A stretch of DNA of 64,000 bases from NCBI GenBank assembly GCA_965216565.1, contig OZ244170.1:4288001-4352000 (forward strand). Reading direction: 5' to 3'. The notes under the pieces are model-generated. The model did not search any database and was not told the origin of the DNA. It saw nothing but the letters and a program-made list of their open reading frames with translations. Shown in pieces: positions 1 through 64,000 of this stretch; within the stretch, counting starts at the first letter, position 1; every line of letters begins with the position of its first letter. This stretch comes from Bythopirellula sp. Its GTDB lineage: Bacteria; Planctomycetota; Planctomycetia; Pirellulales; Lacipirellulaceae. The translations under genes were made by a program, and so were the position numbers.

Positions 1-1
1 G

Positions 2-2707
2 CATCTCACAGAGTGTGAGAGCTTGGTGCTTCGGGCCATCGAATGCGGCGCGTTAGTGGATCCTTGGAACGTTGTTGGATTTGCCGGGAATTTTAGCTTG
101 TTTCCGGCTCTGGAGAATTCGGTTCACGATTTCCGCGTTGACGAATTGGTGGATTTGGTCGAACAGGTACTCGACCTGGCCGCACGCGCGTGGAGCGAAT
201 CGGCTGCCAGAGACAACAGTGTTCTTGAGCAACAGTTTTCCGCCATCCTAAGCCGCATGGCTGCATGGTGGGATCAGTTTGCTACAACCACGGTGGAAGG
301 TATCCAGAGACTAGTAGCCAAGGAAATAGAAGTCTCCGCGAATCTTGTGGCCGGTTCGCTCAATGCTTGGCACAAAGCCGGGGCGGCCGCGGGTGACATC
401 GGTTTCTGGCGGTTATTCGTGGAGCAGTTCGACTCCTCCAAGGCGTTTCAGTTGGTGATCGAGGCGCTACTGGATCATCGCGACACAGTGGCCTCGATGG
501 CCCTGATGATGCAGTGGGTTAGTCAAAAAGACAGAACGCCATTGGAAGAAGGCGATGCCTCTTTCAGACGTTTGGCTTTCTCATGGCTGGCGACCGTGGA
601 GCAGCAGCAAGGGGAGCAGAACGAGGATTCTTGGCCCCAAGTGGCCAAGTTTTTCGCTTACCTAGAAGCCAACGCCGAAGAGTTTTGGGAAGTTCCCTCT
701 TTGATGCTCGATTCGTCACTCGGTTCGTTGTTTGACGAGGTCATTGACGACATCGAAGATGCCGAGTTTTTCGAAGATCAAGAAGACGATAGCGAAGTGA
801 TGGAAGAAGAGGACGAAGACGAAGGACTCTTTGAAGCGGCTTACGAAGAAATGGTTTTTCGCGATAGTTCCGACGATGGCCGAGAGGGAGACTTAGCAGA
901 CGACGAAATTGCTGCGTACGAAGATACCGAATGGGAGATGGAAGTCGAGCGGTTGCATCAGCGATTGCGATTCTTGACTACGGTGGCACGTTTGTGGAAA
1001 CATGCCACGATCACCTGGGGTTCGGTCAACGATTCGAATGCCGAGAAGACGGAAATTTTCGATCAGTGGCTAAATCAGTGCAGCACCAATTACCGGCAAT
1101 TGGTCGAATTGCTGGAAACGGTCCACGGGTATCGGTTGATGGAGCCTTCGGGCTCTCACGAGTCGCTTGTTGAATTCGATCGGATGCGGACGATCAAGGA
1201 AGGCCTAATACAGAAGATTCTCACCACCTGTGTGGAAACGAGTGACTCAGCTCGGTTGCTTGCGGCTGTGCAGGGGGAACGAGCGGGCGCGGCTGCCGAT
1301 GCGTTTGGAGAACCACTCAATCGCAGTTCGGTTTTGATTTTGCAGGCTGTACTCGATGGGGACGTGGAATCTGTTCGCAGCACCTGGCCCGATTTCGTGA
1401 AGTCGATCCAGCCGAGATCATTGCTATACCTGCCCCATTCAAGAGGCGGCAAACCTCGTCAAATTGTGGCCACGCGTGGACTGCAACAATTGCTACACGA
1501 CTTGTTGGGATGGCTGCCAGGGCTGGGCATGATTCGAGAGACTTGCCAACTACTGGAACTTGCCCAAGAGATGGAGCACGCCGATATGCAGCGCGAGCAT
1601 CCCATCGGCCCAGGTGCGGTGACCGAGTTCGATCGACTCTTCGCTAACGGCTATCAGGCAATTGTCCGCTCGATAGTGGCCTCGTCAGAAACTTGGAAAC
1701 CCTCCGACGATCGTTCAGGCTTCACCCACAAAGAGCACTTGCTGGTGGATGCTCTCCAGCAACTCACAGAGCGACAGCTGAATCATTGGTTACAGCACAG
1801 CCGCACCTTGCGGCTAAGTGTGGTGGAGCGACTTTCTGATGATACTAGCTGGAAGAGCTTCGTCGAGTTCATCAAACGTTATGGGGGCGACATATTTGAT
1901 CAGCGGTTCATGAGTTTTGGCAATCTACGCGGTATCTTGCACCAGAGCGTCGATATGTGGCTCGATAGTATGGCAGACAACCCCGACGCGGCAGAAGATA
2001 TCCGGCTTCTCGAAGACTTGGAAGAAGGTCATCCACGGGATCAAGTTGTCGACAAACTGACGACTACCATTGAGGCAGTCGTCGAAAACTACCAAATCTA
2101 TCGCGACTACAACACGACGACTACGCAGTCGGACCATGGCGAATTACTGTATACGCTGATAGATTTTTTGCGGCTTAAGGCAGCCTACGATCGTGTGGCC
2201 TGGAACCTTCGGCCAGTCGTATGGGCCCACGAGATCTTGGTGCGTCAACAGAAGTCACTGGCCTCGGAAATGTGGTGCCAAGCATTTGCGGAACGGACTG
2301 CCGAAGCCGCTGATGCCCACCTCAAACAACTCGCAGCGCTCTCGCAACAGTACGGCATGCAGTTGCCGACCATTGCAGATCGTATTGGTGAACGGTTTGT
2401 GCGACCATTATTGATCGATCGCGTGAAGGCGCTGATCGAACCAGCACTAACCGCCACGGGGGACGATCGGAAAGAGGCATTCCTGGCACTCGACCGCGAA
2501 ATAGAGAGTCTAGCGATCGAACCGAGTGGCGCAGGGCTTGTTCTCCCCGATTGGTTAGCGGCCTTGGAGGACGAAGTCACCGCCGCCCGCACTCGCTCCT
2601 CCCGCTTGCCCTCCCGCGACCGCCTGGGAGGACGCATCGGCCAAGTGCTACTCTCCTGGGACGAACTGCTCGCTCAGCTAGAAGAGCCTGGCGGTGACGA
2701 GGCATAG
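2..2707 (+). CDS. Large conserved hypothetical protein, 5'-truncated by the window edge; predicted helical with a long D/E-rich segment
   Basis: Frame is open from base 2 to the stop at 2707 (about 900 aa); acidic tract around aa 235-305; no catalytic motif recognised. Confidence 0.75.
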   Translation, partial: HLTECESLVLRAIECGALVDPWNVVGFAGNFSLFPALENSVHDFRVDELVDLVEQVLDLAARAWSESAARDNSVLEQQFSAILSRMAAWWDQFATTTVEGIQRLVAKEIEVSANLVAGSLNAWHKAGAAAGDIGFWRLFVEQFDSSKAFQLVIEALLDHRDTVASMALMMQWVSQKDRTPLEEGDASFRRLAFSWLATVEQQQGEQNEDSWPQVAKFFAYLEANAEEFWEVPSLMLDSSLGSLFDEVIDDIEDAEFFEDQEDDSEVMEEEDEDEGLFEAAYEEMVFRDSSDDGREGDLADDEIAAYEDTEWEMEVERLHQRLRFLTTVARLWKHATITWGSVNDSNAEKTEIFDQWLNQCSTNYRQLVELLETVHGYRLMEPSGSHESLVEFDRMRTIKEGLIQKILTTCVETSDSARLLAAVQGERAGAAADAFGEPLNRSSVLILQAVLDGDVESVRSTWPDFVKSIQPRSLLYLPHSRGGKPRQIVATRGLQQLLHDLLGWLPGLGMIRETCQLLELAQEMEHADMQREHPIGPGAVTEFDRLFANGYQAIVRSIVASSETWKPSDDRSGFTHKEHLLVDALQQLTERQLNHWLQHSRTLRLSVVERLSDDTSWKSFVEFIKRYGGDIFDQRFMSFGNLRGILHQSVDMWLDSMADNPDAAEDIRLLEDLEEGHPRDQVVDKLTTTIEAVVENYQIYRDYNTTTTQSDHGELLYTLIDFLRLKAAYDRVAWNLRPVVWAHEILVRQQKSLASEMWCQAFAERTAEAADAHLKQLAALSQQYGMQLPTIADRIGERFVRPLLIDRVKALIEPALTATGDDRKEAFLALDREIESLAIEPSGAGLVLPDWLAALEDEVTAARTRSSRLPSRDRLGGRIGQVLLSWDELLAQLEEPGGDEA

Positions 2708-2949
2708 TGTTTCGTTAGTCTGGACGAGCCATCCTCTAATCCCTCGCGACGACATGCCGCGAGAAAGACTAGCTTCTTGATACAGCCGCAAGATGCATGG
2801 TCCACTAGTCTGGAAGAAAGCCCGCAAAAACACTTCAACAATCAAACTTCACACATCAAACTTCCCCCACCCCACCCTTGCCGAACCTGCCTTCGGCCGC
2901 CATATTGGTAGTAGACGCTTGTTCATCTTTTGCGGTATGGAGACATTCT

Positions 2950-4209
2950 ATGAACAACTTGGTGACCTGCCCCCAGTGCAGTAGCGAATTTCAAATCGAC
3001 CAAGCTCTCTCGGCCCAGTTGGACGAAGAGATCCGTGGCCAGCTTCAGGCTGAGTATTCCAAAAAAGAGCAGCACCTGAAGAAGCAGCGCGACCAGCTTG
3101 CGCAACAGACCGAGCAACTTGCGAACAAGGAAGCAGAGCTGGCCGAGCAGATTAAGCAGGCCGTCCATAAGGAACGAGAATCGATCGCCGCCAAAGCCCG
3201 CGTAGAGGCTCAACAAGCGGTCGCCGTCGAGATCAAAGACCGCGACGAGCAGCTTAAAGACGTTCAGCAGCAGCTCAAGGGTTTTCAACAGCAGGAACTG
3301 GAACTCCGCAAGCAGAAGAGGCAGCTTGAGGAACAGGCTCAGAAGCAGGAATTGGAACTACAGCGTCGCATGGATGAGGAACGCAAGAAGGTCCGCGAAG
3401 CTGCCCTGAAGCAAGCCGATGAACAGTTTCAGCTCAAGCAGGCGGAGAACGAGCATGTCATCGAGGCTATGCGCAGACAGATTGACGAACTAAAACGCAA
3501 GGCCGAGCAAGGTTCGCAGCAGGTTCAAGGCGAAGTGCAGGAGATTGCGCTGGAGAATCTGCTAGCCGAGGCTTTTCCGGGCGATGTCATCGACCCAGTG
3601 GCCAAGGGCGTACGGGGTGCCGACGTCATTCAGCACGTGTTCGATGGCAATGGCCGCGAGTGTGGATCGATATTGTGGGAATCGAAACGCACCAAGACTT
3701 GGAACGACAAATGGCTGGGCAAAGCAATCGACGATCAGCAGGAAGCTCGGGCAAGTTGTGCTTGTATTGTTAGCTCGGCGATGCCGGAGGCGATTTCCCA
3801 CTTTGGCGACGTCAACGGAGTGTGGGTCGCCGGTTGGCCCTGTGCCCGCAGTGCCGCCATGGCGATGCGCCGTGTGCTGATCGAGACATTCCAAGCGCGT
3901 CGGGCCAGCGAAGGCCAGCATGGGAAGATGGAGCTGGTGTACGGCTACCTCTCAGGCACCGAGTTCCGCAATCGCATTCGAGGACTGGTCGAACCCTATA
4001 TCGAAATGCAGGCGGACTTGGAGTCGGAAAAACGTGCCTACAACAAACATTGGAATAAGCGACAGAAGCAACTCGACCGGGCGATCACCAGCACGACCGG
4101 TCTCTACGGAGATTTGCAGGGCATCATTGGCAATGGGATGCAGGAGATCGAGGGCATGGATTGCCTGGCGATCGATACTGCCGAGGCTACGTCGCCAGCT
4201 CGGGACTGA
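2950..4209 (+). CDS. DUF2130-family protein (N-terminal CxxC, long coiled coil, C-terminal PD-(D/E)xK-like domain)
   Basis: MNNLVTCPQC start after GGAG; Q/E/K-rich coiled coil; GSQQVQGEVQE, GADVIQ and ILWESKRTK motifs. Confidence 0.85.
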   Translation: MNNLVTCPQCSSEFQIDQALSAQLDEEIRGQLQAEYSKKEQHLKKQRDQLAQQTEQLANKEAELAEQIKQAVHKERESIAAKARVEAQQAVAVEIKDRDEQLKDVQQQLKGFQQQELELRKQKRQLEEQAQKQELELQRRMDEERKKVREAALKQADEQFQLKQAENEHVIEAMRRQIDELKRKAEQGSQQVQGEVQEIALENLLAEAFPGDVIDPVAKGVRGADVIQHVFDGNGRECGSILWESKRTKTWNDKWLGKAIDDQQEARASCACIVSSAMPEAISHFGDVNGVWVAGWPCARSAAMAMRRVLIETFQARRASEGQHGKMELVYGYLSGTEFRNRIRGLVEPYIEMQADLESEKRAYNKHWNKRQKQLDRAITSTTGLYGDLQGIIGNGMQEIEGMDCLAIDTAEATSPARD

Positions 4210-5002
4210 GTTCTGCGTGTGCCGACCGAATAGTTGCCGAGTCGATGATTTCCGGTGCCGAGATCGATCCCAAGAGCAGTGCATGATCGGCGAGCCGACT
4301 TACTTGTCGCGGCACGCCGCCTGCTATGCGATGAATCTCTGCAAGCGATTGGTCGTCGAATAGTGGCTGCTGACAGCCGGCCTCTACCAGGGCCAGTTGC
4401 AGATAGCCCACGGTATCGAGCTCGTCCCAAGGTTCCAGTTCGATGCGGAGATCAATCAAGTCACACATTGCTGCCCCCAGTCTATCGGTTTCCTGTTCGT
4501 GACAGGTAAGCACCAGGCTCGGCGGGGAAGCGAGCGCGCTGCAATGCTTGACTAGTCGCAACAGTTGCGACATCACGTCGGGTCCGGCTTGGTGGGCATC
4601 GTCGAGTAGTAGAACGGTCGAAGCACCTTGGACACTGCTTTCAAATAGGCGGTCGGCAAGATTGCGATATAGGTGAGGGAGGTCGTGCCCAGGCGGCATG
4701 TGGCATCCCAGCGTTGTCCCAAGCTGTGAGTAGAAGTCTCTCGTACTGAGGCCTTGCAAGCTGAGCTGGGCGACAGACGCATTGCTCCGACGACAGTCAG
4801 TCGCAAACGATTGGAGCAGTAGCGACTTCCCCAGGCCAGCAGCTGCAGTCACGAAGGCCAGCTTGCCGCTAGAGCGAATGTAGCGAAGTCGAGCGAGTGC
4901 TTCGCGTTGGCTGGCCCCTTCGAAGAATAGGCTGTTTTGGAGCCCACCGCCAAACGGCGAATTCTCCAAGCCCCAATTTGATGATTTCAAATGATCAGCC
5001 AC
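4187..5002 (-). CDS. ExeA/GspA-family AAA ATPase
   Basis: N-terminal WGLxxxPF, Walker A AAAGLGKS, Walker B LLLDDAH, GGVPRQV; GTG start inferred from an upstream AGGAG. Confidence 0.8.
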   Translation of the reverse strand: MADHLKSSNWGLENSPFGGGLQNSLFFEGASQREALARLRYIRSSGKLAFVTAAAGLGKSLLLQSFATDCRRSNASVAQLSLQGLSTRDFYSQLGTTLGCHMPPGHDLPHLYRNLADRLFESSVQGASTVLLLDDAHQAGPDVMSQLLRLVKHCSALASPPSLVLTCHEQETDRLGAAMCDLIDLRIELEPWDELDTVGYLQLALVEAGCQQPLFDDQSLAEIHRIAGGVPRQVSRLADHALLLGSISAPEIIDSATIRSAHAELSPELAT

Positions 5003-5126
5003 TTGAGCGTTGCTCCTTGAGAAGTGAGAATTCCTAACTAGCATCGGCTATTTGGCAACTGCAACTTTGTGTTTGCGGCCCAGAAGCCATTGCATGCTCC
5101 AACTTGCTAGCCCCGCTATCATTGCC

Positions 5127-5816
5127 ATGCTCGATCGGTACTTCAGCGAAGAGAAGATAAATGCCCCGGCGGTAACGCTAGGGGGAAGTGAGGCGCATCA
5201 CCTGCTACATGTGATGCGAGCTCAACCAGGGCAGAAAGTCACACTGTTCGACGGCCACGGAGGCGAGTTTGCATCGGAGGTTTCGCGCTGTGGGCGAGCC
5301 GAGGTGGAGCTGTCCGTAGGCCCTCGACAGGAAATCGAGCGAGAGCTGGATTTTCAGCTTACGTTGGCAGTGCCGCTGCCTAAGGGCGACCGACAGCGGT
5401 GGTTGGTCGAAAAGTCTGTCGAAATGGGGGTCACGCGTCTACTGCCGCTGAGCACTGCGAGGAGTCAGCAAAATCGTTCCGAAACGCCCGCCAAGCTCGC
5501 CCGTTATGTGATCGGAGCCAGTAAGCAGTCTGGCCGGAATCGGCTCATGGAGATTACTGCGCCGGTTAGCAATTCAGACTTGTTAAAGCAACAGGCCACC
5601 AGAAAAATTCTTGCGCATCCTGGGGGAGTGAGCCTCTCGGATCTGGATTCCGCATCCACGGCAGACACAATTCTCGCCATCGGCCCGGAAGGTGGATTTA
5701 CAGACGAAGAGGTAGCCCAGGCCAAGGAACAGGATTGGCAGGTCATTGGCTTGGGGGAACGCATCTTACGCGTGGAGACTGCCGCTGTGGCGCTGATAGC
5801 CAAATTACTGAATTAG
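5127..5816 (+). CDS. rsmE: 16S rRNA m3U1498 methyltransferase RsmE
   Basis: HHLLHVMR, EKSVEMG, IGPEGGF, LGERILRVETAA. Confidence 0.95.
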   Translation: MLDRYFSEEKINAPAVTLGGSEAHHLLHVMRAQPGQKVTLFDGHGGEFASEVSRCGRAEVELSVGPRQEIERELDFQLTLAVPLPKGDRQRWLVEKSVEMGVTRLLPLSTARSQQNRSETPAKLARYVIGASKQSGRNRLMEITAPVSNSDLLKQQATRKILAHPGGVSLSDLDSASTADTILAIGPEGGFTDEEVAQAKEQDWQVIGLGERILRVETAAVALIAKLLN

Positions 5817-5853
5817 CCCCAGGTACCCATAGAGGCTGAATGGGCACGGTTTG

Positions 5854-6498
5854 CTAACGAGACTCTTTGCTGGCCGCGTCGATGCTTGCCATTCGTTCTT
5901 TCGCCACTTGCTTTTGTGCCGCGTTACCGTGCTTAGCGATGCGTTGGTAGAAAATCTTGGCCACTTGCGGCTGGCCATTCGCCTCGGCACGTTCGGCACG
6001 AGCAAGATAGATTGTCGCGCGCTGCGATTCACCGGCAGGCCCCGGTTGAGGAATTACTAGCGGCCTGGCGACGAATGGTTCGTTATCGTGAGCGTGAACA
6101 GCCAATTCCTGTCTGGCGGGAGCGTGCCGCAATTTGCGCCGCTGATCCGCCTCGGCAAGCAGGGCCCGATCGATTTCGGAATGATCGATAATCGTCGCGC
6201 CTACCCAGAAATTGCTGGTTGTCGTAGAGCGTCCGAACGAACGATTCCCCAAATTGCGCTGCAAACCCGGCAAGTGACCGCCCAGGGGACTCCCAAAACT
6301 GCTCTTCCCTAGCGAAGAATTCGTCACGCCGCCCAGAAAAACGCCTCCACGGTCTGGCACCACCACTGTCGTCGAGACTCCCGTAACACGAAACGTGGGC
6401 AATTGCACTGTCACTTGGGCGTGGCAGAACATATTCGCCACGCATCCTTGCCAGAGGAATAGCGCAGCAGCGGGAAGCAACCAACATGTACGGCTCAT
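5854..6498 (-). CDS. Secreted hypothetical protein with a secretin-like segment and a C-terminal TPR-like helix pair
   Basis: Signal peptide; TVQLPTFRVTGVSTTVVVPDRGGVFLGG resembles the C-terminal secretin motif. Confidence 0.6.
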   Translation of the reverse strand: MSRTCWLLPAAALFLWQGCVANMFCHAQVTVQLPTFRVTGVSTTVVVPDRGGVFLGGVTNSSLGKSSFGSPLGGHLPGLQRNLGNRSFGRSTTTSNFWVGATIIDHSEIDRALLAEADQRRKLRHAPARQELAVHAHDNEPFVARPLVIPQPGPAGESQRATIYLARAERAEANGQPQVAKIFYQRIAKHGNAAQKQVAKERMASIDAASKESR

Positions 6499-6669
6499 AG
6501 AGATCGCAATTCGATAGGCAAGGTGTTCCGTCTCAAACGTCACCACTCAGCCTACCGAAAAACTCGATTTCCCGCGATCTGTTTTCTCGTAGTCCCCAGT
6601 ATTGAGAGACTGAACTAGGAGTTCGAAGCCGAAATGGCCGAAGCCGTTACCAAGAACTCAAACTACCAT

Positions 6670-6749
6670 TGTGAGCCGACGGCGCTAGCCGCGGGTATTG
6701 AAAGTATCACTCTGAAAATCGAAGCACCCGAGGTAGCGCCTACGGCTCA
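6670..6749. repeat. REP-like inverted doublet (family A)
   Basis: TGAGCCGACGGCGCTAGCCGCGGGT ... ACCCGAGGTAGCGCCTACGGCTCA; near-identical left arm recurs at 7805-7885. Confidence 0.8.
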
Positions 6750-6781
6750 AAATCTTCACAATAGCATTCCCGAAACTACTT

Positions 6782-7507
6782 CTAGACCCTTCGGTCTCTC
6801 CGCAGCAGCAGAGTGACGACACCAATGCCTAGAGTTGCCAGCGTCGTTGGTTCGGGGACGGCTGGCTGTGTGGTAAACACAATCGTTGCCGCCAGCTGGT
6901 TATTGTTATTGTAAGTGCTCAAGGTGTTTGGATGAGGAGCGGAAGAGCCTGGGTAGTCCAACAGCAATCCCGTGCCACTGTTGATTACGCTGACGCTTAA
7001 GCCAGGAAACAAGCTGGGGTCGACAATGCTGGCCGACGTAAGAATGCCTGGTACTCCATCGTTCCAATTGATGTCGGTCAGGCGAATCTCCCAGCCTTCC
7101 GGAGAACTGCTTGCCGGGGACCCACTCGTGTTGATCAACGAAACGTCGACAGAATTTGCGTCGATATCAACTTCCAGGTTGTACTCTCCGAGTTTATGGA
7201 ACACGAATTCGGGGAAGATGACATCGGGATCGAGCACCACGGCTGCGGGCTGAAGGCTCGAAGAAGCTGGAAACGCAGGGACGACGCAGGTAGGACAGCC
7301 AGCTTTGGGCGCTGGATCGAATAGATTCCCTAGATTGGGATCATTCTTAAAGATCATCTCGCCATCGATAAAGTCGCCCAGCAAAGTCGCCGAGGCCTGG
7401 GTGAGAGGGATAGTTAGCAGGGCGAACACCAAGCAGAGTTGAAGTACTCGCTGCAGTTGAATTCCTCGTCTTGACGCGAGGATAAGTGATTGGGTTTTGT
7501 GGTTCAT
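6782..7507 (-). CDS. PEP-CTERM sorting-domain surface protein
   Basis: Signal peptide; C-terminal VPEPTTLATLGIGVVTLLLRRDRR. Confidence 0.9.
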   Translation of the reverse strand: MNHKTQSLILASRRGIQLQRVLQLCLVFALLTIPLTQASATLLGDFIDGEMIFKNDPNLGNLFDPAPKAGCPTCVVPAFPASSSLQPAAVVLDPDVIFPEFVFHKLGEYNLEVDIDANSVDVSLINTSGSPASSSPEGWEIRLTDINWNDGVPGILTSASIVDPSLFPGLSVSVINSGTGLLLDYPGSSAPHPNTLSTYNNNNQLAATIVFTTQPAVPEPTTLATLGIGVVTLLLRRDRRV

Positions 7508-7771
7508 TAGACTTCTCCTACACAAGTATGCAATTCAGGTGTGATGGCTTTTGGAGTTGGGATAGAAAAGAAGTGCGCCGCTTCGCAGGCAGGCGAACCG
7601 AGGTGTCTATCCTTCGATCCTGATTGGCAAGACGGAAAGAGAAAGAGACTCTTCGCTGTGAAGAGTTCAATTTTGCGAAGCCCTGATCGGGCACTTCCTA
7701 CGACTGCTACGATCCCACAGCAAAGCGCCTTACCAGCAGTACAAACCGATGTTGTCTTTTCGCAACATGCT

Positions 7772-7906
7772 TAGAACCTGTTTCAGGAAACGAAAACAGT
7801 TCTATGTGAGCCGACGGCGCTAGCCTCGGGTAGCGGAGGTCTGGGTGTTATTCTGATGCTACCCGACGCTAGCGCGTTCGGCTCATTGGTCTTGAAACAG
7901 CTTCTA
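7772..7906. repeat. MITE-like element: 14-bp terminal inverted repeats enclosing a family-A REP doublet (7805-7885)
   Basis: TAGAACCTGTTTCA at 7772 and TGAAACAGCTTCTA ending at 7906 (1 mismatch); internal TGTGAGCCGACGGCGCTAGCC...GCTAGCGCGTTCGGCTCA. Confidence 0.65.
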
Positions 7907-7934
7907 GAAGAGATCATTGCGCTGCGTCGGCGCA

Positions 7935-9428
7935 TTAGAACATCTGGCTTTGGCCTTTAGCGAACTTCTCGATATAGTTATCGACTTTGAATTTGCGTCG
8001 GGTACTGTCGCTGGTCATGTATCGAATCTTGCCGAAGATGGGCCGCTCGGGCCCCCACGCTCGGTCGTATCGTCCCAACACCCAGAAGATGCCGCTGTAG
8101 CTGTTCGGGTTTCTGCCGTCGACCGCATACTTGTTGTTCAATTCGATCATGATCCGCAGCGCTTCCTGCGGCGAACTGCTCCAATGCAGGATCTTTTTCC
8201 CCCACAACATCCGCAGATAGTTGTGCATACGACCCTCGGTAACCAATTGCATCTGAGCGGCATTCCAAAGCTCGTCATGTGTTTCGGCTTTTTCGAATTG
8301 TTCTAGGCTGTAGATAAACTCGCGCTCATCGTCGGCGTGTTCGGCCAAGGTCTCCTGCGCCCAGTCGGGAAGCGAGCTGTAGCGTGTGTAATCCTCGGTC
8401 TTCGAGCACATGTTGTAGCCCAGTTCCCGCCAGGTAATTAGCTCGTCGAGAAAGCTCTCTGCGGCTTCCCCAGTGCCCCACCAACCCGATCGGCTGCCGT
8501 TGGCTTTGTGCGATAGTTTGTTGATGTTCCAGTCAACTTTATCCATTAGCTCAGAAAATACTTCGTGCACTGAAATATGTCCGAAATGCAAATAGGGCGA
8601 CAGCCCACTGGTGGCCTGCTTCTCTGGATGATTCCGCTGTTCGCCGTAATTATCGATTCGATCGGAGAGAAAGGTCTTGAGTGTCTCTTTGGCGGCTTGC
8701 TCCCCACCGTCAAACACGGCCGGTTCGACGGAGTGATCGATGGGGAAGTCTGCCAGGCACGCAGCATCCTCAGCAAGTGAGATCGGATCCGCTACAGGCC
8801 AACGCTCAGTGATCTCCTCCGGCAATTCGAACTTGCCCGCGTCGCCCAGTTCTTGGAGCGGATCTTCATCGGGGAAATCAGTGAGATAGTTTGGAAGTTC
8901 TTTCTGTAGATAGCGGCGCAAATCGTAAGCACGGGAGAAGACCTTGTAGGTAGCTCGCATGGGTAGCAGGCCATTGGAATCAACCACTTCGAACTTCACC
9001 GGCAAACGCTCGGCTACCTTGGCTTGCATACGTGGCAAAAAGAAGCAGGGAAAGTCGTCACTAACCACAACAGAGGCTTTGTTCGCCAGTGCCATCAACA
9101 GCCCGTGGTCCGCCCCAGGTTCTGGTTCAAGATACGGATAGTAGATTGCAGGCGTATCTTCCAGGCGACGGGCATTATCCGCCATACCTTGAATAACAAA
9201 CCAGTGGAATCGATCGCTAGCCCAGCGATAATCGCACCGCAGCGCTTCGAGAATTACCAGTGGCTTGCCGAGATCGCGGGCATACTCCGCAGTTCGCTGC
9301 AACGCAAAGTTCCAGCGTGTCCGGCGGTTGGCAACCATCCAATACAACACAAACTGGGCATCGCTATCCACTTCCAGGGAATTGAGCGCACGAACGCGTA
9401 GCTCGGGGACAGACGCTTCAGAGGACAT
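7935..9428 (-). CDS. phrB: Deoxyribodipyrimidine (CPD) photolyase, class II
   Basis: VLYWM, SGLSPYLHFGHIS, WNAAQ, GRMHNYLRMLWGKKIL, DGRNPNSY, IFGKIRYM. Confidence 0.92.
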   Translation of the reverse strand: MSSEASVPELRVRALNSLEVDSDAQFVLYWMVANRRTRWNFALQRTAEYARDLGKPLVILEALRCDYRWASDRFHWFVIQGMADNARRLEDTPAIYYPYLEPEPGADHGLLMALANKASVVVSDDFPCFFLPRMQAKVAERLPVKFEVVDSNGLLPMRATYKVFSRAYDLRRYLQKELPNYLTDFPDEDPLQELGDAGKFELPEEITERWPVADPISLAEDAACLADFPIDHSVEPAVFDGGEQAAKETLKTFLSDRIDNYGEQRNHPEKQATSGLSPYLHFGHISVHEVFSELMDKVDWNINKLSHKANGSRSGWWGTGEAAESFLDELITWRELGYNMCSKTEDYTRYSSLPDWAQETLAEHADDEREFIYSLEQFEKAETHDELWNAAQMQLVTEGRMHNYLRMLWGKKILHWSSSPQEALRIMIELNNKYAVDGRNPNSYSGIFWVLGRYDRAWGPERPIFGKIRYMTSDSTRRKFKVDNYIEKFAKGQSQMF

Positions 9429-9521
9429 AGACCAATGTGGGGAATGGTGTGAACGAATTTAGGAGATAGTTTTCTCAACCGTAAACTGAGGTTGAGAATA
9501 ACGCCTTTCACCTAGAATCGT

Positions 9522-10841
9522 CTACTGCCCGGCTACATCGACGACCGGTCCTCGGATCTTAGACTGTTGGTGTTCAGCCAAGTCGACGATCTCCGACTCC
9601 GATTTACGATCCTTGGGCTGCCACAACTCGACTACAGGACGCGCATACTGTTCGCGATGGGCACGAAGAACTCGTCCAATTCGTCCATCTTTCAGTTCAA
9701 GATAGGATCCAATTGGATAAAGAGAAACCGTCTTGAGCAAGGCCCGGACGGCAGCACTGTCGAATTTGCCTTCTCGGACACCATGTAATAGATGGACTGC
9801 AGCAAAGTGAGGCATCATTGGGGGTCGGTGTGGACGCTGCGAGACCAGGGCAACAAACACATCAGCCACAGCAGCCACTTTAGCGGCTTCGTGAATCGCC
9901 GCCGCGCGGCGATTCCTGGGGTAGCCCGACCCATCGCAACGTTCATGGATTTGATAGGCCACCAAACGACTCAGGGGCGGAATGATGTGAGTGTTCGCTT
10001 CGAGAATCTCAAAGGTATGTAACGGATGCAACGCGACGGCGGCAAATTCTTTGGCCCCGAGGACCTTTTGGGAGTCGCGTATCTCTTGGGGGACACGCGA
10101 CATGCCAATGTCGTGCAATAGACAGCCCATGCCCAATTCGAGAATAGTTTTTTCATCCCAACCGAGCGTGACGCCGAGCGACGCAGCGAGCATGGCAACG
10201 TGGTAATTGTGCTTGCCGACAAACTGAGCTTCGCCCACGGTGATTCCCAGCTTGACAAAGAGATCCATATCCTCGGCCACCTGGGAGAGTGAATCCCGAG
10301 TAATGGATTGCGTTTGGCCAAGGTCCATCGCATGGCCCTTCTCCAACGAGACGACCAAGTTTTCCACCTGATCGCAAGACTCCTCGTACTGCTTTTCGAA
10401 CAGTTGTTCAGTCGCAGAATCGTAAGGAGTTACCCCATGCTCCTTCACCTGCTTAAGAAAGGCTGGGCCGGTGGTTTTGATGGATAGATTGCCGGGCCTG
10501 GTGATCTGTTGATCGAGTTGTTTGCTGACCTCTGTTTCATAGTCGCACGTGACTTTGCCATGGGCAGGCAGTGGGACAGAGTCATTCTCGCGAACAGTTT
10601 TTTCAACCTTGGGCTGCGGAGGAGTTTTCTTTTGCTCAGATGGCCGGATGTTTTTTGCAATTTCAAACGGCGCGTTATTGAGCAAAACGCCGTGATGTCG
10701 AGTATCGCACTGAGTGCAGTGCCAATACTCCCCCTCTTCGCTAATGGGGGCTGGCTCGATGGGGAGCATCAGGCGGCAGGCAACGCAGGGAGAACCTGTT
10801 TGCACCTCGCCTGCTGAGGAGTCCGTGGTAGCGGTTGGCAT
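9522..10841 (-). CDS. HD-GYP cyclic dinucleotide phosphodiesterase with an N-terminal C4 zinc ribbon
   Basis: LLHDIG, HERCDGSGYP, AVADVFVAL..RPHR; N-terminal CVAC...CTQC. Confidence 0.88.
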   Translation of the reverse strand: MPTATTDSSAGEVQTGSPCVACRLMLPIEPAPISEEGEYWHCTQCDTRHHGVLLNNAPFEIAKNIRPSEQKKTPPQPKVEKTVRENDSVPLPAHGKVTCDYETEVSKQLDQQITRPGNLSIKTTGPAFLKQVKEHGVTPYDSATEQLFEKQYEESCDQVENLVVSLEKGHAMDLGQTQSITRDSLSQVAEDMDLFVKLGITVGEAQFVGKHNYHVAMLAASLGVTLGWDEKTILELGMGCLLHDIGMSRVPQEIRDSQKVLGAKEFAAVALHPLHTFEILEANTHIIPPLSRLVAYQIHERCDGSGYPRNRRAAAIHEAAKVAAVADVFVALVSQRPHRPPMMPHFAAVHLLHGVREGKFDSAAVRALLKTVSLYPIGSYLELKDGRIGRVLRAHREQYARPVVELWQPKDRKSESEIVDLAEHQQSKIRGPVVDVAGQ

Positions 10842-11041
10842 ATGCCTGACTTCCGGTTGTCAAAATCTTGAGCTGCGAATTTAATGTAGAGTCTTTAGAA
10901 CCATACGTTTTGATCGGAGTCCTGGCTGAAGAACTAGCACTGAAATGGTGCGAGAGTGTGATTGTCCGTACCTCTAAGGAGTGGGCTTAAGGAGGTTTCG
11001 GCGGGTTGTGATCGTGCTGAGGACAGTTCCGATTGTGCAAA

Positions 11042-11581
11042 TTAGCGATCTTCGATATCGCTCTTCCGGCTTTTTTTCACGATCCCGAACAGATGGCCCT
11101 GATGGTCTCCCCCAGTCCAGAAACCCGCGTAGTGATCGGCGTAGATCATCACTCGTGCTGAGTAGGTGCCTAGTCCTGGAAAGCCCATTTTATCGACGCA
11201 AATTACCGGCGTATCGCCTGCCCAGCGCACAGGCAGTGTTAGCGGTAGAGTGACATCGTGATCTCCGTACCGAATGCGAGCTTGGAACAGCCAAAACTCG
11301 CCTTTCACATGCATCACACCTTGCAGTTCGTACTCTTCTGTTGAAAGCTCTGTCTCTTTCTCGCCTGATATAGAAAAGTGCCCTGATAGCGTTACTCCGG
11401 AGAGTTGTTTCGCAAAAAGCTCGTTGCGTTCCATCTCGCTTAGCACCGAAGTGGATGGCGATTGTGCTACGGAATCGTCATGCTCAGGCTGAGCAATGGC
11501 CATGTAAGCTATCCCAGTTAAAGGTAAGGCAAACAGAACAACGAGAAGGAATTGGCTGGCATCTCTAATTGGCTTGTGCAT
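11042..11581 (-). CDS. Secreted or membrane-anchored conserved hypothetical protein
   Basis: 179-aa ORF with a good RBS (GAGGAG); N-terminal hydrophobic helix; VRWAGDTPVI, GLGTYSARV. Confidence 0.75.
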   Translation of the reverse strand: MHKPIRDASQFLLVVLFALPLTGIAYMAIAQPEHDDSVAQSPSTSVLSEMERNELFAKQLSGVTLSGHFSISGEKETELSTEEYELQGVMHVKGEFWLFQARIRYGDHDVTLPLTLPVRWAGDTPVICVDKMGFPGLGTYSARVMIYADHYAGFWTGGDHQGHLFGIVKKSRKSDIEDR

Positions 11582-11671
11582 AGATTTCTCCTCTTCCGTT
11601 AATATCGCACAATGACGGTTCCAGTAGATAGTGGAGTGACCAATATTCTACGCACATAGAGGCCAGCGCAC

Positions 11672-11704
11672 AAAAAAGACCTCAGTCCACAAGGGCCAAG
11701 GTCT
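11672..11704 (-). terminator. Rho-independent terminator of the 11731-12237 gene
   Basis: Minus strand AGACCTTGGCCC-TTGT-GGACTGAGGTCT followed by TTTTT. Confidence 0.65.
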
Positions 11705-11730
11705 GCCGAAGTTTCAGTCGATCGCAGCGT

Positions 11731-12237
11731 CTAACGCAAGCCAGGGTAGTAATTTCCTAAATTCATAAACTGTGAACTGGAACCGGTCGTTGGCATGCTC
11801 TGCACCGAGGTTCTGGACAATTCGGTATTTACCCTAGCGGTGCGAACCTGCTGACGTAGTTTTCTGATCTCCGCCTGCTGAGATTCCACGCTCTGCTGTT
11901 GTTCTCGTTGAGGCTTGTAAAATGCATAGTAGTTGGGAAGAGCGGTTCCCTCGTCAGTCACGAGGCCGAGTGAAAGATAAGGGCTGATTGTTGGTTGGCG
12001 TGAGACGTTTTGAAATGGTTTGCCACGCGCCGCAACGTTAACTGTTTGGCTTACGGGCCCAGCTAGTCTGCCTGTGGTAGGTTGCTGACGCGAACTGCCT
12101 CCTCCAAAGTAGGTGCTGGCTGCAGTTCGATATCCATTCTGCGCTAAAACATGTTCCGCCGAGATGGTTGTGAATAAGCAGATTGCGAAAAGGCAGGAGG
12201 ATCGTTTTAGGAGCTCGTTGTTCGGTAGGCGGTTCAT
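11731..12237 (-). CDS. Secreted planctomycete-type hypothetical protein
   Basis: Signal peptide; PTISPYLSL...PNYY...TG..SQFMN..NYYP pattern. Confidence 0.75.
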   Translation of the reverse strand: MNRLPNNELLKRSSCLFAICLFTTISAEHVLAQNGYRTAASTYFGGGSSRQQPTTGRLAGPVSQTVNVAARGKPFQNVSRQPTISPYLSLGLVTDEGTALPNYYAFYKPQREQQQSVESQQAEIRKLRQQVRTARVNTELSRTSVQSMPTTGSSSQFMNLGNYYPGLR

Positions 12238-12437
12238 TTAATCGTCCACTCTAGGCATAGGTGATTTAGAGAGCATTGGGCTCATAGCCTGTTTAATCGG
12301 CAAAGTTTGACATGCACCTTGTGCCTAAGTTCGGAATGCTGGCATGGACTCGTTGTCTTGTAATTCAAGACTCATCATCGATTTGCTAGCACAGCAGAGC
12401 ATCTAGGCTCGCAGAATTCATTTATGTCCTATTCCAT

Positions 12438-12501
12438 AAAACCCCGATAAAAGCAGTCAGAAGTGGGTTTACTTGACTTTCCTGACCAAATTACTTATGA
12501 T
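12438..12501 (+). promoter_or_regulatory. Sigma70 promoter of cysH-rrf2 overlapped by two IscR/CymR-type boxes
   Basis: TTGACT(12473)-17 nt-TATGAT(12496); CCCGATAAAAGCAGTCAG and CCTGACCAAATTACTTATG resemble Rrf2 (IscR type-1) sites. Confidence 0.6.
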
Positions 12502-12585
12502 TGGTAGCCGATGACGATTCCTTGCCGAGTAAAGTCCAGCCGAAGCGGCGAAGAAGCCCAGAGTCCTTTAAGAGTTTACAGACCA

Positions 12586-13380
12586 ATGGATACTGCCACC
12601 GCCGATACCCAAGCGAGCGAAGTTAACACCAGTCGCCCCGCGGCACCGCCACTGGAGCCAACGCCCGAATTCCTCGCTGAACTTGCCGAGCAAAGTGCCA
12701 AGCTCGAGACAGCGACTCCGGAGGAGATCATTGCCTGGGGTCGAGAACGTTATGCTCCGCACTTGGCAATGGCGACCGCCTTCGGCCCCGAGGGTTGCTT
12801 GATTCTATCGATGCTCGCCAAAGCGGCACCGGACACCTATGTATTTAACCTCGATACGGGTTACCAGTTCCAGCAGACGCTTGATCTGCGAGATCGCATT
12901 GCCGAGAAGTACGGTATCGAGGCCGTGATGCTGCAGCCCGAGTTGACGGTACCGGAATACGAAGCAAAGCATGGCGGCCCGCTTTATAAAACCAACCCCA
13001 CGCAATGCTGCTTTGATCGCAAGATCAAAGTTCTTCAGCAGGCAGCCGAAGGCCAACACGCCTGGATGAGTGGTATTCGCCGCGACCAAAGTAGTGATCG
13101 CGCCCAAGCACCGATTGCAGGATGGGACAAGAAGTTCAACTTGGTAAAAATTAGCCCCTTAGCCAATTGGACTAAGCAGGATGTGTGGAAGCGGATCGTC
13201 TCGGAAGGTGTCCCCTACAACCCTCTGCACGACCAAGGCTATCCCAGCATTGGCTGCTGGCCTTGCACTCGCGCTGTAGTCGATGGCGATGGAGACGAAC
13301 GTGCCGGTCGCTGGAGTGGCACTGCTAAGACCGAATGCGGGCTGCATTCGATCGAGGAACGAGACGGTAGTGGTATCTAG
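12586..13380 (+). CDS. cysH: APS/PAPS reductase; the CC...CxxC motif suggests the [4Fe-4S] APS-reductase type
   Basis: LDTGY, QCCFDRK, GIRRDQS, GYPSIGCWPCT, RAGRW, KTECGLH. Confidence 0.95.
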   Translation: MDTATADTQASEVNTSRPAAPPLEPTPEFLAELAEQSAKLETATPEEIIAWGRERYAPHLAMATAFGPEGCLILSMLAKAAPDTYVFNLDTGYQFQQTLDLRDRIAEKYGIEAVMLQPELTVPEYEAKHGGPLYKTNPTQCCFDRKIKVLQQAAEGQHAWMSGIRRDQSSDRAQAPIAGWDKKFNLVKISPLANWTKQDVWKRIVSEGVPYNPLHDQGYPSIGCWPCTRAVVDGDGDERAGRWSGTAKTECGLHSIEERDGSGI

Positions 13381-13457
13381 AGAAGAAGCGGCAAAATTCA
13401 ATTGCCCATGGGTGTCTTCTATCATTGCGACACGGCTCTCAAAACTGGATTTCGCAG

Positions 13458-13883
13458 ATGCATCTGACAGCCAAAACTGAATACGCATGCCTGGCGGTGC
13501 TGGAGCTGGCTCAACATTTTGAGGCGGATCGACCTGTCCAATTGCGTTTGGTGGCTGAGCGTCATGGCATTCCTGCTCAGTTCTTGGTGCAAATCTTACA
13601 GGAACTCAAGCGAGCCGGCTTGGTGACTAGCACTCGTGGGTCCTGCGGAGGCTATCGGCTCGCCAGTTCACCTCAAGAGACATCGCTGGCCGAGGTGATT
13701 GACGCGATCGAGGCTTCGGAAGACCCCAATCGCTGTGCCGCAGTCAAGTCTCCCTTAGCACCAGTCTTGATGGAAGTCTGTCATGAGCTGTCGGCCGCAC
13801 GACGCGCGTATCTGGAGGGGATCACGTTATCCGACCTTGTCGAGCGTGCCTGTGCTGGCCAGGATCCGATGTGGTACATCTGA
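13458..13883 (+). CDS. Rrf2-family transcriptional regulator, CymR-like
   Basis: FLVQILQELKRAGLVTSTRGSCGGYRLA; C-terminal MWYI; lacks the IscR three-Cys motif. Confidence 0.88.
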   Translation: MHLTAKTEYACLAVLELAQHFEADRPVQLRLVAERHGIPAQFLVQILQELKRAGLVTSTRGSCGGYRLASSPQETSLAEVIDAIEASEDPNRCAAVKSPLAPVLMEVCHELSAARRAYLEGITLSDLVERACAGQDPMWYI

Positions 13884-13910
13884 GATCCAAGCCTCAAGAA
13901 TCGAGTCTTC

Positions 13911-14198
13911 TCAGTACCCTGGCTGAGAGGGATTGAGATTCTGAAACGATACCTCGCGCGGCATGTCGAGTTGCTCCGCAGCCAGGCGTAGGCAACGTAA
14001 GCCTTCTTTGAAATCACCCACCTGAAACACCAATAGGTGTTCGGTTGGCTCGTCGGCAGTAGGGTCGAATTGACGCAAATAGTTACTATAGATGCCCGCC
14101 GACTCACGCTCCAGAGCGTCGCGCAAAGGTTGGATAAACTGCTCCATGACCTGCTCGGGGTCGAGAGTCGAGCGAAATGATAAGCCGACTTTATCCAT
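13911..14198 (-). CDS. Small hypothetical protein (95 aa)
   Basis: ATG at 14198 after AAGGA, 17 nt downstream of the DinB gene stop; protein-like composition. Confidence 0.6.
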   Translation of the reverse strand: MDKVGLSFRSTLDPEQVMEQFIQPLRDALERESAGIYSNYLRQFDPTADEPTEHLLVFQVGDFKEGLRCLRLAAEQLDMPREVSFQNLNPSQPGY

Positions 14199-14215
14199 AG
14201 GAATCCTTGTGGGCC

Positions 14216-14719
14216 TTAACCCATCAGTGGTGGCCTGCCCAAAGCTCTGCGGGCATCGGCCAGTTGTCCTCGATGCATGTAGGGATGAAACGCTACGGCG
14301 GAGAGCGCCTTGCCATAGGTTCCGAAAAAAGCCTCGCGACCCGGGGGACAATCGGCAGTCGCATTGTCGAGATCTTCATCTGTTAGCTTAGCCAACTGAG
14401 CCAAGGTGTTTTCACGAATTTCATCCCATTTGGCGATGATTTCTGGAATAGAGACGGTGTAAGTTGCAGCTTCATCTGATGGCTCGGTTCCGCGACCAAA
14501 CGAGTCGCCCCACTCAGCAAGTGGATGTGGGGTACCGAACATCAAGGGGCCGGTAAGCGATCCCTCGGAGTAGACCAAGTGACCGGCAATCCAGAGAGGA
14601 TGGTTGCCGCCGTTGGGCGTCGGAGCTGTTAACGGAGCATCGGCCAGATCTTCAAGTAGCGGCACGACCATGCCTTTGGAGGTTTCAATTTGTGCGGCTA
14701 ATAGATCGATAGCTTTCAT
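14216..14719 (-). CDS. DinB/YfiT-like family protein
   Basis: NHPLWIAGHL and FHPYMHRGQL histidine triad. Confidence 0.85.
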   Translation of the reverse strand: MKAIDLLAAQIETSKGMVVPLLEDLADAPLTAPTPNGGNHPLWIAGHLVYSEGSLTGPLMFGTPHPLAEWGDSFGRGTEPSDEAATYTVSIPEIIAKWDEIRENTLAQLAKLTDEDLDNATADCPPGREAFFGTYGKALSAVAFHPYMHRGQLADARRALGRPPLMG

Positions 14720-14863
14720 CTTCGAGAGCCCTCCACTAGATTCAAGATTCATGACCAAGTCACAGATTACTAAGTATATCGCTTAGGCCGTTCGAGGGCA
14801 GCGGGCATAGAAACGCAATCTTGCTCCCAATTTCCACCGAAGCGTACAACACCAAGGCGAACA

Positions 14864-16207
14864 ATGATGAAACAACGCGTCCTTTGCTGGGTACTTGGGT
14901 CTGCCCTATTAGCCGCTCCTAAGGGCTGGGTCGATGCAAAACCAGTGCGCATTCTGAGAGACTTGCCCTACAAGACTGAGGGCTCGCCCTACGAAATGGC
15001 CAAGTGCAAGTTGGATTTGCACCTGCCAATGGACGAGGACAACTTTCCCATAGTGATTTGGCTTCATGGCGGCAGCTTGAAGCATGGTGCGAAAGACGCC
15101 GCGATTGAACAGAAAGTTGCCGCTCGTCTTACCAAATCGGGTGTGGGCTGTGCGAGTATCGACTACCGGCTTAGCCCGCGAGCTAAGTTCCCCGCGGCAG
15201 CGGAGGATGTGGCCGCTGCCGTGGCTTGGGTCCATGGTAGGATCGCTAAACATGGTGGTGATCCGGGAGCGATATTTCTCGGCGGACACTCAGCGGGCGG
15301 ATTCCTTGCCGCTATTGTAAGTAGCGATGCCAAGTATCTTGAAGTCCATGACTTATCGCCGAGCGAATTGTGTGGGGTAATTCCCATCAGCGGCCAGATG
15401 GCAACTCACACAACGATTTTGGAGGAACGTGGTATGGGAAGTGATCCGCGGGTTGTCGACGAAGCAGCACCACTATTTCATGTGAATAGCCCTACTCCAC
15501 CGCAGCTGGTCATTGTGGGTGGTTCCGACTTGCCCGGTCGAGAAGACGTCAATCGCGAATACGTCGCGGCTTTACAGAAAACGGGCAGAACAAACGTTAC
15601 ATTGCTCGTTGTGCCGAAAAGAGATCATCAGTCGATAGTCAACCAGATTCATCAACCGAACGATGAAGTAGCTCGGGCGATCCTGCAATTCGTCACCCAA
15701 CCTCAAGTATTGAAATTAACAAAAGCAGAAATCGGAGATATCAAACCTCTAAGTCGTTTCGGAAACATTTATCTTGGCGGTCAGCCGACACAAGAAGATT
15801 TGGAAGAGCTTTCTAAGCAAGGATTCCAAACGATTATAAATCTGCGTAAGCCCAATGAGATCGCGTGGAGCGAGGCAGATCAGGCCGCACAACTCAAATT
15901 GGAATATATCGCCCTGCCCTTCCAAAGCGCATCAGAACTCACTGACGAGCTGTTCGATTCAGCACTACAAACTCTTAGAAATCGGCAACAGGAGAAGACC
16001 TTATTGCACTGTGGCTCTTCCGTTCGAGTTGGCGCCATCTGGTACGCTTACCGCCGACTGGAACAAGGAGTGTCCCCCGAATTAGCCCTGCAGGAAGCCA
16101 TAATAGTTGGGCTACGCTCGCCGAATCTGCTGGAAGTAGCAGAGAATTATGTGGAGCAGCGAGAATCTTCCAAGTCTGAAGTTCCATCGTCCGATTCGGC
16201 AAGATAG
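14864..16207 (+). CDS. Secreted alpha/beta hydrolase (HSL/BD-FAE-like) fused to a DUF442/Blh phosphatase-like (sulfurtransferase) domain
   Basis: HGGS, IDYRL, GHSAGG; C-terminal YLGGQP, IINLR, LLHCGSSVR. Confidence 0.82.
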   Translation: MMKQRVLCWVLGSALLAAPKGWVDAKPVRILRDLPYKTEGSPYEMAKCKLDLHLPMDEDNFPIVIWLHGGSLKHGAKDAAIEQKVAARLTKSGVGCASIDYRLSPRAKFPAAAEDVAAAVAWVHGRIAKHGGDPGAIFLGGHSAGGFLAAIVSSDAKYLEVHDLSPSELCGVIPISGQMATHTTILEERGMGSDPRVVDEAAPLFHVNSPTPPQLVIVGGSDLPGREDVNREYVAALQKTGRTNVTLLVVPKRDHQSIVNQIHQPNDEVARAILQFVTQPQVLKLTKAEIGDIKPLSRFGNIYLGGQPTQEDLEELSKQGFQTIINLRKPNEIAWSEADQAAQLKLEYIALPFQSASELTDELFDSALQTLRNRQQEKTLLHCGSSVRVGAIWYAYRRLEQGVSPELALQEAIIVGLRSPNLLEVAENYVEQRESSKSEVPSSDSAR

Positions 16208-16259
16208 ATTATTAATAGTAGGAATTAGCAAAAGCCAGAATAGTTGCAGGAGTCGTATT

Positions 16260-16502
16260 ATGGTTGTTCGCGGACATGTCGAGGAAGGTCGCATCGTCTT
16301 AGACGAGGAAGCACCTCTCAAGGAAGGGATGAAGGTGCGCATAGAACTACTTGCTGAAACCACAACCAATGGTGAAAACGAGTCCGCGGAGTCCTCGTTG
16401 TACGATCGAATGAAGGAGTTTGTCGGCTCCGTTGAAGGGCTGCCAGCAGACGCGGCTGAGAACCACGATCATTATTTACATGGCCAGCCCAAGCGGCAGT
16501 AA
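16260..16502 (+). CDS. Putative antitoxin (DUF104/AF2212-like)
   Basis: MVVRGHVEEGRIVL..LKEGMKVRI; C-terminal DAAENHDHYL; directly upstream of a PIN gene. Confidence 0.75.
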   Translation: MVVRGHVEEGRIVLDEEAPLKEGMKVRIELLAETTTNGENESAESSLYDRMKEFVGSVEGLPADAAENHDHYLHGQPKRQ

Positions 16503-16503
16503 A

Positions 16504-16899
16504 ATGATTTTCGCGGATACCTACTACTTTCTGGCTATAGGCAACAGCAAAGATCAGGGTCATCAGACCTCAATTGAATTTGCAAAAAACTACTCAGGTT
16601 CACTCTTGACGACTGAGTGGGTGCTTACAGAAGTTGGTGATGCACTTTCTGGAACGAGTCAAAGAGAGAGGTTCATAGCACTTCTGGAGATGCTCTCCAG
16701 GGATAGTTTATGGACTGTCGAACATGCCACTCACGAGTTCTTTGAAAAAGCGGTCGAACTCTTCGCAAATCGAATTGACAAGTCCTGGTCGCTTACGGAT
16801 TGTGCTTCGTTTGTCCTAATGCAGGAGAAAGGCATCAAACAGGCTCTCACGGCGGATCGACATTTTCAACAGGCAGGTTTCGAGGCCTTATTGGCATGA
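16504..16899 (+). CDS. vapC: VapC-family PIN-domain toxin
   Basis: IFADT, TEWVLTE, WSLTDCASF, ALTADRHFQQAGF. Confidence 0.9.
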   Translation: MIFADTYYFLAIGNSKDQGHQTSIEFAKNYSGSLLTTEWVLTEVGDALSGTSQRERFIALLEMLSRDSLWTVEHATHEFFEKAVELFANRIDKSWSLTDCASFVLMQEKGIKQALTADRHFQQAGFEALLA

Positions 16900-16908
16900 G
16901 GTTAGACC

Positions 16909-17751
16909 GTGCAGGTGACATGCGAAAAATGCGATAAGTCTTATCTGGTACCAGATATTCACGGAGGGCTCGTTGCCAGATGCTCATCGTGTGATCATCG
17001 AATGGTTTTGCCAATTAGAGACGAAGAAAAGCTACTAGAGTGGGCTTGGTCTTCGGAGTGGAATCGATTGTTCAGTTTTCAAACGGGTGGTGGAGCTGGA
17101 GGGCACCGTCCAGAAGTGATCGACGAGTTGATCAGAATCTTTGAGAAGCGAAGAGCTATTGAGGCAGAGAAGTGTCGCCTGGACAGAGAAATCAAGGTGG
17201 CTGCAGATATAAAACCTTCCCAATGTTCGCCAACTCAATCCGAGTCGAGTAACGAAACTCGAAAGACGCCAAGAACTTTCACGAAGATCGAGGATTTACT
17301 CACACTTACACCTATCGAATTTGAACTGTTAATCGCTGGTCTTTTCAGTTGCCAGGGCTTCGAGGCATTTGCAGTGGGTGGAGCACACGATGGTGGAATT
17401 GACGTTCGGATGCTCACTCCGAATGGCAAGACGCTGTGGGGTGTGGCTCAATGTAAAAGATACTCGCCCAATCGACCCTTGGGTCCCGGAACTATCAGGG
17501 CTTTTCACGGAGCGTTCACACAGACTGTAGCAAAACTCGGATATGTTATTACGACTAGTCAGTTCACACCTTCGGCACGTGCAGCAGCGGAATCACTTTC
17601 ATGGCTAAGTTTGCTTGATGGTAGTGAGTTGCTTAAGCTCATTAGACATGTTGAAATAACCAGAGGAATCTCGATTAATCGAGATACTTACAGTCCCACG
17701 AAGGCTGAGCTTGAACTGCCAGAATCGCTATCAGATTCGAGCGAAGTTTAA
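16909..17751 (+). CDS. Mrr-like restriction endonuclease (Mrr_cat) with an N-terminal zinc ribbon
   Basis: CEKC...CSSC; LTPIEFELLIAGLF, DGGIDV, AQCKRY, ITTSQFT. Confidence 0.8.
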   Translation: MQVTCEKCDKSYLVPDIHGGLVARCSSCDHRMVLPIRDEEKLLEWAWSSEWNRLFSFQTGGGAGGHRPEVIDELIRIFEKRRAIEAEKCRLDREIKVAADIKPSQCSPTQSESSNETRKTPRTFTKIEDLLTLTPIEFELLIAGLFSCQGFEAFAVGGAHDGGIDVRMLTPNGKTLWGVAQCKRYSPNRPLGPGTIRAFHGAFTQTVAKLGYVITTSQFTPSARAAAESLSWLSLLDGSELLKLIRHVEITRGISINRDTYSPTKAELELPESLSDSSEV

Positions 17752-17775
17752 ACTAATTAGTGAAGTAAACAAGGA

Positions 17776-19719
17776 TTAGCTCTTCACAACACCCTTTTCA
17801 TCGAGCAGGTTCATGATCCGCTCGAGGCACTCATCTACGTCAATTTCGTGAGTGCCAAGCACCAGGTCGGCAGCGGACGGTTCTTCGTAGTCGGCACTGA
17901 CGCCGGGGAAGTTGGCGATTTCGCCTTTGTCTGCTGCTACATAATGTCCCTCTTGATCACGGCTGCGGCAAACGTCGACTGGGGCGTTCAAATGTACGAC
18001 GAAGAAGCGTTCTTCGCCCACAACCTCCGCGGCTCGTTGGCGAACTTCTTCACGTGGAGCAAGGAAGGCAGCGATACATACTAGGCCGGCGTCGTTAATC
18101 ATCTTGGCGACTTCCGCACTGCGGCGTAAATTCTCGCTGCGATCATCTGCCGTAAAGTCCAAGTCTTTGCTAATGCCACGGCGGACGTTTTGTCCGTCGA
18201 GAACCGTGCAAGCACGTCCCAGATCGAAGAGCTTCCGTTCTAGCCCATAAGCTAGGGTCGTTTTTCCCGAACCGGCCAACCCTGTGAGCAAAATCGTGGC
18301 CGGTTTTTGGCCATAGCGAGCTTCGCGTTCTTCTGCCGTCACATTACTGCGTTCGGCGTGCAAGGTTTCGCTGGCTTGGTCGTCCCAGTGATCGGTCTTG
18401 TCACCAGCAGATCGTTGCAGAATCATGCCCGCACCGACGGTAACGTTCGAGATCCTATCGATAATGATAAAAGACCCGGTCCCGTGATTGCCTCGATAGC
18501 CATCGAATGCGACCGGTTGATTGAGTTGCACGTGACAACGCCCGATTTCGTTGAGACCAAGTGTCGGGGCATCTTTGCGATGCAACGAGTTGACGTCGAT
18601 CTGGTAGCGGAGCGTTGTCACCGAGCCAGTTACAAGCTTGGATGCCTGCTTGATCATGTACTGCTTACCAGGTACTAGTGGCTCGTCTGACATCCAAACC
18701 ACCGTTGCATCAAAGGCATCGGATATCTGTGGAACGTTATCGGGACGCACTAGCATGTCGCCTCGGCTGACGTCGATTTCATCTTCCAGCGTCAGAGTGA
18801 CCGCCAATGGCGTAAATGCTTCGTCGAGTTCACCGTCATACGTGACGATAGATTTTACCTTGCTCGTTTTTCGCGATGGCAGGACCATCACGTCATCGCC
18901 CCGACGGACTCGGCCCGACGCCAGTGTGCCGCAAAAACCGCGGAAGTTTAGATCGGGTCGGTTCACGTACTGCACGGGAAATCGCATGTCGATCAGATTG
19001 CGGTCCGAGGCAATGTGTACGTTCTCCAGGAGATGCATCAAAGTGCCGCCCTCATACCACGGCATCTCCTCGGTGGCTTGGTCGACAACATTGAGCCCCA
19101 GTAGTGCACTCATGGGCACGAAGTGCAGGTCGCCCATGTCGAGTCGCGTGGCGAAGTCGATGTACTCGCTCCGCAGTTCGTCGAATCGCTCTTGGGAATA
19201 GTCGACCAAATCCATTTTGTTCACTGCGACGATCACATGCTTGATGCCCAGCAGCGAAACGATAAAGCTGTGCCGCTTGGTTTGCGTGAGTACGCCGTGA
19301 TCTTCGCGGGCATCGATCAAAATGATGGCCAGATCGCAAGTGCTGGCGCCTGTGGCCATGTTGCGTGTGTATTGTTCGTGGCCGGGCGTGTCGGCAATGA
19401 TGAACTTGCGTTTGGCCGTGGAAAAATACCGATAGGCCACATCGATGGTAATACCCTGCTCGCGTTCAGCTTTCAGCCCGTCGGTCAGTAATGCGGGATC
19501 GAAGTCTCCTCCGACCGAGCCCAGCGTGACCGAATCCTTTTCAATCGCGGCGAGCTGATCTTCGTAGATCATCTTCGAATCGTACAGCAGGCGACCAATC
19601 AGTGTGCTCTTCCCGTCATCGACGCTACCACAGGTAAGAAAGCGGAGCAGTTCTTTGTGCTCGTGCTGCTTGAGATAGGCGTCAATATCAGTGGCGATTA
19701 GTTCAGATTTATGACTCAT
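17776..19719 (-). CDS. cysNC: Bifunctional sulfate adenylyltransferase large subunit / APS kinase
   Basis: [25 protein letters not shown]-terminal [17 protein letters not shown]. Confidence 0.97.
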
Positions 19720-19787
19720 TTTGAATTCGGATTTTAGATTGTTGAATTCGGGATAAAGATTCGGATTTCGAAGCCAGGATCTCGCAG

Positions 19788-20699
19788 TTAGAAGTAACCC
19801 TTGCGTTTCTTCTCTTCCATCGATCCAGCCTGGTCGTAGTCGATTACGCGGCCTTGACGCTCGCTAGTGGTTGCCAGCAACATTTCTTGAATGATCTCTG
19901 GGAGCGTTGTGGCGGTGGACTCCACGGCTCCGGTCAGGGGATAGCAACCCAGTGTGCGGAACCGAACCACACGTGGCTTGGCCTTGGCGGCCAACTCGGC
20001 TGGCATGCGATCGTCGTCAACCATGATCAGTGCTCCATCGACGTCCACTATCGGACGTTCTGCAGAAAAATAGAGCGGAACGATGGGAATCTTTTCCAAG
20101 TGGATGTATTGCCAAACATCGAGTTCCGTCCAGTTCGAGAGTGGAAAGACTCGGATGCTCTCGCCTTTGTGGACCTTGCCGTTGTAAAGGTTCCACAATT
20201 CAGGACGTTGGTTTTTTGGGTCCCAGCTGTGATTTTTGTCGCGGAAGGAATACACACGTTCTTTAGCGCGAGATTTTTCTTCGTCGCGGCGGGCCCCGCC
20301 AAAAGCGGCGTCGAACTTATACTTGTCGAGGGCCTGCTTCAAGGCATCAGTCTTCATGATGTCTGTGTGAACATCACTGCCGTGGGTATAAGGTCCCACG
20401 CCCTGCTTCACGCCTTCTTCGTTGGTATAGGCAATCAGATCCCAGCCGAGTTGTTTACGGATGAGGTTCTCGCGGAATTCGATCATCTCTCGGAATTTCC
20501 ACGTCGTATCAACATGCATCAAGGGAAATGGTGGCTTGCCTGGATAGAAAGCCTTTTCAGCCAAGCGGACCATTACCGAGGAGTCCTTGCCCACCGAATA
20601 CAACATTACGGGGTTATCAAATTCCGCGGCAACTTCGCGGATGATATGAATGCTCTCTGCTTCGAGTTGCTTGAGATGTGTCAGATTGTAGGAGCTCAT
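19788..20699 (-). CDS. cysD: Sulfate adenylyltransferase small subunit
   Basis: [48 protein letters not shown]. Confidence 0.97.
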
Positions 20700-21109
20700 C
20701 GGCAGGCGGGAGTAAAGGTGATTTGAGGGACTCTGAAGAACGTTTTCGAACGAGTTCGAAATGTATGGATTTTAACGATCCACGTAGGCCAGACCCGCTA
20801 GTCTAAATGTCTGGCATGGACTGTTCAACTCGGCCCCCTGGCGGAAATCCGACTTTTTACCCTAAGTAGCGGCAAAACCCGACTCCCCCCTGCCAATTGG
20901 CAACTAGGAACTTCGACCTAAATTGTTGCAAAGAAACTCACTGGCCCTGATAATAGAGACCGAACACCGCTCCCAAGCAGATAGGCGGCGCTTCTCCTTT
21001 GACTATCGGAACAGAACCTCCCACGAGTAAGGCCTGCTAGCGAACGATATTTTCACGTCGTCAATATTCCGTTAGTTGCTTGTCTGGGATTGCGAATTTG
21101 GAACCGTCC

Positions 21110-22897
21110 ATGTGTAGATCCCTCCCTCGTGCTCTCGAACTAGGAAATCTCGCTCGCGCAGTGCTGGCGATGATCATTCTTAGTGGTCCAGTTCAGGCCA
21201 ACTGGCTTGATGACGTTGGGTGGAACGATCTTTCCGATTTACTCGGCAGTGATATGCCTACCGGCAATGGCGTGTTTATTTCGCAGGTCGAGGCCGGCCA
21301 GGGAGGAAATCAAAATCAATACTTCCCTGAAACTGACCCCAACAATACCGTTCACATAGACGCCGCGCTCGACCCTCTTGGCGAACTGCCTACTTTTGTG
21401 AACGGTAGTTCTGGCATGCACCCAAACCCTGCGGTTTCGTCGCATGCCACGAACGTCGTCGCAAATGTTTTCTACGGTGATAGAAACGGGCAGTCGCGCG
21501 GAGCCAATACAATCGTCGTCTATCAGGCGGATGACTATCTCAGGAATTTCTTGAATTGCGGTAATGGTACCGCCTGTAATGCAACAGCACCTGGCGACCC
21601 GGAATTTGTAGATCCAGCGGACAGCCAAACCAAGCAGTATGTGGTGCAGAACCATAGTTGGGCTGGAAGTTTGGGTGACGGTTTCGATATCCGCGCCCTT
21701 CGCAAGGTGGACTATCTGGCAGATGAGTTTGAGATCACCATGGTGGTTGGTGTGTCCAACGGCGATGCTGATCCCAATACTGGAACCCCTGCTCACCCGG
21801 CATTAGAGAACCTGCTGGCTCATGGCTACAATTCACTAGCCGTTGGAGTCTCGGCAGGCGACCATTCCATCGGACCCACGACTCTAAGCGGATATGGCAC
21901 CGGACGCCAGAAACCTTCGCTCGTATCACCCTTGAACTCGGCCAGTTCAGCGACTGGGACCGTGTCTGGTGCAGCAACGATCTTACACGACGCTGTAGGC
22001 GGAGCGTTTGCTAAACGAAGTGAGACTATGCGAGCCATCATTATGGCTGGGGCAACGAAAACAGAGTTTCTGAATTTCGTTGACCCTGAGACTTCCGCAG
22101 TCGACCCGTGGAGCCGTTCCTCCAGCCAACCTCTAGATGATATTTTGGGCGCGGGGGAGCTAAACGTCTTGGAAAGCTACCTGATCACGGAGGGTGGGCG
22201 AGCCGTGGGTGCGAAAACACCGTTTAATCCTGCTGACAGCGGATCCTACGGTTGGGATTACAACAACGTAACTTCCACAGACGTGAGGCACTACGAATTC
22301 GAGATTCCAGCAGGCAGTATCGCCCTCGATTTTTCGATCATGTTAACTTGGAACGTGGACATAAATCCAAGTTTCCTATCTCAAACGCTTGCCGACTTGA
22401 GCTTGACTTTGAAGGATGAAACCGACTCGGTCATCGAGTTTAGCAACAGTGCAGACGACAATGTCGAACACATTTACATCGGTGAGGGCCAGGCTCTCGA
22501 ATTTCTTGGTCCGGGCACATACACCCTAGAAGTCGCTGGCGATATCTCGCGCGACTATGGATTGGCTTGGAGAACTAGCACAGCCTTTGGCACCGATCCA
22601 AACAATTTAGTCGTGTCCGCAGACTTTGATCAAAACGGGATTGTCGATGGATTCGACTTTTTTGTCTGGCAGCAAAACGAAGGCATTCTGGTAGATGCAC
22701 TCCATGTTCAAGGCGATGCCGATGGCGATGGCGACGTGGACGGAGCGGACTTATCGATTTATGAAATGCAGTATGGCTCCTCGCCCACGCTGCCCTCAAT
22801 TGTCGGGATCCCAGAGCCTAACACATTCGTCCTGACTCTCTTAGTCGCCTTGGGCGGTGCCCTGCCCGTGCGACGCCGACGTACAGCACTTGCTTAG
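21110..22897 (+). CDS. Subtilase (S8)-like secreted protease with a dockerin-like repeat pair and PEP-CTERM
   Basis: QVEAG, SHATNVA, VGVSN, ASSATGTVSGAA, GAGELN; ADFDQNGIVDGFDF / GDADGDGDVDGADL; IPEP, TM helix, RRRR. Confidence 0.8.
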   Translation: MCRSLPRALELGNLARAVLAMIILSGPVQANWLDDVGWNDLSDLLGSDMPTGNGVFISQVEAGQGGNQNQYFPETDPNNTVHIDAALDPLGELPTFVNGSSGMHPNPAVSSHATNVVANVFYGDRNGQSRGANTIVVYQADDYLRNFLNCGNGTACNATAPGDPEFVDPADSQTKQYVVQNHSWAGSLGDGFDIRALRKVDYLADEFEITMVVGVSNGDADPNTGTPAHPALENLLAHGYNSLAVGVSAGDHSIGPTTLSGYGTGRQKPSLVSPLNSASSATGTVSGAATILHDAVGGAFAKRSETMRAIIMAGATKTEFLNFVDPETSAVDPWSRSSSQPLDDILGAGELNVLESYLITEGGRAVGAKTPFNPADSGSYGWDYNNVTSTDVRHYEFEIPAGSIALDFSIMLTWNVDINPSFLSQTLADLSLTLKDETDSVIEFSNSADDNVEHIYIGEGQALEFLGPGTYTLEVAGDISRDYGLAWRTSTAFGTDPNNLVVSADFDQNGIVDGFDFFVWQQNEGILVDALHVQGDADGDGDVDGADLSIYEMQYGSSPTLPSIVGIPEPNTFVLTLLVALGGALPVRRRRTALA

Positions 22898-22931
22898 TCT
22901 GTAAGTCTTAGCCTGCTGAGCCGTCCAGCAA

Positions 22932-23399
22932 TCATGAGTGCCGATTTACTTTCGATTCGTAAGCGGATATAGCTGAGGCCGAAGCCCGATCTATGTCATC
23001 GCTTACCGGTTTGTTCCGGCTGGCCAATGCGAGAGCCCCGGCAAGCAGACACAGCCCCGCCCCCCCCAACCTCAATAGTGTTGTCAGCCAAGGGCGACTG
23101 TTGCGAATGGCATCTACTTCTGCTTGAAGTTGGTTGAACTTCTCCTCAGCTGCTTCGACCTTCGATTTATCAATTTCGATTGGGTCACCTCCTGCGTCCA
23201 ATCCGGGATTGTCGCCAGCCGTGTGGTGAGCATATTGGTGAGAGAGGTTGTGAAATTCTCTTCTGGCTTGCTGGATCTCTTGAGCTTTTTCGGTGGTGAG
23301 CGTGTGCTGCCCCCCGAAGAGACCGCCATGCAGGAACGATGCCAAGAACAAAGCGATTCCGAGTGCGAAGAGTCCCTGCGCCGTTTTTTCGTCGCCCAT
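22932..23399 (-). CDS. Two-TM membrane protein with a coiled-coil loop
   Basis: Two hydrophobic helices; starts 3 nt after the DUF1559 gene stop. Confidence 0.7.
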   Translation of the reverse strand: MGDEKTAQGLFALGIALFLASFLHGGLFGGQHTLTTEKAQEIQQARREFHNLSHQYAHHTAGDNPGLDAGGDPIEIDKSKVEAAEEKFNQLQAEVDAIRNSRPWLTTLLRLGGAGLCLLAGALALASRNKPVSDDIDRASASAISAYESKVNRHS

Positions 23400-23402
23400 A
23401 AA

Positions 23403-24500
23403 TCAATCCTGCACGAGATTGACTGATTCCGAACCTTTTACGTCAATCAAATAGGCCATAGCAAAGGGGTCGATATCATTCGGTAGAAACTCTACGTGGC
23501 CATCGAGATAGGTGGAATTGACTCCACCGGGGTGCAAGCTGCGGGGGGCAGCTGAAGTATAACCACCGAATAGCCCAAACTTTCGATTCCACTTGTCACA
23601 AGGCATGCGTTCCAGTTCCGACTTAGCCAGGCTTGCGACCGAGCAACGTAGCAGCATATCGGAATTGGGTCCTAAGAAATTGGGCAATTGTACTTGTTCG
23701 ACGATGTATTGCGCGTTGAGGGGGATGTACGGACCAAAATTGCCTCCGTAACTCTTGTCGTGGTGCATATCGAAAGCCAGCAGTGAAGCCCCATTCCAAG
23801 GCAGTGCCCAGGCACCTCGTTCGTCCGTGTCGATCTCGATGGTTCGAACTTCGCTAAGCAGAATTGTGGAGCTAGTTCCGTCTTCGATATTTTTCAACTC
23901 TTGTCCTGAGGCGATGAGGGCTCCTGGATAGAGCATTTGCAGATTCGTGTGGTATGGGCTCGTGTACGCCGCATAGTTGCCTTTGGCGAATACTTTGCCA
24001 TTGGTGTTGGCTTCATCGAAATAGAATCTGCCGCGAGCGGCGTCGCTGGGACACAGCATCGATTCGATTGCATTCTGTTGAGGATTATTGTCTTGATCGA
24101 AGATGCTCTTCTTCAGGTCGAATTGATCGAAGAGGGCGCTCTGCTCCGCATAAGGAAGGAGCATGACCGCCCAACCAATCATCGGGCCACTCATTTGATC
24201 GAAAACTGGATACCTGCGGCGGCCAAATTTCATGGTCTTTTCTTCGACCAATCCGCTGGGCGGTAATTTGCCCTCAGCAGCTTCGTAACTTTGCACTGCC
24301 AACGAGAGTTGTTTGAGATTATTGGTGCACTGAATCCGGCGTGCTGATTCGCGTGCTGACTGTACGGCCGGCAACAGCAGTGAGATAAGAACGCCAATAA
24401 TGGCGATCACCACTAAGAGCTCCACCAAGGTGAATCCCGTCACCCAAGAGCGGCGCAGGGACACATCGCCAGAGTTTGAATTGCTTGTGTCCTGCGTCAT
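23403..24500 (-). CDS. DUF1559 prepilin-type cleavage/methylation protein (H-X9-DG)
   Basis: GFTLVELLVVIAIIGVLISLLLPAVQSARESARRIQCTNNLKQ; SLHPGGVNSTYLDGHV. Confidence 0.95.
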   Translation of the reverse strand: MTQDTSNSNSGDVSLRRSWVTGFTLVELLVVIAIIGVLISLLLPAVQSARESARRIQCTNNLKQLSLAVQSYEAAEGKLPPSGLVEEKTMKFGRRRYPVFDQMSGPMIGWAVMLLPYAEQSALFDQFDLKKSIFDQDNNPQQNAIESMLCPSDAARGRFYFDEANTNGKVFAKGNYAAYTSPYHTNLQMLYPGALIASGQELKNIEDGTSSTILLSEVRTIEIDTDERGAWALPWNGASLLAFDMHHDKSYGGNFGPYIPLNAQYIVEQVQLPNFLGPNSDMLLRCSVASLAKSELERMPCDKWNRKFGLFGGYTSAAPRSLHPGGVNSTYLDGHVEFLPNDIDPFAMAYLIDVKGSESVNLVQD

Positions 24501-24924
24501 GGAATGTTCCTGCAAGATTGCATCCTACTGGCCGATTGGCGAAAAGTGCCAGCGTGGAACTTGCCGACGTGGCTTATTTCATCCACGACCTGGCTGTGCG
24601 CCAAGCATCGGTCCGCACCGGCAGGTAGAAAGCTGCCCCCGAATCTGCTTCGCTACTCTTACCACTTGATTATAGGACAATACTACGAGAAAACCAATTG
24701 TTCGCCGAAGGTGATCTGCCGTACAAATCGTTCCCGGCGCCCCATTCAGCCAAAATCGTAGCCCAAAGCGATAGCAACTCTGTAGGACTAGTTCGCTGGT
24801 TCGAGACTTCTAGTGGCGGTCAAAATCGGTATACTCGGCGGTTTGTTTATCCAATTTAGGTGGAGCGCATATAGCAACACCGAATACTTAGTGAGTTGGA
24901 AAGTCAGAGAAGGAGCGAAACGCT

Positions 24925-25614
24925 ATGAAAACAACTATTCTAATCGGCGGTGCCATGTTAGTCGTCGGCCTTGGAAGCTGGGTGATTGCCCAGGAAAACA
25001 TGCCAGCCAAACCTCAGCAAGGTGAGCCCGTGAGCGAACAAAAAGTGACCAGTCAATATAGTTATGCCATTGGGTTGAATATTGGGCGCAACTTCAAATC
25101 GGAGGGTACGGCACTCGATCTCGAGACCCTATTAGCCGGAGTTCGGGACGGGCTTTCTGGTGAGAAACCAAAGTACGACGATGCGACTTGCGCACAAGCT
25201 TTGCAGCAGCTACAACAACGTCAAGCCAATGCCCATGTAAATAAGAATAAGGAATTCTTAGCACAGAATCGCCAGGCTGAAGGGGTCAAGGTTTTACCGA
25301 GCGGATTGCAATATAAGGTTCTAAAGCAAGGCGATGGCCCTACTCCTAGTTTGAACGATACTGTGCGAGCGCACTATACGGGTCGCTTTATCGATGGTTC
25401 AGTCTTCGATAGCTCGGTGGAAAGCGGCAAGCCATTCGTTACTCCCGTCACACGTGTAATCAAAGGTTGGACGGAAGCGCTAACCAACATGCAGGTTGGA
25501 TCGAAATGGTTGATCGTTGTGCCTAGCGAATTGGCATACGGCGAAACGGGTATGGGGCCAATTCCCCCCGATTCGACGCTCGTTTTCGAAATGGAATTAC
25601 TCGGCATCGAATAG
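24925..25614 (+). CDS. FKBP-type peptidyl-prolyl cis-trans isomerase (FkpA/Mip-like)
   Basis: SYAIG, LPSGLQY, HYTGRFIDGSVFDSS, VIKGWTEAL, LAYG, IPPDSTLVFEMELL. Confidence 0.95.
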   Translation: MKTTILIGGAMLVVGLGSWVIAQENMPAKPQQGEPVSEQKVTSQYSYAIGLNIGRNFKSEGTALDLETLLAGVRDGLSGEKPKYDDATCAQALQQLQQRQANAHVNKNKEFLAQNRQAEGVKVLPSGLQYKVLKQGDGPTPSLNDTVRAHYTGRFIDGSVFDSSVESGKPFVTPVTRVIKGWTEALTNMQVGSKWLIVVPSELAYGETGMGPIPPDSTLVFEMELLGIE

Positions 25615-25901
25615 TTAGAAAGCGGCAAACTAGAGGGCCAGCTATCTGGTGCAGGGGAGTCCCGGAGGGCAGGTCCCTAGGGGCGTTTCCTTAAGTGCTA
25701 CCCGTAAACTGGCGTTTCCTACAGCCCATTCCTTGCGGCCACCTCGACGATTGCCGCCAAAGTGCGCAATTTTCTTTGCACCGGCCCCCATGTGGGCTAC
25801 CTTTCAGGAAGCAGTGGGGGGTTGGCAAAGATATACGGTCTGCGTGCCAGGGTCCCTCAAGATGGTGGTAACTTCAAACTGGGAGAGAGTTTCGGCGATT
25901 C

Positions 25902-26038
25902 GAGAATTGTCGTGAGTGTTCTGAATCAGAACAAAAGTAAGACAATTCTCCTGCAATAGTGGGTCGAAATACGCGATTTGAGGTTTCCCACAGTTTTTGT
26001 TAGTACTTGGTTGCATGGCAGGAAACTCTAGCTAAAAT
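25902..26038 (+). promoter_or_regulatory. Nested palindrome (candidate operator) and putative promoter of the YTV gene
   Basis: GAGAATTGTC...GACAATTCTC (25902-25950) encloses TGTTCTGA-A-TCAGAACA; TTGCAT(26011)-16 nt-TAAAAT(26033). Confidence 0.45.
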
Positions 26039-26168
26039 CGCTGGAATACGCATTCGGCTTAGCTTTCGGAGCTTAGCCGTTTTACAGGACAGCGTTCGCG
26101 CAAGAGATACACAGCGCCAATTGTACTAATTCTTACATAGTTTTCGTTCGACAATGGAGGGCATCTAG

Positions 26169-27650
26169 ATGTCACGTAGTTTGTTTTCGCTGCTAACAGC
26201 AACAGCTTTGTTGGTTGCAGCACTTCCAGGTCAAGCCTGGGCTGGTTCTTGTGGAAGTTGTGGCTGCGGTTGTGCAGCGGCTTCCGATTGTGGCTGTGGA
26301 GATGCCTGCGGTAGCTCGTCTGCTTGCGGCGGTTCGGCTGCTGGTTGCGGCTGTGCACCACAGATGACAACTAGGACGGTCATGGTTCCGACTTACGTAG
26401 AAGAAATGCGTACGGTTACCACGACTCAATACAATCGCGAAGAGCGTACACGGACTTACACCGTGAACAAGCGTGTTCCTCGCACCGAAGAGCGAACCTC
26501 CAATTACACCGTGATGGTTCCAGAACAACGTAGCCGCACCGTAAACTACACAGTTTGCAAGCCGGTTACAGAGACCAAGACTCAAGAGTACACCGTTCAG
26601 GTTCCTTACACTGAGGAACAAGAGCAGAGCTACACCGTGATGGTTCCTTCTTACGAGGACAAGACCGTCACCTACACCGTTCAGGTTCCTTACACCGAGG
26701 AAAAAGAACAAAGCTACACCGTGATGGTTCCTTCGTATGAAGACAAGACCGTCAGCTACAGTGTGCAGGTTCCTTACACTGAGCAAAAAGAAGTTAGCTA
26801 CACAGTTTCGGTTCCTTACACCGAAGAGCGTCAAGGCAGCCGAACCGTGTCGAAGCGTGTTCCTGTGACTACGATGAAGACCGTAACGGTTAACTCCGGA
26901 CACTGGGAAACCCAGACCATGGAAGTTGGCTGCGGTGCTGGAAACGGCGGCGGCGGAGCTTGTGGTAGCGACTGTGGCTGCAATTCCTGCGGTGGTTGCG
27001 GATGCAATTCCTGTGGTTGTGCACCTCAGACTCGCACCGTATGTAAGCGAGTGTGGGTTCCTTCCTGCGAAACGAAGGAAGTACCTTGCACCACTTATCA
27101 ATGCACCACTGAAGAGGTTCCTTACACCTACACAGTGTGCCTGAGCCGTCAAGAAGAGCGAACTCGCACCGTCACTGTTAATAAGTGCCGCACTGAGTCT
27201 CGCGAAAAGACTGTTAAGGTTTGCAAGATGGTTCCAGAAGAACGAACTCGCACCGTCACTGTTCACAAGTGCCGCACCGAGGATCGTGAGCGAACTGTTA
27301 AGGTTTGCAAAATGGTACCAGAAGAACGAACTCGCACCATTACGCTTCACAAGTGTCGCCCCGAAACTCGCACCCGCGAGTATCAGGTCACACGTTACGA
27401 GCGTGAGCAGAAGTCTCGCGAAGTGTCCTACACTGTCTGCGTACCGCAACAGCGTACTCGCACTTACAACGTGACTGTTTACGACTGCGTGCCTGAAGAA
27501 AAGACCCAGACTTACACCGTATGCGTGCCAGTCCAGGTCGAGAAGCAGGTTCCCGTACGAGTGTGCAAGATGGTTGAGAAGACCATTGAAGTACCTTGCG
27601 GTGGCGGCGGATGCGGTTCGAGCTGCGGTGGCTGCGGCTGCTGCAACTAG
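26169..27650 (+). CDS. Secreted cysteine-rich YTV-repeat protein (planctomycete envelope/fibre type)
   Basis: Signal peptide ending AWA; YTVxVP repeats at 14-aa period; three Cys/Gly clusters; RBS GGAGG; strongly biased codons. Confidence 0.88.
   Translation: MSRSLFSLLTATALLVAALPGQAWAGSCGSCGCGCAAASDCGCGDACGSSSACGGSAAGCGCAPQMTTRTVMVPTYVEEMRTVTTTQYNREERTRTYTVNKRVPRTEERTSNYTVMVPEQRSRTVNYTVCKPVTETKTQEYTVQVPYTEEQEQSYTVMVPSYEDKTVTYTVQVPYTEEKEQSYTVMVPSYEDKTVSYSVQVPYTEQKEVSYTVSVPYTEERQGSRTVSKRVPVTTMKTVTVNSGHWETQTMEVGCGAGNGGGGACGSDCGCNSCGGCGCNSCGCAPQTRTVCKRVWVPSCETKEVPCTTYQCTTEEVPYTYTVCLSRQEERTRTVTVNKCRTESREKTVKVCKMVPEERTRTVTVHKCRTEDRERTVKVCKMVPEERTRTITLHKCRPETRTREYQVTRYEREQKSREVSYTVCVPQQRTRTYNVTVYDCVPEEKTQTYTVCVPVQVEKQVPVRVCKMVEKTIEVPCGGGGCGSSCGGCGCCN
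26589..26790 (+). repeat. Intragenic 84-bp tandem repeat (N-arm of the YTV protein)
   Basis: Units at 26589 and 26673 encode YTVQVPYTEExEQSYTVMVPSYEDKTVx; partial third unit from 26757. Confidence 0.85.
27153..27360 (+). repeat. Intragenic 84-bp tandem repeat (C-arm of the YTV protein)
   Basis: Units at 27153, 27237 and 27321 (partial) encode EERTRTVTVxKCRTExRExTVKVCKMVP. Confidence 0.85.
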
Positions 27651-27697
27651 TCACTGACTAGCGTTCATACGCTAGATTGAGTGATCAGTTAGCTATC

Positions 27698-27738
27698 AAA
27701 AGGGGCCAAGTCTCTTCGGGGACTTGGCCCTTTTTTTA
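27698..27738 (+). terminator. Rho-independent terminator, possibly bidirectional
   Basis: AAAAGGGGCCAAGTCTC-TTCG-GGGACTTGGCCC followed by TTTTTTT. Confidence 0.9.
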
Positions 27739-27937
27739 TGCCGACAGTCTCTCGGGAACGGAATTCTTAGAAAGTCGCTTTACAGGCAGGCCTATCCACC
27801 TTGCCGTATTCCTGCCGTGTTTGGTATATCCTGCATCCGATAGACACGATGTGCTAGCAATCGGCCCCCTGGCTATCGAGTAGGGCTGATTTCACGAGAG
27901 GGTGGAGAGCGCCTCCTGGGAGGTGTTATGCAAAGGA

Positions 27938-28873
27938 ATGCTACCGAAATCTATACGTATATTTGTCTCCGGCTGTCTATGCATTCTGAATGCGATGGTC
28001 GCCCAGGGTGCTGACGAAGCCCGCGTGCTGCCGCCCCCTGGAAGCGGCGTCTCTGCACCTGCTGAAGAAAACTTGCTTCTCGCTCCACCCGAGGAGTTGC
28101 TGACCGACCCCAAGCAAACCGAGGGGCTCCTTGAGGAGTCGATCACCGAAGCGATGGAGTCGGTCCCAGAGTTGCCTCTTGAGCCGGCACATTGGTACCA
28201 ACCGTCGTATTGGTTTGGACCAGCACCTTGGGATGTTGGATTTGAACTGGGCCTCAACGGTAGCGAGGGCGTGAACGAAGCACTAAGCCTTCGTTCGGGC
28301 GGCCACATCCGTCGCAAAACGAAGAATTGGAAAGTCGATAGTAGCCTCGTCTACAATAAAAACAGCGCCAACAACGTAGAGACACAGAACAACGCGCTCC
28401 TCGACTTGCGGCTGGATCGGTTCTTGAAAGATTCGCCCTGGTCGCTGTTCTTTCTCCACCAGACTCTCTACGACGAATTCCAGGCGTATGATCTACGCGT
28501 ATCAGCCAATGCCGGTTTGGGTTATGAATGCAGCTGCTACGAAGCCATCGAAACCATTCTCCGCTTCGGTGCTGGTACGTCTCGTGAATTTGGCGGTCCC
28601 GATAACGATTGGGCGCCTGAAGCCCTGATGGGTTTGGAGTACACGCATCAACTGACAAAAATGCAGCGTCTTGCTGCCAAGCTGGATTATTATCCTCAAT
28701 GGGATGATTTCACTCAGTATCGAGCCGTAGCCGATGTGGGTTGGGAGATTGATCTGGATCGCCCCAAGAATCTCAGCTTGAAGTTCTCGATTGTGGACCG
28801 CTACGACAGTACGCCCAACGGAGTCCAGCCGAACGAGTTGAACTACTCCGCTTTACTGATTTGGGGCCTCTAA
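27938..28873 (+). CDS. DUF481-family outer-membrane beta-barrel protein
   Basis: Signal peptide, Pro/Glu linker, ELGLNGSEG, YDEFQAYDLR, amphipathic strands with a terminal aromatic. Confidence 0.8.
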   Translation: MLPKSIRIFVSGCLCILNAMVAQGADEARVLPPPGSGVSAPAEENLLLAPPEELLTDPKQTEGLLEESITEAMESVPELPLEPAHWYQPSYWFGPAPWDVGFELGLNGSEGVNEALSLRSGGHIRRKTKNWKVDSSLVYNKNSANNVETQNNALLDLRLDRFLKDSPWSLFFLHQTLYDEFQAYDLRVSANAGLGYECSCYEAIETILRFGAGTSREFGGPDNDWAPEALMGLEYTHQLTKMQRLAAKLDYYPQWDDFTQYRAVADVGWEIDLDRPKNLSLKFSIVDRYDSTPNGVQPNELNYSALLIWGL

Positions 28874-29064
28874 ACAAGCTCTGAGGAGCATTCGATTGGG
28901 ATTTCGCACCCGCTGGTCGGAACCGCAGAGCTAGGCTATCATAAGCGGTTTCCGTCCAGACTGCTCCTCCCTCGTGGTAATTCAGCGTGGCAAATTCAAA
29001 AGCCCTTCCGCCCGATAGCCACGCCAGAAAGCCTCTCCACTCGATGCCGTTGCGAGCCTAAGTT

Positions 29065-29520
29065 ATGGACGAAGATCTGCTGCAGAACTTAGAGCAAACC
29101 CTGGCTCGCGAATTGCCGCTCTCTCGAGCGATGGAAATCGAAGTGGTCTGCTGGGATCGGGAGACCCTGGCAATGAAGATGCCTCTGGAACCCAACAAAA
29201 ACCACCAATACTCGGCATTTGCCGGCAGTCTGAATGCGCTATGCACCGTGGTCGGTTGGGGGACCATTTTTCTCTTACTGGCTCGTGAGGGGCTTTCCGG
29301 CAACGTCGTTATAAGACGGGGAAAGATTCGGTATCACCGTCCGGTCATAAGCTCAGAAATCACTGCTCGCGGCCTGCCTGTCGATGCAGAGCAACTCGAC
29401 TACTTTTTCGAGCTGATGCGAGACAAGGGAAAGTCGAAGCTCGATCTCGCAACTCAAATTGTAGATGACGAGGGAATCTTGGTTTCTTTTCAAGGCTCGT
29501 ACGTGGTTCTAGACGCTTAG
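29065..29520 (+). CDS. YiiD C-terminal-type hotdog thioesterase
   Basis: LPLSRAM, PLEPNKNHQYSAFAGSL, IRYHRPV, FQGSYVV. Confidence 0.85.
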   Translation: MDEDLLQNLEQTLARELPLSRAMEIEVVCWDRETLAMKMPLEPNKNHQYSAFAGSLNALCTVVGWGTIFLLLAREGLSGNVVIRRGKIRYHRPVISSEITARGLPVDAEQLDYFFELMRDKGKSKLDLATQIVDDEGILVSFQGSYVVLDA

Positions 29521-29551
29521 ATTTCACCAGCAAAACCTGGCCTCCTTTGCA

Positions 29552-29711
29552 TGCCAAAATGGCACTGCTTGCCAAGTCGCCGGCCTTCACTTGCCACTCT
29601 GACACCTGCCATAATGACAAAGTCGTCTGGAGCGAGTATTTGTAAGTTGTTTGCAGATAGTTATTTACGGGAATTGTTGGAAGTTGTGATTTGATTGGCA
29701 CGCGGAGTGCA
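29552..29711 (+). promoter_or_regulatory. Sigma54 promoter of hsp20 with three upstream palindromic activator sites
   Basis: TTGGCACGCGGAGTGCA at 29695-29711 (GG-N10-GC); TGCCA-N3-TG(G/A)CA at 29552, 29592 and 29607. Confidence 0.7.
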
Positions 29712-29803
29712 TTTTCTCGCTTCGAACAATTGTCAGCCTGCCTAACCGATTTAGTGAGGTGGGTTGTGAGAGAAGAGTTTCCAGGTTTTAGGAGGAACAA
29801 GTT

Positions 29804-30235
29804 ATGACTAATTGCAACTCGAAGAACCGTTTGCAGAACTACTTTCCATCCCAACTTAGTGACGTAGACGCGTTGGTCAGCCAATTTTTTGGTCCCGGAC
29901 TTAAGAGTATTCAACGGGCCTATTTTGCACCGGCTAGCGTGTGGGAAGAGGACGAAGCTTACCACGTGCAGCTCGACGTTCCCGGCGTATCGAAGGAAGA
30001 TGTCGAGATAACATTCGACAAAGGCAAGCTGAGTATTTCCGTAGAACGCGCAACTCCTGAGGAGCGACCAAATCGCCATCATGAGGAGCGAACATACGGC
30101 AAAGCTGTACGAGAAATTGCCCTGTCTTCACAGGTCGATCCGGAGAGCATTTCTGCGGAGCTAACCAACGGCGTTCTGCACGTCACCGTGACGAAAACGC
30201 CTGAGGCTCAGCCAAGACGGATTGAGGTTAATTAG
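29804..30235 (+). CDS. Hsp20/alpha-crystallin small heat-shock protein
   Basis: LDVPGVSKEDVEI, ERTYG, ISAELTNGVLHVTV; C-terminal IEV; RBS AGGAGG. Confidence 0.93.
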   Translation: MTNCNSKNRLQNYFPSQLSDVDALVSQFFGPGLKSIQRAYFAPASVWEEDEAYHVQLDVPGVSKEDVEITFDKGKLSISVERATPEERPNRHHEERTYGKAVREIALSSQVDPESISAELTNGVLHVTVTKTPEAQPRRIEVN

Positions 30236-30287
30236 TGACAAGGCACTGTGGGCCGATTAGTAATGCCCGAATGTGCCAATTCCCCTG

Positions 30288-30320
30288 AGGGTCGTACCAT
30301 TTGGTGCGGCCCTTTTTTTT
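30288..30320 (+). terminator. Rho-independent terminator after hsp20
   Basis: AGGGTCGTACCA-TT-TGGTGCGGCCC followed by TTTTTTTT. Confidence 0.85.
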
Positions 30321-30339
30321 GTAGACTAAGTTCTCTGCC

Positions 30340-30726
30340 CTACCCTACCAGCCAGCGGCCCAACAGCAAACCGGCGAAAACGGCGGCCAGTCCCAGCACA
30401 AGATTGGCCCCAACATTCAAAGCCGCGACGTTATGCTGCGTCTTCTCAATAAATCGGGCTGTCTCAAAGCCGAACGTTGAAAATGTGGTGAGCGCTCCCA
30501 AGAATCCAATCGTCGCCGCGGAATGGGTGATTGCGTTCCATCTCGGAATATCGGCTGACTCGAAGGGAACGAAGAGTCCCAACAGGAAACAGCCAGCCAC
30601 GTTTACCACCAGCGTGCCGAATGCGAAGTGGTCTCCCAGCCAACGTGCGCAAGCCAGATTCACGCCATAACGACTCACTGCCCCGAGGGCACCACCTACG
30701 GCAATTGCAAGAATATGAGAATTCAT
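30340..30726 (-). CDS. crcB: Fluoride channel Fluc/CrcB
   Basis: GGALGAVSRY, GTLVVNVAGCF, GFLGALTTFSTF. Confidence 0.95.
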   Translation of the reverse strand: MNSHILAIAVGGALGAVSRYGVNLACARWLGDHFAFGTLVVNVAGCFLLGLFVPFESADIPRWNAITHSAATIGFLGALTTFSTFGFETARFIEKTQHNVAALNVGANLVLGLAAVFAGLLLGRWLVG

Positions 30727-30957
30727 CGTGCCACTATTGAACTCGATAGCTAGCTGGTCAACAACCAGCAGCGGTATTGTCTGAGGGTCTCACTTAGAAA
30801 ACCCGGTGAATCGAGCGCATCGAGTGCGGTTTGCTCCCTCGGCTTAAACTTTTGGGGGACCTGCTCGTCCAACCCCGTGAGAGTTTCCTAGACACCCTCT
30901 GTACCGTAAATGTTATATTGGCAACGGAGATTCACCACTGAACTGAGAGATAGGCAC

Positions 30958-32949
30958 ATGCGTTGGTCGGTAGGAATTTTAATTTTATGGAGCCTGGTCA
31001 CCGTTGATTCGCGGGTGGTTGCTGAATCAAATCCATCGGCGGTTCCCCATCGCGCCGTTTCTAACTTTTCGTTGCCCGATGTTTATGGTAAGCCTCACGA
31101 ATTGGCCGACTACGCAGAGAACCAACTCATTGTTGTGGCTTTTCTCGGTACCGAGTGCCCCTTGGCCAAACTGTACGGCGGCAGGCTGGCTAAGCTTGCC
31201 GAAGAATTTGAATCGCAGGGCGTCAAATTTCTGGGCGTCAATTCCAATCGCCAAGACTCGCTAACCGAAATTGCAGCCTACGGGCGGCGATACAACATCG
31301 ACTTTCCACTGCTGAAAGATACCAAGGCCGAAGTCGCCGAAAAGTTTGGTGCCACCCGTACCCCGGAAGTCTTTTTGCTCGACTCGTCACGGCAAATCCG
31401 TTATCAGGGTCGCATCGACGATCAGTATGGCGTTGGCTACAGCCGCAACGCTCCCGAGCGCGAAGAATTGCTGGAAGCGATCGAAGCATTGCTCGCGGGA
31501 CGCGCCATCGAGCTGGTGAAGACCGAGGCGGTCGGTTGTTTGCTTGGCAAACCTCGAGAACCGGATGCGGATAGCCCAATCACTTACTCCAACCAGATCT
31601 CTCGGATCTTGCAGAAGCATTGTGTCGAGTGCCATCGCGACGGCGAGATTGGCCCCTTTGCCCTCACCGAATACGACGAGGTCGTTGGTTGGGGAGAGAT
31701 GATCGAAGAGGTGGTCCGTACCCAGCGAATGCCACCCTGGGGTGCTAGCCCAGATCACGGGAAGTTTCTCAATGCACGTGAGATGTCGGACGAAGAGAAG
31801 CAACTTATCTACGATTGGGTGCAGGCCGGGGCTCCTGAAGGCGACCCGCAGGAGTTGCCCGCCCCTCGCGAATTCGTCTCCGGATGGCGACTGCCGCGTG
31901 AGCCCGATCTGGTCGTCCCAATGAGCGAGAAGCCTTTTTCGGTCCCAGCCGAGGGAGTGGTCGAATACCAATACTTTGCCGCCGACCCGGGATTCGAAGA
32001 AGATACTTGGATTGCTGCCTCCGACGTAGTGCCGGGCGAGCGGAGCGTTGTCCATCATGTGATCGTCTTTATTAGCCCGCCGGAAGAGCGCAGCCGCCGC
32101 GGGCTCGGTTGGCTTGCTGCTTATGTGCCGGGCCAGAGTTCGATGCAATTGCCCACCGGTCAGGCGCGACTGGTGCCGGCAGGTTCAAAATTGATTTTCC
32201 AATTACATTACACGCCCAACGGGTCGCCCCAAGAAGACCTCACCAAGATCGGACTTGTATTTGCCGAACCAGAGACGGTTACCGAGGAGATCATCACGGT
32301 CGTGGCCTTGGAAGAGAAATTTGAAATACCCGCGCAGGTAGAAAACTACAAAGTCTCCACAACACGTCGGCATTGGCCGGCCGCAGGTCGGTTATTGGCC
32401 ATGTCGCCACACATGCACGTGCGGGGCAAGTCGTTCCGTTTCGAGGCGATTTGGCCGGAAGGATCCGAGGAGCGTCGCGAGATATTGCTCGACATCCCCA
32501 ACTACGATTTCAATTGGCAAAACAGTTATCAACTAGCTGAGCCGATTGAGATTCCCCAGGGCTTCGCGATTGAATGCATCGCTCGCTACGACAATTCCGA
32601 GCAGAACTTGGTGAATCCCGACCCCAATGCAGTGGTGCGTTGGGGAGATCAAACCTGGGACGAAATGATGATTGGTTTTTTCGAAGTTGCCGTGCCCCGT
32701 GGCTATTGGGAATCGAGGCAAAGTCGTCAACCAAAAGAGCCCTCCGCAGCCGACAAGGAGCGAGCCCAAAAAACGGCCGATACTTTGTTTGAACGATTCG
32801 ATGCCAATCGCGATGGGCGCATCGACCGAGACGAATTGCCCTCCACGTTCCGAATCTTTGCTTTTCATCGGTACGACTGGAACGACGATCGTGTGATCAC
32901 CATCGAGGAAGTCTACAAGTTTGCCTTGGAGTCGGACGGCCATGGATAG
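30958..32949 (+). CDS. Secreted redoxin + haem c + PHM/DBM-like copper monooxygenase + EF-hand multidomain protein
   Basis: GTECPLA..TPE..YQGRIDD (redoxin); CVECH and MPPW (haem c); VVHHV, PHMHVRG, DEMM; DANRDGRIDRDE. Confidence 0.82.
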   Translation: MRWSVGILILWSLVTVDSRVVAESNPSAVPHRAVSNFSLPDVYGKPHELADYAENQLIVVAFLGTECPLAKLYGGRLAKLAEEFESQGVKFLGVNSNRQDSLTEIAAYGRRYNIDFPLLKDTKAEVAEKFGATRTPEVFLLDSSRQIRYQGRIDDQYGVGYSRNAPEREELLEAIEALLAGRAIELVKTEAVGCLLGKPREPDADSPITYSNQISRILQKHCVECHRDGEIGPFALTEYDEVVGWGEMIEEVVRTQRMPPWGASPDHGKFLNAREMSDEEKQLIYDWVQAGAPEGDPQELPAPREFVSGWRLPREPDLVVPMSEKPFSVPAEGVVEYQYFAADPGFEEDTWIAASDVVPGERSVVHHVIVFISPPEERSRRGLGWLAAYVPGQSSMQLPTGQARLVPAGSKLIFQLHYTPNGSPQEDLTKIGLVFAEPETVTEEIITVVALEEKFEIPAQVENYKVSTTRRHWPAAGRLLAMSPHMHVRGKSFRFEAIWPEGSEERREILLDIPNYDFNWQNSYQLAEPIEIPQGFAIECIARYDNSEQNLVNPDPNAVVRWGDQTWDEMMIGFFEVAVPRGYWESRQSRQPKEPSAADKERAQKTADTLFERFDANRDGRIDRDELPSTFRIFAFHRYDWNDDRVITIEEVYKFALESDGHG

Positions 32950-33028
32950 CATAATCCCGGGCTGGATGCTGGAACGAATGAAATTGCCGACTCAACCTCG
33001 CAGATAACACGAAACAGACTAGACGCAA

Positions 33029-35347
33029 ATGAATTGGCTTGCTGAATGCTTTGCTCGGGCGCGCTGGTCGTTCGGTTTGTTTCTTCTGGTGATGAGTTCT
33101 CTGGCCATTTGGGGCTATCGACCCCAACCGGCCGAACGCCCTGCGGTTCGTAGTTTGGATGAGTTGGCAGAGAGCCAGGATGCTGAGCCCGAGGAGGTTG
33201 TTGAGGACCTGCTCGATACGTCCCAAGTCACGAGCGAGTTTAATCTCAATCGTAGCGACGCTTTTCTGGTAGTGGAGTGCAGCGATCTCTTTCGTCCCGA
33301 GTCGGCCCGGGCGCTGCGTGCGATGGTGGCCGCGGTCGAGGGCTTGCCAGTCGTCGATACGGTATTTTGGCTGGACAATGTTCCGATGCTCAATGTCTTT
33401 GGCTTTGCCGAGCCGTTGTTTCCGGAGAACGATGCTTCGAGCGAGAGCTTTCGCCAAGCGGAGCAGCGCCTGCTAAATCATCCCTTGGCTCGTGGCCAGT
33501 TGATCTCTCCCGATGGCAAAACGTTGATGATGCCACTCGTCTACGATTGGCTTTATCTCGAAGAGAATGAAGATCTGACCACATCGGTAGTTCAAGCTGC
33601 CGATCGGGCGATCGAAGAGCAACTAGCGACACTCTCTGAGGCAGACCGCCCAGAGTTTCGTGTGCGGATCACAGGGAGGATTCCGTTGTTCATTGCGCAG
33701 GAGGCAGCCTTTGATCGAAACCAGGTTGTCTTCCGCACGATTGGCTATGGGCTGGCTTTGCTGTTGTCGATCATCATGTTTCGGGGCTTCTCGGCGGTGT
33801 TGATCCTCTCTGCCGCACCTATGCTGGGCGTGTTCTGGAGTTTCGGTCTGCTGAAGTTCGCCGGCGTGTATATCAACGAGCTTTCCACGGTCGTCATGCC
33901 TCTGTTGGTTTCGATGATTGGCCTTACCGATGGTGTGCATTTGTTGGTGAACATTCGCCGTCGCCGCGTGGCGGGGGACACCCCCTTGGAAGCATCCAAG
34001 TGGGTGATTTCTCACGTGGGAGTGGCGTGCCTGCTCACTTCGCTGACGACGGCCATCGGCTTTGGTTCGCTAATGCTTGCCGAAAGTCGATTCGTGCAGG
34101 AATTCGGCGAAGTGTGTATGTACGGAGTATTAATTGCATTTTTGGCGGTGATGTCTTTCATTCCTTTTATGGCCAGTACTTGGCTGGGGAATCGTATTCA
34201 CCATGGCGATCAACGCGACCTGGTCGGCCCCCTGGTCGCCCGTTTTCTGCCGATGGTCGACTGGATTCTCAAGCGGAGATTACTGGTCTCAGGGTTGTCC
34301 ATACTTGTGACACTCGCGATGCTGGCCACCTCGCTGGCGCTGCGACCTGACAATCGCATTGCCAATCAGTTGCCGTCCACCACCGATGCCTACCGGGCAC
34401 TTAGCCATTGCGACGATCAGTTTGGTGGAATCGATTTCTTACAAGTGTGGCTGCGCTGGCCGGAGGAGATGTCCAGCGATGCCCCCGAGATTCTCGCCGC
34501 GGTACGCGACGTCGAGAAGGTGGTCTCCAACGAACCGCTAGTCAGCCATCCCCTTTCGATTCGCAGTATGCTGGCCTCATTTCCCGGTGGGGCCGATGAC
34601 CTGCGGACGCAGATGACCTTTTTGTCCTTGCTGCCGAACGAGCTGCGCGGGTTTTTCTTTCGACCAGAAAACCGTCGTGCCTTGATTGTTACCCGTGTTC
34701 AGGACAAAGGCATTGCACAGTACGTACCGGTGTTTGACCGGATGGACGCAGAACTGGAGAAGTTACAGAAAACGCACGCTGGCTTCGAGTTTTGGCTGGG
34801 TGGGGGTCCGATGTCTCGTGCTAGAAACCTCTACCAGATTGTCATCGATCTGGCGACGAGCCTGGGAGTGGCATCGATCATCATCCTGGTTGTATTGGCA
34901 ATTTTCTACCGATCGTTGCGGATCGGCTTGATCTCGGTGGTGCCCAACATGTTTCCGCTGGTGGCGACCGCCACGCTGCTGGTGGTGATGGGCGAGCCGC
35001 TCTACATGTCGAGCGTTTGTGCCTTTACTGTTTGTTTGGGGATTGCCGTGGACGATACCATCCATTTTCTCTCGCGTTTTCGCCAGGAGGTAGCCGTTGA
35101 TGGCGACACAGAGAACGCCATCCGCCGGACATTTCAGCATGTGGGGACCGCCATGGTGATGACCACCGTCATCTTGGTCTCCGGATTCATGGCGATGCTG
35201 CTCTCCGACCTCCCGGCACACCGCATTTTTGCCGCCATGGCTTGTGCAACCATCGGTTCAGCCATCGTCGGCGACCTGATTGCCCTGCCCGCTTTGCTCT
35301 CTTGCTTTGCAAACGAGGAGGGAACACGCAAGGTACAACCGGAATAA
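33029..35347 (+). CDS. MMPL/RND-superfamily transporter
   Basis: Two TM bundles with IGLTDGVHL and GIAVDDTIHF; LTSLTTAIGFGSL. Confidence 0.9.
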   Translation: MNWLAECFARARWSFGLFLLVMSSLAIWGYRPQPAERPAVRSLDELAESQDAEPEEVVEDLLDTSQVTSEFNLNRSDAFLVVECSDLFRPESARALRAMVAAVEGLPVVDTVFWLDNVPMLNVFGFAEPLFPENDASSESFRQAEQRLLNHPLARGQLISPDGKTLMMPLVYDWLYLEENEDLTTSVVQAADRAIEEQLATLSEADRPEFRVRITGRIPLFIAQEAAFDRNQVVFRTIGYGLALLLSIIMFRGFSAVLILSAAPMLGVFWSFGLLKFAGVYINELSTVVMPLLVSMIGLTDGVHLLVNIRRRRVAGDTPLEASKWVISHVGVACLLTSLTTAIGFGSLMLAESRFVQEFGEVCMYGVLIAFLAVMSFIPFMASTWLGNRIHHGDQRDLVGPLVARFLPMVDWILKRRLLVSGLSILVTLAMLATSLALRPDNRIANQLPSTTDAYRALSHCDDQFGGIDFLQVWLRWPEEMSSDAPEILAAVRDVEKVVSNEPLVSHPLSIRSMLASFPGGADDLRTQMTFLSLLPNELRGFFFRPENRRALIVTRVQDKGIAQYVPVFDRMDAELEKLQKTHAGFEFWLGGGPMSRARNLYQIVIDLATSLGVASIIILVVLAIFYRSLRIGLISVVPNMFPLVATATLLVVMGEPLYMSSVCAFTVCLGIAVDDTIHFLSRFRQEVAVDGDTENAIRRTFQHVGTAMVMTTVILVSGFMAMLLSDLPAHRIFAAMACATIGSAIVGDLIALPALLSCFANEEGTRKVQPE

Positions 35348-35442
35348 CAATACTGACGCTCTTGCAGCGATAGTCGATTGACTATGCCGCGGGCCTCTCG
35401 AACCAGTACAATGAAGTGACTGTCCCCTTTAGTAGCAACGCC

Positions 35443-36024
35443 ATGATCCAGATTGTCGATAATTACGATTCCTTCACCTACAACCTCGTCCAGCGGTTGG
35501 GCGAGATCGATGCGTCGCTGGAAATCCGTGTCGATCGAAATGATGAGACGACGGTCGATGAGATTTTGGAACGTAAGCCCGAACGCGTGATTATCTCCCC
35601 AGGGCCTTGCACACCGAATGAGGCAGGGATTTCTGTGGAGTGTGTCAGCAAGTTTGCCGGCAAACTTCCGCTACTGGGTGTGTGCCTGGGCCACCAATCC
35701 ATTGGACAGGCGCTGGGCGGCAAAATTGTCCGCGCGGGGCGTTTGATGCATGGCAAAACCGATCTCATTCACCACGATGGGACCGGGCTCTTTGCGGGGC
35801 TCGACAATCCGCTGCAAGCGACTCGCTACCATAGCTTAGTCATCCAACCCGAGTCGATGCCGGAGGAACTCGAGGTAACCGCCTGGAGCGACGCACCCAA
35901 CGGCGAGCGAGAGATAATGGCCGTCAAGCATCGAGAACTGCCGTTGTTCGGCTTGCAGTTTCATCCGGAGAGTTTCCTTACGCATGCGGGTACCGACCTG
36001 TTGCGCAACTTCCTGGCGATTTGA
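35443..36024 (+). CDS. trpG: Anthranilate/aminodeoxychorismate synthase component II (TrpG/PabA)
   Basis: DNYDSFTYNL, ISPGP, GVCLGHQ, RYHSL, QFHPES. Confidence 0.9.
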   Translation: MIQIVDNYDSFTYNLVQRLGEIDASLEIRVDRNDETTVDEILERKPERVIISPGPCTPNEAGISVECVSKFAGKLPLLGVCLGHQSIGQALGGKIVRAGRLMHGKTDLIHHDGTGLFAGLDNPLQATRYHSLVIQPESMPEELEVTAWSDAPNGEREIMAVKHRELPLFGLQFHPESFLTHAGTDLLRNFLAI

Positions 36025-36027
36025 AAA

Positions 36028-37236
36028 ATGATTTCTGTTCGCGAAGCCACAGAGTATGTCGCTCAATGGGCCAAAGCATTGCCCGCGGCAGAGGTTCGGT
36101 TTGACGATGCGATCGGTTTGCAACTGGCAGAGCCGGTGGTTAGTTCTGTTGATTCGCCTCCCTTCGACAAATCAATGCTCGATGGCTACGCGGTGTCGAT
36201 CCATGACCAGGCTCCCCAGCGCAAGATCATTGAAGAAGTTCTCGCCGGTGGTGTCCCCCATCATGCCGTGGTGCCGGGGGCCACAATTCGCGTGATGACC
36301 GGTGCCCCCACCCCCGACGGTGCCGACGCTGTGATCAAGCACGAGGATACGAAGCTACTTAATGATTCGACGGTCGAAATCCCTGCGGAACCATTGAAGG
36401 AAAGTGCCGGCATCATGCGTCGGGGCGAGGCATTTCACTCTGGCCAGCAACTCTTAGACGCCGGCAAACGCCTCACGCCGATCGATCTGGCCCTGTTGGC
36501 GGAGATTGGCCAGTGCAGCGTGCGGGTGATTCCCCGCCCGCGGGTGGCCGTGCTTTCCACAGGCAATGAATTGGTTGAATGCGGTACGGCGGTTGGCCCT
36601 GGCCAAATCACGAATAGCAATGGCCCTTTGCTGCAATCCACTCTGCAAGCGGTCCATGCAAAGCCGATCGATCTGGGGATCTGTCGGGACGATCCAGATC
36701 GGCTCCGCGAAGCGATGAGTGAGGGCCTCGAAGCAGACATACTCTTGGTCACCGGCGGTGTTTCGGCCGGGGTGATGGACTTGGTGCCTGGCGTGCTGGA
36801 GGAGTTGGGCGTCAAACAGGTATTTCACAAAGTCAAAATGAAACCCGGCAAACCGATTTGGTTTGGAGTGAGAGAGCGCGAAGATCGTCGCACGCTCGTG
36901 TTCGGGCTGCCCGGCAATCCGGTGAGCGCGCTGGTAGGCATGGAACTGTTTGTCAAACCGGCGCTGCGGGCACTTAGTGGCGAGGTATTTGCCCCGCCCC
37001 GCACAACTCCTGGCGTGCTAACCACAGAAATCGGCCACAAGGGTGGACGTCCAACCTACTATCCTTGCTCCATCGATTTTGAGAACCGAGACTCCGGCAG
37101 AGCAACCGTTGCCACGCTCCCTTGGCGAGGCTCAGCCGACTTGGCCGCGCTCACACGAGCAAATGCGTTGGTGGTCTTACCTGATGGCGACTATGTGTAT
37201 GAGCCGGGGCAAGAAGTCGAAGTGATCATCCTGTGA
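36028..37236 (+). CDS. moeA: Molybdopterin molybdotransferase
   Basis: PPFDKSMLDGYA, MTGAP, STGNEL, TGGVSAG, KPGKP, GLPGNPVS. Confidence 0.95.
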   Translation: MISVREATEYVAQWAKALPAAEVRFDDAIGLQLAEPVVSSVDSPPFDKSMLDGYAVSIHDQAPQRKIIEEVLAGGVPHHAVVPGATIRVMTGAPTPDGADAVIKHEDTKLLNDSTVEIPAEPLKESAGIMRRGEAFHSGQQLLDAGKRLTPIDLALLAEIGQCSVRVIPRPRVAVLSTGNELVECGTAVGPGQITNSNGPLLQSTLQAVHAKPIDLGICRDDPDRLREAMSEGLEADILLVTGGVSAGVMDLVPGVLEELGVKQVFHKVKMKPGKPIWFGVREREDRRTLVFGLPGNPVSALVGMELFVKPALRALSGEVFAPPRTTPGVLTTEIGHKGGRPTYYPCSIDFENRDSGRATVATLPWRGSADLAALTRANALVVLPDGDYVYEPGQEVEVIIL

Positions 37237-37260
37237 TATCCTTCTCTGGAATGCCAAAGA

Positions 37261-37332
37261 GCTGAACCGCTACTGTTTACCCGCCGTGGTGGGCGGTCCG
37301 TCAAAAGCCGGAGGCAGGTGTGCCTCCGGCTA
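37261..37332. repeat. Palindromic extragenic repeat (family B), left copy
   Basis: Its reverse complement matches 40207-40279; contains the hairpin AGCCGGAGGCA-GGTG-TGCCTCCGGCT. Confidence 0.85.
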
Positions 37333-37347
37333 GACAGTGATCGTAAC

Positions 37348-39642
<2,295 letters not shown>

Positions 39643-39664
39643 TTAAATCTCTGTAGGTCATTTC

Positions 39665-40099
39665 TTATCCGGCTGCACTCGTGGTCGCGCGGAGACATTT
39701 GGGACAGGTGCCCCAGTAAATCACTTCCGCCTCGTCAATCTGGTAGCCTGAATCGGCGGCGGCTGTTAAACATGGCGTATCGCCAACCGCACAGTCGACG
39801 TCGACGGTCTTTCCGCAATTGCGACAAATGAGGTGATGGTGATTGTCACCAACACGATCTTCGTACCGGGCAGGTGATCCCGCGGGTTGGATGCGGCGGA
39901 TAATGCATTTCTCGGCCAGCATGCCAAGCGCGTCGTACACGGCTTGTCGTGAGATGGTGCCGATCTCACCGCGAACGGATTCGGCAACTTCATCGGCCGT
40001 GCAGTGGGGCCGACGCGATACGGCCTGCAACACGGCAATACGCTGAGCAGTCACCTGCAGGCCATGTTTCCGGAGCGCTTCGGCGGGTTCGCTGGACAT
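39665..40099 (-). CDS. furA: Fur-family peroxide-responsive regulator, FurA-like
   Basis: [54 protein letters not shown]. Confidence 0.85.
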
Positions 40100-40105
40100 G
40101 CCCGG

Positions 40106-40136
40106 ATCATAGAGCAACTATGGATTTTGTCAAGAA
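40106..40136 (-). promoter_or_regulatory. Sigma70 promoter of furA-katG, probably leaderless, overlapping a candidate Fur/FurA box
   Basis: Minus strand TTGACA(40133-40128)-16 nt-TATGAT(40111-40106)-6 nt-ATG. Confidence 0.7.
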
Positions 40137-40206
40137 TTAGAACCAATCTATTTTGACGGCGTTCGACTAGCGATTGCCTGCCATTGAAAATCAGCGCGCA
40201 TTGCAT

Positions 40207-40279
40207 TAGCCGGAGGCACACTTGCCTCCGACGAATCAGCGGACCGCCCACCACGGCGGGTAAACAGTGGCGGTCCGGC
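40207..40279. repeat. Palindromic extragenic repeat (family B), right copy, inverted relative to 37261-37332
   Basis: TAGCCGGAGGCACACTTGCCTCCG...CGGACCGCCCACCACGGCGGGTAAACAGTGGCGGT. Confidence 0.85.
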
Positions 40280-40304
40280 TATCGAGCGAACACTATCCGA
40301 CGGC

Positions 40305-42428
40305 CTACAGGCTGCGCTCGATGAACCCGAAGTCTAGCGAGAGAACGAACAGCATCAGTGACACGATGCAGACGAAGCCAACGGTGTGCAGGGCGACCAC
40401 GAAACGTTCATTCGCAGGTCGACCACGCAAACCCTCGTAGGCCAGAAACACCATGTGCCCGCCATCCAGCAAAGGAATCGGCAAGAAGTTGATGACTGCC
40501 AGGTTTGCACTCAGCATCGTGAGGAACACCAGCAGTTTGCCGACCCCCTCGAAAGCCGAGTAACCGGCCGCTTGGGCAATCGTCACCGGACCACCTAGCG
40601 AGGTGGCTGGGACCTGGCCCGTGATAAGTTTGTTCAGGAATCGGTACACCAGAGTCAACGAACGTACCGTTTCGTTCCAGCCCAACTCTACTTGTTCTCG
40701 GAACGAATTTGCGATGCGAATCTCTTGCGTCGGTTCCAAGTTGAACCCGCGATCTGCCAGGAATTGTCCAGCGATTGGCTCGGGTTCCAGCGTGACCTCT
40801 TCGACCTTGTCACCGCGCTGGTAGGTGAGTTTCACTTTGGCACCCACATAGTTCTGCATGCCGAGGATAAAAGACGGCCAGTTTTGCTTGTCTTTCTCTG
40901 TGAAGTCGATTTCCTTCGTGCTCTTGTCATTCGACTCACTCTTGGGCAAGATGAATTCCGCTTTGGTGATGACGTCACTATTCTGCAACCCTGCTTTGGC
41001 TGCCGGGCTGTCGGGCACAACTTCGTCCACCCGGTTTAGAACATGCATGGCGATGCCCATTGCGGGTATTGAGAGCGGTTCGCCTTCGACCGGTACTGAA
41101 GATTCCACCCAGTCGACTTTACGGAGGGGCAAATCAATTTCCTCGTCGGGACTTTGCTCGTCACTTCCAGATGACGAGTGACGGACTTTCAAACGCACAG
41201 CACGGTTTTCTTCCGCAAGTTGAGCGAGTTGATAGGGCAAGGAGATCGGGTCGTCCAAAACCCCATTGGGTGCAATTTCCTCGTCTGCCGATTGATCGGC
41301 AAAGGAGATGTCGTCGATGAAATCGCCCGGCGTAATTCCCTTTTCCTCCGCTTCGGATCCACTTTCGACCGCTGCCACCTTTCCCTTTTCCATTATCAGC
41401 CCCAGTCGCAGCATCGGGCGGGGTGCGACCTCGATGGTCACTTCCTCACCACCTTCAGTCGGGCCAAAGGGATTGTTCTCGGGCGGAGTGCCCCCACGAC
41501 GGACCGTGATGTTGACTGGCTGATCGGCCTTGGCGAGCATCAGCGAACTAAACTGGCGGTAGTCGTCGACCTTGGTGCCGTCGACCGCAATGATTTCGTC
41601 TTTAGGCTCAAACTTTTTCTCGGCACTAGCGGCTGGGGAATCGGGCAGAACTGGCTCAAACCGGCTCATGCGTAACGACTTGGGCAGGAACATTCCCACC
41701 TTGGCCATGCCGGAGCCCTGCTTCGGTTTCATGTTCAGCCGCTCGACCTCGCCCGTATCCGCCCGGCGGACAACAAAGGGAATCCCATTTTCCAAGTCGC
41801 CGAGAGTCACGCCCCCCTTGAGCTCGGTGAAGGAGGGATTCTCGATATCACCAATTTGAATGATCTCGTCGCCGGTGCGCAGTCCTGCTTCCCAACTTGC
41901 AGAGCCCACGGTAGTGTGCGACACCACGCTCGGGATGTAAGGGACACCTATGCCGAAGGCGATCACCGCAAAGATCACCGCAAAGATGATGTTCATGATG
42001 ACGCCGGCAGAGATAATGGCCATTCGCTGCGGAACGCTCTTTGCCAGGTAGCTTCGTTTGTCTACCAGATAGGTCTTGCCGTCGGGCCCCGTGATTTCTT
42101 TGGATTCGATCTCACCCCCGCCACTGACTTCCGATTCGCGCACCTGTTCGGCGATGTTCGCCGGGTTGTCGTCCTGCCCGAGCATCTTTACGTAGCCACC
42201 GAGGGGCAGAATGCCAATGCCGTACTCCGTCTCGCCCCATTTGCGACTGATCTTGTAGCCACCGATGTCGAAGCCAACGAAGAATTTTTCGCATTTCACG
42301 CCGCACATCTTAGCGACGGCAAAATGCCCCAGTTCATGGACGAAGATCACCGTCCCCAAACCTAGCGCCACTTGCAAAATGACAAGCAACCAGTCGCCCA
42401 TTTGTGCGGGATCCAACGATCCGATCAT
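40305..42428 (-). CDS. rseP: RseP-like site-2 metalloprotease with several PDZ domains
   Basis: HELGH, PLGGYVKM, AGVIMN, NFLPIPLLDGGH; start overlaps the dxr stop (ATGA). Confidence 0.93.
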   Translation of the reverse strand: MIGSLDPAQMGDWLLVILQVALGLGTVIFVHELGHFAVAKMCGVKCEKFFVGFDIGGYKISRKWGETEYGIGILPLGGYVKMLGQDDNPANIAEQVRESEVSGGGEIESKEITGPDGKTYLVDKRSYLAKSVPQRMAIISAGVIMNIIFAVIFAVIAFGIGVPYIPSVVSHTTVGSASWEAGLRTGDEIIQIGDIENPSFTELKGGVTLGDLENGIPFVVRRADTGEVERLNMKPKQGSGMAKVGMFLPKSLRMSRFEPVLPDSPAASAEKKFEPKDEIIAVDGTKVDDYRQFSSLMLAKADQPVNITVRRGGTPPENNPFGPTEGGEEVTIEVAPRPMLRLGLIMEKGKVAAVESGSEAEEKGITPGDFIDDISFADQSADEEIAPNGVLDDPISLPYQLAQLAEENRAVRLKVRHSSSGSDEQSPDEEIDLPLRKVDWVESSVPVEGEPLSIPAMGIAMHVLNRVDEVVPDSPAAKAGLQNSDVITKAEFILPKSESNDKSTKEIDFTEKDKQNWPSFILGMQNYVGAKVKLTYQRGDKVEEVTLEPEPIAGQFLADRGFNLEPTQEIRIANSFREQVELGWNETVRSLTLVYRFLNKLITGQVPATSLGGPVTIAQAAGYSAFEGVGKLLVFLTMLSANLAVINFLPIPLLDGGHMVFLAYEGLRGRPANERFVVALHTVGFVCIVSLMLFVLSLDFGFIERSL

Positions 42429-43588
42429 GCATATACCCAACGTGAAACCTCCTCGCGCGCCCAACTGTCGAGTTCGATCAACTGAGCAAGTGTGGGATTC
42501 GCCTCAAACGAGTGCGATTCCAGGATGCTCCGGCAAGCCGGAACTATTTCTGTAAAGTGTAGCTCACCATCTAAGAATGCCTCAACGGCAGCTTCGTTGG
42601 CAGCGTTCAGCACGGCCCCGGCGCTGCCACCACGGCGGGCACACTCCAGGCCCAATTCCAAGGCAGCAAGCTGACGCTCACTGGGGGGGTACAACTCTAG
42701 GGTCAGGCTCCGGCTCCAATCGAGTTGGCGTGCCACACCCGGAACTCGATCAGGATAATCCAATGCGTATTGAATCGGCAGCCGCATATCGGGCGGACTC
42801 ATTTGAGCCATGATTGAACCATCGACGAATTCCACCATCGAGTGCACCACCGATTGCGGATGAATCATTACGTCGATTGCATCGGCGTCAATGCCGAACA
42901 ACCAACGGGCTTCGATGATCTCAAGACTCTTGTTCATCATCGTGGCAGAATCGATTGTGATTTTCGGCCCCATGTCCCAAACGGGATGCTCCAAGGCCTC
43001 GGCGACGGTTACTCGTTTGAGATCGTCGTCGGACATATGGCGGAAAGGCCCCCCGCTGGCCGTCAAGACCAGGCGTCGTACCTCTTCCGGCTTGCCAGAT
43101 TGCAGGGCTTGGAAAATCGCGCTGTGTTCACTGTCGACCGGCAGCAACAGGGCCCCCCGCTGTTTGGCCAATTCCGTAACCAGGGGGCCAGCCATCACCA
43201 GCGTTTCTTTATTCGCCAGGGCTACGGTTTTCTTGCTCTCCAATGCAGACCAGGTGCTTTCCAGCCCTGCCCTGCCCACGATCCCTGCCAGCACCAAGTC
43301 GATTTCGTCATGGGCAACCACATCGGACAGTTCGTCTGACCCAATCAGTAACTCACAGCCAGCGGGTAAATTGCTGAAATCGAACGAAGCGGCTGCCACC
43401 GGATCGGTTGCGATTACCCAGCGAGGGCGAAACTCGATGGCCTGATCTATAAGACGTTCCAGCTGAGAGTGGGCTGAGAGGGCAACTGCCTGCAGTCGGC
43501 CTTCGCTTGCAGAAATCACATCGAGCGCACTAGTACCGATGCTCCCCGTCGAGCCGAGAACAGCAACCTGTTTAGTGCTTGGAGCCAT
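42425..43588 (-). CDS. dxr: 1-deoxy-D-xylulose 5-phosphate reductoisomerase
   Basis: LGSTGSIG, LANKE, PVDSEH, TASGGPF, WDMGPKITIDSATMMNK, NAANE. Confidence 0.98.
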   Translation of the reverse strand: MAPSTKQVAVLGSTGSIGTSALDVISASEGRLQAVALSAHSQLERLIDQAIEFRPRWVIATDPVAAASFDFSNLPAGCELLIGSDELSDVVAHDEIDLVLAGIVGRAGLESTWSALESKKTVALANKETLVMAGPLVTELAKQRGALLLPVDSEHSAIFQALQSGKPEEVRRLVLTASGGPFRHMSDDDLKRVTVAEALEHPVWDMGPKITIDSATMMNKSLEIIEARWLFGIDADAIDVMIHPQSVVHSMVEFVDGSIMAQMSPPDMRLPIQYALDYPDRVPGVARQLDWSRSLTLELYPPSERQLAALELGLECARRGGSAGAVLNAANEAAVEAFLDGELHFTEIVPACRSILESHSFEANPTLAQLIELDSWAREEVSRWVYA

Positions 43589-44151
43589 GAGGATTAAGCC
43601 AGCAAACGCTGCACGGATGCAGCCAAATAAGGAATCAGGCCTGCGAAGTAGGCCTGAGCAATTGAGTCACCGAGAAATATACCGCGTGAAAGACCATCGT
43701 GCGGCGCACCAATCGGTCGTGAGCAACGTATGAATCGTAGGGATTGTCCCTGGCGGGTCCTGGCGCTACAACAGGAGCACGATTCAAGTCGGTAATTCTA
43801 AGGAGGGACTAGAAGAGCCACAACCCGCCCCAAGGGCTGTCAGTTGCCGTCTATTGGCTGATTTGCGAGCTCACAGCCAAGCTGGCAGCGGACCCCGGTC
43901 GCTCAGAGCCCAATGTCCACCAATCACTGCAGAAACTGCCAGGCAGGCCGATCGCAAGATCCTGAATGGCATAAGTTGAGTGAGGCTCATAACCAATGTG
44001 CCGACAATAGGCCCTGAGCGAATTGCTATCCGCTAGGAGAAGATTCTCGCAACGTTGTTTTTTCGCAAGTGCTATCTTAGTATGGACTAAGAACAAATCC
44101 GCTGAGCACAAGCAGGCTTCATCCGCAGCACACCAGGACTCGGAACCGACC

Positions 44152-46221
44152 ATGGAAAACTCCGACGATAAGAACAAAAATTCCGGCGACAAAAAACCGG
44201 CCCCCCAAGGCAGCAATTTGGTGTGGTATGTGCTTGGATTCTGCGTCCTGCTGCTTCTGCTCAGTTTGCTGCTGAATGAAAACGATCGCACCAAAATCGC
44301 TTGGTCAGATTTGCAGCAGCTAATCGTTGCCAGCAACCCGGACAATCGAGATCTTGATCCGCCCGTGGCAGACTCAATTGTCGTCGATGAACCCAAAGCA
44401 AATCCTCCCCGTAAGGTCCGCTACAGCCATCTCGATCAGATCAAGATTGGCAATTACGAAGTGACGGGAAAAGTTGACCAAGAGATCCTGGAAGAGGGCA
44501 AAGATAAATGGAGTGAGTCCAAACCCGTTTCGTTTGTCACCGCTAGGCTACCCAACGAAGACCGACTACAAAAGTTGTTGAGCGATAACAAGCTAGAGCA
44601 CACTTACGCCGACCAACCCAGCGCATTACTCGGGTATCTGCCCGTACTAATGCTCACCGGCATGTTGCTATTGTTGATGATTGTGATGCTGCGTCGCATG
44701 GGTGGAGCTGGTTCGCCAATGGCCTTCGGTCGAAGCCGCGGCAAGCTGATTGCTCAGGAAGACATCGAGGTCACCTTCGAAGATGTCGCCGGGATTGACG
44801 AAGCAGTCGACGAACTCCGCGAAGTGGTTGACTTCTTGCAGAATCCAGAACGCTACCAACGACTAGGGGGACGTATTCCCAAGGGTGTGTTGCTTATTGG
44901 CCCTCCTGGTACGGGAAAGACGTTGCTTGCCAAAGCGATTGCCGGCGAAGCGGGTGTGCCCTTCTTCAGCCTCAGCGGATCCGACTTCGTAGAAATGTTT
45001 GTCGGCGTGGGTGCCGCACGAGTCCGCGATATGTTTGGCCAAGCCGAAGGTCGTGCTCCCTGCATCATCTTCATCGACGAACTCGATGCCCTGGGCAAGA
45101 CCCGCGGCAGCGGGCAAATCGGCGGTCACGACGAACGAGAGCAAACCCTCAATGCATTGCTCGTTGAAATGGATGGTTTCGGCAGCAATAGCGGTGTGAT
45201 CGTCATGGCTGCCACCAACCGTCCCGAAACGCTCGACCCTGCCCTGCTTCGACCGGGTCGCTTCGATCGCCATGTTTTGGTTGATCGGCCTGACGTAGGG
45301 GGTCGTGAAGAAATTCTCCAAGTCCATCTGCAGAACATCCGCGTGGGCGACGACGTCAACGTCAAGCAAGTCGCAGCAATCACCAGTGGTTGCGTCGGTG
45401 CTGACTTGGCCAATATCGTCAACGAAGCCGCGCTTCTAGCCGCACGCAATGGCAAGAAAGCTGTCGGCATGGTGGAGTTCAACGAGGCCGTAGAGCGAAC
45501 CAGCGCCGGACTGGAGAAGAAGAAACGCATTATGCAGGAGGATGAAAAGCTCCGCGTAGCGTTCCACGAAAGCGGGCACGCGCTGGTGGCTTATTCGCTT
45601 CCTAATACCGACCCAGTTCATAAAGTGTCGATTATTCCTCGTGGTCTGGCCGCGTTGGGATACACGATGCAGCGTCCCGAGCAAGATCGCTTCCTCATGA
45701 CCCAAGGCGAGTTGGAAAGCCGCATCCAAGTACTCCTGGCAGGCACCGTGGCGGAAGAGATGGTGTTCGAAGACATTTCTTCGGGGGCTCAAAACGATTT
45801 GGAGCGAGCCACAGAAATTGCGCGTAGCATGGTGATGGACTTCGGCATGAGTCGATTGGGCCGAGTGAACTATCGCGAAAGCAATCGAAGCCCATTCCTG
45901 GCAGGAGGCGGTGAAGCGCCTAGAATGCAAAACCACAGTGAACGTACTGCACGGGAAATCGACGAAGAAGTGTCCCGTATAATCGAAGACGGACTGGGTA
46001 AAGTGCGCAATATTCTTTCCCAACGTCGAGCAGCACTCGATGCCACTTCGCACGAATTGATGGAGCAAGAAGTCATCGACTCTGACGAATTAGCTCGCAT
46101 CATCGAGGAGAATTCTCCAAGTCCCATGATCGTGCCTGGCACTGATGGCGAGCGTAAACGTTCGACAACAGCCGACGACGACGCATCATCGGAAACCTCG
46201 GCGGGTAGCGCGGGTTCGTAA
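44152..46221 (+). CDS. ftsH: ATP-dependent zinc metalloprotease FtsH
   Basis: Two TM helices, [38 protein letters not shown]. Confidence 0.97.
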
Positions 46222-46243
46222 TCCTGTACAAGACGACGCGCTC

Positions 46244-46328
46244 ATAGCCCCCGGCTCCGCCGGGGGACGGCCTCTTCTTTTCGTAGTGCATTTCCTGCGA
46301 TCATCCCCCGGCAGAGCCGGGAGGCTAT
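46244..46328. repeat. REP-like inverted doublet (family C) after ftsH
   Basis: ATAGCCCCCGGCTCCGCCGGGGGA ... TCCCCCGGCAGAGCCGGGAGGCTAT. Confidence 0.8.
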
Positions 46329-46381
46329 CTACTATCGATCCGATGCTTGGCGCGAGGCGTCTCTCCAAGCAGAATGGGGGT

Positions 46382-46750
46382 ATGGCTACTTCTCTCTCTT
46401 CTCTGCCATCCACTCGACTCGGGGCTGGCCTCATCACCGGGGGGCTGTCCGTTATGATGCTCGCCCAACTCGTCGAGAGTATCCCCATTGCATCGGCAAT
46501 GGCGATTGTGGCTTGGGGTGCTATCCAGTTAGCAGATTCTCGTGACAACGGTGGACCGTTGATTGCTGTCAACGTGACCATCTATGTTGCCCTAGTGGGG
46601 TTCGCCATCGCATCGCAAACTCATTCCGCACAGAGTCAGGACGGTGGGGTTGGTCTGATGTTGCTTGCCGACCATGCGTTGGCGATTGTCCTGCTAGTCG
46701 CCTTGGTGTTACATGCCTCGAAGAGCGCTGCTTCGACAATCGAGCAGTAG
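46382..46750 (+). CDS. Small integral membrane protein (about 4 TM)
   Basis: Hydrophobic 122-aa ORF; start inferred downstream of the REP doublet. Confidence 0.65.
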   Translation: MATSLSSLPSTRLGAGLITGGLSVMMLAQLVESIPIASAMAIVAWGAIQLADSRDNGGPLIAVNVTIYVALVGFAIASQTHSAQSQDGGVGLMLLADHALAIVLLVALVLHASKSAASTIEQ

Positions 46751-46792
46751 CGGCCAGCAGAAGAAATCGGCCAATAGGGAGTGTAACCGAGT

Positions 46793-49774
46793 CTATCGCA
46801 CGACGTGAGGTAAAGATCGCCAAGCGGTGCGGCCATTCTGTTCGGGTCCCAGCGCCAAACCGATCCAGCCATCGTCGATCACCAACTGTGTGACCATCAA
46901 GCCTTTTAGCCTTGGGTCGTTAGCCAGTCCCTCTTTCATGAGAGACATCTCCTGATCTTTGCGAAGGAGTTTGCCAAACACGCTGTGCAGAACGACACGT
47001 GGACCAGTCCGCAAGTTTCGTCCCTCGAACTGCAGCGTCCCGGCACGGATAAGCCGCACGTCGAGCCCATCCAGTTTTGGTCGGTAGTAAGCATGAACTG
47101 AGAAGTTGCGTATCTTATCCCGCCCATGCGAAACTTCTCGGATATTCAGCACGAGCTCGAGGCAATCGTCCTGACAGTTTACTCGAATCGCATTGTGCGG
47201 GGCGAATTCTATCTTCGCACGCACAGGTAGATCATCGGGTGCCAAAGCCCCGGGCTTGCCTAGTCGAGTTGCGATGAAGTGGTGTAGCTCTAGCGCACTC
47301 ATTCGCTGGCCATTTAGTCCGATGCCATCGATGGCGTTGTTGAGTGCTGACTCGTGCAATTGGAAACTCGCCAAGCTATCGGATGGTGCAAGTGGCCGCA
47401 ACGAATTTGAAGCAAGCTGAAACGAATTGGCAAGCCGTGCCAGCATGACCGCTCGGTCGCTGGTCGTGTACATGTCGATAGGCTCGGCCACGAGTGCTAA
47501 CTTTTCCATCGATCCAAGGACGTTGTCGACAAACTTTTGTTGTAGGCGATGTATTTTTGGATCGGCGTCGCGGTCCATTTTAGATTTAGCTTGACGCACG
47601 ACCTTGGCCTTCACCTGTCGATGAGCGATGCCGCGCGACTTGTGGTGCTTGCGTCGAGCTACGTCACGTACCAGATGGCTCAGGATGGGGATGGGATCGA
47701 AGTTAGTGTCTATGCCCACCAACTCATTGCGTCCTCGGGCGGTGGCCCTGGTGCGTGCAATTCGCAGGCCTTGCGAATTGATAAATACAGTTTTCTGGGC
47801 TTCATAGAACATACGGGCTGAGTTGTTCACCGAAGCAGGCCAGGTATCGGAACGAGTTTTTGAAAGCACTGCCCCCTTGGCTACCAAAGCGATTTGCCAG
47901 GCTTCGTTGTTGGGGATCATCTTTGTATGCAGACTGACGGTCGTGCGCGAGCGCCCCTTAACTTTCGCACCAGCAATCTTGTCATTCACTGCTGACATAC
48001 TAGAACTCTGCTTCGGTAGCATTCGGCTCAACAGGTTGTTCGAAAGTGCCACACGCATATTTGCCGAGCGATAGTGGTCATCGAGATGTTTGGCCAGATC
48101 GCGATACTCCTCGACGGGCGACCATTGCAGCCGTTGTTTGATTTGGGCCAGTGCCGCTGCATAACGAACGTCGTGGTGCGTATCGTAACGCTCTACGATT
48201 GCTGTTAGGGTTTCGATATCCACTGGACCCAGGGCCCATGGGAGTACAGTTTCGCGTAGCTGAGCCACAGGTGGACGAGTAATGAACTCCCGTTGAGATT
48301 CTGTCAGCCGAGAGTCTGCCATTCGCGACAACACTTCTTGAGCTAATTGGCGGCGGCCTCGAGTATCGGATGCCACTCCTTCGCTCGATGCAGTAGCGAT
48401 TTGGTCTAGTAGTAAGTAGTCGCGCCAAGCTTCACCGTTTTCGTTACCCTCCAGCGAGGAAACGATTTCATTTAGCACAGGAAGAATCTCTGCATCGCGC
48501 GGCATGGGGACCTGCAATTCAGCAGGCAATAGACGTAGTTGGGGATCGAACAAGCTTGCCCAAATGTCGGTGCGGCAATCTAGGGCTTGAACCAAACGCA
48601 GCCAATGTTGGCGGAGGGCATGGTCTACCACTTGTTCCGCATTTTCTTGGCCCTGGACCACCAGTTGTTGGAGTTGCTGGACGATTCGCGGGGCTTGTTC
48701 CGTTGAGGTGTTGGTTGCTTCGGCCAACTGTTTTACCAGCGACAATGTCTCGTCAGCCCACGATGAAGCCGGCGAGTCGCCGGCAACTGACTGTAGGCGG
48801 TCTACCAGTGCCTGGGGATAGAACCGCAAGAGGGGCATCTGTGGCGGAGTTGTCTCCTTCACCGCTGCCAACTCAGGCTCAGGTTTCGCGGTCTCTGGTT
48901 CGGGTGCCGTTTCAATTGTTGGCCGAACTTCCGCATGCGATTCAACTGGTGGGTTGGCGGTTGCAGGTACTAGAGGAAGAGGCTTCTGTTCGACTACTGA
49001 TTGAATTTGTGATTCCGCAGGCTCTGACTGATCTGTCTCGGCGAGCTCTGGCAACTGCGGTGCAGGCTCCGAAACACGAGAACGGACGGGGTCAGCAGAC
49101 CGCATAGCGATTTTCACAGGATGTGTGAGCCCCAGCCTTTTCCGTTGCACGGCGTCCATCATTACATCGGCAAAATCCTCAAGCCTCCGCTGATGTATAG
49201 CTTGTGGAGGTAGTGCAACCGGTAGGGTACGGTCTGGCCGCCGATGCATCGCCAATCGGTCTTGTGGACTGCTCACTTTCACAGGGGGAGCGCTTGCCGA
49301 GCGATCCTCGTTGTCCGAGTTTTCATCTGTTTCATTCTCGGATAACTTGTTGCCGAGAACCTGCAGCGAATCGCGAATCTGCAATAGCGTGCCGAAGTTG
49401 AATTCACTGCGAGTGGGCAAACGATCGGAGCTTGGTAATTGTGCAAGCTCCAAGTCTTCAAACGCTGCCGGTATCTGCGGTTCTTCGAGCTTCGGCAGAA
49501 CCGGCCTGACAACCGGCGAATTGAACGGCGACAGAGATTCATCGGTCGATGGGTAGAGCGTGTCGTACCAACTGCGGGCACTAGCAATCTTGGTTCTGTC
49601 TTCAGGAATTGGTTCTGGTAAGGCAGAATTGAACGCAGTTTCTGGCAATTGCCAGTTGCGCGGTGCGTCGACCGCCAGGGCCAATAGCACCGTCAGAAAG
49701 GCCACCAGGGGCCAGAGCGGTTTTCGTCGCTGCCACCGCATTATTCTAGGCCTCCTGCCCCAAATCCCAAGCAT
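46793..49774 (-). CDS. Large membrane-anchored hypothetical protein (TM, Pro/Glu linker, helical region, beta-rich C-terminal domain)
   Basis: 993-aa ORF; N-terminal hydrophobic helix; LHESALNN motif in the C-terminal part. Confidence 0.75.
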   Translation of the reverse strand: MLGIWGRRPRIMRWQRRKPLWPLVAFLTVLLALAVDAPRNWQLPETAFNSALPEPIPEDRTKIASARSWYDTLYPSTDESLSPFNSPVVRPVLPKLEEPQIPAAFEDLELAQLPSSDRLPTRSEFNFGTLLQIRDSLQVLGNKLSENETDENSDNEDRSASAPPVKVSSPQDRLAMHRRPDRTLPVALPPQAIHQRRLEDFADVMMDAVQRKRLGLTHPVKIAMRSADPVRSRVSEPAPQLPELAETDQSEPAESQIQSVVEQKPLPLVPATANPPVESHAEVRPTIETAPEPETAKPEPELAAVKETTPPQMPLLRFYPQALVDRLQSVAGDSPASSWADETLSLVKQLAEATNTSTEQAPRIVQQLQQLVVQGQENAEQVVDHALRQHWLRLVQALDCRTDIWASLFDPQLRLLPAELQVPMPRDAEILPVLNEIVSSLEGNENGEAWRDYLLLDQIATASSEGVASDTRGRRQLAQEVLSRMADSRLTESQREFITRPPVAQLRETVLPWALGPVDIETLTAIVERYDTHHDVRYAAALAQIKQRLQWSPVEEYRDLAKHLDDHYRSANMRVALSNNLLSRMLPKQSSSMSAVNDKIAGAKVKGRSRTTVSLHTKMIPNNEAWQIALVAKGAVLSKTRSDTWPASVNNSARMFYEAQKTVFINSQGLRIARTRATARGRNELVGIDTNFDPIPILSHLVRDVARRKHHKSRGIAHRQVKAKVVRQAKSKMDRDADPKIHRLQQKFVDNVLGSMEKLALVAEPIDMYTTSDRAVMLARLANSFQLASNSLRPLAPSDSLASFQLHESALNNAIDGIGLNGQRMSALELHHFIATRLGKPGALAPDDLPVRAKIEFAPHNAIRVNCQDDCLELVLNIREVSHGRDKIRNFSVHAYYRPKLDGLDVRLIRAGTLQFEGRNLRTGPRVVLHSVFGKLLRKDQEMSLMKEGLANDPRLKGLMVTQLVIDDGWIGLALGPEQNGRTAWRSLPHVVR

Positions 49775-50067
49775 TTCTAAGAACGCGATTCCTTGCCGCT
49801 TGCCATCACAGACACCACCTGTGAGCCACGGATATCCAGACCCCAGGCGTCACGGAGCGAGCAGAGTCCACTCCTATTGATCGGTAATTCGAGCCAGCCG
49901 CTTGCGTAGAGATGGTCCAGGAGAGGGATTCCCTGGTAACTTTGCGAACGATTTGCCTTTGAAATCAGCCATTGGTCGACTCGCTATCGCCGAATGAGTA
50001 GACTGGCGAAACTTTGCCGACTACGGCAGGTGCTATCACGAATAACCAAGTAGGGAGCAACCTTCCT

Positions 50068-51258
50068 GTGGCCAACAAGAAATCTGGTCTGTTAACCGAT
50101 GCCCAAGCGACGCGAAAGTTGTTGCAACTACTAGCCATTCCCGGTGGCAGTGGCCAGGAAGGGATGATCGTTAGTTTTTTAAAGAAAGAACTAACCGCCG
50201 CGGGAGCCAAAGCCAGTTACTTCAAAAGCGATAACGCGCACAAGCGAATTCCATTTGGTGGCGAAGTTGGCAACTTTGCGCTCAAGCTTCCAGGCACAAA
50301 GCGCGGGCCGCGCCGGCTTCTCTCAGCCCATATGGACACTGTGCCTATCTGCGTGGGAACCAAGCCGATACGAAGCGGCGACCGTATTGATTCGGCAGCA
50401 ACAGGTTTTGGACTCGGGGGCGACGATCGTGCTGGTGTAGCGGTATTGCTGACCACCGCGCTGGCTATCTTAAAAAACCAATTGCCCCACCCCCCGCTCA
50501 CCTTCCTGTGGACTGTGCAGGAAGAGGTTGGGCTGCAGGGTGCCAGGAATCTGAAGCTCTCTATATTGGGAAAACCAAAGCTGGCATTCAATTTCGATGG
50601 CGGCACGAGTCATCGACTCACCATTGGTGCTACGGGTGGGTATCGAATGAAGATCGAGATCAACGGTATTGCCAGTCATGCCGGTGCGCATCCCGAGGAA
50701 GGTGTGAGCGCCATCGCCATTGCCGGGCTTGCGATTGCCGATCTCACAGAGAACGGCTGGCACGGATTGATCGAAAAGCAAGGTAAACTAGGCACCAGCA
50801 ACATTGGCGTGATCAAAGGCGGAGCGGCTACCAATGTGGTGTGCGATCGCATTCTAGCCCGTGCAGAAGCTCGCAGCCACGACAGAAAGTTTCGTGAGCG
50901 TATCGTCCGAGAAATCGAGAAGGCATTTGCGCGAGCTGCCAAGAAGGTTTGCAATAGGAAAGGTGATCGCGGAAAAGTTCATATCGAGGGTAACCTCGAC
51001 TACGAGGCCTTCTGTTTGTCTAAAGATAACCCCTCGGTGCGTGCCGGTGCTGAGGCAATCGAAGCCGAAGGCTGTGAAGTTGAATATGTGGTTGCCAACG
51101 GAGGGCTCGACGCGAACTGGCTCACCGAGCATGGAATTCCAACCGTATCGCTGGGCTGTGGTCAAAACAACATTCATACGGTTGATGAGTGGCTTGATCT
51201 GGTAGAATTTCATCAGGCCCGTCGAGTCGCCCTCCGTTTAGCAACTGGAGAAAACTGA
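50068..51258 (+). CDS. M20/M25/M40-family metallopeptidase (peptidase T-like)
   Basis: SAHMDTV, LGGDDRAG, VQEEVG, HAGAHPEEG, ATNVV, GGLDAN, IHTVDE. Confidence 0.92.
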   Translation: MANKKSGLLTDAQATRKLLQLLAIPGGSGQEGMIVSFLKKELTAAGAKASYFKSDNAHKRIPFGGEVGNFALKLPGTKRGPRRLLSAHMDTVPICVGTKPIRSGDRIDSAATGFGLGGDDRAGVAVLLTTALAILKNQLPHPPLTFLWTVQEEVGLQGARNLKLSILGKPKLAFNFDGGTSHRLTIGATGGYRMKIEINGIASHAGAHPEEGVSAIAIAGLAIADLTENGWHGLIEKQGKLGTSNIGVIKGGAATNVVCDRILARAEARSHDRKFRERIVREIEKAFARAAKKVCNRKGDRGKVHIEGNLDYEAFCLSKDNPSVRAGAEAIEAEGCEVEYVVANGGLDANWLTEHGIPTVSLGCGQNNIHTVDEWLDLVEFHQARRVALRLATGEN

Positions 51259-51307
51259 ATGTCAGGAGTCGCGAGATAAAGGTAAGAAATTGACGCGAGA
51301 ATAGATC

Positions 51308-51619
51308 ATGGAACCCAACGACGAACTTTGCCTCTGTTTCCACGTCACAAAACGCAAGGTGGCCAACTACATTCGTATTGAGCAACCTCGGCGTGCTGCG
51401 CAGCTCTCTGATTGTTATGGGGCAGGTACCGGTTGTGGTTGGTGTCGGCCATTTCTCGAGCGGATGTTTGAAGCTGCGCAGTCGGCTCAGTCAACTGCCG
51501 AATTGCCCTCCGCCGAAGATTATGCGAGCCAGCGAGGTGATTATGTCCGCTCGGGAGGGGGGACGCCGCCAGCAGGTGCGACGCCAATCGACCAGGATTC
51601 AGGACCGAAGGATATCTAG
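51308..51619 (+). CDS. BFD-like [2Fe-2S]-binding protein
   Basis: CLCFHV ... AGTGCGWC. Confidence 0.85.
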   Translation: MEPNDELCLCFHVTKRKVANYIRIEQPRRAAQLSDCYGAGTGCGWCRPFLERMFEAAQSAQSTAELPSAEDYASQRGDYVRSGGGTPPAGATPIDQDSGPKDI

Positions 51620-51844
51620 CCTTTTTGGTCCTCCATCGCAGAAAAAAGGATTGAGGTCTGCCAGTTTCTCGGGAATTTCGCCCTGCACAAGTCCCTGCGG
51701 TTCTTCCGCGACTTGCTGCTTGCTGAACCCCATGTTATAAGGAAATTAGAGGGAGAACGCATGAATTCGCGGTTCCCGATATTCTATTGATCGTACGGTC
51801 AGGGCAGCCAAGCGGTCATCGGCACAGAGAGGCGATTGGCGGCG

Positions 51845-52525
51845 ATGACTCCCATCACACTTCGAGTATTGGATGGCGCCGATCGCGGCCACGTCTTCGA
51901 AGAGTTGCAACCACCGATCACTATCGGTCGTGAAGAAGGCAACTCCGTACAACTCAACGATGAGCGTATCAGCCGTTTTCATATCAAGATTCAAGAAGAC
52001 CAGGAGAAACTGGTCCTAACCGATCTGGAAAGTACGAACGGTACGCGCGTCAACGGCGAAGACACCCAACTAAGAATTCTACGATTTGGCGATGTCATTT
52101 CTTTAGGACGTTCCGTCCTTTTGTTTGGCACGCGGGAACAAATTGCCAATCGACTGGAAGAACTGCGCAGCGATGGCTTGTCCGACACCGGCGATTTGAG
52201 CCCCAATGATTTGGTGGGCCGAGATGAATCGGGCAACATCAGCATCGAGCTTCGACTAGGTGCCTCCGAAGAACTGCAAAGCACGTTGCATATCCCATTG
52301 CCGCCGGATCTCCCTGAGCAGCTTTCTGCAGGACAAGCCGCCCAAGTATCTGAACTTCTCGAATACCTGCACCTACGTACCCGACAATTGGTGCAATCTG
52401 CTTCGGTCAGCGAGGAAGGCAACGTCGTGCAACTCTCGGCTGCGCAATGGCAGGACTTGCTCGATGTGCAATCGCACCTGGCCGAATATCTCCGCCTGAT
52501 TGGCGATCCGGGGTCTACGAGTTAG
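51845..52525 (+). CDS. FHA-domain protein
   Basis: IGR, ISRFH, DLESTNGTRVNG, LRFGDVISLG. Confidence 0.9.
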   Translation: MTPITLRVLDGADRGHVFEELQPPITIGREEGNSVQLNDERISRFHIKIQEDQEKLVLTDLESTNGTRVNGEDTQLRILRFGDVISLGRSVLLFGTREQIANRLEELRSDGLSDTGDLSPNDLVGRDESGNISIELRLGASEELQSTLHIPLPPDLPEQLSAGQAAQVSELLEYLHLRTRQLVQSASVSEEGNVVQLSAAQWQDLLDVQSHLAEYLRLIGDPGSTS

Positions 52526-52582
52526 TCGCTGGGCGGACTCTAATTTGCCGCTAAGCATCGCAGGTTGCCGGCTAAGACCCAA

Positions 52583-55500
52583 CTACGACTCAATGCGCAT
52601 CAGCAGATCACCAGTTTCTACTTGAGTGCCGGCTTTCACATTTACCTCGGCGATCTTACCGGCGGTTTCTGCGGTGACGTTGGTTTGCATCTTCATTGCT
52701 TCCAGCGTGAGTAGTTTCTGGCCCACAGCCACCGAGTCGCCTACCTTCACGGCAACATTGTAAACCATGCCCGGCATCGTCGCGGCGACGTGCCCTGGCT
52801 GGCTTGGATCGGCTTTGGGGTGCTTAGGTGCATCGGGCTCCAGTGCATTGTCGATGACGGTGATTTCACGCGGTTGGCCATTCAGCTCAAAGAAGACCGT
52901 CTTACGGCCATCCTCGCGCGGTTCGCTTACCGTCAGGTATCGGATGATGAGAGTCTTTCCAGATTCAATCTCAACGCCAATTTCTTCGTTGGGTTCCAAG
53001 CCATAGAGGAATGCTGGAGTAGGGAACACGCTTGTATCTGTGAAATTCTGCTCGTGCTCAGCGTAATCCTTGTAGACTTTTGGGTAGAGCAGGTGCGAAA
53101 CAACTTCGCGTCGCAGTGGCTCGCGTTCTAGAATCGGGCGGATCTCGCTTGCTGATTCTTCAAAATCCGCAGCCGGCATGCTGGCACCCGGACGTCCGTC
53201 TAAGGGCTTTTCTCCTCGGAGAATTTTCTCGCTGGCCTGTTTTGGGAATCCTCCCATTGCCTGCCCCATGTTACCTTTCACCAAGTCGATAACGGACTGG
53301 GGGAAAGCCAATTCGCGATCGGAATTGAGCACATCGTCGGCAGTCATGTCGTTGGCAATCAAAAACAGCGCCAAATCGCCGACTGCCTTCGAGGTCGGTG
53401 TGACTTTCACAATGTCGCCCAAAAGCTGGTTTACATCAGCATAAACTTCACAAACTTTGCTCCATTGGTCAGCCAAGTTCAGTGCGCGTGCCTGTTGGAA
53501 CAAGTTCGTGTATTGACCTCCCGGCATTTCGTGCTTGTACAGATCGGAACCTGCAGGCAGGACAGGACTTTCGAATGCCGTGTAAAACTCTCTCACAGCT
53601 CGCCAATATTCGGCCAGCGAATCGAGATGTTCGGCCGATAGCCCCGTATTACGATCTCCATAACGGAGCGCTTCCACCACCGTATTCATGTTGGGCTGCG
53701 CCGTTCCACCAGAGAGCGGAGCCATTGCAGCGTCTGCAATATCCAGACCCACCTCCGATGCTTGGAGGATCGCCGCCCCTTGAATGCCGGCCGTATCGTG
53801 CGTGTGAAAATGGATCGGAAGGTCGACTTCCTCACGCAAGGTTTTCACCAGCAGTTTCGCAGCCGCGGGTTTGCATAGTCCGGCCATGTCTTTGATGGCC
53901 AAGATATGGGCACCCATGTTTTCTAATTCTTTGGCCATCTTAACGTAGTACGCCAGATCGTACTTCGTGCGATTCGGATTCGAAATATCACCGCTATAGC
54001 AAATGGCTGCTTCGCAAATGGCTCCACTCTTGATTACGGCTTCCATAGCAACACGCATATTGTCAACGCCATTGAGTGCGTCGAATACGCGGAAGACGTC
54101 GATCCCGGCGTCTGCCGCTTCTTCTACGAAGGCCTGGACGACATTGTCTGGATAGTTCGTGTAGCCAACAGCGTTAGATGCTCGCAGCAGCATTTGAAAG
54201 AGGATATTCGGAATCCGCTCTCGCATATCGGCCAATCGCTGCCAGGGGCTTTCCTTGAGGAACCGCATCGAAACATCGAAAGTAGCTCCCCCCCACATTT
54301 CGATGGAAAATAGATCGGGGCACAGGTGCGCGTAAGCTTCTGCGATCTGTAGTAAATCGTAACTGCGTATCCGTGTGGCTAGCAGCGACTGGTGCGCGTC
54401 GCGGAAGGTGGTATCGGTAATCAGCAGCGGTTTCTGCTCGCGAATCCACGCGGCAAATTTCTCGGCTCCCAATTCCTTCAACTTTTGACGCATCCCATCG
54501 GGGATTTCTTGGGTGGCGTCAAATTTCGGAATTGGTGCAGGAGTTCGCCTGAGAGCTATGGCACGATCCTTTACCAGAGAATTTCCGTTGACAATTGTTT
54601 CTGCCAGAAATGTGAGTAGCTTGGTTGCACGGTCCTGCCGCGGCGGAAAATCGAACAACTCTGGAGTCTCGTCAATAAACCGAGTCGTGCAGTTGCCAGC
54701 CATGAATGTTGGATGCAACACCAGCTTGATCAGAAACGGAATGTTCGTCTTCACGCCTCGGACACGAAATTCTTGCAGGCAGCGTTCCATGCGTCGTGCT
54801 GCGACGTCAAACCTTTCCGCCCACGCAGTGACTTTCACCAGCATAGAGTCGTAAAAGGGCTGGACGACCGCCCCCGAAAACGCGGTGCCTGCATCCAGTC
54901 GAATGCCCATGCCGCTGGCCGACCTGTAATGGGTCATCCGGCCGTAGTCCGGCATAAAGCGATTGGTAGGGTCTTCGGTCGTCACGCGGCTTTGAATTGC
55001 AAAACCGCGAGTGGAAATGTCGTCTTGAGACGCCAATCCCAGTTCGGGATCGTCTAAACGCATGCCCTGCGAAACAAGGATTTGTGATTTGATTAAATCG
55101 ACACCCGTCACCTGCTCGGTGACTGTGTGTTCAACTTGAATGCGAGGGTTTACCTCAATGAAGTAGAATTTATTTGTATCGGCATCCACAAGAAATTCTA
55201 CCGTACCAGCGGCCGAGTAGTTCACCTCTCGTCCGATGGCAACCGCAGCATCGCAAAGTGCCGTCCGCACTTCGGCATCTAGATTAGGTGCCGGGGCAAT
55301 CTCAACTACTTTCTGGTGCCGTCGTTGCACGGAGCAATCACGTTCGTATAGGTGAACCAATGACCCGTGTCGATCGCCCAATAGCTGCACTTCGATGTGC
55401 CGGGCCTGTTCGATGAACTTTTCGACAAAGATATCAGGACTTCCAAAAGCGGTTTCTGACTCACGCCGAGCTTGTTCGTAAGCGGATTCAAATTCCGACT

Positions 55501-56029
55501 CTTTGTGGACCACCCGCATACCGCGTCCACCGCCGCCATGAGCAGCCTTTAAGATAATTGGGTAGCCAGTTTTCGTGGCAAGTTTCTTGCCTTCCTGAAC
55601 ATCGACAATCGCGTTACTGCTCCCGCCCAACACTGGGATGCCAGCATGTTCGGCGATCTTGCGAGCTGAAATCTTGTCTCCAAGCGACCGGAGTGTTTCT
55701 ACGCGGGGTCCAATGAACGTGATGCCCGCTTGCTCGCAGGCTGCTGCGAATTCGGGATTCTCCGAAAGAAATCCGTAGCCTGGATGAATAGCATCAATGT
55801 TCTGTCGTTTCGCAAGCGCAACGATGCCTTCGACATCCAGGTACGCTTGAATTGGCTCGCCGGCTTTGCCCGTTAAATATGCTTCGTCTGCTTTAATGCG
55901 GTGCAGGGCGTATCGGTCCTCGTGGGAATAGATCCCCACGGTGCGAATACCCAATTCGTGGGCCGAGCGGAAGATGCGAATGGCGATTTCACTGCGATTG
56001 GCTACTAGAAGCCGTTTTATCTGATCCAT
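52583..56029 (-). CDS. pyc: Pyruvate carboxylase
   Basis: ANRSEIAIR, HPGYGFLSEN, RDCSVQRRHQK, RDAHQSL, WGGATFD, HTHDT, EAMKM (biotin site). Confidence 0.98.
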   Translation of the reverse strand: MDQIKRLLVANRSEIAIRIFRSAHELGIRTVGIYSHEDRYALHRIKADEAYLTGKAGEPIQAYLDVEGIVALAKRQNIDAIHPGYGFLSENPEFAAACEQAGITFIGPRVETLRSLGDKISARKIAEHAGIPVLGGSSNAIVDVQEGKKLATKTGYPIILKAAHGGGGRGMRVVHKESEFESAYEQARRESETAFGSPDIFVEKFIEQARHIEVQLLGDRHGSLVHLYERDCSVQRRHQKVVEIAPAPNLDAEVRTALCDAAVAIGREVNYSAAGTVEFLVDADTNKFYFIEVNPRIQVEHTVTEQVTGVDLIKSQILVSQGMRLDDPELGLASQDDISTRGFAIQSRVTTEDPTNRFMPDYGRMTHYRSASGMGIRLDAGTAFSGAVVQPFYDSMLVKVTAWAERFDVAARRMERCLQEFRVRGVKTNIPFLIKLVLHPTFMAGNCTTRFIDETPELFDFPPRQDRATKLLTFLAETIVNGNSLVKDRAIALRRTPAPIPKFDATQEIPDGMRQKLKELGAEKFAAWIREQKPLLITDTTFRDAHQSLLATRIRSYDLLQIAEAYAHLCPDLFSIEMWGGATFDVSMRFLKESPWQRLADMRERIPNILFQMLLRASNAVGYTNYPDNVVQAFVEEAADAGIDVFRVFDALNGVDNMRVAMEAVIKSGAICEAAICYSGDISNPNRTKYDLAYYVKMAKELENMGAHILAIKDMAGLCKPAAAKLLVKTLREEVDLPIHFHTHDTAGIQGAAILQASEVGLDIADAAMAPLSGGTAQPNMNTVVEALRYGDRNTGLSAEHLDSLAEYWRAVREFYTAFESPVLPAGSDLYKHEMPGGQYTNLFQQARALNLADQWSKVCEVYADVNQLLGDIVKVTPTSKAVGDLALFLIANDMTADDVLNSDRELAFPQSVIDLVKGNMGQAMGGFPKQASEKILRGEKPLDGRPGASMPAADFEESASEIRPILEREPLRREVVSHLLYPKVYKDYAEHEQNFTDTSVFPTPAFLYGLEPNEEIGVEIESGKTLIIRYLTVSEPREDGRKTVFFELNGQPREITVIDNALEPDAPKHPKADPSQPGHVAATMPGMVYNVAVKVGDSVAVGQKLLTLEAMKMQTNVTAETAGKIAEVNVKAGTQVETGDLLMRIES

Positions 56030-56282
56030 AGAACTTCGAATTCTGGACTGAGGGAATCGGGATAATCCAAGACGTGCCAGTGTACCAACTCGCAGCCGGA
56101 TTGATTACCACCTAGCTTTTCCTCATGGCGTCGGAAGAATGGACGCAGAGACTACCACCTATTTTAGGCTTATTCCTGTGCAGCGGACGATTGCAGCCAT
56201 GCAGGCGGCCAAGGCGATTGATGCTACCTGGCTTTAGACCGGGAGCGTTAGTAGCCGGTCGGACCCAATCTATAGAGGAATA

Positions 56283-56771
56283 CTACTGGTTTCGAGAGCG
56301 ACGCTCGTTGTTAGAAGCCTTCGGCTCTAAAGCAGTTTCGTCTGCCTTGGTCGAACGAGCTGCTACGTGTTGCAAGTCCAGCAATTCATGGACGACGCAG
56401 TCGAGCGATTTCCAAAGTTGATCGGATTTACACAAATAGTAGGCACACATGTTGTGGCAGCGTCGGATAATTTCCTGATCTTTCCGTCCGGTGATGATGA
56501 TCACGGGAACTTGCGACGCATCGTCGTCTAGTGCCAGTACCTCGCATACCGCCAAGCCACCGCCTGCTGGCATGTTTGCATCCAGGCAGAACAAATCAGG
56601 GAGCGAATTAACAGCAGCTTCAAGGGCCTTCTTCCCAGAGTTGGCCGTAATGACCTCCAAGCCAAGTCGCTCGAGTCGCTTCTTCAGGATGATCAAAAAG
56701 TCCTGGTCGTCATCAGCAATTAGGACGGTCTTCTGTGGGTTGCTATTCATACTTTTGCCTTCTGTCTTCAA
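56283..56771 (-). CDS. Stand-alone receiver-domain response regulator (RR6)
   Basis: IADDD, LDANMP, ITG, YLCK; no output domain. Confidence 0.88.
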   Translation of the reverse strand: MKTEGKSMNSNPQKTVLIADDDQDFLIILKKRLERLGLEVITANSGKKALEAAVNSLPDLFCLDANMPAGGGLAVCEVLALDDDASQVPVIIITGRKDQEIIRRCHNMCAYYLCKSDQLWKSLDCVVHELLDLQHVAARSTKADETALEPKASNNERRSRNQ

Positions 56772-56858
56772 TTCCGATTTATTGATTTAGTGTTGTTGAT
56801 TTATTGCTAAGCCTAATTGCTCATTTATCGAGATTGCTCATTTGTCGGGCCAATCGCT

Positions 56859-57260
56859 CTAGCAGGCTGGCTCGGCGAACAGTAGTTCTTTTGCCAAGGG
56901 TTCGATGCGCTGCCACACGTTGGCATTCTTTTCTACATAATACGACATCGTTTCGTGACAGCGGCGTATTGTTTGTTCGTCTCGACAACCTGTTAGCATG
57001 ATCACGGGCACGCCGCTCAGTCGATCGTCGCTGGCGATAAGTTCCCGAACGCTCCAGCCATTGCCGCCTGGCATGTTAACGTCTAGGCAAACGACGGCCG
57101 GGACTACCTCGGACATGGCATTCATGGCTTCCAGAGCGCGGTTCGTGCCGATCACATCGCATCCCAATTCGGCAAACCGACGGGTCAAGATCTGGACTAC
57201 ATCCGTGTCATCGTCAACGATTACAACAAGGTTGTTTTGCATAATTGGGCTTTCGTTCAT
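56859..57260 (-). CDS. Stand-alone receiver-domain response regulator (RR5)
   Basis: IVDDD, LDVNMP, LTG, YVEK. Confidence 0.88.
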   Translation of the reverse strand: MNESPIMQNNLVVIVDDDTDVVQILTRRFAELGCDVIGTNRALEAMNAMSEVVPAVVCLDVNMPGGNGWSVRELIASDDRLSGVPVIMLTGCRDEQTIRRCHETMSYYVEKNANVWQRIEPLAKELLFAEPAC

Positions 57261-57265
57261 GGTAT

Positions 57266-57745
57266 TTAAACAGCAGCCTTTTCCAAGATGCTGATGTGTT
57301 TTGAAAGTTCGCTCTGCAGCTGGTCGAAATCCAATGGCTTGTTCAGATAAGCACTGGCACCCATCTCAAGCATTTTTTGGCGGAAGTTTCGATCCTTCCG
57401 GCACGTGAGCAGAATTACCGGTATGTGTCGAGTCATTTCCGACTCTTTCAACATCCGCAGAACTTCATCGCCCGAGCCGTTGGGCATCTCGACGTCGAGA
57501 ATTATCGCATCGGCGGGATACTCAAACGCATTGTTGATGCCATCAATTCCGTCGAAGGCACGAATCACGGCCACTCCGTGAGACTCGAGGCGGGTTTTAA
57601 GTGCTGCTGAGAACAACACATCATCCTCTACGTGCAGTACCCAGGGCGGCGACTCTTGTTCATCACCTGTTGTTAGGGACGGTTGCGCGTCGGCTCCGCT
57701 GCCAAAGAGCGCTCGTTGAATAAATTGGAATACATGCTTCGACAT
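57266..57745 (-). CDS. Stand-alone receiver-domain response regulator (RR4)
   Basis: HVEDD, LDVEMP, LTC, LNKP. Confidence 0.88.
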   Translation of the reverse strand: MSKHVFQFIQRALFGSGADAQPSLTTGDEQESPPWVLHVEDDVLFSAALKTRLESHGVAVIRAFDGIDGINNAFEYPADAIILDVEMPNGSGDEVLRMLKESEMTRHIPVILLTCRKDRNFRQKMLEMGASAYLNKPLDFDQLQSELSKHISILEKAAV

Positions 57746-57784
57746 TGTGCCGTAAATCCTTGCTACTATTCTTAAGTGCCTGAC

Positions 57785-58279
57785 CTATATGCTGACGTGT
57801 TTTTTTAACGCATCCAAAAGTTTGTCGAATGGAACTGGCTTGTTGAAGAACTCTTCAGCGCCCATCGCGAGCATTTTTCTTTCGAGGTAGCCATCCTTGC
57901 GTCCCGTCATTACGAATACAGGAATTGATCGAGTGATAGGATTGTCTTTTAGTCGTCCTAGGACGTAATCGCCCTGTCCGTTGGGCATCTCGTAGTCGAG
58001 AATAATCGCACTTGCTTGACGCGATAGTGCGGTACGCACGCCATCGGTTCCATCAAAGGCATTGACGACATTTACGCCATGTTTGTGAAAACGAGCGGCA
58101 AGGCCGGCTGCCAACTCGCGATCGTCATCTACATGGAGGATCCAGGGAGCGTGCCGCAATTCAGTCGAGGACTCTGCTGTGGGACCGTCCTGTTCATCTA
58201 GCAGGGAATCGAATACGCCCAGCGCACCGAATATTGCATCGACAGCATCATTTGCGGGTTGAGTTTCAGTGGTGTGCAT
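57785..58279 (-). CDS. Stand-alone receiver-domain response regulator (RR3)
   Basis: HVDDD, LDYEMP, MTG, FNKP. Confidence 0.88.
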   Translation of the reverse strand: MHTTETQPANDAVDAIFGALGVFDSLLDEQDGPTAESSTELRHAPWILHVDDDRELAAGLAARFHKHGVNVVNAFDGTDGVRTALSRQASAIILDYEMPNGQGDYVLGRLKDNPITRSIPVFVMTGRKDGYLERKMLAMGAEEFFNKPVPFDKLLDALKKHVSI

Positions 58280-58326
58280 GGGAGATCCTGGTTTTAGCTT
58301 TGTTTGGAAGGCTATGTTTTGTGTGA

Positions 58327-58734
58327 CTAATTGAGTGACGTTGCTGGGGAGGTTGGGCCGTTCTTGTTTTCGCGGATTGCGGTCTGTACCGCGCCCACTA
58401 AATCTCGGCCGTTGTATGGCTTCGAGACAAAGAAGCGAGCCCCAGCGTCCAATGCTTGTTGCTGATCAATCAAACTCGCAGAGAGCATCACGACTGGAAT
58501 GCCCCTTGTAGCGTCGTTGTCTTGTAGCTCATTTAGCGCGGTTAATCCGTCCATGCGCGGCATGCGTACGTCCATGACAATAGCGTCCGGTCTCGATTTC
58601 ATTGCAGAGGCAACGCCCTCACCTCCATCGTGTGCTTCGATCGTTTCGAATCCGCAAGCGCGTAGTCTGAGATGAGCGCCTTGAAGGATAGCGCGATCAT
58701 CATCGACGACTAAAACTGTGGGTTTGCCGTTCAT
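58327..58734 (-). CDS. Stand-alone receiver-domain response regulator (RR2)
   Basis: VVDDD, MDVRMP, LSA, VSKP; RBS GGAG before MNGKPT. Confidence 0.88.
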   Translation of the reverse strand: MNGKPTVLVVDDDRAILQGAHLRLRACGFETIEAHDGGEGVASAMKSRPDAIVMDVRMPRMDGLTALNELQDNDATRGIPVVMLSASLIDQQQALDAGARFFVSKPYNGRDLVGAVQTAIRENKNGPTSPATSLN

Positions 58735-58790
58735 ATGTCTCCCTTTTCCTTGGATTAGATTCTCCGAATCGTGACGGGTAAAATAGGATT

Positions 58791-60398
58791 TCATTGAGAG
58801 GCTCCAGATGCCAGTTCTAGGCTGGAGGTTGAGTTGGCTGAATCGAGTATTCGATTGAGGCAGTCCAGGACATCCTGGTGATGAATATCGGCTCGCCAAG
58901 AACCACCATGTCGAAACTCAAACTCAGGCAATGGCCCAAAGGGACGGTTGCGGTTGGTGTCCTGCCACTCGCTTCGGATCCGTGACTCATAGCCATCGAG
59001 TTCTTGTTCAGTTTCCGGCAAGGCAATCACCCACAGGTTCTCATTCAGGCGAAAGAGTAAATCGTTCTTGCGCAAGCAATAGTTGTAGAACGCATTCATC
59101 TCCATGCCCAAGGATTCATCTGTCTGCGGATCAATCGAGGCAATAACAATCGAAACGTGCGGCGTGATCCCCTCAGACTCGTCGTCACTCCCATTGCGGT
59201 TGAGATAGCGTTGGAGAACTTCAGCGGGATCGGCAATTGGAACACTAAAGGAGAAGGTGCTGCCCTTTCCCAATTGGCTTTGAACGTTCATCTGTCCAAA
59301 ATTTAGATCAACAAGGGCCTTGGCAATATTTAAGCCAAGTCCGAAACCTTTGGTGCTGCCACGCACGTTGGTCGCCAGTTGCTTGAATCGCTGGAAAATG
59401 CTTGCTAGCAATTCATCGTCGATGCCCGGTCCGTTATCGGTGACGGCGAAAGTTATATTTCCACATGCAAGGTCTTTTTCTACCGTAATCCTTACGACAC
59501 CAGGGTCACCGCAAAACTTGATTGCGTTAATCGCAAGATTGGTCATCACGCGACCCGCCTTTTCCTCATCGCAGTAGACCTCAGGCAAATCGTCGTCGAC
59601 CACCCATTCCAACGTGACGTTCTTTACAGACGCCTTTCGTTCGAGGGAGGCTTTCACGTGATCGAGAATCTCAGTGACAGAGCAATTCTTTCTCCAGGCA
59701 CCCAGCATTCCGGATTCTAGCTTGCTCACGTCCAGCATGTCGTCGACCATAATGTTCAGATCGTCAGCACGATCTTCTGCCACGTGAAGCAATCGCTGCT
59801 GTTCGTCGTTCACGTCACCGACAAGACCTTCACGAACGAGAGACACGTATTCTTTCACGACCGTCAGTGGTGTGCGAAATTCATGGGATACGTTATCTAC
59901 AAACTCATGGGCTTGATCGTAAAGCTTGGCAAGCTTTCTGTTCTTTTTCTCCAGTAGCTCGTGGCTCTGTTCTACTTCCGACAGCAAGTCGCGTATTCTA
60001 TGTAAATGCTGTTGACGCTGAACCGAGTGATTGATCGCCCGCGACAACGAACGCGGTGTTACTTCGTCCTTCACTAAATAGTCCTGTGCTCCTTCATTCA
60101 TGAGCGCCAAAGCAGCCTTTTGGCAGTTGAGTCCTGTGAGCACAATGATCGGCAAATCGCTAGGGCACTGCTGGCGAAACTGCGAGAGTGTACTTGTCCC
60201 CGTCGACTCGGGGAGTTCCAGATCCAGCAAAACGATATCGAAGTGCGTCTCGGTCAGTTTCTCAGAAGCCTGGGTAAGACTTTTTGAATGATGGAGGTTG
60301 TAGGTGGCGTCGAGACATTTCTTCAAGGTGCGACGTACAATCATTGCGTCGACTTGATCGTCTTCGATCAGCAGGATATTGATTGTGATGTCTCTCAT
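58791..60398 (-). CDS. Cytoplasmic hybrid histidine kinase: REC-HisKA-HATPase plus a degenerate GGDEF-like tail
   Basis: IEDD..LDLELP..LTG..LVK; SHEFRTPL; NLAINAIKF; DNGPGI; GFGLGL; LRKNDLLFRL..LPET. Confidence 0.9.
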   Translation of the reverse strand: MRDITINILLIEDDQVDAMIVRRTLKKCLDATYNLHHSKSLTQASEKLTETHFDIVLLDLELPESTGTSTLSQFRQQCPSDLPIIVLTGLNCQKAALALMNEGAQDYLVKDEVTPRSLSRAINHSVQRQQHLHRIRDLLSEVEQSHELLEKKNRKLAKLYDQAHEFVDNVSHEFRTPLTVVKEYVSLVREGLVGDVNDEQQRLLHVAEDRADDLNIMVDDMLDVSKLESGMLGAWRKNCSVTEILDHVKASLERKASVKNVTLEWVVDDDLPEVYCDEEKAGRVMTNLAINAIKFCGDPGVVRITVEKDLACGNITFAVTDNGPGIDDELLASIFQRFKQLATNVRGSTKGFGLGLNIAKALVDLNFGQMNVQSQLGKGSTFSFSVPIADPAEVLQRYLNRNGSDDESEGITPHVSIVIASIDPQTDESLGMEMNAFYNYCLRKNDLLFRLNENLWVIALPETEQELDGYESRIRSEWQDTNRNRPFGPLPEFEFRHGGSWRADIHHQDVLDCLNRILDSANSTSSLELASGASQ

Positions 60399-60433
60399 AG
60401 TCGTTCCTCGCCGCTGAGAGTCTTACTAAGTTT

Positions 60434-60868
60434 CTAAGAATCTGCGTTTGCTAGTTCGCGTTCGTTTAGCGGAACGTACTTTGCAATTGTGGTCTTTAGT
60501 TCGTTGAAATCGACTGGCTTCACTAGGTAATCCTGCACACCCTGGCGACGCAGTTGTCCTTCTAGCGGTCGATCCTTTTGTCCCGTCAGAATAATAATCG
60601 GAATGTGACTGGTGTCGGCGTTGTTCCGCACGCAGTTGACAACAACATTGCCTTCGCCTTGGGGCATTTTCATGTCGCTGATAATCAGGTCGGGCTTATG
60701 CGTCATTGCTTCGTGAAAGCCGTGCATGCCAAAGTAGCCACAGATGACATTGACTTCGTAGTCCCGCAGACGAATTGTGATCGACTCGCTAATTTGCGGG
60801 TCGTCATCGATGCAAAGGATTGTTGGCCAGTTTGAGTTGATGGATGGCTTCTTGTCTTTTTTTCGCAT
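60434..60868 (-). CDS. Stand-alone receiver-domain response regulator (RR1)
   Basis: CIDDD, SDMKMP, LTG, LVKP. Confidence 0.88.
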   Translation of the reverse strand: MRKKDKKPSINSNWPTILCIDDDPQISESITIRLRDYEVNVICGYFGMHGFHEAMTHKPDLIISDMKMPQGEGNVVVNCVRNNADTSHIPIIILTGQKDRPLEGQLRRQGVQDYLVKPVDFNELKTTIAKYVPLNERELANADS

Positions 60869-61285
60869 GCTTCATCCCCCCGTCTGAATTGTGTCTTCGA
60901 AGATCACATCGGGCCCGAGCAAAGCCTATAAACACCGCTTTGGCTTTCTAGATCGCTTGTTTCCAGCGATTCAGGCCTTTCAAAGGGTAGGTTGCCAGGG
61001 GGGGGATAACGCAGAATAGAACAATTTTTCAGAAACGGTCACGGCCACGCGAAACAAAGCGACTAGAACCGTCATAGTCCCTACCTGCCGCCCCGTCCGA
61101 TCGGTAAAAACCGGGCTTTTGTGGCAGTTTGGGGACTGATTCGCGATGTTGGCGACACGCGGAAATGCCAGCGGAAGCGTGACTTTCAAAGATTTGTCCA
61201 AGATCGAAACATCAGCGGCGAAGTGCAAAAAGGCACGCTAAACATCAAGGCCATCTCTCCGCATTCGCGAAAGGAGCAGCGACCT

Positions 61286-62497
61286 ATGACGCTACCGCTC
61301 AATCACACCTTGGATCGAAGAAGCTTCGTCGGTCAGACACTCACGACCCTCACTGGTTTGGGGCTCACCGGCATTCCGCTTTCAAGCCTGAACGCGGAAC
61401 CGGTGGCGGGACGTCCCAGTTATCGTGGCCCCAATATGGTGATCATCCGCTTTGGCGGGGGTGCCCGTCGTCGCGAAGCCATCGATCCACAGGCAACCTG
61501 CTATAGCCCGTATTTGCTAAACGAATTGGCTCCCCGCGGTGTGTTGCTCAACAACATGATGATCGACACGGCCGCCACCGAAACCGGCCATGGCCAGGGA
61601 ACCCTCAACATCCTTACCGGCAAGTACGACAAGTACAAAGACGTGGATGGCGCTTTCCTCGGTGAGCGATTCGAAGCCAAGGTGCCCACCTTATTCGAAT
61701 ACCTCAGGCAGAGTTTCTCGATTGCTGAGCACGAGACACTGATCGTCAATGGGGAAGATCGCACCCAGGAGGAGTTCTACACCTTTAGCAATCATCATCT
61801 CTTCGGGGCCGAATATCGCTCGAATGTGTTGAGCTTGTATCGCTACAAAACATTTCTGTTGGAGCAGCAAATTCAGGATCACGCGGCAGAATGGAACGAG
61901 GAGGAGTTGAAGGCCAAGCAGCGCGAGCTTGCCGAGATGCGCTCGCTCGACTATCGCCGCGACGACCAGGGCGGACAGTCGCCCGCGATCGATCGGTTCT
62001 GGCACAACTGGCGCGAATTCTACGGCGACTCGGGGCTGGTGAATCCCCGCGGCGATCGGCTGCTCACGGAGCTTTCGATCCGTGCACTCAAACAACTCCG
62101 ACCTAAGTTGATGATGGTCAACTACAACGATTGCGACTATGTCCACTGGGGCAATATGGCCCACTACACCCGCGGCATTGCCATCATGGACGCCGGCATT
62201 CGGCGGCTTGTCGAAACCGTCGAAGCGGACGAGCACTACCGAAACAACACGGTCTTTGTCATTGTGCCCGACTGCGGACGCGACGACAGCCCATTCGCCT
62301 CGGTGCCCTGTCAGCACCACTTCAACACCCGCTCTTCGCGCGAAATTTTTGCCTTACTAGTGGGGCCAGGCATCGATCGTGGGCGGGTTGTCGACCGACC
62401 TGTCGAGCAAATCGAAGTCGCTCCCACCATCGGCCAGCTCATGGGGTTCAAGACGGCTCATGCCGAGGGCCGTGTGCTCGAGGAGGTGTTCGTATGA
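61286..62497 (+). CDS. Tat-exported alkaline-phosphatase-superfamily metalloenzyme
   Basis: LDRRSFV twin-arginine signal; PNMVIIRFGGG; DCDYVH; NTVFVIVPDCGR; GPGI; VAPTI. Confidence 0.75.
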   Translation: MTLPLNHTLDRRSFVGQTLTTLTGLGLTGIPLSSLNAEPVAGRPSYRGPNMVIIRFGGGARRREAIDPQATCYSPYLLNELAPRGVLLNNMMIDTAATETGHGQGTLNILTGKYDKYKDVDGAFLGERFEAKVPTLFEYLRQSFSIAEHETLIVNGEDRTQEEFYTFSNHHLFGAEYRSNVLSLYRYKTFLLEQQIQDHAAEWNEEELKAKQRELAEMRSLDYRRDDQGGQSPAIDRFWHNWREFYGDSGLVNPRGDRLLTELSIRALKQLRPKLMMVNYNDCDYVHWGNMAHYTRGIAIMDAGIRRLVETVEADEHYRNNTVFVIVPDCGRDDSPFASVPCQHHFNTRSSREIFALLVGPGIDRGRVVDRPVEQIEVAPTIGQLMGFKTAHAEGRVLEEVFV

Positions 62498-63636
62498 ATC
62501 AACAGCAGCCTAGAGAGCGGTCTTGGTACATTCGCTATCCGCTTGCCGTTTGGAAATACTTTGTCGGCGTCGTCTTCTGTCAGTTTATGTTTGGAGCGGT
62601 TGTGGTCGTTGGCTGGACGTCGCGGTTCATGCAGCGGCAGATTCTTCTTTCCTGGTGGAATCGAAGCAAGAACCAGGCTGACGGCACATTTGCCAACTTC
62701 GCCGAAACGCTAGCCGAGCCCTGTGTGCCGCGAACGCTTCCCAATTGGAGCCTGGCCGATTCGCCCCAGCCATCGGCCAGCCATGGTCGAGTGAGGAGGA
62801 CGTTGCGGCGCTGCTTTGGTTCGCTTTACGAGAACAGCCGTACGGGATTGGCGAATTCGCTGTGCATTTTTGTAATTCTGCTCCCCGCCACGTCGCTCTG
62901 GTATTACGCCTGGGTGCTGGGTTGGAATATCTCCTTCTTCAAGCTCTACGAACAATCGGCACTGGGGGCAACGCTGGGCCTGTTTGGTATGGCGTTGTTC
63001 ATCGTGACGATGCTCTACGTGCCGCTGGCTCATGCCCGTCAGGCGCTGACAGGTCGCTGGCGATCATTCTTCGATTTCAAAAGAAACTGGAAACTCGCCT
63101 GGCGACATCCCGGGGTAATGCTTCCCGTGGCGACAGTGTTTGTTCTGGCCTCGGCCCTGGTTATGTTCTTGCGAATCGTACCGTATTACGCGGGAACCGA
63201 CCCTGAATTCGCGGCGATGGGTGTCGAACAACTGCGGACGTGGTTGGATGACTATTACTTTGTTGCGGGCGCCTTCGTCCTGCCTGCGTACTTGCTTGTG
63301 TGGTGGGGCGTGGCCAAAGCGTATTCCAGCGCCGCGCTAAGCGAGTACATCGCCGACCCAGTCGAATGCCCCTTGGGTGAAACCGAAAAAGGGATCCTCG
63401 CCCAGTTGACATTTGCCCCTCAGCCGACGGCTTCGAGATACCTACTGGTCCGTGGCACAACCTGGGCCTTGGGACGCTCAGCCGGAGCGGCCGCGCTGGT
63501 GCTCACGTGTCTGGCATGGTTCGGTGTGGGAACGCTCGTTTTCGTGGTGCAGTTCTTCAACTATCTGCCCGGGGCCTGGTTGAATCATCCCTTAGTCATA
63601 TTGCCCTGGATCAAATACATCCCGCCGGGACTTTAG
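62494..63636 (+). CDS. Multi-pass integral membrane protein, translationally coupled to the upstream gene
   Basis: ATGA overlap; about 6-7 hydrophobic helices. Confidence 0.75.
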   Translation: MNQQQPRERSWYIRYPLAVWKYFVGVVFCQFMFGAVVVVGWTSRFMQRQILLSWWNRSKNQADGTFANFAETLAEPCVPRTLPNWSLADSPQPSASHGRVRRTLRRCFGSLYENSRTGLANSLCIFVILLPATSLWYYAWVLGWNISFFKLYEQSALGATLGLFGMALFIVTMLYVPLAHARQALTGRWRSFFDFKRNWKLAWRHPGVMLPVATVFVLASALVMFLRIVPYYAGTDPEFAAMGVEQLRTWLDDYYFVAGAFVLPAYLLVWWGVAKAYSSAALSEYIADPVECPLGETEKGILAQLTFAPQPTASRYLLVRGTTWALGRSAGAAALVLTCLAWFGVGTLVFVVQFFNYLPGAWLNHPLVILPWIKYIPPGL

Positions 63637-63651
63637 AAGTAGGATTGGTCG

Positions 63652-63730
63652 GAAACAGGGACAGGCACGACGACACCGCGTGCGCGGAAGGTTCGAGCCG
63701 TATTCGAGCGTCGAGCCAGTCCCTGTTTTC
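63652..63730. repeat. Extragenic inverted repeat (family D)
   Basis: GAAACAGGGACAGGCACGACG ... CGTCGAGCCAGTCCCTGTTTTC. Confidence 0.75.
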
Positions 63731-63788
63731 GACCGGAGAGACGAGAGGCTCTGTTCGCTCTGTTTCCTTCTGTTGAAGAAACCGATAC

Positions 63789-64000
63789 CTAATTCAGCTT
63801 CTGCACGCTGAACTTGAGAGGGGCAGCTGAATTACCGATCCCGTTGACGGAATAGTTTAGCTCGTCACGAGTTCGCCAGTCGGTGTATCTTGCTTGCTCT
63901 CTTTCCCCGCCCAATGCAAGATGGCTTCCTGGTCGTCGGCCGACGGCAAACTCCACTCGGGTTGGTACCCAAACAGGTCGGCTGCCGACTGCGAACGAAG
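63789..64000 (-). CDS. 3' end of a hypothetical protein running off the window
   Basis: Minus frame open from the right edge to TAG at 63789 (...DELNYSVNGIGNSAAPLKFSVQKLN*). Confidence 0.45.
   Translation of the reverse strand, partial: SFAVGSRPVWVPTRVEFAVGRRPGSHLALGGEREQARYTDWRTRDELNYSVNGIGNSAAPLKFSVQKLN

Follow-up and report, generated by a model that had tools for sequence, protein, structure and literature searches.

Mirror-paired arms in a planctomycete YTV protein point to a long two-stranded beta-ribbon

The gene at 26169-27650 (+) of the window, by which we mean the whole 64,000-nucleotide stretch of Bythopirellula sp. DNA that was analysed, encodes a 493-residue protein of the planctomycete YTV family whose two long repeat arms, arm N and arm C, very probably pair antiparallel in one register. 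An earlier note on this DNA, made by a model from the sequence alone, had proposed that the chain folds back into one long antiparallel hairpin, and the two-stranded pairing of arm N with arm C is strongly supported by arm lengths across homologues, by covariation and by structure prediction. The gene is an ordinary member of its family, from which nothing separates it, and the single mirror-paired ribbon is a strongly supported property of the whole YTV family; the insight concerns that family, not this particular gene. The full explanation, which we consider probable, is that the protein is a type-A YTV envelope protein, zipped upon itself into a ribbon, with Cys residues that would be free for disulfides between ribbons.

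Available excerpts of five papers (PMC8567305, PMC10632474, PMC12673574, PMC5287468, PMC3343278) describe YTV proteins as wall components found only in Planctomycetia. Similar excerpts report that YTV proteins rank among the main components of walls boiled in SDS (PMC5287468), that homologous YTV proteins occur in the SDS-resistant wall fraction (PMC5287468, PMC8567305), that the planctomycete envelope is Pro/Cys-rich and disulfide-stabilised (PMC3035269, the latter also in PMC2754498), and that a YTV gene, Plim_0937 of Planctopirus limnophila, is essential (PMC10632474).

Sequence layout and family membership

The features of the gene and its surroundings are collected in Table 1. The earlier note had divided the protein into six segments by manual count, and both its lengths (25/39/189/33/190/17 residues) and its Cys counts (0/10/1/9/14/6) proved exact. 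The protein has the Cys- and Pro-rich composition expected of the YTV family, its 493 residues including 40 Cys and 25 Pro, and 25 of the Cys lie in the cap, loop and tail, where CGC and CxxC runs are present. As the note had it, the arms are almost without Gly, Ala and Leu (2 Gly, 0 Ala and 0 Leu in arm N; 0 Gly, 0 Ala and 2 Leu in arm C) and have a 14-residue period, with autocorrelation peaks at 14/28/42 of z 12.7/15.5/11.5 in arm N and 10.2/15.2/7.7 in arm C (versus 500 shuffles). It was also right that the arm-C Cys are mostly 12-16 residues apart (9 of 13 gaps), and that the duplicated zone is acidic in arm N (12 D/E and 4 K/R) and K/R-rich in arm C (20 K/R and 12 D/E). The prolines of both arms, 11 of 11 in each, fall at even positions.

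Table 1. Features in and around the YTV gene, in positions of the window
Feature	Position	Strand	Remarks
605-aa ORF	21080-22897	+	secreted-type, subtilase-like, with dockerin-like repeat and PEP-CTERM-like end by eye
FKBP-type peptidyl-prolyl isomerase	24925-25614	+	signal-like start; directly upstream of the YTV gene
Shine-Dalgarno-like GGAGGG	26156..26161	+	7 nt 5' of ATG; read from sequence
Probable Sec signal peptide, residues 1-25	26169..26243	+	basic-hydrophobic-AWA pattern, AWA end; judged by eye
N-terminal Cys/Gly/Ala/Ser cap, residues 26-64	26244..26360	+	10 Cys; pLDDT <50, without confident fold
Arm N, residues 65-253, ribbon strand 1	26361..26927	+	14-aa period; 1 Cys (C130)
Arm-N 84-bp tandem array, acidic	26589..26817	+	2.7 copies, 86% matches (Tandem Repeats Finder)
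W246 of GHW	26904..26906	+	faces W296, sets register i+j=542; covariation
Central Cys/Gly loop, residues 254-286	26928..27026	+	9 Cys; pLDDT mostly <50
Arm C, residues 287-476, ribbon strand 2	27027..27596	+	14 Cys, 13 at even positions
W296 of WVP	27054..27056	+	
Arm-C 84-bp tandem array, basic	27152..27364	+	mirrors arm-N array; 2.5 copies, 85% matches (Tandem Repeats Finder)
C-terminal Cys/Gly tail, residues 477-493, plus stop codon	27597..27650	+	6 Cys; pLDDT mostly <50
Terminator-like 10-bp hairpin	27703..27737	+	T7 run on +, A-run on other side; scan lists - strand
DUF481 protein	27902-28873	+	downstream of the YTV gene

Three further claims held in part. The mirrored 84-bp duplications are both present, over a wider extent (~38-113 residues from the loop in arm N and ~42-113 in arm C) than the 55-112 given. 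The arms, described as differing in sequence, match in length and are not unrelated: arm N and arm C are forward homologues of one repeat, with 34-44% identity in their two best blastp alignments. The mirror symmetry about the loop was found as well, with its axis at i+j=542 where the loop edges would place it at 540. The copy numbers of the arrays could be compared with run X5, whose sample and study differ from those of X3/X4, the possible source of the window; one X5 contig covers 25600-28300 without a gap and differs in 14 letters. The assembly of the window is therefore sound here, and assembly error does not account for the copy numbers. Run X6 covers the region in part only.

Membership in the family is clear from Pfam, where YTV (PF07639) matches in 10 stretches at 106 bits (cut-off 21, E 8.4e-31), and from the nearest Atlas clusters, with YTV in 29 of 30 matches; no NCBIfam family was found for this protein. 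In a survey of 201 genomes of the phylum, 16 matched YTV, including all 14 listed genomes of the class (the window's among them), and the 187 genomes outside the class gave 2 with single weak matches, both to other proteins. Control genomes had YTV in 0 of 14, and the titles of 79 of 80 records name planctomycetes. One homologue, P0070, is labelled Calditrichaeota and lies on a 1.6-kb contig. The two Pfam matches from outside the class, L056 (G065) and L057 (G099), were rejected as YTV proteins. Both begin like pilins and contain an insert, rich in T/V/K/E/Y, that surrounds a Gly-rich loop with Trp/Pro motifs on either side; this insert looks like an independent long mirror hairpin.

The genome has two other YTV genes, one of type C (C1:5141290-5142882, +) and one type B-like (C1:3625473-3626933, -). 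The type-C paralogue has Cys in both arms, which measure 198/186 between anchors, with none facing at the register. Most genomes examined have all three types together, which hints at a wall built of three components.

Arm lengths across homologues

Arm lengths were measured between four profile anchors placed independently in each protein, namely the start Pro, the Trp of GHW, the Trp of WVP and the end Cys; these replaced regex anchors, which had placed 72 of 121 proteins, 57 with a difference of 2. The first set held 160 proteins (121 homologues including the query, and 39 ORFs), and 115 passed all four anchors, the 45 unanchored ones being mostly other paralogue types, two non-members, fragments and divergent proteins. 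In 111 of the 115, arm N as anchored exceeded arm C by exactly 2 residues, while 5000 permutations of the partners had on average 19.8 and at most 35 proteins with this difference. The result was repeated in a held-out set of 111 new proteins (70 anchored; difference 2 in 69 and 1 in the other), in 30 loci of close relatives (24 of the 25 anchored, the window's own included; arms 102-228) and in 80 loci of a genome collection (75 of 76 anchored), the four sets overlapping in part and the relatives not being independent. Thus the lengths are correlated, and the uncorrelated lengths that the note had named as evidence against a hairpin were not seen.

The match is kept as the length changes. The arms of homologues span 102-270 residues, mostly in steps of 14, and arms off this lattice, of 156, 210, 226 and 234 residues, are also matched. 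Over the same homologues the loop varies from 11 to 153 residues between the two Trp, uncorrelated with arm length in the first set. Paralogue type C has a constant arm offset at four arm lengths, and type B was represented by one length. In orthologues L064, L065 and L070 a 16-residue deletion lies 135-136 residues from W246 in one arm and 132-139 from W296 in the other, which is the mirror site, not the parallel one; ten orthologues were compared for deletions, six of them with repeat-zone gaps that had no unique placement. These matched insertions and deletions strongly support the earlier proposal that the length is tuned by matched duplications in both arms.

The exceptions were few. Of the four misses in the first set, one, L038 (270/324), is a genuine mismatch; P0099 is fragmentary, the end of P0098 is divergent, and manual anchoring of L028 restores the fit (270/268). 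In L038 (G035) a 168-bp unit of 96% identity is present in 3.9 copies in arm C versus 2.8 in arm N. Another mismatch is L069 (G217), with arms of 200/170, and the miss in the genome collection has the same lengths, so that one case may have been counted twice. L038 and L069 are the only clear mismatches, and in each the excess consists of complete 28-residue units from an array of recent, nearly identical copies. They could be artefacts of assembly, or else evolutionary intermediates in which the extra part loops out as a bulge.

Some homologues differ in their remaining parts. P0168 (831 aa), P0222 (850 aa) and P0212 (701 aa) have very long loops or extra low-complexity ends, and the best-placed arms, under the anchor threshold, are still matched in P0168 (242/240) and P0222 (270/269). 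A group of Cys-poor homologues lacks the Cys/Gly caps (P0005, P0006, P0009, P0010, P0014, P0015, P0031 and P0035), and several of these stand in large clusters of up to 182 members. Their arms are 171-172/170 where they could be placed, again under the anchor threshold. Since these Cys-poor relatives keep matched arms, Cys cross-links are not required for the ribbon.

Covariation and residue chemistry at the register

Covariation was computed as corrected mutual information over 112 type-A proteins with an arm difference of 2. Antiparallel stripes appeared at i+j = 542, 540 and 544 in the numbering of this protein. The outer blocks reached Z 13.9 and the inner ones 12.5, versus 3.7 and 5.6 for the best parallel stripes; between other block pairs Z was at most 2.9. 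Full-length classes gave Z at the register of 16.9 (63 proteins), 13.4 (47) and 8.7-9.2 (24), and 40 held-out proteins gave 14.2. Among the top covarying pairs, 30 of 51 lie on the register versus 1.7 expected. No stripe within an arm exceeded Z 4.8 in any length class, versus 8.7-16.9 for the register, and no second stripe that would mark a ribbon-ribbon contact stood out in the length classes examined. The anti-diagonal stripe that the note had suggested looking for is thus present, and the signal of a local hairpin or solenoid is not.

The chemistry of the facing residues follows the same register. The position of W246 and W296 (sum 542) is W:W in 94 of the 112 proteins, and Pro makes up 12% of the Trp parity in both arms and was not seen on the other parity. 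The ratio of opposite to like charges is 4.9 at the register and 8.6 at +2, whereas the remaining offsets between -8 and +8 give 0.4-2.5. By the usual rules of beta-sheets, the parity that holds Pro and the Trp-Trp pair here would be the non-hydrogen-bonded one, with its backbone pointing outward.

Cys residues avoid each other across the ribbon. One facing Cys-Cys pair was observed in the 112 proteins versus about 36 expected, a figure that assumes independent columns where the related sequences are not independent; the residues that face arm-C Cys are Pro, Trp, Tyr or Thr. Of the arm-C Cys, 862 of 1323 fall at two phases of 14, and in this protein 0 of 15 arm Cys face another Cys. Because the arm Cys avoid facing each other, they would be free for neighbours, and the unpaired state that the note had given to those of arm C was borne out as regards pairing across the ribbon. 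The Pro and charge rules of type A also hold in types B and C, with 0 facing Cys-Cys pairs in 9 type-B and 11 type-C proteins; in type C there are 21 Cys-Cys pairs at offset +2 and 21 at -2. Hairpins stapled by Cys-Cys pairs facing across the strands are thus not supported by the counts in the type A, B and C proteins tested. Cys counts outside the arms vary widely among the 112 proteins (cap 0-10, loop 3-16, tail 2-10).

Structure prediction and fold searches

AlphaFold2 modelling, a check that the note had proposed, gave two long strands. For homologue P0008 (30 sequences) the strands are unbroken over 130 residues each (50-179 and 222-351), with pLDDT 78-89, a low pTM of 0.26 and five models within 1.2, and 3 of 6 fold-match ranges sum to 401, the sum of W183 and W218. 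For this protein itself (108 sequences) the long strands recur in the model, with a likewise low pTM of 0.28 and fold-match ranges that sum to 486-493 versus 492 expected; pLDDT is <50 over part of the duplicated zone, so that the rod is not modelled end to end. A homodimer prediction of the mature protein scored 0.00 twice, which is no answer either way. The "Cys knots" that the note had placed at the ends stay conjectural, with pLDDT <50 in these parts, a loop span that varies as given above and no conserved spacing seen.

A search of solved structures with the family alignment returned three chance-level matches (E 0.75-0.92), and fold searches of the PDB found no real match beyond generic hairpins. 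The weak look-alikes had Z 2.1-3.3 and rmsd 4-14 A, aligned over 46-134 residues, with Foldseek TM-scores of at most 0.14. The top match in a viral library, a phage PA14-domain protein (E 6e-16), was set aside as a generic long-strand likeness (TM-score 0.13, rmsd 86 A). These searches do not establish the fold as new.

Genomic neighbourhood

The YTV gene is solitary: an FKBP gene ends 554 bp upstream of it, and next downstream is a gene for a DUF481 protein, which is presumably an outer-membrane barrel. The FKBP protein matches NCBIfam BamJ at 112 bits (cut-off 100). FKBP adjoins the YTV gene in 14 of 29 loci of relatives and 11 of 80 wider loci, and DUF481 in 12 of 29 and 13 of 80; with only 11 of the 80 wider loci, FKBP was rejected as a dedicated folding partner, and its position probably reflects local synteny. 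The 605-aa ORF further upstream has no Pfam or NCBIfam family over threshold. The hairpin after the gene is probably two-way and suggests, from its sequence, a transcript end right after the YTV gene, though 3 terminator-like sites versus 2.3 expected is not significant as a count alone. No sigma-70-like promoter was found for the YTV gene and no Rfam match at 24400-30400, and its codon-usage rank of 1835 of 3047, scored against only 3 reference genes, is uninformative on expression.

Proposed assembly and alternatives

We propose that the protein would be exported by Sec with removal of residues 1-25, after which arm N and arm C would zip antiparallel in the single register i+j=542, from the W246:W296 neck to the chain ends. 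The 14-residue unit would pair with its own reversed copy, and opposite charges would select arm N with arm C. About 186 residue pairs, at 3.0-3.4 A per residue, would make a rod of ~56-63 nm, an arithmetic that agrees with the ~60 nm of the earlier note.

The same register could be formed between chains, as an arm-swapped antiparallel dimer or an open-ended polymer with the loop as a hinge. Covariation and length matching are blind to which chain supplies the partner arm, and the loop is flexible and, at 11-153 residues from W to W, long enough. However, AlphaFold2 closes the hairpin in one chain, a tethered partner would be at far higher local concentration, and three paralogues with differing arm lengths in one envelope would need strict self-recognition. 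We regard pairing between chains as unlikely, and pairing within one chain as very probable.

In the self-zipped ribbon, Pro and most Cys would lie at non-hydrogen-bonded positions by the usual beta-sheet rules, and a Pro every ~14 residues would block the free edges, such that the ribbon stays two-stranded and does not grow into a sheet. The arm Cys and the 25 Cys of cap, loop and tail would then be free to link adjacent ribbons through disulfides, ribbons of the two paralogues among them. From reports on whole envelopes of other species, we lean towards such inter-ribbon disulfides. The Cys might otherwise mainly bind metals, as in metallothionein, or form intra-chain disulfides at the ends, with ribbons packed non-covalently as spacers or stalk fibres. 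The CGC and CxxC runs of cap, loop and tail would suit this, as would the name "ferredoxin" that one source gives to homologue P0049 and the ribbon retained by Cys-poor relatives. It is nevertheless quite unlikely for a secreted-type protein in an envelope that excerpts of PMC3035269 and PMC2754498 report as disulfide-stabilised, and the once-per-period Cys of arm C would suit links to neighbours better than a metal cluster.

Hairpins could also be joined edge to edge, like those of the phi29 collar tube or pore-toxin stems, in a flat sheet or a long beta-barrel tube, and the only structural look-alikes, all weak, are the long hairpins of such barrels. This is very improbable: one-parity Pro every ~14 residues should break the outward edge hydrogen bonds, no second covariation stripe was found, and charges on both faces leave no membrane-facing strip. 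That each 14-residue repeat folds locally, as short hairpins or a beta-solenoid, with the mirror layout a by-product of repeat evolution, is barely credible, for although the 14/28 period and forward arm homology are typical of solenoid repeats, there is no within-arm stripe above Z 4.8, the arms are almost without Gly or Asn-Gly turns, and the one-residue length matching and mirror deletions would be left unexplained.

For the disulfide-linked ribbon, the outcome would be an SDS-resistant, Pro/Cys-rich, disulfide-stabilised protein sacculus of the kind reported for planctomycetes, in which strut length would shift via matched insertions and deletions in both arms; a cross-linked mesh is our hypothesis for its architecture, and the keratin-like fibre that the earlier note had put forward is conjecture. 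A more tentative extension, which we hold possible at best, is that Planctomycetia have a covalent protein sacculus of disulfide-linked, free-standing beta-ribbon struts of ~35-95 nm that would bear the load in place of peptidoglycan. If so, the three paralogue types would be struts differing in length and Cys density, paired indels would tune strut length so that it sets the spacing of the envelope or the size of the mesh, like a ruler, and the ribbons would exceed any hairpin matched in the solved structures searched. If one 14-residue period made one full twist, the arm Cys would align along one side of the rod.

Descriptions of the SDS-resistant planctomycete envelope go back a long way, and its main proteins are known; excerpts of the literature found do not give its structure. 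The ribbon would be a testable building block for this protein wall. With a register at residue level, rod length becomes predictable from sequence, which opens the wall to direct experiment. An evolutionary puzzle also follows, in that two distant indels must match; the few genes with unmatched arms may represent intermediates. In protein materials, a beta-ribbon of 60 nm that zips itself up would be useful.

Comparison with known systems

Cys-rich secreted proteins are known to stiffen an envelope in the same superphylum, where chlamydial OmcB and OmcA do so through inter-chain disulfides. To our knowledge these do not form a two-stranded ribbon; they belong to a different repeat family, and this protein has no Pfam or NCBIfam match to them. 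Extended antiparallel two-stranded segments are likewise found in the phi29 collar tube (6qz9), the stems of pore-forming proteins and the F-ENA-2 fibre (9i65), but these hairpins are far shorter and are held by barrel or sheet neighbours, and the likeness is only generic.

The epiplastins (articulins and alveolins), as described in excerpts of PMC6212826, likewise have a medial low-complexity domain that is rich in Val and charged residues and poor in Ala and Gly, with VPV-like motifs, long predicted beta-strands and Cys in head and tail, and they form an insoluble meshwork. They differ in building eukaryotic (protist) membrane skeletons on the cytoplasmic side, and a mirror-paired hairpin is not described in those excerpts. 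The epiplastin family was absent from our Pfam scan (E up to 1) and from the Atlas matches, and we treat the likeness as a working analogy.

The closest relatives are the YTV cell-wall proteins of Rhodopirellula baltica, Gemmata obscuriglobus and Tuwongella immobilis, with which this protein shares the repeats, a probable signal peptide, the Cys/Pro-rich composition, the range limited to Planctomycetia and the occurrence of several paralogues per genome (three here). No YTV fold or ribbon was found in the literature searched, though older family papers and supplements may already describe the layout. Where the available excerpts of published descriptions treat YTV as a repeated motif without a fold, the present analysis sees in the repeats the two strands of a mirror-paired ribbon.
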